Assembly: GCA_051439505.1 (NCBI GenBank)
Contig: JBFRWI010000232.1
Coordinates: forward strand, 1-45,306
Direction of reading: 5' to 3'
Source: Hormoscilla sp.
GTDB lineage: Bacteria > Cyanobacteriota > Cyanobacteriia > Cyanobacteriales > Desertifilaceae
Length of the DNA: 45,306 bases
Position 1 is the first letter of the stretch. Each line of letters starts with the position of its first letter. Shown here one piece after another: positions 1-45,306 of the stretch. The position numbers and the translations under genes are program-made. The notes beneath the pieces were generated by a model, which had not been told where the DNA came from, made no database searches, and worked only from the letters and a program-made list of their open reading frames with translations.

Positions 1-149
1 GCAACCCCAAGCAACCAACTATTTCTGTATATACACTTGTGGACGGCGAGTACGAAGTCAGTAAATTTCGGGAGGATAACCTCATTGAATCTCCTGCATT
101 TTCCGAACTGAATTTGACCGCAGAACATATTTTTAGCGCTGGTAATTAA
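1..149 (+). CDS. Uma2-family (DUF820) endonuclease, 3' end only
   Basis: Frame from base 3 reads NPKQPTISVYTLVDGEYEVSKFREDNLIESPAFSELNLTAEHIFSAGN*, a typical cyanobacterial Uma2 C-terminus; not in the ORF track because it is 5'-truncated. Confidence 0.75.
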   Translation, partial: NPKQPTISVYTLVDGEYEVSKFREDNLIESPAFSELNLTAEHIFSAGN

Positions 150-227
150 AAGCAAAGAAAATTCTGGTTATCAATGTTGCAATTGATAATCCGGTGAGTT
201 GGCTTATGGAAGTTACACAAATTGAGG

Positions 228-464
228 ATGAAGATCGTGACTAAAACCCAACAGGAAATTATCAAGCAAGGATATCAAGCCTTAATCGAGTCCTTAGGAG
301 CCATTGATACAATTCGGTTTATTCAATACTTTAGCCCCGGTCAGGGAGATTATACCAAAGAACGCCATGAGTGGCTATACCTCACTCCATTAGAGGATAT
401 TTTGCTCTCGATGAAACAGCTTCCAGAAGGCGATATCAATCAATACGATGAAATTATTGAATAG
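228..464 (+). CDS. Small conserved hypothetical protein (antitoxin-like)
   Basis: MKIVTKTQQEIIKQGYQALIESLGAIDTIRFIQYFSPGQGDYTKERHEWL; the G..AL...LG.....RF......G.GDYT.ER pattern is a common small-protein family. Confidence 0.65.
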   Translation: MKIVTKTQQEIIKQGYQALIESLGAIDTIRFIQYFSPGQGDYTKERHEWLYLTPLEDILLSMKQLPEGDINQYDEIIE

Positions 465-491
465 TAAGTTGATACTGCCCATCGGAGCAAC

Positions 492-711
492 GTAGGGTGG
501 GCACTGCCCACCGGTGCGAATACAGAAGATCCGATCGCCCCGTGTCTCCGATCGCCCCGTGTCGTCGATCGGGTGGCACTAGCAGGGAACTACAGGAGCC
601 AGCAAGTAGGGCACGGCCCACCAGACAGCAAGTTAGTGCTAGACTGTAAACAGGAAATTGGTAGGGTGGGCACCGCCCACCAGGCAACCAGTTAGTGCTA
701 GACTGTAAACA
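492..711. repeat. Cluster of GTAG-type REP-like palindromes plus a 22-bp direct repeat
   Basis: GTAGGGTGGGCAC(T/C)GCCCACC at 492 and 661, degenerate copy near 606; AGTTAGTGCTAGACTGTAAACA at 631-652 and 690-711; the same REP recurs at ~15674, 18326, 18695 (reverse) and 31257. Confidence 0.85.
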
Positions 712-727
712 CCAGATAAACAAAGGT

Positions 728-1000
728 ATGATGCCAATGCCCAAACACCTAACGATCGCGGAAGCGCAAGCAACACTACCAGAGTTAGTATCATCCTTGG
801 CTACGGAACCAGCGGTGATTACCAAGGATGGAAAACCGGTGATGATTGCCCTGAGTTTAGAACAATTTGAATCACTTATGGAAACGATGGAAATAATGAG
901 CGATCGGGAATTTATGGAGCAGTTGCGATCGGGTATCCGACAAGCAGATGCGGGAGAAACAATTAGTCTAGAAGATTTAAAATCTGAGTTAGGATTTTAA
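728..1000 (+). CDS. Phd/YefM-family antitoxin
   Basis: LTIAEAQATLPELV...PAVITKDGKPVMIALSLEQFESLMETMEIMSD pattern; start uncertain (728/731/737). Confidence 0.85.
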   Translation: MMPMPKHLTIAEAQATLPELVSSLATEPAVITKDGKPVMIALSLEQFESLMETMEIMSDREFMEQLRSGIRQADAGETISLEDLKSELGF

Positions 1001-1109
1001 TGGCACTGTCAAAATGGCTGATGTTGTAGAATAGGAAGTTATCCCGATCACACGTACACTGGAAATATTTAAAGATAATCTTAACAGACATGATGCCGGA
1101 CTTAATTCT

Positions 1110-1910
1110 CTATGCTTCAGTCAAAATAGCTAAAAATTCCTGCACTACCCGATCGGGTTCTTCCCGGCATCTGTTAGGATGGTAATGCTGGACTATGTGG
1201 ATGGACTGGGAGGTTTCGTATTCCTGAGGAGGTTCCCGATGCTGTTCGACAGGATCGATCAGCAGAATGCCTAATTTGCCTTGGTGGAAGATGGCAAAGT
1301 TGGGTTGTTGATTTTGTCTGCCTTCGGGGGTTGTCAGTCGCAGTTGCGGGTTGGGGGAGAAGACTACTGACGCCCGATCGAGTGCTTGGGCAATTTTCAC
1401 TTCTGCATCGGTTCTCAACTGCAAACCATTCCAGTTATAGACTCGTTCTTCTGAATGAAACTGAACTTCTTGGTGATTTTCCTCTGCATCATCTCCGCTC
1501 TCTGCGCCCGATCGGGTGTTATCATCAGGTATTGTTGCCCCCTGTGAATCTGTTAAGTTGGCGAATAGTCGGGCTCCACTTAGGTTTGCTTCACCGAAGG
1601 TTGCGCAGTTGAGGTTGCGTGCAATCACCTGATTTCGATGTAAAGTCACTTGATTTCGCCGTAGGTATCGCTTCACGACTGACTGGAGATTCTTTTTTGT
1701 GACCTTCTCCCCAAAGGCTTTTGAGAGTAGATCCCAGAGTTTGTAACCGGTCTGCTTGAGATAATCAGGTTGATAACCGGTGCTTTTGGCAATTTCCCCA
1801 TAGGACCGCCGCCCTTCCCAGCATTCCCGAAATATGATTTCTTCGACGCGGTTTAAGGGTTGGTAGTCGAGCAGGGTTTCCACAAGTGCCAGGGCCTCGT
1901 CAGCGGTCAT
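1110..1910 (-). CDS. N-terminal cyanobacterial HTH domain + short pentapeptide remnant + degenerate PD-(D/E)xK-like C-terminal domain
   Basis: N-terminus LNRVEEIIFRECWEGRRSYGEIA...GYKLWDLLSKAFGEKVTKKN resembles the N-termini of cyanobacterial NACHT/AAA proteins; ARNLNCATFGEANLSGARL pentapeptides; C-terminal EVKIAQALDRASVVF...GILLID. Confidence 0.6.
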   Translation of the reverse strand: MTADEALALVETLLDYQPLNRVEEIIFRECWEGRRSYGEIAKSTGYQPDYLKQTGYKLWDLLSKAFGEKVTKKNLQSVVKRYLRRNQVTLHRNQVIARNLNCATFGEANLSGARLFANLTDSQGATIPDDNTRSGAESGDDAEENHQEVQFHSEERVYNWNGLQLRTDAEVKIAQALDRASVVFSPNPQLRLTTPEGRQNQQPNFAIFHQGKLGILLIDPVEQHREPPQEYETSQSIHIVQHYHPNRCREEPDRVVQEFLAILTEA

Positions 1911-2023
1911 GTGTCAGAGTGCCTCATTAGTAGAGTGTCGGTGTGGGCGTAGGTTATAACCGGCACCCTTGGGGTCTGGCACCTCCCTCCGCCTTGATAT
2001 GCATTTTAGCGCAAAGAACGAGA

Positions 2024-2085
2024 TTATGACTTTTTTATGACTTACTTATGATTTTTATATGACTTGTGCATGACTTTTATGACTG
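2024..2085. promoter_or_regulatory. Phased direct-repeat array (ATGAYT x6) in a divergent intergenic region
   Basis: ATGAYT starts at 2026, 2037, 2048, 2059, 2070, 2079 (spacing 11,11,11,11,9); regulatory role inferred. Confidence 0.55.
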
Positions 2086-2144
2086 TCAAAGCTGATGCAT
2101 GTCGCCTAGCATAGTATTGTACTTACAGAACCTCAATACCAAAA

Positions 2145-3053
2145 ATGAAAACATTACAACAGTTAGGCTCGACTGCTACAATAGCTTTGCTTCTTTCCAT
2201 AGCCCTTCCCAACAGCGTCGAAGCCGCTGTGTTGGGACTAAAATCTCGCTGGCACAACCAACGCAGAATCTCCACCACTCCTACGCATCTTTTCCGATTC
2301 GCCGAGGATGGCTCTTCCTTTACCGATCTCGGCGTTGTCACCCTTAACGGGTCACAAATTGACGCAGACGCGCTGGCCATTTCCCAGGAATACGGACTTT
2401 TGGGCTTCGCGGTTACAGGAAATAGTTCGCAATTGATTTCTATTGATTCCGACACTGCTAAAGCAACAGCATTGGGATCATTGTTAAATGGGCGCGATAT
2501 TCGGGGAGCCACTTTCGATCTGACAGGAAACCTCTGGGTACTCGATGCGGCGGAAAACGAGTTGCTGAAAATAGATCCAACTACTGGACAGATATTAGAT
2601 AATTCTATAACATTAACCTTCGGACAAGGTGAGTTCGATCTCTCAAATGCTTCAGACATCGCTGTGCATCAAGAAGGCATCTTCTACATTGCTAATTTAA
2701 GCAAGATTTACAGCCTCAATGTCCAAACTGGTGCTTTAACTGAAGTGAATCAAGACTCAGGCAAAGGTTTTGTAGGACTAGCTTTTTCAATGGACGCTGA
2801 TGAAAATGACTTCTTTGCTTATGACGTAAATTACTATGATGACATTTTTCTTTACGACGGAGACGCAAACTACGCTAAAACTGACCTGTTCCTGAATATT
2901 ATTTCGCGTTTTAACGGGGGGCTCGGCGACATTGCGGGAGTTGTTGAGAAAAAGGAAGAGCCTAAACCTTCTACAAAAGTACCCGAACCTTCTTCTGCTT
3001 TGGCTCTATTGACCTTGGGCGCTTTTGGGGTTATACTGAAGCGCAAGAAGTAA
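2145..3053 (+). CDS. Secreted PEP-CTERM protein, probable beta-propeller
   Basis: N-terminal signal peptide; C-terminal VPEPSSALALLTLGAFGVILKRKK sorting signal; repeated beta-blade-like segments. Confidence 0.85.
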   Translation: MKTLQQLGSTATIALLLSIALPNSVEAAVLGLKSRWHNQRRISTTPTHLFRFAEDGSSFTDLGVVTLNGSQIDADALAISQEYGLLGFAVTGNSSQLISIDSDTAKATALGSLLNGRDIRGATFDLTGNLWVLDAAENELLKIDPTTGQILDNSITLTFGQGEFDLSNASDIAVHQEGIFYIANLSKIYSLNVQTGALTEVNQDSGKGFVGLAFSMDADENDFFAYDVNYYDDIFLYDGDANYAKTDLFLNIISRFNGGLGDIAGVVEKKEEPKPSTKVPEPSSALALLTLGAFGVILKRKK

Positions 3054-3411
3054 TTTCGAGTCCCGTTAAATATTAATTGGGTTATTGTTAGTAACGGTGA
3101 CTCTCTTACGAAAACGAATAGGATCGCCAAGGGAAAATAATTCGCTTCCCAGGCGATCGTGCATTTCTTTAGCGGTTGGGGGCGATCGCCGGCCATGACT
3201 TGTCCATAATCTATCGGGCGATCGCATAGATCAACTCATCACAAGTGCGATCGCCTGTTGCTTTAGGAAAGGTTTCTGTATTGCGATCGCCTCTTCATGT
3301 GTCAATAAAGTCCCTATATTGTATTGCTTTCCCGACTAAATATCTGACTTGACTGTCCCTTGACACCCATGCCAGTCATAAGACGGTGCCAAGCAACAGA
3401 ATGTGGTCAGA

Positions 3412-4323
3412 TTATTCTTCAGCTTCAACACGCTGCAACCAAGCCACTAAATCTGTCTGGGCCTCAAAATCCAGCAGCGCCTCTGCCAAATCCTCTAACT
3501 GGATGAGTGACAGCTGGCGAATCTGGGACTGTAACTCCGCCGCAATTTCACCAATGCGCCGCGTGAGTAGGCGCAGAACAATCTTCAATTCTCCTTCGAC
3601 CATCCAACTGGTGACTATTTCCATGATTTCCTCCTGTTCTGATGATGCCAGTGTACCAATCTCTTCTTGGAACTGGGTTTCCTCCTCTACATTCAATTGC
3701 AGATAGGTGTCGATAAATCCCGAAATCAGTCGGGTCTTCGCCGGATCTAACTTCAAAGTTGCCAGCAAGCGCAGACACTCTAATTTTACCCGCCAGCGGT
3801 CCTCTTTGTCAATTTTCATTTTCGTCATCAATGCCGTGGCCACGGGATTTTTGTGACGCAGGAAATCTCGCCAATTCAGGCGATTTAGCTGAATGACATC
3901 GTAGTCAAACTGCAAAACGACTTTGTTGGCAATGACAACTTCATAACTGTTGGGTTGTTCCTTGCGCGGAGAGTCAAAGGACAGCACTGCTATGGGATAT
4001 ACTGGCAAACCGTGATTGTGTGACAAAAAGGCAAAGTACCGAAACATCCGCTTTTCAAAGTTTGTCTCATACCGTGCCTGGTTTTCCACATGGATCAGCA
4101 AGAAGGTCTCCCCACCACTCTTAAATTTGGTTTTGACCACCAGATCCGCGTTATATTTCTCTCCCGATTTGAGTTCGGTGAATATCTCTTGTTCTAAAAA
4201 CTCCAGATAGCTGGTGTCTATCTCGGCGAGAAGTGAGGGAAAGAATAACTCTAAGAACTCCACGAAGAAAGTTTTGAGCAGTTCCTTGAACAGGCGATCG
4301 TGTTTGATAGTTTCTTGTTTCAT
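3412..4323 (-). CDS. Rpn-family recombination-promoting nuclease/putative transposase with C-terminal DUF4351
   Basis: HDRLFKELLKTFFVEFLELFFP, ADLVVK, LIHVENQ; C-terminus LRLLTRRIG...QLEDLAEALLDF...DLVAWL. Confidence 0.9.
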   Translation of the reverse strand: MKQETIKHDRLFKELLKTFFVEFLELFFPSLLAEIDTSYLEFLEQEIFTELKSGEKYNADLVVKTKFKSGGETFLLIHVENQARYETNFEKRMFRYFAFLSHNHGLPVYPIAVLSFDSPRKEQPNSYEVVIANKVVLQFDYDVIQLNRLNWRDFLRHKNPVATALMTKMKIDKEDRWRVKLECLRLLATLKLDPAKTRLISGFIDTYLQLNVEEETQFQEEIGTLASSEQEEIMEIVTSWMVEGELKIVLRLLTRRIGEIAAELQSQIRQLSLIQLEDLAEALLDFEAQTDLVAWLQRVEAEE

Positions 4324-4456
4324 ACCCTGACTTCGTTAATTGACTGTTGCTTAACACAATATCATCGTCTAAATACCCTGTCAAGCAGTAGTCGGCGCTG
4401 AATTATTTTCAGCAACTTCTTAAAAAGAAGATCGCCTTTTCAGTAATTTCCTGCTA

Positions 4457-4888
4457 TCATCTTACACATCCTTCCACGATCGCCAAATTGTCTGCTCTTC
4501 GCACTCCTAGCGATTCTTCCTGCACTCCTACAGTTTTCTTTTGTTTCCTTTCGCCCATCTCACGATCCTTATCAACATGAAAACTGCCATACATAATCGA
4601 AACTTCAAAAATATCTGTAGTAATCACTGCGGGCTTTCTGTGCGCGTCCTCTCCCAGATGAATGCCAATTAAATCTACTTCTGCTTCGCCTACTTCTTCG
4701 GGAACGTATACTTCCCAAGTTATTTCTCGACAATCTTGAAAAACTATCCTGTAAGGCGATCTATTTTCTGGATCGTACACGCATTCAAACAATATTTTAT
4801 TTCCCCACATGGAAATTTTAACATTTGTAATTAACGAGGTTAACCCTCCTAAACCTAGCGAATGGTAGTCTTCTGTCCAATTAGTCAC
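4457..4888 (-). CDS. Hypothetical protein
   Basis: 143-aa ORF, GTG start directly abutting the stop of the upstream small ORF. Confidence 0.6.
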   Translation of the reverse strand: MTNWTEDYHSLGLGGLTSLITNVKISMWGNKILFECVYDPENRSPYRIVFQDCREITWEVYVPEEVGEAEVDLIGIHLGEDAHRKPAVITTDIFEVSIMYGSFHVDKDREMGERKQKKTVGVQEESLGVRRADNLAIVEGCVR

Positions 4889-5053
4889 TTAACCTTTCTC
4901 CTGTCTGTACCTGGGCGACGGTGTTTCTTCTCCTCTTTGACGATCGTTCTCAAACAAATATTCTAGCAATTCAACCGCTTCGACTAACCTTTCTTCTGGC
5001 AATTTTTCCACTAACTCGATCGCCCTTTGGCGAATTTCCGTTGATGTCATCAT
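4889..5053 (-). CDS. Small 54-aa helical protein (DUF2281/antitoxin-like)
   Basis: Manual translation MMTSTEIRQRAIELVEKLPEERLVEAVELLEYLFENDRQRGEETPSPRYRQEKG*, preceded by AAGGAGGAG RBS; absent from the ORF track. Confidence 0.7.
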   Translation of the reverse strand: MMTSTEIRQRAIELVEKLPEERLVEAVELLEYLFENDRQRGEETPSPRYRQEKG

Positions 5054-5078
5054 CTTACTCCTCCTTTAAGGACTATTT

Positions 5079-6353
5079 TCATTCTATCATCCTCATCCTC
5101 TTTGACATGCGATCGCCCCGATAATTATCCACTATACCGGCAATGGACCCTAACAGCAACCATCCCAAGATATTAATCCTGGCATCAAACAAGGTCACGT
5201 CCAGCAAGTGAAATAAGCTACAGCCCCCAAATGCTACAATATAGCTGAAAAATATTAATCTATCCTCATTTTTTACCTCGCCCAGCAGCAAAACCCCTTT
5301 CCCCAACACCAAACCCACTAACCCACAAAACCACAGGGTTGCGATAATTCCTGTTTCTGCCATTAACATCAATATTAAGTTGTGGGGATGACCTACCCAG
5401 TAATCCATCTGCGCTTCATATATTGTAGTAAAATTTCTTAACCCCCAACCCGTCCCAGGACGCTGCCAAGTTAGGTCCCAGGCAAATTGCCATTGGGTAG
5501 AACGTAACTGCGCGATCGGGCGATCGGGATGTAACTCGTCGGTGAGTCGCTTCCAGAAGTATGGGGGCACAACTAAGCGCAACCATTGCCGCAAGGGGTC
5601 TAAACCAAATGCTGCCCAAAGTACGGTCCCCGCTGCTGCTGTTACTGCCGTTACCAACCAACGCCAACCCAGATATACGGCAAAAGCAAGACAACTTAAA
5701 AAGGCGATCGCCCAAGCATTGCGGGAATGAGTTAAAATCAGTGCCAGGGCATTTCCGATAACTAGCAGGGATAAAAATAAATTGGGAAAACTTTTTTTCT
5801 GGAATTGTTCGATCCACAATTCCAGTGTTATAATAAAGGTAATAACCAGATAGCTAGCCAGAACATTGGCATAGGCAAAAACCGAGGCCATTCTTCCCGG
5901 GGGAGTCCCAGTCGGTTCCAGGGGAAAGTCGATCGCCATCCATAATTTAATCGGTCCCGTCCAGCCCCAAAACAACTGCCCCAAACCGATAATTATTACC
6001 GGGACAGCAGAAAGCCCGATCGCCCAAGAGATGGACCGCAACTGGGCCGGTATTTTAATCAAAGCGCTGACAGCAGCAAATAGCAGGAAGAAAGGCAAGA
6101 AATTAAATAATCCCAAAAAGGCATCGCCCCGGTTTTGGGCAAAGCAAGCATTGACAAGCAGTAAAACTGCCAAAATCGCCAATCCCCGGTTTACAGGGCG
6201 GCGGATAATAGTATTAAACTCTTGCCGCCAGACATTCACCATCATCCCCAGGAAGCAGGAAGCCGCCAAAAATGGACTCATAGGTAATATAATTAACCCC
6301 AGATGCAGTTGCCAATCAACCAGGTTTTTTCTATTGCTTATTTTGCAATTCAT
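5079..6353 (-). CDS. O-antigen ligase/polymerase (Wzy_C) family membrane protein
   Basis: Multi-TM; R.ASVFAYANVLA, LTHSRNAW, GWGLRNF, HPHNLILMLMAETG motifs. Confidence 0.9.
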   Translation of the reverse strand: MNCKISNRKNLVDWQLHLGLIILPMSPFLAASCFLGMMVNVWRQEFNTIIRRPVNRGLAILAVLLLVNACFAQNRGDAFLGLFNFLPFFLLFAAVSALIKIPAQLRSISWAIGLSAVPVIIIGLGQLFWGWTGPIKLWMAIDFPLEPTGTPPGRMASVFAYANVLASYLVITFIITLELWIEQFQKKSFPNLFLSLLVIGNALALILTHSRNAWAIAFLSCLAFAVYLGWRWLVTAVTAAAGTVLWAAFGLDPLRQWLRLVVPPYFWKRLTDELHPDRPIAQLRSTQWQFAWDLTWQRPGTGWGLRNFTTIYEAQMDYWVGHPHNLILMLMAETGIIATLWFCGLVGLVLGKGVLLLGEVKNEDRLIFFSYIVAFGGCSLFHLLDVTLFDARINILGWLLLGSIAGIVDNYRGDRMSKRMRMIE

Positions 6354-6604
6354 ATCATTTTGAATAAACGCTGCTACAATTTATTTTGATTATCATATTA
6401 TATCCTGTCAGGGTAATCACCCACAAGTTAAAAAACAACTTCACCATTGAAAATGTCTCGCGTTATTACCCTCTTGCCCGGTTTGGTTGAGGCACTAATA
6501 TCTTGCACCATTTGTAACTGGAGGCGGAGCCTCGATAATTCGTTCCCAGGCTCCCGCCTGGGAACGAGGGTAAAACGCTGGCAAGACAATTTTTCCAGGG
6601 TTTC

Positions 6605-6660
6605 CAGTGGGTTTTAACCCACTTAAGCTATTAGCCGGGGGTTTGAACCCCCGGCGGGCC
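6605..6660. repeat. REP-like double-hairpin element (CAGTSGGTTTTAACCSACTT...GCCGGGGGTTTGAACCCCCGGCGGGC)
   Basis: Near-identical copies at ~6605, ~8746, ~14775 and ~18522, all intergenic. Confidence 0.85.
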
Positions 6661-6690
6661 GACAGCGAAGAGAGAGTTGTTGGGAATTAG

Positions 6691-7536
6691 CTAATAAGCA
6701 AATTCCCAGCATTCAGAACGGGTGAGACGAATTTGAGCGAGGGCAAAAATGGTGGGAATAATGCGACTGTAGTTAGTTGAAACCGCCCGCCAACCCAAAT
6801 CGGCAAAAAACCAAGTCCATAAAGCAGGTCCGACAAAGGCTAAAATACTTCGGGTCGCCCCATAGCGGGCAGTAGTTAATGCCATACCCTGTTTAGCCCC
6901 CTGCAATGTCATAAATTGCCCAAACCGGGCCGCTGCTGCTACGCCACCTTTCACTAATGCTTCTTTGGCAACTTGATAGCTAGCAAAATGCAGGGCAAAT
7001 TGATGGGCAATCTTTTGCAGCAACATGGGTTTGAGCGCGGAACTGACCGCTATGGCACTGCCCCCCTTGAGCAGTAAACCGATCGGGTTTTTCAGAAGCG
7101 ATCGGGGCAGAGGTTGAGCGAATTTAGTTTGGGCGATCGCCCCTCGGATCCGGTCTCCCAAAGTTTGTTTTTCCGACGCAGGGAGTCGTTTCCAAGTCCG
7201 CCGCAGCAGATTGAGAAACACCTCTGCTTCTAAATCTAGAGTAGAAAGCTTGGGAGAATAGGGAAATTTCAGGTAACGACAGACCTGGATCAGCACTTGA
7301 CGGTAAGTCACCTGCTGGGCCCGTCCCCGCAGTACCGTCAGTCCATCTGCGGCCAGAAAGCGAAAGCGCCTCTCTATAGCATCTAGCCAAGCGGAATGGT
7401 CTTGACTCTGGACATCGATCGGGTCAGGGGTATAAACATAGTCCAGAGGGTTTAACTGACGGCGGAACAGGAGTTGCGTCAGCTGTTGCAATTCTTCCTC
7501 TGTGGCCAATTCTAGCGCTGTTCTTAGTTCATCCAC
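6691..7536 (-). CDS. YaaW/UPF0174-family protein
   Basis: MDELRTALELATEEELQQLT...RFRFLAADG...DLGWRAVSTNYSRIIP, conserved cyanobacterial protein. Confidence 0.85.
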   Translation of the reverse strand: MDELRTALELATEEELQQLTQLLFRRQLNPLDYVYTPDPIDVQSQDHSAWLDAIERRFRFLAADGLTVLRGRAQQVTYRQVLIQVCRYLKFPYSPKLSTLDLEAEVFLNLLRRTWKRLPASEKQTLGDRIRGAIAQTKFAQPLPRSLLKNPIGLLLKGGSAIAVSSALKPMLLQKIAHQFALHFASYQVAKEALVKGGVAAAARFGQFMTLQGAKQGMALTTARYGATRSILAFVGPALWTWFFADLGWRAVSTNYSRIIPTIFALAQIRLTRSECWEFAY

Positions 7537-7685
7537 TGCGAACGCCTCAATTTTTAACTTGTTTGTCAGCTCCTGGGGGTATCATCTTAGGTAGCAGGAG
7601 CTTTCCTGTTGACGATAACTGGAAATTAATAGATTCTTTCCTCTTTTATTTTAGATAGCCGATCGCTGGTGAGGAGGTGTAACTC

Positions 7686-8672
7686 GTGTTTGACGTGCTT
7701 GTTATTGGTGCTGGGATCGCTGGTCTGACTTGTGCCAGGTTGCTGCACCAAGCTGGTTATTCTGTGATGGTGGTCGATAAGTCTCGCGGCCTCGGCGGGC
7801 GATCGGCTACCCGCCGGTTCCACGGCACTCGCGCCGATCATGGACTGCGTTACCTGGAGGTAATGGGCTATCTGTCACGGCGCTTGATAGATGTAATGGG
7901 CGATCGCCACCTTATCCAACCCTGGACAGATGACACTTATGTCGCACCAGAAGGGATGAATGCTGTGGGCAAATTTCTGGCGGACAATTTAGACATTTTG
8001 CTCAACCAGCCCGTAGAGGCGATCGCCCTTACCCCCTCACAAACCTGGCAGGTTACGGGGACCAATAGGATGTTAACAACTCAGGCAATAGTTGTGGCAA
8101 TTCCGGCACCGCAAGCCTTAATGTTAATCGCACCTCTGGCTGATATTATATCATCTGAATTTATTGCTAGTTTGCGTTCCGTAGAATTTGACCCTTGCAT
8201 TACAGTTATGGCAGGCTATCCAGTATCCAGACTTGCCGATGTCAAGCAATTAGACTGGAAACAGCAGATTTTCGGAGATGCCGATTTAGCCTGGATTGGG
8301 TTAGATAGTAGCAAGCGATCGGACTCCAGTCAACCCGTATTTGTACTGCATAGCAGCGCTGCTTTTGCCCGCAAGTATTTAGAGGCCCAGGATTTGCAGC
8401 CAGCAGCAGATCGTCTCTTAAATCAGGCAGCACAGGACCTTATTCCTTGGCTTAATGCCCCGGCTTTCTGGCAAGTTCACCCCTGGCGCTATGCTTTCCC
8501 CAAACATTCTTTGTCTCAGAATTATCTAGCTGCAACTCCCCTAAATTTAGTTTGTTGTGGTGATTGGTGTGGGGGTAACTTGGTAGAAAGTGCCTTACAG
8601 TCGGGACTTGCTGCTGCTACCCAGATTAACAGTCAACTGCGACAGTTGCCTTTGCCAGAATACCCCTTTTAA
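7686..8672 (+). CDS. NAD(P)/FAD-dependent oxidoreductase (renalase-like)
   Basis: VIGAGIAGL Rossmann motif, DKSRGLGGRSATRR, DHG, WRYA, CGDW. Confidence 0.9.
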   Translation: MFDVLVIGAGIAGLTCARLLHQAGYSVMVVDKSRGLGGRSATRRFHGTRADHGLRYLEVMGYLSRRLIDVMGDRHLIQPWTDDTYVAPEGMNAVGKFLADNLDILLNQPVEAIALTPSQTWQVTGTNRMLTTQAIVVAIPAPQALMLIAPLADIISSEFIASLRSVEFDPCITVMAGYPVSRLADVKQLDWKQQIFGDADLAWIGLDSSKRSDSSQPVFVLHSSAAFARKYLEAQDLQPAADRLLNQAAQDLIPWLNAPAFWQVHPWRYAFPKHSLSQNYLAATPLNLVCCGDWCGGNLVESALQSGLAAATQINSQLRQLPLPEYPF

Positions 8673-8801
8673 TAATTACTAATCGCTAATTCATAAGACA
8701 ATTTTGTTTGTCAAAATATGATCCAATTTATAACGATTATCCTATTAGTCGGTTTTAACCGACTTTAGCTATTAGCCGGGGGTTTGAACCCCCGGCGGGC
8801 C

Positions 8802-10400
8802 TCAATTCTCCATAGACATAATTTCGCGCTGCAATTCTTGGGCGGGTTCAAAATCAGGGAATAGTTCCAAGGATTGGTTAGTACAGTCAAGGGCGGCAGA
8901 TTTTTCTCCCAGATGATAGTAACACATTCCCATGTTGTAGAGAGTCATGGAATCAGCACCGTACAGTTTCAGAGACTGCTGGAAATACTGCAAAGCGGGG
9001 GCATAATATTGCATTTGACCGAGTAATAACCCCAGGTAAAATGCCAAGTCCTGCTGTTCCCCAATGGGATAATAGATATCCCACACTTGCCCGATCGCCC
9101 CATACATTTCCTGATTCAATACTTCGTCAGCGCTTTCCATCTGGGACATCAAGAGGGGAAAAAAGCCTAGCATGATGTTCGGATCCCAGCCACTTAATCT
9201 CAGGTAGGCAATTATTTCTTCGGTGCTGAAGTTTTCATAATTTTTCTCGATCGCCCCTGTCAAGGTGAAGAAGTCATCGGGTCCCAAGTTCTCGATCGCA
9301 TCTTCGTAGGCGTGGGCTATTTCCACATATTTTTGAGAGCGATCGCCCCAGAGAAAAGCCGAGATACTCATGCTAGGATGGTAGTGCCCGGCATGCAGCA
9401 CTTTCCCCCCTTGATTTTGCACGTATTGTCCGATCGCGTGATAGTTAACCATCATCGAGAAACTGCCATGAACATTAATTACCGGTTCTCCCCGGTAATG
9501 GAGAGATTCTTCGCAGTTGTAGCCCTTATCCCCCGATAATAATAGCAAATTTCCCCCCGCCAGTTGACGAAAATACCGAAGACATTCTAGACCAAAGCAA
9601 GGAAATAGAAGAGAAGTATCCTGCAACTGCTGCTGATAGTTCCCCAGCAGTTGATTGAAGTCATCATCGGAGTAGTATGCAGCCGTAACTGGACGCTTGT
9701 GATAGGAAATTTGCACCCGATCGAGCAATGCTGGGTCATCCAGGTCCGGTTCCGCTTGAGGAGTCGAAAGGGTAACCAGACTTTCGTATAGTTGACCGTC
9801 TTTAATATAAAAACAATCTTGAGGAATGCTATCGAAGAAATAATTAGCCAGGACGACCACGGGGTTTTTCACCGTTTGGGCGCAGAGAATCTCTCCGGAA
9901 CGAACTAGCTGAATTTCCCGGTCCTGGGTGGCATCAAAGCGGGCAAAGTCCAGTTGACCTGATGCGACAAAATCCTGTAGCCTGGGATGAGAGTTCCAAT
10001 AGTCTATATTCCGCTGGGGTAAATCTGTGATAATATATTTGAAAGGCACTGCTCTCATTACTGAACGCTTATATAAACCCAGGAACTTTTTCAGGAACAG
10101 ATAGGCAAAACGACCAGAACCGGCACCGAGTTCGATAAAATAAACAGGCTGACTCAAGTCGAGACTGGTGGGGGCCCCGTAGCAATCTCGCAGGAAACCA
10201 AACACCACTTTAGCATAGGCGTTGGCAATAAAGGGATTGCTCGTAATGTAGTGGGGGACGGTGTCCTGACTCCAGGCCCCTACCCCCTGCTGTTCAAAGA
10301 AATTGCGCTGTAGCTTCCACAGTCGGGACCGTGATAGGCGTACTTTTTCCTCTATAATATAGCTAGGGTTTGCTGCTGTCGAGGTCTTGGGGTCATTCAT
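8802..10400 (-). CDS. SAM-dependent methyltransferase (DUF185/NDUFAF7-like) with C-terminal TPR repeats
   Basis: IELGAGSGRF motif I, VLANYFFDSIP motif; C-terminal TPRs (YNMGMCYYHLGEKSAAL). Confidence 0.75.
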   Translation of the reverse strand: MNDPKTSTAANPSYIIEEKVRLSRSRLWKLQRNFFEQQGVGAWSQDTVPHYITSNPFIANAYAKVVFGFLRDCYGAPTSLDLSQPVYFIELGAGSGRFAYLFLKKFLGLYKRSVMRAVPFKYIITDLPQRNIDYWNSHPRLQDFVASGQLDFARFDATQDREIQLVRSGEILCAQTVKNPVVVLANYFFDSIPQDCFYIKDGQLYESLVTLSTPQAEPDLDDPALLDRVQISYHKRPVTAAYYSDDDFNQLLGNYQQQLQDTSLLFPCFGLECLRYFRQLAGGNLLLLSGDKGYNCEESLHYRGEPVINVHGSFSMMVNYHAIGQYVQNQGGKVLHAGHYHPSMSISAFLWGDRSQKYVEIAHAYEDAIENLGPDDFFTLTGAIEKNYENFSTEEIIAYLRLSGWDPNIMLGFFPLLMSQMESADEVLNQEMYGAIGQVWDIYYPIGEQQDLAFYLGLLLGQMQYYAPALQYFQQSLKLYGADSMTLYNMGMCYYHLGEKSAALDCTNQSLELFPDFEPAQELQREIMSMEN

Positions 10401-10516
10401 TGGCTTTATTGGGCTAATTGCTTATATTTAATTACAGCATATACCCAAGACATTGGGTGCATCTGGTGTTTGACTTGCTTGAAAATTGAGAATCTAGCTG
10501 CGTAACGGAGAAGAAT

Positions 10517-10933
10517 ATGGCAGAATATAACTGGATGACAGCCTTATTTGGTGGAGTCTCGATCGGGATAAGTGCCACCATCCTGCTAGCTTTCAATGGT
10601 CGGATCGCTGGGATCAGCGGTATAGTCAATGGCGCAATAAATTTTGCTGCTACTGAAGCCTGGCGCTGGTTTTTTATCATGGGGATGCTAGTAGGCGGTG
10701 GGATCTATGAGTATGCTTTCTCGCCCCAACCAACACCGTCATCGAACTTCGTGCCCTGGGCGATGATTATTGGTGGCTTCCTTGTTGGTTTCGGTACCCG
10801 CATGGGTAGTGGCTGCACTAGCGGTCATGGTGTCTGCGGACTGGGTCGCTTGTCCCCCCGATCGCTAGTCGCAGTTGCCACCTTTCTCGCAACTGGCTTC
10901 GCTACTGTCTTTATTATCCGTCACCTGCTTTGA
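10517..10933 (+). CDS. YeeE/YedE-family sulfur-compound transporter subunit
   Basis: GRIAGISGI, GFGTRMGSGCTSGHGVCG motifs. Confidence 0.92.
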   Translation: MAEYNWMTALFGGVSIGISATILLAFNGRIAGISGIVNGAINFAATEAWRWFFIMGMLVGGGIYEYAFSPQPTPSSNFVPWAMIIGGFLVGFGTRMGSGCTSGHGVCGLGRLSPRSLVAVATFLATGFATVFIIRHLL

Positions 10934-10942
10934 GGTAAAAAG

Positions 10943-11362
10943 ATGAAATATTTGATTGCCTTAATTTCCGGTACACTGTTTGGGCTAGGACTCGGCTTTT
11001 CCCAGATGATCGATCGCGATCGGGTGCTGGGTTTTCTAGATGTGGCGGGTGTTTGGGATCCGACACTGCTATTTGTCTTGGGTGGCGCAGTCGGCGTTAC
11101 TTTAATTACCTTCCGCTTTGTCTTGCGTTTACCCCATCCTCTGTTCGCGGAGAAGTTTTATCTCCCTACAAAGAAAGATATCGATATCCCCCTAGTTGCA
11201 GGATCGGCCCTGTTTGGTGTAGGCTGGGGCATTGCCGGGTACTGTCCGGGACCGAGTATTACAGCACTGGTATTGGGGATTTTGAATCCGCTATTGTTTG
11301 TGGTAGCAATGATTGCTGGCTCTCTTACCTACAAATGGTACTCTAAAATATATAATAAATAG
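10943..11362 (+). CDS. YeeE/YedE-family (DUF6691-like) partner subunit
   Basis: FGLGL...VLGFLDV.G.WDPTL, FGVGWGIAGYCPGP motifs. Confidence 0.92.
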   Translation: MKYLIALISGTLFGLGLGFSQMIDRDRVLGFLDVAGVWDPTLLFVLGGAVGVTLITFRFVLRLPHPLFAEKFYLPTKKDIDIPLVAGSALFGVGWGIAGYCPGPSITALVLGILNPLLFVVAMIAGSLTYKWYSKIYNK

Positions 11363-11452
11363 CCCTTTTGGCAAGTTTTGCCTGACAACGTGAAATTGCT
11401 GAGGAGAGAAAAAAGCCCAAAATGCCGTCTTGTCCGGGAGAGAGATGAAAAT

Positions 11453-12583
11453 ATGCTATTTCGTCAGTTAATAGATCCAGAAACTAGCACTTACACCTAT
11501 CTAATTGCCGATGAAAATACTAAAGAAGCTGTCTTGGTTGACTCAGTTATCGAACAGGTAGAACGGGATTACGAGTTGCTGCAAGAACTGGGTCTCACCC
11601 TGCGCTATTGCCTTGAAACTCATCTACATGCAGACCATATTACCGGGGCCGGGCGACTTCAAGAACTAACAGATTGTTTGGTTGTCGTTCCCGAACATGC
11701 ACTTAATCCCTATGCGGAACGACAGTTAAAGCATGGCGATACTTTGCAAGTTGGTTCGATAATTATTCAGGCGATCGCCACCCCAGGTCATACTAACTGT
11801 GACACGAGTTACCTAATAAATCAAGAACGGGTGTTAACGGGGGATGCTTTATTGATTCGGGGATGCGGTCGCACGGATTTCCAAGGTGGCAATGCTGGGG
11901 TATTATATGATGCGATCGCCCAAAACCTGTTTACCCTTCCTGAGGCGACATTAGTCTATCCCGCCCATGATTATCGCGGACGGACGGTATCAACCATTGG
12001 AGAAGAAAAACGCTGGAACCGCCGTTTAGCAGGACGGACCCGGGAGGAGTTTATCTCCATCATGGATAATCTTAACCTACCCAACCCCAAAAAGATGATG
12101 GACTCCGTCCCCGCCAACGAGCGATCGGGCTTACCAATTGTGGTAGCAGGTTTGAAAAAGATTAATGATACAATTACAATAGCAGGGCAAATTACGGCAG
12201 CACAGTTAAGCAGAGTTGCCGAGGAGGGGTTTAAGTCAGTTCTGAACGTGCGATCGCCTGTGGAAGATGATTTCTGGAGTGAAGAACAACCGCAGGCGGA
12301 AGCATTGGGGTTAAAATATCTGAACGTCCCCCTGACGATAACTAACATCAATAATGAACTGACAACTCTGGCACTCCAGTTCATTGATAAATGTCCCAAA
12401 CCGGTGCTGGTCCATTGTGGGATTGGACTGCGGGCGGGGGCCATGGTAATTATGCATATGGCCACTCGCCAAGGCATGACCCCAGAACAGGGCCTGGCAC
12501 TTGCTGAGCAAATGGACCTGAACTGCATTACCTCTCCCAAGATGAAAACATTCTTCGAGCAATATGTCACCAACTATATTTAA
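11453..12583 (+). CDS. Persulfide dioxygenase (ETHE1-like MBL fold) fused to a C-terminal DUF442/phosphatase-like sulfurtransferase domain
   Basis: MLFRQL, ETHLHADHITG, TPGHT, GDALLIRGCGRTDFQ, YPAHDY; C-terminal GFKSVLNVR...PVLVHCGIGLRA. Confidence 0.88.
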   Translation: MLFRQLIDPETSTYTYLIADENTKEAVLVDSVIEQVERDYELLQELGLTLRYCLETHLHADHITGAGRLQELTDCLVVVPEHALNPYAERQLKHGDTLQVGSIIIQAIATPGHTNCDTSYLINQERVLTGDALLIRGCGRTDFQGGNAGVLYDAIAQNLFTLPEATLVYPAHDYRGRTVSTIGEEKRWNRRLAGRTREEFISIMDNLNLPNPKKMMDSVPANERSGLPIVVAGLKKINDTITIAGQITAAQLSRVAEEGFKSVLNVRSPVEDDFWSEEQPQAEALGLKYLNVPLTITNINNELTTLALQFIDKCPKPVLVHCGIGLRAGAMVIMHMATRQGMTPEQGLALAEQMDLNCITSPKMKTFFEQYVTNYI

Positions 12584-12604
12584 ATAATCTGGGGAATTGC
12601 CAAT

Positions 12605-13393
12605 TCACAACACTACAGTACCCACAAATTCTTCATCCCGAAAAACCTTCTGCAAATTCCCGGGGACGGACCCGTCGATCACGATCGTTTGCAAGTTTAA
12701 CCTTGCTAATTTTAAGAACTCCCGCACTTTCCCTGCCATTCCCCCCGAAATATCTGCCTTTGTCTCGTATAAATATTCTTGCACTTGGGCGAAGTTTTCC
12801 TCCGTAATTTGTGGAATTACTTGCCCTTTATCATCTAAAACCCCCGCATAATTACCAGCATTGACTAACTTATGCATGGCGAACTTCCGATGCTTAGCAA
12901 AATATGCTGCCAGCAACTGCAAGATCGCGTCAGAAGAAATGGTCGTCCCGTTTAACTGCAAGTCGATAATTGCCTCCCCATATAAAACCGGGACAAAATT
13001 ACGCGCCAAGTAATGTTCTAATATTTCTATGTTACCATAAAAGTATTGCTTTTCCTCTGCCCAAAAAACATTTCCCGGAGGAAAACTAATAGCAGGAATA
13101 TTTTCTTTTAAGAGGCGATCGACCAGCAAGCGATTTAGTTTAGCGGTATCTTTTTGTAAATAACAGAACCCCAACCTACCCCTGGGGTCAGCAAAACCAT
13201 CATGAGTGCCAAACTTTTGGGCAGTAGTATGTCCAAAAGAGCCATTGCCGTTGATAAGAATTAATCGCAAGTCAGGTTGAAATTGTTTAATAGCAGCAAT
13301 TTCGGTAACGATCGTCGATAAATTGCGATCGCGCAAAGTAAAAGGTCGAGACTTATCGGTAATCAAAGAACCCCCTACTTTGACAATTGCCAT
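12605..13393 (-). CDS. Isopentenyl phosphate kinase-like protein (amino-acid-kinase superfamily)
   Basis: VKVGGSLITDK, GNGSFGH, VPVLYGE, ISSD, DISGGMAGKV. Confidence 0.8.
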   Translation of the reverse strand: MAIVKVGGSLITDKSRPFTLRDRNLSTIVTEIAAIKQFQPDLRLILINGNGSFGHTTAQKFGTHDGFADPRGRLGFCYLQKDTAKLNRLLVDRLLKENIPAISFPPGNVFWAEEKQYFYGNIEILEHYLARNFVPVLYGEAIIDLQLNGTTISSDAILQLLAAYFAKHRKFAMHKLVNAGNYAGVLDDKGQVIPQITEENFAQVQEYLYETKADISGGMAGKVREFLKLARLNLQTIVIDGSVPGNLQKVFRDEEFVGTVVL

Positions 13394-13398
13394 ATTAT

Positions 13399-13490
13399 AG
13401 ACGTTCGTAGTAATCACTTTAGTGATTCTCCCCTCCAAAATCTCAGACGTTCGTAGTAATCACTTTAGTGATTATCCCCTCCCAACATCT
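13399..13490. repeat. 46-bp-period tandem duplication containing palindrome AATCACTTTAGTGATT
   Basis: AGACGTTCGTAGTAATCACTTTAGTGATT at 13399 and 13445. Confidence 0.85.
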
Positions 13491-13906
13491 CCTAGAGGAT
13501 CGTTAAGAATAGATAAAGCTGCTAATGACCTCTGAGAGTAAATACAGACAGAGGTACAAGTTTCATCAATTCTGACTGCAACTAGACCTGGAAGGCCAGC
13601 TGCTTGTAAGCGATCGTAAATCCATTTAGCAATATTTTCGCTGGTTGGCGACTGTAAACCAGTAGATTCATTCAGGTAATAATGATCCAGATAACCATCC
13701 ACCAAAGGCTGAAGATAGCTTTTAATCGTCCCATAATCAATTACCATTCCTTCTTGGGGACCATTTTCTACCAGGGCATTGCCAGCAACATAGACAACCC
13801 CCCGCCAGCTGTGACCGTGCAACCGGGCACATTTACCATCATGGTTAGGTAATTTATGGGCGGCTTCAAAGCGAAATTCTTTGGCCAATATCCACTGATT
13901 TGTCAT
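13472..13906 (-). CDS. queD: 6-carboxy-5,6,7,8-tetrahydropterin synthase
   Basis: FEAAHKLP, CARLHGHSW, LDHYYLN, PTSENIA, ET motifs. Confidence 0.93.
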   Translation of the reverse strand: MTNQWILAKEFRFEAAHKLPNHDGKCARLHGHSWRGVVYVAGNALVENGPQEGMVIDYGTIKSYLQPLVDGYLDHYYLNESTGLQSPTSENIAKWIYDRLQAAGLPGLVAVRIDETCTSVCIYSQRSLAALSILNDPLGDVGRG

Positions 13907-13917
13907 CGTTACCTTGA

Positions 13918-14670
13918 CTAACTAACTATACCAGACCATTGCACTTTTTTGATATCCTGACGGCGGTAGGAAAAGAAATTTTCTGGTTCCAGATAAGTGC
14001 AATGAGGGGCGATCGCCACCTTCCGATCCTGCACTCCCAACTGTTGTAACTGGATAGCATTCACCCGCCGCACGTCCAAACGCACTCGTCCCGGTTCCGG
14101 ATCGGAAAACAAAGGGGAATCGGGCAAAGCGAACAGATACTCTAAAATAGCATTATCATCCCCTTTGGGAGCAATTGTCCCCCCCACCTGGGCAGCAACT
14201 TCCAGAGAAACCTGGTACACGGGGCCCGAGATCGCAGGCCCGATCGCAAAGCGCAAATCTGACAATTGACTGCCGACTGCTTGCAAACGGGCGATCGCGC
14301 GCGATAGAATTTCAGCAGCAGTACCGCGCCAACCCGCATGGACCGCCGCCACCTGACCGGTATTAGCATCAGCGATCAGGACAGGAGTACAATCAGCACT
14401 AGCAACCCATACAGATTGATTGTGAGTTGCCGTCATTACTCCATCCGCTAGGGGTAAAGACTGGTTGGTAAATTCAGCAGGACCCACTACTATATTACCA
14501 TGTACCTGTTTCGCCTGATAGACAGCAGCACCGAATTGCAACACCTCCACCAACTCCGAAGGGGGACGCGGAAAACAATGCCTGGTAAAAAAACCGTGGG
14601 ACCAGGGTGATAAAAGACTGCAAGTCAGGTAAGATAATCCCGACCCTGTCTGCCAATGCCAACTATTCAT
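13918..14670 (-). CDS. pgeF: PgeF/YfiH family protein
   Basis: QVHG, ADCTPVL, AVHAGWRG, IGPAI, FFSYRR. Confidence 0.93.
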   Translation of the reverse strand: MNSWHWQTGSGLSYLTCSLLSPWSHGFFTRHCFPRPPSELVEVLQFGAAVYQAKQVHGNIVVGPAEFTNQSLPLADGVMTATHNQSVWVASADCTPVLIADANTGQVAAVHAGWRGTAAEILSRAIARLQAVGSQLSDLRFAIGPAISGPVYQVSLEVAAQVGGTIAPKGDDNAILEYLFALPDSPLFSDPEPGRVRLDVRRVNAIQLQQLGVQDRKVAIAPHCTYLEPENFFSYRRQDIKKVQWSGIVS

Positions 14671-14852
14671 CCTTAAGTTTTTACCTACACCTACACGCCT
14701 ACGCTACGCAACTGAAAACTGACTATTTCTACCACTTTACTTTCATTAATGCTACAATTACTTGAACTATTTATCAGTCGGTTTTAACCGACTTTAGCTG
14801 TTAGCCGGGGGTTTGAACCCCCGGCGGGCTGACAGCGAAGTGAATAACTGAC

Positions 14853-15677
14853 ATGGGAATCGATCGCAATCTTTTAATCTCTGCCCTCAAGGAAGAGTCA
14901 ACATGTCAATTTCCCTTTGTGCTCCACATTTATGATACAGTTAGTTCGACCAACAGCGTACTGTGGGAACTAATTGACCGAGGCGCAACAGAAGGAACAG
15001 TCGTCATCGCCGCCCAGCAAACCGCAGGTCGGGGACAGCGGGGACATCAATGGCGATCGCCTCTAGGAGGATTATACCTTTCCTTAGCACTCACACCCGA
15101 GATCGGAGCGCAGAATGCCTTACTCCTAACAATTAGCAGTGCTTGGGGCATAGCCACAACCTTGCGCCAACTTCCCAGCAGTTCAGACCCAGACCAACCC
15201 AGAATTCCCGTGCAACTGAAGTGGCCCAACGATATTATCCTCAAAGAGCGCAAACTGGGGGGCATACTCACCGAAACCCGCATCCAGAGGGGTAAAATTA
15301 CCAAAGCCGTAGTGGGAGTGGGGATAAACTGGGAAAATCAGGTACCGGAAATGGGCATCAACCTCAAAAGCTACCTGGCGGACGACCCACGGCCACCCAT
15401 AACATCCCTAGAAAAGCTAGCAGCTATGACCTTACAGGGTATAGTCTGGGGATACCAGCAGGCCCAAGATCGAGGAATGACCAGTCTGCTATCATCTTAC
15501 CAACAGCTATTGACGAGCATGGATCGTCCAGTCGCGGTAGATGGACAGAAGGGCATTGTCACGGGTATTTCTGCCCAAGGACTGCTGCGAGTTCGCCTCA
15601 CTTCTTCAGCACCAGAGTCAGAAATAACCATCGAACCTGGTAAAATTCGTCTCGGTTACGATCTTCCCCGTTCGTAG
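14853..15677 (+). CDS. birA: Biotin-[acetyl-CoA-carboxylase] ligase
   Basis: STN, QTAGRGQRG..W.SP, KWPND, KLGGILTE, GVGIN. Confidence 0.95.
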   Translation: MGIDRNLLISALKEESTCQFPFVLHIYDTVSSTNSVLWELIDRGATEGTVVIAAQQTAGRGQRGHQWRSPLGGLYLSLALTPEIGAQNALLLTISSAWGIATTLRQLPSSSDPDQPRIPVQLKWPNDIILKERKLGGILTETRIQRGKITKAVVGVGINWENQVPEMGINLKSYLADDPRPPITSLEKLAAMTLQGIVWGYQQAQDRGMTSLLSSYQQLLTSMDRPVAVDGQKGIVTGISAQGLLRVRLTSSAPESEITIEPGKIRLGYDLPRS

Positions 15678-15821
15678 GGTGGGCACCGCCCACCGTCATA
15701 GCTAGGGAATGTATAAATATTCTTGTCCAGTTGCTTACTTAATTGATGTCTATTGTGAAAAATGTAATTCATATTCTGTATCATGACTCGATCGCGCGAA
15801 TATCCATCCAGGGTAAATCAT

Positions 15822-17267
15822 ATGAACGACAACAAGAATAGCAACTTTAGCGCTCCGCGAACGCTGCTCATCCAATCTTTAGGTTGGATCGGGGGTTTAG
15901 GGGTACTTAGCGGCGGCATAGTTTGGGCAGAACCCCAGAAACTACCAGAACCAACTTTACTACCGGCACCCGCCACCGATGAACCGGTAGCAGTAATATT
16001 AGAACCGGTAGTAGAGCCAAGGCCAATTCCAGCTCGCAATTGGGAAGCAGAAGTGAATTGGGCCTCGGAACCCAGTTGGACGCCCAACCCAGTACGGTCG
16101 GCACCGGAACCAGAAATCATGCTTGCACCGGGGACAGCCGCAGATCTACTGGCACCAGACCCCCGTCAAGCACCGGTAGCAGTAGAAAGAAAACCGGCCC
16201 CAGCTAAGAATTGGGAAGCGGAAGTGAATTGGGCCTCAGAACCCAGTTGGACACCAGCAACGGTAGCATCAGAACCCCAGCCAGATCCAGTAGAAACCAC
16301 GGTAGCAGTTGAGGCCAACAGCACTGATACAGCATACGGTATTGGCGGGAGCAACAGCAACGTTCTGGATAACCAAGCACCAAGGGAAGTGGTATTGTCG
16401 CCGCGAAACCCAGCCCCAGTGGCATACCCACCACCAGCACCAGCGACAGTCAGGTCCAGGAGGAGTTACCAGCGACCAGCATGGCGTCCCCAAGCAGCTC
16501 CCATCCCGGCCTGGAGACCGCAGTATCGGCGGAATTTGCCAAGGCCACAAATCGCCAAGGGCCGAAAAAATTCAGTAAATCTCGGACCAGCAAGTTACAG
16601 TCCCAGCGAAATTAAATATGGGGATGCCACGCCCATAGGACGCAGTTACTATCAGTATATCGCGCCCAACCTCCGCCCCGATAATGGTAATAATAGCATC
16701 ATCTTTCCCCTATCAATTCCCTCACCCATTACTTCCTTGTTTGGTTGGCGGACCCATCCCATCTTCGGAACGGAACAGTTCCACCACGGCACAGATATCG
16801 GGGCCCCCACGGGAACCCCAGTGTTAGCAGCATTGGCCGGAAAAGTCGCGATCGCGGACGCTTTGAAAGGCTACGGGTTATCGGTTGTATTGGAACATGC
16901 CCGATCGGAGAAACCCACTCAACAAACCCTGTACGCACACCTATCAGAAATCTTCGTGCAACCGGGAGAAGAAGTCAAGCAAGGCAGTATAATTGGTAGC
17001 GTGGGCAGCAGTGGCTATTCCACAGGACCGCACCTGCACTTTGAACTGCGGGAACTGACCTCTGAAGGTTGGGTAACATTAGATCCGGGGGCCCAATTAG
17101 AATACGCCTTAGCTCAACTGGTCAAGAATTGGGAAACAGCGGCAGTTGCACCAGAAGCAGAAGAAAACAATTCTCCAGCCGAAAAAGCCCTCAAAAAACT
17201 CAAGAAATTAGGATTTGAGGAGATCGCACCTGAAGACATGCCCCTTGTGAAAGTCAGGAAAGGTTAG
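15822..17267 (+). CDS. M23-family metallopeptidase with Pro-rich N-terminal region
   Basis: ITSLFGWRTHP, HHGTDIGAP (HxxxD), YAHL, STGPHLHFE; start 15783 or 15822. Confidence 0.92.
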   Translation: MNDNKNSNFSAPRTLLIQSLGWIGGLGVLSGGIVWAEPQKLPEPTLLPAPATDEPVAVILEPVVEPRPIPARNWEAEVNWASEPSWTPNPVRSAPEPEIMLAPGTAADLLAPDPRQAPVAVERKPAPAKNWEAEVNWASEPSWTPATVASEPQPDPVETTVAVEANSTDTAYGIGGSNSNVLDNQAPREVVLSPRNPAPVAYPPPAPATVRSRRSYQRPAWRPQAAPIPAWRPQYRRNLPRPQIAKGRKNSVNLGPASYSPSEIKYGDATPIGRSYYQYIAPNLRPDNGNNSIIFPLSIPSPITSLFGWRTHPIFGTEQFHHGTDIGAPTGTPVLAALAGKVAIADALKGYGLSVVLEHARSEKPTQQTLYAHLSEIFVQPGEEVKQGSIIGSVGSSGYSTGPHLHFELRELTSEGWVTLDPGAQLEYALAQLVKNWETAAVAPEAEENNSPAEKALKKLKKLGFEEIAPEDMPLVKVRKG

Positions 17268-17879
17268 TCGAGAGCATCTCAAGAATGAATCCCCTCGTGC
17301 CCTGTCTCTGGCAGGGGGAGGGGGAGGTCATGCGTCAGTTGGTATGGCCACACCCTCGTAGGGTGCCCGGCGTTGCCAACTGAATCGGATATCTGTCAAA
17401 ATATGCTACAGCTGGGAGGGCTGAGAAAAGATCAACCGATTTTGAGCCACACCCGCTCAAAGTTTGATGTTTGTAAAACAGATGCAAAATTTATCGCTAA
17501 AAGTGAACCTAGCGTTAATACCCACGAGTTAAAGTAAAAAAACAATTACGCGCTTTTGAGAACTTTTTTTTAAAAAATTCCCAAATCCTTACCATCCCGC
17601 TAGCCCCCACCCATCCACCCTTATGGTACTGAAAAAAAACGGCCCTGTCACCGTAGAATTTACGTAACTTTCTGGATTTAATGGACAACTTTTATCGCTT
17701 TTTGGACAGGAAAATGAAAGATTTTGGATTTATATACTATCATACTGGATTTCCAGATTCGGTTCTTGATCTAAGGTAAACCCGTTCGGTCGCCATCCGC
17801 TAAATTTTTCGGGACCACCCTGGGTCTGCTAACACCAACGGGCGGGTATGATCATCAACGGGTTCGGGAGCCACACCCC

Positions 17880-18030
17880 GGGTGCGGTCAAAAGTAGTTG
17901 CGGCGGATCCCCCCCAAACCCCCCCTTGCAAAAGGGGGGGCAACCGGCGCGCCCCCCTTTTTAAGGGGGGTTTGGGGGGATCCCACGACTGGGAAGATCC
18001 ATGAACGATCAACTGGTTTTGACCATACCC
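17880..18030. mobile_element. ~150-bp MITE, copy 1
   Basis: TIR GGGTGCGGTCAAAA...TTTTGACCATACCC; 9-bp flanking duplication CCACACCCC (17871-17879 / 18031-18039); internal G/C-run palindrome. Confidence 0.85.
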
Positions 18031-18073
18031 CCACACCCCTGGCAGGGAACATTAAAAGGATACATAAAGCAGA

Positions 18074-18274
18074 TCAAGTTGCGATCGCGAGCATTTGGTC
18101 TTGAGGATTAAACAGTTTGCGTTTAGAGACATTGAGAACTTCGATGCTCACGGGATATTCATTTTCGTCATAACTAACAATGACGCCTCCAGGTTCGGAG
18201 ATGGCATTAACTGGAAATCCATCGCGCAACATAAACATCAAAATGTCTGCTTCGCCATCGTATTTAACTTTCAT
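18074..18274 (-). CDS. DUF2283-domain protein
   Basis: MKVKYDGEADILMF...GVIVSYDENEYPVSIEVLNVSKR; the longer ORF start in the track runs through repeats. Confidence 0.85.
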   Translation of the reverse strand: MKVKYDGEADILMFMLRDGFPVNAISEPGGVIVSYDENEYPVSIEVLNVSKRKLFNPQDQMLAIAT

Positions 18275-18593
18275 GGGGATTCTCCTGCCAATATCGCGCT
18301 TATTTGATTCGTCCAGTTGCAATCGTAGGGTGGGCACCGCCCACCCTCTCCAGCTGTGGTCAAGAACAACCAGTTGGCGCAAGACCACACCCTTTCTTGG
18401 GCGATCGCTCCTTTTATTCCCGATCGCATGCCGTGCGATCGCCGGACTGTGGCCCCTTGTTGGGTTTCGCTGGCGCTCTACCCAACCTACGTAGATATCT
18501 TTTTTATTATCGTTAATCATCCAGTGGGTTTTAACCCACTTAAGCTATTAGCCGTGGGTTTTAACCCACGGCGGGCCATGAGACCAGGAGATC

Positions 18594-18715
18594 AATTAAA
18601 ATGGCGATCGCTGCCTAATTAAAATGGTGGGCGGTGCCTAATTAAAATGATGGGCCGTGCCTATTTTACATGGTAGGCAGTGCCTAATTAAAATGGTGGG
18701 CGGTGCCCACCCTAC
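18594..18715. repeat. 23-bp tandem repeat (~5 units) ending in a REP
   Basis: GCCTAATTAAAATGGTGGGCGGT-type units at 18613, 18636, 18659, 18682. Confidence 0.85.
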
Positions 18716-21700
18716 AGTAAAGACAACACCTTATCAAACTCAAAGTTATCCAGACAAGTTTTCAGGGCCGCAGCCAGAGGGGCATTCTGGCTACTAATAT
18801 CTTCCGTTACAGTAGTCATTAAGTCTAAATCTCCTTCTAATAACGCCTGTTCTAAACTCGCTATTAATTCCCCTGGTAATGCTGATATCGCCTCCGCCGT
18901 CATCACTTCTTCATCGGAAATGCCTTGCTGTTCATCGGTTTTCCGTTCCTCTTCGTACACATAACTCACCCCTATATGGGTGTTCATCATCTCGAATATT
19001 TCTGTTTCCCGAAAGGGCTTCCGCAGAAAATCATCACACCCCGCTTCTATTACCACCGCTTTTTCTTCTTCTAATACGTTGGCCGTCAGGGCGATGATTT
19101 TTGCAGTTTCCCCTTTGGGACTGGCTTTAATAGCTCTGGTGGCTTCGTAACCGTCCATCACGGGCATGCGCATATCCATCCAGATCAGATCCGGCTCCCA
19201 TTCGGAGAAGATCTCCACAGCTTCTTGCCCGTTGTTCGCTTCCTTGAGCTCAAACCCCAGGGGGTTCAGCAACTCGATCAATAGTTTGCGGTTGATGGGT
19301 TTGTCATCTACGATCAAAATCCGGTACCGGGGTTGGTTGGGTGCCAAGGCGATGATTTGGCGAGTGGGTTTGTTGCTCTCTATGTCCGCCCCTTCTACCC
19401 GGGGAACCTCTATGTCAAAGTAGAAAACCGTGCCTTTCCCTACTTGAGACCTCACTCCCATGTCTCCACCCATTAATTGCACGAATTGCCGACTGATGGG
19501 TAGCCCTAAACCCGTTCCTTCTTGAGCTTGTTTTCCCGTGCTGGTTTGCACGAAGGCTTCAAATAGACTGTCTATTTCCTCCGGGGCGATCCCGGCCCCC
19601 GTGTCGGCGATTTCAAAATGTATTGCTACTCGTTCATTGCCTGGGTCTTGGATGTGGTCAAAACCCGTCCCAGTGGTCGGATCCCCCCAAACCCCCCTTA
19701 AGAAGGGGGGCTTTGAAGCCCCCCCTTTTGCAAGGGGGGGTTTGGGGGGGATCCCTGCTACCGTCGCCCCCACCGACACCCCTCCCTCTTTGGTGAACTT
19801 CAGGGCGTTGTTTAGTAGGTTGATGATCACTTGACGTAGCTTTACTGCGTCCGTGCGGATGTATCGGGGCACCTCTGGAGACCTGTCGCAGGCCAACTGC
19901 AAGCCTTTCTCCTTTGCTTTCAGCCCGAACATGTCTTCCATATCGTCCAGCAGGCGATAGAGATCGAAGTTCTTTTCATTGAGGGTGGTTTTCCCTGACT
20001 CGATCTTGGATAAGTCGAGGACGTTGTTGATCAAGGTCAGCAGATGTTCCCCACTGCGGGTGATGATGCCCAAGTTTTCCGCATATTCTTTACTCAGACC
20101 CCGACTGCGCAGCATTAGTTGAGAAAATCCCAATATGGCGTTCAAGGGACTGCGCAGTTCGTGAGACATGTTGGCGATAAAGGTACTTTTCGCTTTGTTG
20201 GCGGACTGTGCCTCTTCGGTGGCGGCGGCCAGTTCTGCCGTGCGTTCTTCTACTTTTACCTCCAAGCTGTGGCTGTAGTCTTCTAACTGGGTATATAGTT
20301 GGGCGTTTTCGATGGAAATGGCAGCTTGAGTGGAGAGGGTTTGCAACAGTTCCACCCGATCGCGCGTAAATGTGTTGGTCGCCAGGTTATTTTCCAGATA
20401 GAGAATGCCGCTAACGCGATTTTGGTTCACCAGAGGAGTGCAAAGTATGGATTTCGGTTTATTGACAATGATATAGGGATCCCGGGTATATTCTCCTTCA
20501 TTGGCAGCATCGTTTAAGATCGCATCCTTCTTCGTGCGATCGACATAATTAATAATCCCTAAAGGAAGCAATGCACTGTCTGGTGCTTCAGTTTCGATGG
20601 GAATGGATTGTAATATTCTCCCTTCCCTATTGTCAACGTTCCCTTCCGCTTCAATAAACCAACCCTCGCCTCTTTTCAGGAGGAGAAAGCCTTTTTCTGC
20701 CCCCGCATTTGCGATCGCGATTTCCATGAGTTTCCCCAGCAAGTTTTTCAAGACAATTTCTCCTGCCAGGGTTTGCGAGGATTGAATTACTGTAGCAATG
20801 TCAAGTGATTCTGTTGCCCTTCCCGTCGTGGTCCCGATCGTCCCTTGAGATCCGGAAGATTGAGAGACGAACCATTGGGGATACTTTTCTTCTAACTGTT
20901 CGACTTTCCGTTTTGCGCCCCAGATTTGATAGCCTTGACGTGCCTTTCTCATATAGAGTTTGGCAAAATCCTCTTTCCCTCGTGACAGCCAGAATTTAGC
21001 CGCAAGTTCGTTGCCTAATGCTTCGTTTTGGATGAACTCGTGTTCTTTGGCGGATTCTATCGCGCGATCGTATAGTTCCACTGCCTCTGGCCATTTATCG
21101 GAAATGCGAGCCATTTCTGCCGCGACTAGGAGATATTTATGAAGAAAATTTTCCGGGCAATGCTCCGCCCAATTTTTCATATCTTTTTGGTTTGTTTCTA
21201 ATTGCTGCCAATAACATTTGCGCTCTTCTAATGATGCTTCCAAATAATAGTAAATCAGTGTTAGCGAGTAATAAAAATTATGCTTTGCTATGGATATAGT
21301 TGCTGGAATATAATCACACAACTTAGTTGTCCGTTCTAATACGGTTAATTTAGCCGGTTTTTCGTATATGTAAAGAACTTGAATTTTCAATATCTCATAA
21401 AAACAGAGGGCTGCCATTGTTTTAGTTCTTTCACAAGTTTCAATAAAATCTGATTCAGATACGTCCTCTAATTCAAAACAAAATTGATCTTGACTTTTTC
21501 CAACTAAGTTTTTGATAATTATCTTAGCTGCTAGTATACAATTAGTTGCCCAGGAATTCTGAGTTTCTTGACTAAAACTAAGACTGCGCTCTATTTCTTT
21601 TAGGATTATTTCTAAATTTATTCCCTGATATATAATGCTATATAATTTATAAGTTAGGGTATAACCAACAAATTGAAAATCTCCAACTTGTAAACTGACA

Positions 21701-24700
21701 TCAACTCCTTCATCATTAACCTTCTCTGATAATTTAATATGAACTAACCAAGGCATCGTCATATTCCCATGAAGCTGACATGCTAATCCCTTAGACGCTA
21801 AATCTTGATACTTATCGGATAACTTCATACCAAGAGAGCCAAATTCATAACCTGCACGATAGTCTTTGAGAGCATAAGCATTAATTGCTCCAAAAAAACT
21901 ATAGGCCATTGGAGATATTGATGTATGTCCGTATTTTATACTAAGATTCACCATCTTGCTCCCAACAATACACATCAATCTTGAATCTAATATCCAAGTA
22001 GCAGCAAAAATACGAGATAGTATTTTTAAGACTGCTCTTTTGTCTAATTGCTGCATTTCAGAACTGTTATATAATTCCTCGATCGAGCGATTACCTATGC
22101 TTTGACGATATTCCATCAATTCTTCTCCAAAAGCCGTTTGCAAGTCGTCTTTTGGCAAATTACTTCCAAGTGTTTGAAGAGCAACCCTTCCCAATTCTAT
22201 CGCCTCTTTAATTTGCCCTTGTAATGTGACTTGAACAATTTGGAGATAGTAAAATTCTGCACTATCAAGGGGTGATTGCGCTTGCTCGATGGCTCGTTTA
22301 ATTAAGCTCTGTGATTCTAGAAAATTTCCATTTAGATACTCAATTTCAGCGAGTTCCTTATAAAGCTCAAATGCCATTTTATAGCAAGTTGTCCAAATAT
22401 CCCCAGGAAATTCATTTTTAGCAGTCATAAGATAATCTCTAGCTGCTGTATAAGCAATCGCTTCTTTCGCTTTTTTCCCTGCATATAAATTAATGTCTAA
22501 TATCTCGATCTTTTCTGCTTTATCTTCTACTAGATCCAGTCCTTTATTAAAGTGATCGACTAAAGTAAATATTTTTTCTTGTTGTTCATTTTTATTAAGG
22601 TTTGCCTGTAATAATTTACCAATTTGCAGATGAACAGTTTTCCGACTATCGCGATCTATAAGATTATAAGCTGCTTGTTGGATTCGATCGTGCCGAAATT
22701 TATAATCTTGAATCACTAAGGTTGAGTCAACTGGAGCTTCCGGGGTTGTTTGTAGCTCTGAAGTCGGTTGAACCAATCCTTGTTGGATCGCCGGTAAAAG
22801 GTCTCTAAAAGTTTCTGGAGGAGATTTTTCATAAATAATCGAGAGCGTATCTAGATCGAATTTATTACCGATACAAGCACTCAAACGCAAGGTCTTCTGC
22901 GTTTCCTCTGAAAGCGTTCTCAATTTGCCAATCATTAAATCTACCACATTATCGGTAATACCTAGCGCTTTTATTTCAGCTATATCCCACTCCCAACCTC
23001 GACTATTGCTATTGAATGTTAAGAGTTTTTCTTGCTCAATCGTTTTGATAAATTCATTAACAAAGAAGGGATTACCAGAAGTTTTTTGTATTATTAACTC
23101 TGTTAGGGAAATAACCGTTTCTGGTCCGCAATCAAGTGTTTCTACGAGAAGTTGAGTAATATCCTCTGATTTTAGAGGCATTAAACTAATCAGATTGACA
23201 ATCGCACCTTGTTTTCTCAATCGTTCAATTAAAACTATCGTTGGATGATTTGCATCCACTTCATTATCTCGATAGGCCCCCAGTAAAAGTAAGGACTCGA
23301 TCTGACTATCTGTCATCATTAACTCGATCAATTTTAGAGTCCCAAAATCTGCCCATTGCAGGTCGTCTAAAAAGAGAATTATAGGATGCGACTTCTGGCA
23401 AAATACCCGGATAAAATTCTGAAAAACTTGATTGAAGCGATTTTGAGCCTGGGAGGGTTCTAGAGGTTTAATTGGAGGTTGAGAACCAATAATTTGTTCA
23501 ATTTCCGGAATCACGTCAACAATCACTTGTCCGTTAATTCCCAAAGCTTTTTCTAGCCTCTCCCGCCATTGGTTCAATTGAGCTTTGCTTTCTGTTAGCA
23601 ACTGTCCCACGAGGGATTGAAAAGCCGAAACAATAGCCGAATAAGGAATATTGCGTTGAAATTGGTCAAATTTCCCAGCTATAAAATAACCCCGTTTTTG
23701 GGATAAAGGTTTATACAATTCTTGAATTAGTGCGGTTTTCCCAATACCAGAATATCCGCCTACTAACATCATTTCAACGCGATTTTGAGTTGCTTCTGTT
23801 TCATCTTGTGGAATTTCTGGCTGGGTAACTCTCCTAAATGTTGCCAGTAATTGCTCGATTTCTAAATCGCGACCGTAGAGTTTCTGGGGGATTTGTAGTT
23901 GCTCGACTAAGTCGTAACGGGCGAGAGGAAATTCGGCAATTTCTCCAGTTTCTTTTAACTGGGAGTAACAGTTTTCTAAATCTGCTTTCAGTCCCGAGGC
24001 ACTTTGATAACGTTCCTCTGCTGTTTTTGCTAGCAACTTCATCACTATTTTAGAGATTGCTGTGGGAATTGATGACTCAATTTTGTGAGGTGCAATGGGT
24101 TCTCGTGCCATATGGCAATGAACCAACTCTAGTGGATCTTTGCTGTCAAAGAGTAACTGATGAGTTAATAGTTTATAAAAAGTTGCTCCTAGAGAATACA
24201 AGTCAGTCCTGTAATCAACAGCTCGATTCATTCTCCCAGTTTGCTCTGGAGAGATATATGCTAACGTTCCTTCTAAAACATCCGGATTTTTAATGATTGG
24301 ATTTTCTCTGGCAAAGATGCTAGAAATCCCAAAGTCGATAATCTTGACTTGCCCTGTTTCAGTATTTAAAATAATATTAGCCGGATTAATATCCTTATGA
24401 ATAATATTATTCCCATTAATTTCTTCTAGAGCTTTGGCAAGTTGAATGGCAATCTCAAGAAATTCTAAATGAGTAAAACTCCCAGATTGCAAAAATATAT
24501 CTAGAGATTGACCGCCGAAATCTTCTAAAACAATGGCAAGGGTATTTTCATAAGGTAGCAGATCGTAAGCAGCGATCGCTCCTTCGATATTGATAGATCG
24601 AGTGATTTCGTATTCTTGCTTGTATCGCGTCAGTTCCGAAGGAGTAGGATAATCCTGTTTGAGCACTTTTAAGATCACAGTGCGATCGTCTGTCTTATCT

Positions 24701-24774
24701 TTAGCACGATAAACTAGAGATTTTGCACTCTCGTAAATTCTGGCAACAATTTGATAATCTGCAACTGTACTCAT
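18712..24774 (-). CDS. Multidomain hybrid kinase: Ser/Thr kinase - AAA ATPase - helical region - GAF - His kinase - receiver
   Basis: IHKDINPAN, IIDFG, GTLAYISPEQ; Walker A GYSGIGKT and Walker B LFLDDLQWAD; GAF SILCTPL...GILYLENN; H-box MSHELRSPLNAILGF; NALKFT, DTGAGI, GTGLGL; REC ILIVDD, WMDMRMP, KPF; start 24774 or 24852. Confidence 0.95.
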   Translation of the reverse strand: MSTVADYQIVARIYESAKSLVYRAKDKTDDRTVILKVLKQDYPTPSELTRYKQEYEITRSINIEGAIAAYDLLPYENTLAIVLEDFGGQSLDIFLQSGSFTHLEFLEIAIQLAKALEEINGNNIIHKDINPANIILNTETGQVKIIDFGISSIFARENPIIKNPDVLEGTLAYISPEQTGRMNRAVDYRTDLYSLGATFYKLLTHQLLFDSKDPLELVHCHMAREPIAPHKIESSIPTAISKIVMKLLAKTAEERYQSASGLKADLENCYSQLKETGEIAEFPLARYDLVEQLQIPQKLYGRDLEIEQLLATFRRVTQPEIPQDETEATQNRVEMMLVGGYSGIGKTALIQELYKPLSQKRGYFIAGKFDQFQRNIPYSAIVSAFQSLVGQLLTESKAQLNQWRERLEKALGINGQVIVDVIPEIEQIIGSQPPIKPLEPSQAQNRFNQVFQNFIRVFCQKSHPIILFLDDLQWADFGTLKLIELMMTDSQIESLLLLGAYRDNEVDANHPTIVLIERLRKQGAIVNLISLMPLKSEDITQLLVETLDCGPETVISLTELIIQKTSGNPFFVNEFIKTIEQEKLLTFNSNSRGWEWDIAEIKALGITDNVVDLMIGKLRTLSEETQKTLRLSACIGNKFDLDTLSIIYEKSPPETFRDLLPAIQQGLVQPTSELQTTPEAPVDSTLVIQDYKFRHDRIQQAAYNLIDRDSRKTVHLQIGKLLQANLNKNEQQEKIFTLVDHFNKGLDLVEDKAEKIEILDINLYAGKKAKEAIAYTAARDYLMTAKNEFPGDIWTTCYKMAFELYKELAEIEYLNGNFLESQSLIKRAIEQAQSPLDSAEFYYLQIVQVTLQGQIKEAIELGRVALQTLGSNLPKDDLQTAFGEELMEYRQSIGNRSIEELYNSSEMQQLDKRAVLKILSRIFAATWILDSRLMCIVGSKMVNLSIKYGHTSISPMAYSFFGAINAYALKDYRAGYEFGSLGMKLSDKYQDLASKGLACQLHGNMTMPWLVHIKLSEKVNDEGVDVSLQVGDFQFVGYTLTYKLYSIIYQGINLEIILKEIERSLSFSQETQNSWATNCILAAKIIIKNLVGKSQDQFCFELEDVSESDFIETCERTKTMAALCFYEILKIQVLYIYEKPAKLTVLERTTKLCDYIPATISIAKHNFYYSLTLIYYYLEASLEERKCYWQQLETNQKDMKNWAEHCPENFLHKYLLVAAEMARISDKWPEAVELYDRAIESAKEHEFIQNEALGNELAAKFWLSRGKEDFAKLYMRKARQGYQIWGAKRKVEQLEEKYPQWFVSQSSGSQGTIGTTTGRATESLDIATVIQSSQTLAGEIVLKNLLGKLMEIAIANAGAEKGFLLLKRGEGWFIEAEGNVDNREGRILQSIPIETEAPDSALLPLGIINYVDRTKKDAILNDAANEGEYTRDPYIIVNKPKSILCTPLVNQNRVSGILYLENNLATNTFTRDRVELLQTLSTQAAISIENAQLYTQLEDYSHSLEVKVEERTAELAAATEEAQSANKAKSTFIANMSHELRSPLNAILGFSQLMLRSRGLSKEYAENLGIITRSGEHLLTLINNVLDLSKIESGKTTLNEKNFDLYRLLDDMEDMFGLKAKEKGLQLACDRSPEVPRYIRTDAVKLRQVIINLLNNALKFTKEGGVSVGATVAGIPPKPPLAKGGASKPPFLRGVWGDPTTGTGFDHIQDPGNERVAIHFEIADTGAGIAPEEIDSLFEAFVQTSTGKQAQEGTGLGLPISRQFVQLMGGDMGVRSQVGKGTVFYFDIEVPRVEGADIESNKPTRQIIALAPNQPRYRILIVDDKPINRKLLIELLNPLGFELKEANNGQEAVEIFSEWEPDLIWMDMRMPVMDGYEATRAIKASPKGETAKIIALTANVLEEEKAVVIEAGCDDFLRKPFRETEIFEMMNTHIGVSYVYEEERKTDEQQGISDEEVMTAEAISALPGELIASLEQALLEGDLDLMTTVTEDISSQNAPLAAALKTCLDNFEFDKVLSLL
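19650..19755 (-). mobile_element. Internally deleted MITE copy inserted in frame in the kinase gene
   Basis: Reverse complement matches the core and right end of the 17880-18030 element; translated as GIPPKPPLAKGGASKPPFLRGVWGDPTTGTGFDHI. Confidence 0.85.
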
Positions 24775-24943
24775 TTTGCTTCCTTGTAAACTTGCGATTG
24801 CTTGGCTATCTAAGATAATTATGGCATCTTCTGCATCAAATTGTCTCATCATCTCCTGGGGGGGCGATCGCCCCCCTCAACGAACCCGGTAGGAAGGGTT
24901 TGTCCTACCTGCTTCTCCTCATGTTGATTGTATTTCTCGCGAT

Positions 24944-25567
24944 TTATGAAGCACCAAAGGGAATATATAGAGAAGGAGGAAGATAGTTACCTCCGGTATC
25001 TATATTTTGAGCCCAATTTAATAACTGCGGTTCCGTGACCGTGTATTCATTCAAAGCGGGACGAGGTGGATAAGCAATCTCTGCAACATACTGACGATAT
25101 CCCGTCTCAATAAAGCTTCCTACAAATTCTGGGATCACCCGACATGTGAACATTTTTGCAAACTCGGGATCTTTTGTGAAAACAAAGTCTTCATCAGATA
25201 GCTTCTTCAACACCTCTGCTAAAGTCACCTCAATTCCGTTGTCTTTGAGATACGGAACATCATCATTGTTTCCCAAAAGCATCGATTGGATATACCCTGA
25301 CAACAAGTTGGCTGTCTCTTTTGCGTTTTCGTCATCGTAAGACTCATATGCTATTGTATTGAGACCTTGCTGTTGGAACGTGGCATTGAAGAATTTCTTC
25401 AGAGCCAACTCTTGTTTTGCCTTGCTCGGATCGTCCTTGAAAGCGAGGAGATCGGTCCACGACCATGCAATTATTCGAGACCACTGCATTGTCACATCCT
25501 TGATTTTGGATTTGTCGGCAGGATTTTGTAAAGAATATGGCAACGACGTTTCCCAGTTGTATGTCAT
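24944..25567 (-). CDS. Hypothetical protein with NHLP/nitrile-hydratase-alpha-like leader motifs; candidate YcaO substrate
   Basis: Strong AGGAG RBS; WSRIIAWSWTD and IAYPPRP resemble the AxxxAxAWxD and LxLPxRP leader motifs; located in the YcaO cluster. Confidence 0.5.
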   Translation of the reverse strand: MTYNWETSLPYSLQNPADKSKIKDVTMQWSRIIAWSWTDLLAFKDDPSKAKQELALKKFFNATFQQQGLNTIAYESYDDENAKETANLLSGYIQSMLLGNNDDVPYLKDNGIEVTLAEVLKKLSDEDFVFTKDPEFAKMFTCRVIPEFVGSFIETGYRQYVAEIAYPPRPALNEYTVTEPQLLNWAQNIDTGGNYLPPSLYIPFGAS

Positions 25568-25649
25568 TGTAACTGTCTCCTAGAATAAAGGTGGATAGAT
25601 TGACAAGCCAAACCAGTCGAAGAGTATTGTTGATTTACTCAGCATTTCT

Positions 25650-27362
25650 TTAATTATCAGGACTCTGAGCATAGTTTAGCAAGAAGCTAAAATCTGCGTG
25701 AATCTTTGGCAGATTTGGCTTAAATGGTACATTTCCCCAACTTGGCAGATCTGCCTTCACGTGACAATTAATGCAGGAAGTCCCTATGGGTGGATCTGTC
25801 TGAACGTAAGGTTCCAGAGCGACATTCGCTAAGTCTGCTGACGGTAGAATAGTCGGCTGTTCGTAGGGAAAATTGGGAGAGTTTAACCATTGTACCCCAA
25901 TCAGCTCGTATTTTTGCCAAATTGAATCTGATTTTATTTCCCCTAGTGCTTCTTGCCACTCGTCATTCAACGATTTAGCAACATTAGTAATTGGAATCAC
26001 GCGGGTGATTTGGGATGGGATTTGTTCTTTCAGCTTACCATCTTTTTTTGTTACTGCATGAGGATATTCATCACGCCAAAGGTATGGTTTTTCCGCGTAG
26101 GGGTGATTTTCCTCGCAGTTTTCCTTACAGCCAGGATTAAATAGATTGTAGTAAGGTTTGTCACTTGTTTGGCCTTCATCTGGTGCATTGTCCAAATGCT
26201 CGAATGTTGCCCAAGACCAACCCTGCTGGCTAGTTTTCTGGACAATATGAAAACCAATTAAGGCAACCGGGACAGTTACCTCTTTTTCCTTAGCACCATC
26301 TGCGGTCATATCTTCTTTAACCAAGAAGGTACGAAAGGTCGTGTAATACTTAGACTCGATCGTACCAGGTATTGGATCTGGCAAAACCATCCAAGCTGCC
26401 TTGAGTTCGATCGCACCAACATCATTATTGTCCAAGCAGGGGAACCGATCTTCATAGGTGCCATCTGGATCCATCTGACTACATACTAAGGCAAAGGGGT
26501 TAGCAGCAGGGTCTGCTGGGGCATCAACATTGTTGTTGAAGCCTTGCAGGTTAGCGGCAGAATACCACTCGTTATCAACTATTTGCCCGACCTCTATCGG
26601 GTTCAGGCGAATCTCGCTGAGAATATAATTCTTGGATTGGTCAACTAATACCTCGCGATCTGGGAGTTTAATAGATATTGCACGGTCAATCTCTTCCGCA
26701 ATTTTGGGCTCTTGTTGTTGTTTGAATCGCTCAACATCTCGCTCAACATCTTGTAGGAACAATTGCAGGGATTCAAACACTTCCGTACCCACTCTATCGT
26801 TGAACCTATCTATTTCCCCTGCTGCTTCACCTAGGCGAATTTTTGGCGAGGCATTTTGAATATTTTGGAAGCCTGCTTTTTCTTCACATTGTGGCGGGAC
26901 TGTTGGTATAACAGGACTGGGATCTTTTCCCTCTGGCAGAAATATCTGCTCTGGATCATTATAGAATTCCCAAACGCGAGGAGCATCTGATGCTTCGCCA
27001 ATGTTATTTCCTAAAGGTTTACCCTCACAGTCTGCTGGCCAATTCAAAGCCACAAAAGCTTGCCATGCAAACTCACCAAAGGCAATTTCCGGATTATAGG
27101 GGGGCAAACTGGAACTCCTCTTGGGATTAACTGGAATCTGAGAGGTTATCTCTGGTGCTGGTACAGATTTCTGATTATCGGTGAAAAAACTGGAACTCCT
27201 CTTTGGATTAACCGGAATCTGAGAGGTTATCTCTGGTGCCGGTACAGAACTAGCACGGGACCAAGCATTTTCAGCAAATAGCACCCAGGAACTGCAACCA
27301 ACTACCAAAGCCAGAATTGTCACCCAAATCGTCACCAGGCTTTGATTCTGTTTCATCTTCAT
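25650..27362 (-). CDS. Exported protein with a single C-terminal CxxCH (cytochrome c family)
   Basis: Hydrophobic N-terminal signal (possible VVGC lipobox); FAWQAFVALNWP, IELKAAW, WATFEH, TSCINCH, ADFSFLL; start 27362 or 27389. Confidence 0.65.
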   Translation of the reverse strand: MKMKQNQSLVTIWVTILALVVGCSSWVLFAENAWSRASSVPAPEITSQIPVNPKRSSSFFTDNQKSVPAPEITSQIPVNPKRSSSLPPYNPEIAFGEFAWQAFVALNWPADCEGKPLGNNIGEASDAPRVWEFYNDPEQIFLPEGKDPSPVIPTVPPQCEEKAGFQNIQNASPKIRLGEAAGEIDRFNDRVGTEVFESLQLFLQDVERDVERFKQQQEPKIAEEIDRAISIKLPDREVLVDQSKNYILSEIRLNPIEVGQIVDNEWYSAANLQGFNNNVDAPADPAANPFALVCSQMDPDGTYEDRFPCLDNNDVGAIELKAAWMVLPDPIPGTIESKYYTTFRTFLVKEDMTADGAKEKEVTVPVALIGFHIVQKTSQQGWSWATFEHLDNAPDEGQTSDKPYYNLFNPGCKENCEENHPYAEKPYLWRDEYPHAVTKKDGKLKEQIPSQITRVIPITNVAKSLNDEWQEALGEIKSDSIWQKYELIGVQWLNSPNFPYEQPTILPSADLANVALEPYVQTDPPIGTSCINCHVKADLPSWGNVPFKPNLPKIHADFSFLLNYAQSPDN

Positions 27363-27581
27363 TTTCAGCCAACGATTACAGTAATGCACTAAGCCACTCT
27401 ACGTCATTAACGATCTCTATCGTAAGCTTAACCGAGACTCAACGACTTGGATTGCTCACAGCTTCCCAATACTCTATCCCAACAACTTTTCTTTGTCAAG
27501 TCTTTTTCTGTCAATCTTGTCAATCTCTCTAAATTCCGTATTAATACTTGAATAGAGACAACCAAGGCGATCGCGAATGAG

Positions 27582-28670
27582 TCAATTTAACCCATAGAAT
27601 CTCCTGGGATTATCCCAAAGGATCTTCTGAAGAACTTTTTGGGATATTTTTCCCTCAAGGGCCACCATATCGGCAACAACATCAGGTTTGTGATCCATAT
27701 GGGGATAGTCGGAGCCAAAAATCAGATTATCTTCCCCAAGTTCCTCTAGCAGCTTGGGAATATAAGTTTCTGAGGGTTCCACAGCAATGAAGCACTGGCG
27801 GCGAAAATATTCTGACGGTTTCATCTTCACCCGATCGCCCACTTCCCACTGCAAGTCTTCGTACTCGCGATCGAGTCGCCACAACCAGTAAGGCAACCAA
27901 CCGCAACCGGATTCCAGAAATCCCACCCGCAGTTGAGGATGATTTTCCAACACTCCCCCTTCAATCAGCGTCAATAACGCCATCATTTGTTCCATGGGAT
28001 GAGAACAGGCATGGAGGGCAAAACGAGAATGGAAGCGATCGGCACCCGCACTGGGAACTTTGCTGTGAGTTGTCTCGTGTAGACTAACCGCAATGTCAAG
28101 TTTCTCACACTCCGTCCAAAACTGTCCGTAAGCCCGATCGCTGAGTAATCTGCCCTTCACGGGATTGGGGCGCAAATAGACAGCTTTCCAGCCAAAATCG
28201 GCAATCCGTCGCAACTCTAGCAGCATTTCTTCAGGATCGTGAAGATTAACCACACCCACCCCTTTTAATATTGCTGGGTTATAGCTACAAAAGTCTCGCA
28301 GCCAACTATTGTAAGCGCGGATATAAGCCCCGACTTGTGGGGAAGCCATTTGATCTACACCGCTAATCCATGAGAGATAAGTCGGATAAACAAAGGCAAT
28401 ATCGACACCCATTTGGTACATCGCTTGCACTTGCGATTCTGGGTTAAACTCCCGGGCCAAAGATTGAGGGTGCGATCGGGCCACTTCTTTAGCACCTTCA
28501 TCAACCAGCTTTTGAGAATATTTGTTCATGACGGATACCCCTTGAATCTTGAGATCCGGAGTGGGAGCCAAATCCCGAAAAGCCGGTTCTAGATAAGATT
28601 GCCACAGAGAATGGGGTTCGTAGACATGGGCGTCTGCATCAATGATTCTATAACCGTTTATCATGACCAA
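27582..28670 (-). CDS. Amidohydrolase_2-family metalloenzyme
   Basis: IIDADAHVYEP, SLHE, FLESGCGWLPY, FGSDYPH, ILWDNPRRFY. Confidence 0.92.
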   Translation of the reverse strand: MVMINGYRIIDADAHVYEPHSLWQSYLEPAFRDLAPTPDLKIQGVSVMNKYSQKLVDEGAKEVARSHPQSLAREFNPESQVQAMYQMGVDIAFVYPTYLSWISGVDQMASPQVGAYIRAYNSWLRDFCSYNPAILKGVGVVNLHDPEEMLLELRRIADFGWKAVYLRPNPVKGRLLSDRAYGQFWTECEKLDIAVSLHETTHSKVPSAGADRFHSRFALHACSHPMEQMMALLTLIEGGVLENHPQLRVGFLESGCGWLPYWLWRLDREYEDLQWEVGDRVKMKPSEYFRRQCFIAVEPSETYIPKLLEELGEDNLIFGSDYPHMDHKPDVVADMVALEGKISQKVLQKILWDNPRRFYGLN

Positions 28671-28699
28671 TAAGATAGAGATTGTTAAACATTCGCTCC

Positions 28700-28906
28700 C
28701 AATACTTCTCAGTTAAGCATATAGGTTGTCATTGCGAGGGGGGACGTAGCGATCAACTTATGCTTTTATGAGTTACCCCCCCCCCCCCGAAGCAATCCCC
28801 GCCCTAGTTATCGGGGAGATTGCTTCGGGGGAGAAGATCCCAACAGCGATTCCGACATGTCTGTTTGGGCCCCCTCGCAATGACAGTTTTTAACCGATAA
28901 GTATTG
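28700..28906. mobile_element. ~207-bp MITE with 17-bp TIRs and 10-bp target duplication
   Basis: CAATACTTCTCAGTTAA...TTAACCGATAAGTATTG; flanks CATTCGCTCC / CATTCACTCC; internal TGTCATTGCGAG...CTCGCAATGACA palindrome. Confidence 0.8.
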
Positions 28907-28919
28907 CATTCACTCCTAG

Positions 28920-31226
28920 TTACATCCACAAGGGTATTGGGTTCAGTTCTGCCTCCGTCAAAGGTTTATCGAGCCAACCCATTTCCACAGGAACATCATA
29001 CAGTCTTCCCGGACCCAATCGCTTCCAGAAATGTCGCAAACCCGGAACCATGACCTTAACCACATTTAACCCAATATCGGGGCGAGTTTGATCGAGAACC
29101 AGCATTTCCATGCCCTTTGCTTCCACAAGTTTCTGGCAATACTGAATATCTGCCAACAGGTCATCGTGCCAAACCATCCCATAGTCGCTATATTTTCTGG
29201 CAGTAACTTGGCCATCGGCGACCAAATAGGGCTGTTTTTCTAATGTTGCCGTTTGCCACCATTGCCAAACATGGGGTTCGACAGAGACATTATAGCGGGT
29301 ACTGCCATCGGAATTAGCATTCAAAACTGCTGGCAGCACTTGACCTACTTCTGTTAGGGCCCGTTGTAAAGCCAACTTCGGGTCAAAATGGGCCCCAAAC
29401 CCGAAAATTATATCTTCTATCGCGCGATCGCATCTTCTCGAAATTGCCCCAAAGATCGGAATCTGCAGATCGCTAGTGAGGTCCAAGACCCAGAGTTCCC
29501 GCCCCAGGGCATGATAGTATTCCACAACCGCTTGAAAATAGGGATCCTCAAAACTTTCTAAGGCGATCGCGGGACGTGAGATCCGATTGTACCACCACAA
29601 AGCCACTCCATCCCGTTCCACCAATTCCATAAAACCCTGTAAAATAGCTTCTTCAACAGTATTCCCCGCCGCACAACCGTTCGTATCGGCCCAACAAGCA
29701 GGTTTTTCCGGTTTAGGATAGCCGTAATAACAATAGGCAGTCGGTAAATATTTAAAATCTTGCTGAGTCAAAGACCACACAGGAGTCCAGTCCATTACCT
29801 CACTTTCATCAAAGGGTTCCGGGACACGCTGAAACCAATCTTGATTCCTGGCATTCCATTGAATGCGATCGCGGTATTGAGTCTGGCTAAAATTCATGCA
29901 ACTATTGGGATGAATAGCTTTCTCACCGAGGGATGCATAGCTATCAGTTATGCGAAGTTCATCTCCTTGAAATACCCCCGAATAGCGTTCGATCGCCTCA
30001 CCCAACCCGCTAGCTTTTGCTTGAGCATCCGTTCGTCCTTTCCCCCCACTTTTCCCACCAATATTCTTTTGCAAGTCCAGTAAGGAATCAAACATCGTCA
30101 AGTGATGGTGTTGGGCCCGATAAATATGGGTTAAACCGTTGCCTGCCGTTATTTTATCGAGGGATCGGACAACTCCGGTAATGGTATCGATCTGATGTCG
30201 ATACTTAGCCAAAGTTTCCTCGGGGGTAAAGCAACGATGCCCTCCATCCGACGTAAACTTCTTTTTCCGACTGCCGATCATAACTGGGATAGGTTTCTTT
30301 TGCGGTTTAAGGTATCCACAACTGGTACATTGAGGGCGTTTGACCACCGGGTGATTTTGAATAGCTATAACTCGGGTATCATAAGTAGCAATCACTCCTT
30401 CCAGCCGTTGATTTTCTCCCAGGATAATCCATTTAATAATCTCATTTGCCGCCATCAAGAGAGCCGTTTGTTGACTCATGGCCAGATTTACTAATGGAGG
30501 GGTTAAAGGGGAAGAGTCAGTTCTGTGTCGCTCAATAAATGCTTCTGAGGGTCTGTTATTGCGCCATCTTTGAGCCAGACATGCCCAACAAGCAGTTTTC
30601 CCCGGAACAAATATCGGCCCGAACCAAAGCACCGTACCCACTGGTTTGACCAACATCCAGGAGCGCGATTTTTCCAAACATTGTTTATTAAAGGCATCCA
30701 GACCTTCTTGGAGATAGCTATCTGTCAGGACTACAGCGATATCTGCCCCATCGAGATCTGCTATTTGCACCTGATGGTCTTCCAGGATAGCAATCAATTC
30801 CGAGGCAGCAACATCTCCAAAAGTTTTTACAGCCACTTTGGTATTTTGCAATCCCTGGCTGGCTGTTTTCATGTCAATATTTAATGTTTCACATAAGCTG
30901 TTTAATTGACTAACTATTTCTTCTGGGGTGCTTTCAACTATATAGCCTAACCTCTCCATCTCGAACAGAGCGAATTGAACTTTTGCTCCGATCTCCATTG
31001 CCACGCCCAAGGGATTTTTTTGAGTCCCGTCAACCTGGGGCCATCTTAAAATAGTTTCCTCTATTATTGCTTCCGTTGTGCGATCGCCATCTATCAAAGG
31101 AATTGATAGCTGATAGAGGGGGTCTGGGCTCAACAAAAAAGAAGCTCTTTCCGAGACAATAAATACCCCTTCCCCATCTACAACTTCTGCCCGATAACAT
31201 TTTTTCCACCTTGGTCTGTTTAACAT
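28920..31226 (-). CDS. Fused TOMM cyclodehydratase (leader-binding/E1-like domain + YcaO; PatD/TruD-like architecture)
   Basis: GPIFVPGKTACWACL and RPQCTSCG; DGGHR; GKG...AKASGLGEAIERYS; TNGCAAGNTVEEAILQGFMELVERD; C-terminus GRLYDVPV...ELNPIPLWM. Confidence 0.95.
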   Translation of the reverse strand: MLNRPRWKKCYRAEVVDGEGVFIVSERASFLLSPDPLYQLSIPLIDGDRTTEAIIEETILRWPQVDGTQKNPLGVAMEIGAKVQFALFEMERLGYIVESTPEEIVSQLNSLCETLNIDMKTASQGLQNTKVAVKTFGDVAASELIAILEDHQVQIADLDGADIAVVLTDSYLQEGLDAFNKQCLEKSRSWMLVKPVGTVLWFGPIFVPGKTACWACLAQRWRNNRPSEAFIERHRTDSSPLTPPLVNLAMSQQTALLMAANEIIKWIILGENQRLEGVIATYDTRVIAIQNHPVVKRPQCTSCGYLKPQKKPIPVMIGSRKKKFTSDGGHRCFTPEETLAKYRHQIDTITGVVRSLDKITAGNGLTHIYRAQHHHLTMFDSLLDLQKNIGGKSGGKGRTDAQAKASGLGEAIERYSGVFQGDELRITDSYASLGEKAIHPNSCMNFSQTQYRDRIQWNARNQDWFQRVPEPFDESEVMDWTPVWSLTQQDFKYLPTAYCYYGYPKPEKPACWADTNGCAAGNTVEEAILQGFMELVERDGVALWWYNRISRPAIALESFEDPYFQAVVEYYHALGRELWVLDLTSDLQIPIFGAISRRCDRAIEDIIFGFGAHFDPKLALQRALTEVGQVLPAVLNANSDGSTRYNVSVEPHVWQWWQTATLEKQPYLVADGQVTARKYSDYGMVWHDDLLADIQYCQKLVEAKGMEMLVLDQTRPDIGLNVVKVMVPGLRHFWKRLGPGRLYDVPVEMGWLDKPLTEAELNPIPLWM

Positions 31227-31472
31227 TTGTTCTCTATTCTTCTTTCCTCTATATAGTAGGGTGGGCACCGCCCACCATTTCCTGTTGGCAACAACAACCA
31301 ATTTCCCCTGACCACACCCCTGCGCTTTTACTCTCGTTCCTAGAGCGTCGGTCGATTAATCTTCCTTGACAAATTTCACCATCTGTGCATAGCCTCCTTA
31401 ATTACATATTCTGGTCGATAAATCTCCCTACTCCCTGCTCCCCTCTCCCTACTCCCTTTCTTCAACCTGGGG

Positions 31473-32342
31473 TCATCCATTTTCCAATTCCTTTAACAGA
31501 GCTTCAATTTTAGCCAGATGCACCCGCACCTTCTCCCATCGCTGGGGGTCTTGCTTCCAAAGTTTCGCCTTGTTCAATCTGCTACTAATGTCCTTAATTT
31601 GCACCTCTGGGGAACTCTTGGCCCGATCGGGTTGAAATTCGGCAATCTTTTCTTTGATTGCCGCCAAGGAAAGCTTCTTCTCCAGGGCTTCTTGGAGCAA
31701 TTCCTTTCTCGCCTCTTCATCTTTCACCGCCGCGATCGCCTTCGCCTTAGTATAGGCGATCTTCCCCTGACGCAACACTTCCAACATTTCTGGAGGCAAC
31801 TTCAGCAGGGGGAGGCGGTTGTTCACAAAAGACTCCCAACTCATGCCTCCTAGCTCCTCAAACACCTTCGTTACCGTCTCCATCTCTCCCTCATCAACCT
31901 TGTCCTTCACTTTCCCCTTCAACTGATTTTGCATCTGATGGAGTAGGGCCCCCACAGAATCAACTGCCAACTCCAGTCTAACGGACAGCAAAGTTAAAAT
32001 CCCTTCCGTTTCCTCTACAGGGTTCAGATCCTCTCGTTGCAGATTTTCAATCATAGAAATTTGCAACGCTTCCGAGTCCGTCAACTGCTTGATCGTTGCG
32101 GGCACTTCACTCAATCCCAATTCCCGCGCCGCACGATAGCGGCGTTCCCCCACCACCAGTTCGTACTTATACTCCCCCAGGTCACGAACTAAAAGGGGTT
32201 CAAGAATGCCATGATGCCTCACCGACTCAGTAAGCTGTGCCATCTTATCCGGGTCAAAGTATCGTCTCGGTTGCTGCGATGGAAGTTGAATCGACTCGAT
32301 CGATATGAGCATCGCTGCTGATTTCTTTTCTCCATTGCTCAT
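31473..32342 (-). CDS. ParB/RepB/Spo0J-family protein
   Basis: QPRRYFD, GILEPLLVR, GERRYRAA, ENLQREDLNPVEE; GGAG RBS before MSNGEKK. Confidence 0.92.
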   Translation of the reverse strand: MSNGEKKSAAMLISIESIQLPSQQPRRYFDPDKMAQLTESVRHHGILEPLLVRDLGEYKYELVVGERRYRAARELGLSEVPATIKQLTDSEALQISMIENLQREDLNPVEETEGILTLLSVRLELAVDSVGALLHQMQNQLKGKVKDKVDEGEMETVTKVFEELGGMSWESFVNNRLPLLKLPPEMLEVLRQGKIAYTKAKAIAAVKDEEARKELLQEALEKKLSLAAIKEKIAEFQPDRAKSSPEVQIKDISSRLNKAKLWKQDPQRWEKVRVHLAKIEALLKELENG

Positions 32343-32638
32343 CTGTCTGTCTCCCGAATTTGTTTTACCTATAACATCCATACATTTTATCACATCAGGC
32401 TTCCAGTTACCCATAACGTTATTGGTAACTACCCTCACAAGGCTTTTCCGTTTCGGATCATATGTAGCATTTCTTTATACATATCGGTTCGATTACCATA
32501 TAGAGTTGAGCCCACCTCCACAGATCGTACTACTAATGTAGCATCAATGGCTCGATAATTGCTGCCCGATCTCCGTAATTACACTAACCCAATATAAACA
32601 TTAAGGTATAAATTATATTCAGGAGAAGAGCCTTTCAG

Positions 32639-32753
32639 TTGACAATTGACAATATCAATTATCAATTATCAATTATTCAGTCATATAATTAACAATTGAC
32701 AATTGACAATTGACAATTCCCCAATTATCAATTATCAATTATCAATTATCAAT
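32639..32753. repeat. STRR heptamer arrays (TTATCAA / TTGACAA)
   Basis: Multiple tandem 7-mers downstream of ribE. Confidence 0.9.
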
Positions 32754-33406
32754 TAAAGATATCCATGTTCCGCCAGAAAACTGGGAGTAATCTCAGCGGT
32801 AGAAGGTAACTGACCAGACCGGAGGAATTTTTCCACATATTTACCCAAGATATCCCCTTCCAGATTCACCCAACTGCCGATACCCAGGTCTTGCAGATTA
32901 GTTTCGGCAAAAGTATGGGGAATGACCGCAATTTTGAACCAAGTACCAGTGGAATTACAGTCAGCCACCGTCAGACTAACGCCATTGATAGCGATACTGC
33001 CCTTGGAGACAATGTAGGGAGACACCTGCCCTTCCGTGGTGGTAAAACTCATCTCCCAGGAAGTAGCAGTGGATACCGACTCCTGCAAGCAACCGGTGCC
33101 ATCCACATGACCGGTGACAAAATGTCCCCCCAACTTACTACCCACTCGCAGAGAAGTTTCCAGATTGACGCTACCCTGCCCAAGCAGCTGGCGTCCCAAA
33201 GTAGTACGGCGGAGGGTTTCGGGGGAGACAGCAACCACGAAGCCCCCAGGCAGGAGCTTTTCCACCGTCAGGCAGACGCCATCTACTGCTACACTGTCTC
33301 CGAGGGCCAAGTCATGCAAAATCGAGTCCGAGTCGCACTCGATCTGTAGCTGGTTTTCCCCGAAAGGTTTGAGAGTGCCTATTGCTTGAACTAATCCAGT
33401 AAACAC
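32753..33406 (-). CDS. ribE: Riboflavin synthase (alpha chain)
   Basis: GTG start giving MFTGLV; GDSVAVDGVCLTV, GGHFVTGHVDG, KGSIAINGVSLTV, IPHT, VNLEGD. Confidence 0.95.
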   Translation of the reverse strand: MFTGLVQAIGTLKPFGENQLQIECDSDSILHDLALGDSVAVDGVCLTVEKLLPGGFVVAVSPETLRRTTLGRQLLGQGSVNLETSLRVGSKLGGHFVTGHVDGTGCLQESVSTATSWEMSFTTTEGQVSPYIVSKGSIAINGVSLTVADCNSTGTWFKIAVIPHTFAETNLQDLGIGSWVNLEGDILGKYVEKFLRSGQLPSTAEITPSFLAEHGYL

Positions 33407-33674
33407 GATCGATAATTTTTTAACAGAGATTTGAGATTTCCCCCTGGGGAATAGGGTTACACTACAAAATACACCATGAGGGCAACAAGAAATGATGGTT
33501 GTGTTAGAACCAAGGTGAGGGCCGGTCACCACTGGACTCACGAGATGGGATGAACCGATAGAAGTATGACAAATATGAAAATTCCTTGGCTGTACCCACG
33601 ACCCAAGGGAGGCGATCGCCCCCGAGACAGCTGGTGCGGAGCAAAGGCGGTCGGTAATACCCACAGTAGCAACC

Positions 33675-33824
33675 GGGTGCGGTCAAAAGTAGTTGCGGCG
33701 GATCCCCCCCAAACCCCCCCTTCCGAAAGGGGGGGCTTCCGGAAGCCCCCCTTTTTAAGGGGGGTTTGGGGGGATCCCACGACTGGGAAGCCCCACGAAC
33801 GATCAACTGGTTTTGACCACACCC
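33675..33824. mobile_element. ~150-bp MITE, copy 2
   Basis: Near-identical to 17880-18030; flanks GTAGCAACC / GTCGCAAGC (7/9 match). Confidence 0.85.
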
Positions 33825-33963
33825 GTCGCAAGCCGATCGGGTACATTAGCGTAGTAAGTGGAGGCGGAATAGCCGGTTTCCACGTCAGTTGCTGAAAACG
33901 GTTCTAATATTTACCCCGAACCTAGGGGGAAAGTGAAAAACGGAGGATCTAGAGGATCAGCCC

Positions 33964-34458
33964 ATGATTGAGATGAAAGTCGCCGGAATAGCATTGGATG
34001 CGGGCACGCGCAGCCCGATCGTCCTTTTAAAGGATACTACGGAACGCAGGGCCTTGCCAATATATATAGGTCAAGACCAGGCGAGGGCAATAATAAGTGC
34101 GCTGGAAAGGCAAAATCCCCCGCGACCATTGACTCACGACCTGATGATCAATATAATGTCAGCCTGGGACATGACCCTCGAACGGGTGATCGTTCACTCT
34201 CTCCAGGACAACACTTTCTATGCGGTGCTGACAGTGCGGGAGGGTGAAGAGAAAAAAGATATCGATGCCCGTCCTAGTGACGCGATCGCCCTAGCGATCC
34301 GCACGGGAACCCCCATCTGGGTAATGGAAGAAGTGGTGGCAGATGCCTCAATACCGGTCGATCAAGAAGCAGACGAAGCGGAACGCAAAGCATTCCGGGA
34401 TTTTGTCTCCAACCTCCGACCAGAAGATTTTATCGAGAGAGGAGGCAAGAGCAAGTAA
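33964..34458 (+). CDS. Bifunctional nuclease (DUF151) family protein
   Basis: LPIYIG, RPLTHDL, TFYA, DARPSDAIALA. Confidence 0.95.
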   Translation: MIEMKVAGIALDAGTRSPIVLLKDTTERRALPIYIGQDQARAIISALERQNPPRPLTHDLMINIMSAWDMTLERVIVHSLQDNTFYAVLTVREGEEKKDIDARPSDAIALAIRTGTPIWVMEEVVADASIPVDQEADEAERKAFRDFVSNLRPEDFIERGGKSK

Positions 34459-34507
34459 TTGGAAATGGTCAATTGCGAATTGAGAATGTCAATAAAAAAA
34501 TAATCAA

Positions 34508-34692
34508 CAATTCTCAATTCTCAATTCTCAATTTACAATTGTTCAAAGTCAATAGTTGGCGATCGATAACTATTGACTAAATATAGTAGTTCTCATCCTT
34601 TGTGTGATATGCGATTCGTGAGATTGCTTCGGGGGGGGGGTTAATGCATAAAGCATAAGTTGATCGCGGTTATCCCCCCCTCGCAATGACAA
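34508..34692. repeat. TTCTCAA heptamers followed by a half copy of the GTCATTGCGAG palindromic element
   Basis: 34622-34691 closely matches the reverse complement of 28727-28797. Confidence 0.8.
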
Positions 34693-34748
34693 ATAGGCGA
34701 TTCTATTATATACCACATCAATTTGAGAAACGCAATAATTTTCAGGTT

Positions 34749-35879
34749 ATGGAATATCGACGTTTTGGGAAAACCAACTTGCATCTGTCAGTGTTTTCCC
34801 TGGGAACGATGCGTGCGATCGCATCAAGGGAAAAGCTGAGAGAGACAGTAGAAGGGGCTGTAAGTTTAGGGATAAATCATCTAGAAACAGCGAGAGGATA
34901 CGGGAAAAGCGAGCAATATCTGGGTGCTGTCTTGGGTAATATGAAACCGCAACAGCAACTATACATCACGACTAAGGTACCGCCAACTGCATCAGCGGAA
35001 ACAATGGGGCGATGGATAGATGAATCACTGGAACGGTTGCAGGTAAAATATATCGATTGTCTGGCGATACATGGCTTAAATACTTGGGAACATTTTAGCT
35101 GGATATCGGAGCCCACTGGCTGTATGCTGGCGGTAGAAAGGGCGATCGCATCGGGAAAGGTAGGACATGTAGGCTTTTCGACTCACGCCCCCCTTGAAGT
35201 GATCATGGCAGCAATTAATACAGAATTATTTGCCTTTGTCAATCTGCATTATTACTTATTTTTTCAGCGAAATGCTCCCGCAGTGAAATTAGCCCGGGAA
35301 AAGGACATGGGGATCTTCATTATTTCCCCAGCAGATAAAGGTGGTATGCTCTATAATCCCCCCCCGAGGTTACAACAGCTATGCGATCCCTTTTCCCCCC
35401 TAGAATTGAATTACCGCTTTTTGTTGGGCGATCGGGGGATAACTACCCTCAGCGTCGGTCCCGCCAACCCAGAGGAACTCGCGGCACCTCTACAAGTGGG
35501 CGATCGGGTTGAAGAGTTAACAACAGCAGAAATAGCAGTATTAGAGGGTTTAGAAAAGCAGCTAGAACGCGCATTAAACACAACTAAGTGCAGTCAATGC
35601 TATGCTTGTTTACCCTGTCCGGAAAAAATCAACATCCCCGAGGTATTGCGGCTGCGGAATTTAGCAGTTGCCTACGACATGAACGAGTATGGAAAATATC
35701 GATATGGAATGTTTGAAAATGCCGGACATTGGTTTCCCGGGAGGAAAGGGAACCGATGTACGAATTGCGGGGACTGTCTACCCCGATGTCCGGAACAGCT
35801 AGATATCCCGACCCTGCTGTTAGAAACCCATCAGCGTCTGAAGGGAAATGCTGGGCGTCGCTTGTGGGAAGAAGATTGA
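34749..35879 (+). CDS. Aldo/keto reductase with C-terminal 4Fe-4S dicluster domain
   Basis: MEYRRFGKT, LGTMR, ETARGYG, GFSTH; CSQCYACLPCP and CTNCGDCLPRCP. Confidence 0.93.
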   Translation: MEYRRFGKTNLHLSVFSLGTMRAIASREKLRETVEGAVSLGINHLETARGYGKSEQYLGAVLGNMKPQQQLYITTKVPPTASAETMGRWIDESLERLQVKYIDCLAIHGLNTWEHFSWISEPTGCMLAVERAIASGKVGHVGFSTHAPLEVIMAAINTELFAFVNLHYYLFFQRNAPAVKLAREKDMGIFIISPADKGGMLYNPPPRLQQLCDPFSPLELNYRFLLGDRGITTLSVGPANPEELAAPLQVGDRVEELTTAEIAVLEGLEKQLERALNTTKCSQCYACLPCPEKINIPEVLRLRNLAVAYDMNEYGKYRYGMFENAGHWFPGRKGNRCTNCGDCLPRCPEQLDIPTLLLETHQRLKGNAGRRLWEED

Positions 35880-36132
35880 GAATTGAGAATTGAGAATTGA
35901 GAATTGAAAATTGAGAATGTCAGCATATCTGCTATGGGCGCGTCCAATAGAAAACTGTACTAATTGGGGAAATTGTCATTGCGAGGGGGGAGTCCCTGAC
36001 GGCTATTGTCGGGAACAGCACCGGGAAGCCCCCCGAAGCAATCTCCATCCATGGGCTGGGTAGGAGATTGCTTCGGGGGGAGTTATTGGTACTGCACAAA
36101 GAGATCTAAATCATTCCCCCCTCGCAATGACA
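35876..36132. repeat. TTGAGAA STRR array followed by TGTCATTGCGAG...CTCGCAATGACA palindromic element
   Basis: Heptamers at 35876-35918; element at ~35974-36132 with inner GAAGCAATC/GATTGCTTC stem. Confidence 0.85.
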
Positions 36133-36173
36133 TCGAGGGATCGGGTAAGATAAGAGTTAGAGAAAGGGAGGAT

Positions 36174-37172
36174 ATGGAAATGAATAACAAAAGGCTAGTG
36201 CTGATTTCTGCTATAGGATTGTTGCTGCTGCCGGGGTGTAACGCCCCTAGGGAACTATCTGCGCCGAAGGTGACTGATCGACAGCTTAAGCCTCAGCTAA
36301 CAGAAGGGCAAATGCGTCAATTGATAGAGTCGATCGCAGTGAGAGTGATGGCGGGGGAGTATGGAGGTGGTTCGGGGGTGCTGATTAGAAAAGATGGGCA
36401 AGTTTATACCGTGCTCACTAACGAGCATGTAGTTAAACCTAGCAAACCACATCGCATCCGGACTCCTGATGGTAAGGAGTATCCTGCTGAGATTATCAAG
36501 GTGAGGGAACATGGCTACGATATGGCGATTTTACAGTTCGCGGCTGATGCTGACTATGAAGTGGTAACTTTAGCAAGTTCTCCAGGGAAAGTTCCTCAGC
36601 CAGTGTTTGCCGCTGGGTTCCCTTATGATTCCCGGGACTTGCTGATTACCAAGGGAGAATTTTCTATGTTTCCTTCTCAGGCAATGCTGGATGGCTATCA
36701 AATCGGCTACACGAATAACGTTCGACAGGGAATGAGTGGGGGTCCAGTGCTGAATGCAGAGGGTAAGCTGATTGGAATTAATGGAATGAGTGCTTATCCG
36801 ATTTTGCAGGATGCCTATGAATTTGCAGATGGTTCGTACCCTAGCGACGAGCTGCGAAAGGAAATGAACCGCTTGAGTTGGGGGGTGCCGATACAGAGGT
36901 TAGCTGAGGTCGATCCTAGCTTGGAAGAGCTATTACGTCCATCTCCTGTTACATCTCGTCTTCCTGGGAAGCCAGGCGATCGCCCCACAATGAGGGTCTC
37001 CGGCGTTAGAGGAGAAAGGGCGACGCGGGAGGCGATCGCCCCTTCCCAAAAAGGAATGCGATCGCCTCATATAATCTCAGTCGGGATGGCAGGCGATCGC
37101 GTCGTTGTGCAAAGCCCAGATCTTAAAAGAATGCTGGTTGGTGGCGAATCAAATTCAGAAACTCTTCCTTAG
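36174..37172 (+). CDS. Trypsin-like serine protease, probable lipoprotein
   Basis: LLLLPGC signal; [31 protein letters not shown]. Confidence 0.88.
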
Positions 37173-37824
37173 TTTTCCGATCTTCTTCAAACACTCCCAA
37201 CATCGCACTGGTAACAGTCCAAGAACCAGGCTTCTGCACTCCTCGCATCACCATAGACATATGGGTCGCTTCTACCACTATGGCTACCCCTTGAGGATCT
37301 AAAATCTCCTGAATTGCTTCTGCTATCTGCCGCGTCAGTCGTTCTTGCACTTGCAAGCGTCGGGAATACATTTCGACAATGCGGGCAAGTTTACTCAATC
37401 CTACAACTTTCTGCTTGGGAATATATGCGACGTGGGCTTGGCCCATGAATGGTAGCATATGATGTTCGCAGAGACTAAACAAATTGATATCCCGCACTAA
37501 TACCATCTCGTTGTGGCCTTCATCAAAGACGGCTCCGTTGACGATTTCTTCCAGGGACTGATTGTAGCCATTGGTGAGAAATCGCATTGCTTCTGCCACC
37601 CGTTTGGGCGTTTTCAGCAATCCTTCCCGGTTTGGATCTTCTCCCACCCCCAGCAGCATTGTCTTTACTGCTGCCATCATCTGATCGTCATCGATTTCTT
37701 CATAGGGGGGCGTGGGAGAAGATCCATTTGAAGTATTGCGATCGGGACGAGTCAGGAGTTTTTTTGCATTTTGATTGTTAGTCATGTCTGGGAGTTGGGA
37801 ACCTTTAAAGGAAGCTATAGTCAT
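37123..37824 (-). CDS. folE: GTP cyclohydrolase I
   Basis: [41 protein letters not shown] instead of HMCM. Confidence 0.95.
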
Positions 37825-38002
37825 AAACTCAAAACTAAATTATCTACGCAGCATTTTTGGCAAATCACTGGGTACGCAGCACTCCAACTGCTAGCAGCCC
37901 AATACTGCTGTAGATAAGAGCAATGTAAACAATTGTTACTATTTTTAGTATATACCACTCACGCAATCTTTTTCTATCTGGGAGACATCACTTATCACCT
38001 CT

Positions 38003-38995
38003 CTAGGCAGATGCTTCCAGAAATACCCCGATGCTACGAAACTTCTGATAGCGGCGCGATCGCCTTTCTTCGCCAGTCATAACCCAGAGTTCCTCTAAAT
38101 TTTCCCACAAAGCCTGCTTGAGAATCCCACTAGCTTTCAAAGGGTCTGAATGAGCACCCCCTAGGGGTTCTGCCAATATTTGATCTAGGATCCCCAATTG
38201 TTTTAGATCCCTAGCTGTGATTTTCAGGGCTTCCGCCGCTTGGCCAGATTTGCCAGCGTCTTTCCAAAGAATGGCCGCACAAGCTTCTGGACTGGCCACC
38301 GTATACACCGCATGTTCAAACATCAATAGCCGATCGCCCACGCCAATTCCCAAGGCACCACCGGATCCTCCTTCCCCAATCACCGTGCAGACGATCGGCA
38401 CCTCCAGACGAAACATTTCTCGGAGATTATAGGCGATCGCCTCACCCTGGCCCAACTCTTCTGCCTGCACTCCCGCCCAGGCACCGGGAGTATCAATAAA
38501 GGTCAAAATCGGCATGCCAAAGCGGTTTGCATGTTCCATCAACCGCATCGCCTTCCGGTATCCTCCTGGAGAGGCCATGCCAAAGTTGCGGGCCACATTA
38601 TCTTTAGTATCCCGACCTTTTTGATGACCTAACATCACCACCGGACGTCCATTCATCCGCCCGACCCCACCCACCAAAGCCCGATCGTCATACCCTCCCC
38701 GATCGCCATGCAATTCTATCCATTCATCACTGATTGCCTGAATATAATCCAGGGTACTCGGACGGCGGGGATGACGGGCCAATTGCAAACGCTGGGCCGG
38801 TGACAAATTGCTAAATATTTCCGTGCGTAGCTGTACGGCCCTGGCTTCCAACTGGCGGATTTGAGCGAAGAGATCTTCATCGACATCTACATCATTTTCC
38901 GAAACCATCGACCTTATTTGGTCAATTTTGGCCTCCAACTCCACCAGAGGCTTTTCAAAATCTAGGAGTAACGGTTTGCGATCTGTATTTGCCAC
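38003..38995 (-). CDS. accA: Acetyl-CoA carboxylase carboxyltransferase alpha subunit
   Basis: [44 protein letters not shown]. Confidence 0.98.
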
Positions 38996-39019
38996 GTCAG
39001 CTATTTTGATAATTTATTC

Positions 39020-40087
39020 CTAGGATAGGCCACAAGAGCTGTCCAGATTTTCCTCATTTTCTGACTGCTCAACTAGAAGCGGTCGAAATCCATGCTTAAC
39101 TGACAGCTTGCCAATCTGCTCCATCTTTTCTACCGTAATCTGATTGCGTCCCCAAGAGAAGTTGGTGTACAATTTCTCAAACTCCAGCAGCATCGACTCC
39201 GCAAAACAGGCGAACATCTGACGTCCTGGCACGTCCATCCTGACGATCTTCATAATCTTCCAATCTATATCCAGGGAATGCTCCACTATGCCACCCTTGA
39301 GCACATGTACTCCTGGATGAGATATTTTCGTGCCCATGTTTTTCGGATAGCCCCCATCTATCACCAGGCATGGTTGCTTCAATTGCTTGGGGTCAATTTC
39401 CACACCCTTGGGCATACTGGCCACCCAAACTATAATATCAGCCTGGGGTAGGGCCTCTTCTAATCCCATAATTTCGCCTCGTCCCAAGTCTGACTGTAAA
39501 GCTTGCAGTCGTTCTTCGTTGCGGGCGATCAGCAGTAATTCTTTCGCATCTGTCTTTTTATTTAGCCACCGACAGACTGCACTGCCAATGTCCCCCGTAG
39601 CACCGCAAACCGCTACCGTTGCACCAGACAGTTCTATTCCTAGCTGCGCCGATGCCTGTTCTACCTGACGGCAAATAATATAAGCTGTGTGGGTGTTTCC
39701 CGTGGTGAAGCGATCGAACTCTAGCTGAATATTCCGGACTTGCCTGTGCTTGTGCAGGTTCAACTCTTCAAATACGATCGAGGAAAATCCTCCCAGAGCT
39801 GTAATATTAATGCCATGTTTTTGGGCATGAGCCATGGCATTGAGGATTTTTCTCATCGCCGCCTTGATCCGGCGAGAAGCTAGCATCTCTGGCAGAAAGC
39901 ATGATTCCACGTACCGACCTTCGATGATTTGACCCGTGATGCTAGTGACTTTTATATTGTCTACTATTTGGGGCGGCGCCGAGCACCAGAAATCTAGCCC
40001 TTGGTCGGCATATTCCGGGTAGCCCAAGTCTCTGGCGACTTCTTGGGCATGTTCCAAACTGGTAAGGTGACCTATAAGACCGAACAT
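39020..40087 (-). CDS. aar: Long-chain acyl-ACP reductase
   Basis: [50 protein letters not shown]. Confidence 0.97.
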
Positions 40088-40192
40088 GTAATGAATAGCG
40101 TCTTTTCTAAACCGTAATTGCGTAATCGCACGAACTATCTTTTTCATTATCGCCGCTCGGCACAGACCGAGCGGCTGTCTTTTCCCCTGCTT

Positions 40193-40912
40193 CTATGCTG
40201 GTACCAAACCGTAGGCTGACATCCGCATTATCTCGCCGGTGCTAAATCCTATATTAGCCAGGGCTTCTCCGTAGGCGATCATGAAGTCCTCTATCAGGGC
40301 TTCTTTTTCCATTCCCAACTGGCGGGCGTCCTCTGTGACTTTGTTGAGCATTTTCCAGACCAGGGGCAGATTTTGCCGATTTGCTGCTTGCAGTTCTGCT
40401 TTTGCTTCAGCAAAGTGGGCTTTCAGCCATTCTTCCCCGAAGTTAAGGTGCATATACTCGTCCTTAACTACCCCTTCTGTGATTTTACGCGCAAAGGGGT
40501 CGGCCACGGGGATGTAGATATTGTAGGCCGCGATCGCGAAGCATTCGATAATCAGGGATTGAATCAGAAGGCAGGTAACTACCTTACCATCTGCCATGGC
40601 GTCTTGGAAGTTCTGGTGCAATTCGCTAAAATATTCTTTAGCGAATACCATGTCTGGCGTCACCCCCAGATTATTGCCACAGGCGCTAAAACCTTTTTTG
40701 TGACGACCTTCCATCTTGGACAGCTTGATCAGCTCATCTTTATGGTCTGGTAGCAGTTCACCCAGGTTGATGTAATTTTCCTTGGCCTCCTCTTCCCCTT
40801 CGATCACGATCGCGTTGATCCGGCTGTAGGCGTCTTTGTATATGTCGCTCTGGAAGTCTAGCGTGCTGATTTCTTGTTCCGTGCTGACTGCTTGTTCTGC
40901 TAGCTGCACCAT
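40193..40912 (-). CDS. ado: Aldehyde-deformylating oxygenase
   Basis: [36 protein letters not shown]. Confidence 0.97.
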
Positions 40913-41119
40913 AAGGATCTTCTCTCCTGGATTATGATAAACATCGATTATTTACTATGCCAACCCGTCCAGTGGGCTTGATTTACTGTAATTTAACTTA
41001 TCCCCATGTGAGTGGTATCCTCTGTTCCTTAAATACTTTCTATCTATATGATAAGTCTAGCCGAAGGAGAGATGCTACAATCGCCCGGCTCGCCACTATC
41101 GACCATATTATACAGCATT

Positions 41120-42157
41120 TCACATATCTTGGTGGGAGTCCGAGAGGATTTGCAGGCGGACAGTGCGATCGCCCCCTTCTTCCAAGGGTACTTCCATCAC
41201 TTCCCCCGTCAGTATACCCAAGCTGTTGAGCAGCGATCGCAGATGGGGGGTAGAAGCGCCTGTCTCTACATATACCCTATCTGCCAGATTGCCCAAACGT
41301 TTCCAGGTGCTGTATAGCTTGACTATAGTTTGCTCCAGTTGGGTAGCTTGCTTCACCATGTCTGAAGCTGTATTCAGACAACCCAGGCGCAGGGCTTCTT
41401 CTAAGGCCATTTCCATGTCTACGGGGGCATTGTTTAATGCTTGCACTTGGGCTGCTGCGTCCAGATATTTGGCTAGGTTGCGAGCTTCTGAGGTCATCTG
41501 CTTGACGGTATCCACATCTGGATGCTCGGCCACTTCTGATTTTATCGCATGCAGGTGAGACTCTGGTAGCTTCTCCAATTCTTTGACCAGGGGTGCTAGG
41601 TGACGGGTCGGCAATGAACCGGCAGTCGCCTGTTCTTTAACTTCTGCTGGTAGCAAGTCGGAGGACATGGCTGTCCATTCGTCTGCTAGCTGCCGGACCT
41701 CTCGGCGGGTAATGCGATCGCCTCTTTGGGCGGCATCGGTGACTAGCTGTTGCACTTCGGGGTCTGATTTGGCCGTTTCCACAAAGGCCCGTTTGCTGAA
41801 GTTGTTGATCGCCTCTGGATCCAGATTACCTTCACTCAAGAGGGTATCGGCACTATTGGCCAGTTGAATCAAGGCATAAGCTTGGCTTTTGGTAATATCC
41901 CGCTGCTTGAGCCAGTTGAGAAATCCGCGTCCCCGTCCGTCGCCGCCGATTTTCTCTCGGTCCCGGATGGTCCGCAGGATCCGCCCCCGCCAGATGTCCG
42001 TTTGCAGGTCGAAGCGATCGCACACCTGCCAAGCGGACTCCAACTGGTGCTGAAACGATTCGTCAGAAATCTCTTCATCCTCTGGATCTGGCAGATGGAA
42101 ATCTAGTTGGGGTTGGTTCTTCAGGATTTCGGCAAGGTCGGTTACAGGCTGATCCAT
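41120..42157 (-). CDS. Conserved cyanobacterial hypothetical protein
   Basis: AWQVCDRFDLQTDIWRGRILR...FSKRAFVETA; start moved to MDQPV to avoid overlap with the upstream gene. Confidence 0.8.
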   Translation of the reverse strand: MDQPVTDLAEILKNQPQLDFHLPDPEDEEISDESFQHQLESAWQVCDRFDLQTDIWRGRILRTIRDREKIGGDGRGRGFLNWLKQRDITKSQAYALIQLANSADTLLSEGNLDPEAINNFSKRAFVETAKSDPEVQQLVTDAAQRGDRITRREVRQLADEWTAMSSDLLPAEVKEQATAGSLPTRHLAPLVKELEKLPESHLHAIKSEVAEHPDVDTVKQMTSEARNLAKYLDAAAQVQALNNAPVDMEMALEEALRLGCLNTASDMVKQATQLEQTIVKLYSTWKRLGNLADRVYVETGASTPHLRSLLNSLGILTGEVMEVPLEEGGDRTVRLQILSDSHQDM

Positions 42158-42231
42158 CGGCAATCCACAGACAACGGCAGACTCATTATCACATATTCTC
42201 AGTCGTCCGGGACGTAGGGCGGACGCCAGAT

Positions 42232-42750
42232 TTAGAATAATTGGCCCAAGATGTTTACCACCAGTGCGATAATCGTGATGCTCAAGGTCGCTGCACCCAC
42301 CACCACTAGACCTAACCCTGCCAACAGCAGGAACACGAACCACCTGTCTGCTTTTTTGCTGGGCAGTGGGGATTTCATATGGGATTCTATCAGTTCCATA
42401 TTCTTGGCATTGGCTTTCCAGGCTACATCAAACAGGTCCCCCACCACTGGTACTGTGCCAGCTAGGGTGTCCAGGATCAGGTTAGTCACCATTCTTACTA
42501 GGCTTTCTTTGGGTAGGCCCAATCGCGCTGCTTCTACTACCATATAACCAGAGAAAATCGAGCTAATGAAATCTCCACCTCCGGGCAGTAGCCCCAGCAG
42601 TGGGTCTATCCCTACACCATAGTTTGTACCTGGAATGGAAACGGCGTTATCCAGCAGACGGCTGATGCTGCGCAGGCGATCGAGACTTGCTTGCTTGCGG
42701 TCTGGTTGTCCGGGAGTTGACTGGGGAGATTTCTGGGGAGGCTGCACCAT
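42232..42750 (-). CDS. DUF4112-domain membrane protein
   Basis: LLDNAVSIPGT..GIDPLLGLLPGGGD, VPVVGDLFDVAWKANAKN. Confidence 0.93.
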   Translation of the reverse strand: MVQPPQKSPQSTPGQPDRKQASLDRLRSISRLLDNAVSIPGTNYGVGIDPLLGLLPGGGDFISSIFSGYMVVEAARLGLPKESLVRMVTNLILDTLAGTVPVVGDLFDVAWKANAKNMELIESHMKSPLPSKKADRWFVFLLLAGLGLVVVGAATLSITIIALVVNILGQLF

Positions 42751-42828
42751 TGGTATATCCTTTGTCTTAGTTACTGAGACCGATTGCTTTGACAATATCT
42801 ATCTTTTACTATTAGAATTTGCTTCTGT

Positions 42829-42975
42829 CAAGGGCGATCGCCTTTCTACCCCCACCATAAATAGTAGGGCTACAAGAACCAAGCCCGCCTGCGCGGGCTG
42901 CCAAGGGCGATCGCCTCTCTACCCCCACCATAAATGGTAGGGCTACAAGAACCAAGCCCGCCTGCGCGGGCTGCC
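42829..42975. repeat. 73-bp tandem duplication (HIP1 + GCCCGCCTGCGCGGGC hairpin)
   Basis: Units start at 42829 and 42902 and differ at about two positions. Confidence 0.9.
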
Positions 42976-43012
42976 GATGACAACTATTAGATATTTTTAG
43001 TTGCTAGTAAAT

Positions 43013-43426
43013 ATGGAAACTTTGGCTTATACTCATTTATGTTGGGACATGGAAGATGAGCAAGTCCTGGGGCCAGTTCGCCAGCAGGTTAACTCATATG
43101 TAGGAGTGATGTTAGTGGCGATCGCCTTACTGATGATCCCTGTGGAATTACTCTTTCCTTCCCGACAGCCTTCGCAAGTGCAAGACTATCAAATAGATGA
43201 AATTCGCAAGCGATCGGAGTTCCAGGCTTTGCTATACTGGTTGTGCAAGCAGCCATCGGGAGAAAATCTGGCAGAACATCAGCGACAGCGTGAAGAGGTA
43301 TTGTTGATTTATGGGCTCCATGAGGTAGAATGGGAGTCATGGAGTCAACAGTGGTGCCAGGGCGATCGGCGGCAGTGGTCGAACTGGGGCGGGATATATA
43401 GAAAATTTATGGGCATGTCGCCCTAG
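43013..43426 (+). CDS. Hypothetical single-TM protein
   Basis: METLAYTHL N-terminus and one hydrophobic helix. Confidence 0.55.
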   Translation: METLAYTHLCWDMEDEQVLGPVRQQVNSYVGVMLVAIALLMIPVELLFPSRQPSQVQDYQIDEIRKRSEFQALLYWLCKQPSGENLAEHQRQREEVLLIYGLHEVEWESWSQQWCQGDRRQWSNWGGIYRKFMGMSP

Positions 43427-43469
43427 GTTGAATTAATGTTACCATAGCAAGAGTGAGAAGGAGAGAACC

Positions 43470-44771
43470 ATGAGAGTCAAGCGCTTGAGCATAAAAGGAT
43501 TTCGCGGAATTGACCAGATGACCCTGGAGTTAGATACTGACGAACCAACCGTAATCATCGGTATCAACGGCGTGGGTAAATCTAGTATTCTTGATTGTAT
43601 CTCAATTTTGCTGTCTTGGTTCACAGGAAGAATTCAAAATCAAAGCAAGAGTGCTTCTGGACGGCCATTTCAGAACGAAGATATTACGAATAAAGACAGC
43701 GAGACCCATAACGAGATTGATATTTTACATGATTCTCAGAAGGTAACTTGGTCTTTAACCAAGGCTCGGAATGGAGGTAGAAAAGATACTAGCAAGCTAA
43801 CAGAATTGGAAACAGTTGTCGAAAAGATAGATAGCCAGTTAAGCAAAGATCCTCTATTCAATCTGCCTGTAGTAATTTTTTATGCTACAAATCGTGTAGT
43901 GCTGGATATTCCGTTAAGGATTCGCAAGCAGCATTCATTTGAGCAGCAAATAGATACCTATGATGGTGCGCTTGAAAGTGGCGAACTAGACTTGAGAATA
44001 TTTTTTGAATGGTTTAGAAATCAAGAGGATATAGAAAATGAAGACAAACTAGAAGTATTCCGCCAGCAAGAATATAAAAAAGAGATAGAATATGACATGA
44101 TAAAATACAGAGATGTAGAGCTTGAAGCTGTAAGAGAAGCTATATATTCACTGATACCAGAATTTTCAAATTTGCGTGTCAGGCGTTATCCTCTCCGCAT
44201 GACTTTAGAAAAAGAAGGTGAAGAATTGATCGTCAACCAACTTTCCGATGGCGAAAAATGCTTGCTGGCAATGGTGGGAGACTTGGCAAGGCGTTTGGCA
44301 ATTGCTAACCCAGGTTTATCAGATCCACTCCAAGGCAAAGGCGTCGTTCTCATTGATGAAATTGAACTACACCTTCACCCCAAATGGCAACGGGAGATTA
44401 TTCCAGCATTGACAAGAACGTTCCCTAACTGCCAATTTATCGTCACCACCCATTCACCGCAAGTAGTCAGTCACGTTAAACCCCAGGGAATTTACATTCT
44501 GGAAAAAGAAGGTGATAAAATTGTTGCCAAGCGTCCGTCAAGTTCCTTTGGCCGAGATAGCAATCGCATTTTGGAAGACTTGATGGATGTGCCCGAACGT
44601 CCTCAAGATATCAAAGATCGTCTCCTAGATTTATTCAGACTGATCGACAAGGGGGATATTAATGGTGCTAAAGAGTTGCGCCAACAGCTTGCAAAAGAAA
44701 TTGGCACAGACGAACCAGAATTCGTCAGCGCTGATGTACTGATTCGCAGGAGGGAAATTCTCAATCGATGA
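43470..44771 (+). CDS. AAA_21/ABC-type ATPase (PtuA-like)
   Basis: Walker A GINGVGKS, signature LSDGEK, Walker B VLIDEIELHLHPKWQ, TTHSP. Confidence 0.9.
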   Translation: MRVKRLSIKGFRGIDQMTLELDTDEPTVIIGINGVGKSSILDCISILLSWFTGRIQNQSKSASGRPFQNEDITNKDSETHNEIDILHDSQKVTWSLTKARNGGRKDTSKLTELETVVEKIDSQLSKDPLFNLPVVIFYATNRVVLDIPLRIRKQHSFEQQIDTYDGALESGELDLRIFFEWFRNQEDIENEDKLEVFRQQEYKKEIEYDMIKYRDVELEAVREAIYSLIPEFSNLRVRRYPLRMTLEKEGEELIVNQLSDGEKCLLAMVGDLARRLAIANPGLSDPLQGKGVVLIDEIELHLHPKWQREIIPALTRTFPNCQFIVTTHSPQVVSHVKPQGIYILEKEGDKIVAKRPSSSFGRDSNRILEDLMDVPERPQDIKDRLLDLFRLIDKGDINGAKELRQQLAKEIGTDEPEFVSADVLIRRREILNR

Positions 44772-45169
44772 AATATATTAAGAAAGGTGAAGAACCAGAA
44801 AGCTTGACTGCATGGAAAAAACGCGCTAACGAAAACTGGATCACTACCTATGATGACCTGCGCGGACGGGAGAAAAAAGATGTTTATAACGCCTTGTTAC
44901 AAGAGCAAGGTTTTATATGTTGTTACTGCGGGATGCAAATTGAAAGAGATAAAAGAAAAACTTACCATATAGAACATCTCAAACCTCAGAGTACCCATCC
45001 CTACCTAGAACTGGAATATAGTAATATGCTAGCTTCCTGCCAAGGCGAAAGTGAAGCACCACCCCCGAAACCAGTCCATTGCGGGCATAAGAAAGATGAA
45101 TGGTATGATGAGAATATGATGATTTCGCCAATGGAAGCTAACTCTTGCATAAAATCCGGTAATTTCTGA
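44768..45169 (+). CDS. HNH endonuclease (PtuB-like), apparently C-terminally truncated
   Basis: ATGA overlap with the ATPase; MKYIKKGEEP, EQGFICCYCG, HIEHLKPQS, YSNMLASC, HCGHKK; ends soon after ISP. Confidence 0.8.
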   Translation: MKYIKKGEEPESLTAWKKRANENWITTYDDLRGREKKDVYNALLQEQGFICCYCGMQIERDKRKTYHIEHLKPQSTHPYLELEYSNMLASCQGESEAPPPKPVHCGHKKDEWYDENMMISPMEANSCIKSGNF

Positions 45170-45219
45170 CCAATGTTAAAATTATCTCCCTCGGGAAGAT
45201 GCAAGATGCAGGTCCAGGA

Positions 45220-45264
45220 GGGATTTTTTTCCAATTGGCATGACGCCAATTGGAAAAAAATCCC
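45220..45264. repeat. Perfect 20-bp inverted repeat with 5-nt loop
   Basis: GGGATTTTTTTCCAATTGGC-ATGAC-GCCAATTGGAAAAAAATCCC. Confidence 0.9.
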
Positions 45265-45306
45265 GCGCGCAGCGCTATCAGACCTACGTTAGGGGGGTCA
45301 TGACAC

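Follow-up and report, generated by a model that had tools for sequence, protein, structure and literature searches.

A conserved cassette of YcaO and putative diiron oxygenase genes in Hormoscilla sp. that probably makes an aromatic ring at the end of a small folded protein

A conserved gene cassette of the cyanobacterium Hormoscilla sp. probably encodes the conversion of a small folded protein's last residue to an aromatic ring by two enzymes, a YcaO cyclodehydratase and a protein first annotated as an amidohydrolase, which most likely is a diiron azoline oxidase/decarboxylase. The fuller reading, in which this RiPP-type enzyme pair modifies a folded protein at its C-terminus and is coupled to a sensor kinase, is favored with moderate confidence. 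New at this locus are the single-Ser core, the link to a characterized decarboxylase clade and a P460-like marker of one subclade. The cassette offers a candidate for the missing natural substrate of those diiron thiazoline decarboxylases that form a dominant clade without known product. It leads to precise predictions of mass shifts on a protein that folds well and can be expressed, and provides a harmless, cyanobacterial route into the kinase-linked NHLP-Burk cluster type, whose product is without report in the literature searched. Should the modified tail be read by the kinase, RiPP chemistry would serve here as an intracellular signal and not to make a compound for export; the two enzymes, if they do cap the C-terminus of a protein with an azole, would also be useful tools for protein chemistry. 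A literature search, mostly of papers outside subscription, returned no description of the substrate or product of the cassette.

The locus and its genes

Six minus-strand open reading frames lie between ribE (32753–33664) and repeats at about 17.9–18.7 kb of the window (the whole 45,306-nt stretch analyzed, which is cyanobacterial DNA), and ORF and domain scans confirmed the co-oriented arrangement given in the first-pass annotation.

31473–32342, minus strand: ParB-family gene (PF02195)
28920–31226, minus strand: fused TIGR03882 + YcaO cyclodehydratase (RRE/E1-like plus YcaO), 768 aa, ATG at 31226 (PF02624, TIGR03604, TIGR03882)
27582–28664, minus strand: Amidohydro_2 (PF04909) protein, 360 aa, putative BarH/LynB7-type dinuclear diiron oxygenase (PtmU3 as top PDB match, ligand motifs)
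25650–27356, minus strand: CxxCH protein, 568 aa, one N-terminal hydrophobic segment; putative monoheme c, P460/c'-beta-like
24944–25567, minus strand: substrate candidate, 207 aa, no named family (87 family representatives by profile search; AlphaFold pLDDT 96)
24944–24967, minus strand: predicted core, tail YIPFGAS followed by the stop (terminal C/S/T bias in the family)
18712–24774, minus strand: STK-AAA_16-TPR-GAF-HisKA-HATPase-REC hybrid kinase, 2020 aa (domain scan)

The scan covered 28 proteins of the window and annotated neither a protease nor a dehydrogenase, exporter or short precursor within the cluster or adjoining it. The earlier claim that the usual YcaO partners are absent thus stands for the protease, the exporter and the short precursor, but probably not for the oxidizing enzyme, which the supposed amidohydrolase most likely supplies. 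The distance between ribE and birA is about 0.9 kb in two congeners, which places the block in an insertion of about 17 kb (window 15.7–32.75 kb) containing an M23 peptidase, a DUF2283 gene, the cassette and ParB; the gene for the 207-aa protein was found in none of four congeners. The ParB gene, counted before as the sixth cluster member, is an island passenger outside the conserved module: it is present in none of the 24 related chromosomal loci fetched around the oxygenase gene, and was seen in a single plasmid locus among related loci.

The two modifying enzymes

The YcaO protein matches PF02624 (E 1e-106) and exceeds the cut-offs of both TIGR03604 and TIGR03882. Its nearest solved structures are MusD, LynD and TruD (E 1e-193 or better), cyanobactin heterocyclases to which it is homologous over the full length; like them it has these domains fused and a C-terminus rich in proline (here NPIPLWM). 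Unlike the cyanobactin systems, the cassette has neither PatA/PatG proteases nor a PatE-type precursor with hypervariable cassettes, none of these having been found among the window proteins scanned or in the fetched loci. In a quick maximum likelihood tree of 38 rows, from which split or partial YcaOs were left out, the window enzyme falls inside an 11-row clade (SH-aLRT 97) in which every locus has the CxxCH gene; one CxxCH locus falls outside it. The genome has only one other YcaO, also fused (G000:C168; L015:9729–12776). Next to it is an NHLP-like gene of its own, which encodes 114 aa ending in CEGEMCLC and is the sole NHLP-model match of the genome, and no oxygenase, protease or exporter was seen near it; hence no canonical precursor and protease set elsewhere in the genome fits the window YcaO better.

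The PF04909 protein has as best PDB matches PtmU3 and then other dinuclear oxygenases, and its predicted ligands D11-A-H13, H196, E251 and D319-Y-P-H322-M-D324 match D11/H13/H197/E252/D320/H323/D325 of LynB7. The motifs DxH and DxPHx[D/E] have been reported to define the ARO enzymes and to be absent from characterized hydrolases, the diiron type having a hydrophilic gamma1, Phe or Tyr at gamma2 and a non-aromatic gamma4 (PMC13154177). Both motifs are present in the window oxygenase (D11-A-H13, D319-YPHMD), with gamma1 Ala, gamma2 Tyr (by alignment to PtmU3) and gamma4 Met; gamma1 is Ser in most orthologues. Alanine ranks as hydrophilic on the octanol scale. Relatives named "BarH protein" are 64–71% identical to the window oxygenase, and one from Crocosphaera ATCC 51142, which from its accession prefix we tentatively take to be B1WQZ4 of the decarboxylase study, is 69% identical. 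LynB7 converts thiazoline-4-carboxylate into thiazole with Fe2+ and O2 and requires the free carboxylate (PMC10127204), which would place the azoline at the very C-terminus. E0U9F9, about 60% identical to BarH/LynB7, performs the same decarboxylation, and its clade is described as dominant, without known product and with a thiazoline synthase neighbor in about 69% of cases (PMC13154177). From these likenesses we infer that the window oxygenase is orthologous to the E0U9F9 clade, and its most likely predicted activity is that of an azoline-4-carboxylate oxidative decarboxylase. It shares with BarH, LynB7, DolJ and E0U9F9 the fold family, length, all metal ligands and diiron second-sphere residues (PMC10127204, PMC13154177). 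BarH, LynB7 and DolJ act on NRPS products, whereas the YcaO-linked clade has no reported natural substrate. Thiazolines are the only substrates on which both characterized decarboxylases were tried, in contrast to the oxazoline predicted from the Ser-ended window substrate.

The substrate candidate

The proposal that the YcaO acts on the 207-aa protein, of which a very short C-terminal stretch would be the core, gains support from the family sequences, and no other substrate candidate is better; in the family only 2–5 residues follow the conserved YIP, the last of them mostly Cys, Ser or Thr. The protein matches no Pfam or NCBIfam family and has no predicted signal peptide. Of 96 proteins in the tail analysis, 72 had the terminal motif by the pattern used, and 67 of these end in C/S/T (Cys 21, Ser 23, Thr 23) against a background of 14%; the 24 left out comprise 13 fragments and 11 with tails that the pattern missed, all 11 of which also end in C/S/T. 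Non-cyclizable ends occur in the other 5 of the 72 and in three locus substrates ending LSCL. MusD also hydrolyzes terminal residues (PMC10885120), and similar trimming could be the reason for the minority Leu/Phe tails. In the window tail, the terminal Ser207 is the only cyclizable residue past YIP. Substrates ending in Ser make up 12 of 16 at loci with the CxxCH gene and 8 of 22 elsewhere.

The label "NHLP-like" can be kept for this protein only as a putative one. No NHLP model matches it, the structure searches list no match to a nitrile hydratase-like fold, the family consensus lacks the double-Gly at NHLP motif 2, and nothing in the genome exceeds the cut-off for the TIGR03796 exporter. 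The NHLP motif order (motif 1 ..AW.., PxxP) is kept, the family profile finds motif 1 of the NHLP encoded in this genome (E 1e-4 in 10 sequences), hhalign gave 11%, and the short substrates of a sister subtype match an NHLP profile, so that remote kinship is weak but plausible. NHLPs have been described as folded leaders (PMC12537861).

Conservation of the cassette

The co-conservation of partners, for which the first-pass annotation had called for a genome-neighborhood check, is borne out in related loci, although the genomes behind the counts are kin and the counts therefore non-independent. Close relatives of the 207-aa protein occur in eight named genomes, and all five partner types are present at seven of these loci, YcaO being split in one of them and the kinase cut off after its start by a contig edge in another; at the eighth, the contig ends ahead of the kinase. 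A plasmid of Gloeothece citriformis PCC 7424 carries the five genes in identical order. In a sample of 401 genomes drawn evenly from the phylum, Hormoscilla included, the substrate profile matches 20 and the PF04909 protein is found at E<=1e-100 in 25, again counting Hormoscilla. Around the oxygenase gene of the 24 others (of 400), up to 20 kb were fetched, and 40 kb for one. The kinase is present in 23 of these 24 loci and a full YcaO in 20 (of the other four, one has a fragment, one a contig edge and two none). The long substrate occurs in 19, frameshifted in one case, and a short NHLP-like gene in three. Three genomes are exceptions: in the first the oxygenase stands alone, in the second oxygenase, substrates and kinase occur but YcaO is missing from the fetched 20 kb, and the third has only degraded copies. 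No recurring protease or exporter was found in any fetched cassette locus. Identity among relatives is 59–87% for the oxygenase and 44–68% for YcaO, and the cassettes are patchily spread and often plasmid-borne. They are often flanked by AAA_35 genes and accompanied by variable tailoring genes (SagB, radical SAM/SPASM, DyP, methyltransferase) that look like small-molecule biosynthesis.

The heme protein and the kinase

The CxxCH protein, described before as an exported cluster partner, is predicted from its N-terminal hydrophobic segment to be secreted or membrane-anchored, but as a partner it is an accessory gene, present in 3 of the 24 oxygenase loci. It may be related to cytochrome P460/c'-beta (PMC11928373), given a tentative beta-sheet fold match over most of the target, its C-terminal CxxCH and a G-x4-K motif, the invariant K319 in GAIELK resembling McP460 GAILVK78; this lysine correspondence, and with it a Lys-heme cross-link as in P460, is putative, unbiased hhalign having aligned the CxxCH alone. 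It differs in its length (568 aa against about 150 aa) and in having no PF16694 match. We propose for it an accessory role in one subclade, in redox chemistry or in the binding of a ligand. Near the start of its gene, an 81-nt tandem duplication (27087–27248, 88% alike) doubles a 27-aa linker. In five other cyanobacterial genomes a P460-like domain is fused to two more CxxCH (about 680 aa), with no cassette genes seen in the short flanks.

The kinase had been called multi-sensor, whereas the domain scan gives one GAF plus TPRs. Its TPR region is 54–72% identical to that of the kinases of the ten closest cassette loci, against at most 40% for intact paralogs and 49% for one split piece. In a FastTree of 48 rows, which left out three near-duplicates, it falls in a group of cassette kinases (10 rows, support 100); taken together, cassette kinases form no fewer than three clades, with 14 ordinary paralogs interspersed between them. 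The YcaO and kinase trees divide into corresponding subclades. The outputs of cassette kinases vary (histidine kinase, SpoIIE phosphatase, AAA_35), and here the GC content is 37% in the N-terminal part, 51% in the output part and 48% in the genome, consistent with a swap; the N-terminal part is cassette-specific and the output part looks exchanged. A palindromic repeat of the genome's type lies in frame within the HATPase domain (19668–19754), with an inverted copy 1.7 kb off (17905–17994), and the second YcaO of the genome has a similar in-frame insert.

Proposed mechanism and alternatives

Judging from its family, the YcaO would use ATP to cyclodehydrate the last residue, which is Ser207 here and in relatives a Cys or Thr, and so form an azoline-4-carboxylate (-18 Da). 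The diiron oxygenase would then, with O2, carry out an oxidative decarboxylation to a terminal azole (a further -46 Da), an oxazole in the case of Ser; this reaction has been shown for homologues on thiazolines, and we extend it to the present enzyme and to oxazolines. These two steps are likely. From gene context, the modified protein would remain uncleaved and, given that no protease or exporter is conserved, cytoplasmic, its state being read by the co-inherited STK-AAA-TPR-GAF kinase; this third step is put forward tentatively, and the signalling role of the cassette is inferred. Such kinases are common (16 in the Hormoscilla genome), and this one could merely regulate the cassette. A more elaborate version is unlikely in its entirety: a RiPP-derived switch in which an irreversible C-terminal azole on an NHLP-derived protein is read by an NLR-like STK-AAA-TPR receptor with exchangeable outputs and, in one subclade, a P460-like redox or NO-type input. 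Its Ser-ended members would yield an oxazole product, without report for this enzyme family in the literature searched.

Alternatively, a small azole-terminated peptide might be cut from a leader of 200 residues by an unlinked protease or by the YcaO itself, the kinase controlling expression only. Typical tailoring enzymes in relatives and variable tails such as LSCC, TTCS and IAGS would suit such a product; NHLP and NHLP-Burk clusters are likewise described as lacking PatA/G proteases (PMC4603692), terminal residues are cleaved off by MusD, to which the window YcaO is closest among solved structures (PMC10885120), and the same type of oxygenase serves in NRPS pathways to products with C-terminal thiazoles (PMC10127204). 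The shortness of the tail beyond YIP, the missing double-Gly, the lack of a conserved protease or exporter and the retention of the kinase in nearly all loci argue against release, and we consider it improbable, though a serious contender. Less probable still is a conflict or defense module in which the modified protein is the guard or trigger for STAND-type NTPases (the AAA_16 kinase and flanking AAA_35). Its patchy, often plasmid-borne distribution, its place in an island missing from two congeners and the AAA_35 genes around many relatives would fit; the window has no AAA_35 gene or effector, and the oxygenase and YcaO are conserved to a degree unlike fast-evolving conflict parts. Finally, the gaps of 82–255 nt between genes and a substrate without family model would allow for a chance neighborhood, with the YcaO precursor elsewhere and an ordinary hydrolase in the PF04909 protein. 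Gene context and conservation counts contradict this, the ARO motifs are reported absent from characterized hydrolases (PMC13154177), and the only NHLP-model match adjoins the other YcaO, which makes coincidence very improbable.

Comparison with NHLP-Burk clusters and further variants

The resemblance to Burkholderia BMA_0021-type TOMM loci noted earlier does not amount to membership. None of 67 long-family proteins matches TIGR03795 at E<=0.1, profile-profile comparison of the substrate family with four BMA_0021-type proteins gave 1.3%, and the kinase scores 135.6 bits against a cut-off of 705.75 for the TIGR03903 kinase/cyclase model. NHLP-Burk clusters (Haft, Basu, and Mitchell 2010; PMC2887384), two plasmid examples of which were considered, share with the cassette a fused TIGR03882+TIGR03604 cyclodehydratase, a large Ser/Thr kinase-AAA fusion, a precursor of protein size whose C-terminal suffix is very short and of Cys type, and the lack of a double-Gly motif and of PatA/G proteases. 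They differ in a YcaO only about 33% identical, in having a tandem or fused precursor pair, one Cys-ended, where the window has a single Ser-ended gene of 207 aa, and in a kinase with cyclase where ours has GAF-HK-REC; the window locus has no FHA gene and adds the diiron oxygenase and the heme protein. Some relatives have substrate pairs, fusions or CC ends.

Several further variants were observed. An oxygenase relative labelled Beggiatoa/Parabeggiatoa is 64% identical, and for this reason the range of the cassette may extend past cyanobacteria. One variant locus (L055, G303:C7:67000–86900) has a TfuA-YcaO pair, a second fused YcaO and a kinase, without oxygenase, and a MACPF-domain gene lies divergently beside one cassette (L053:525–2892). 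A sister subtype has NHLP-like substrates of about 110 aa, two of them ending LRVC (L154:2509–2781, L156:13036–13377, L158:5706–6035), which match an NHLP profile, together with a DyP-domain gene and a SpoIIE-type kinase end.
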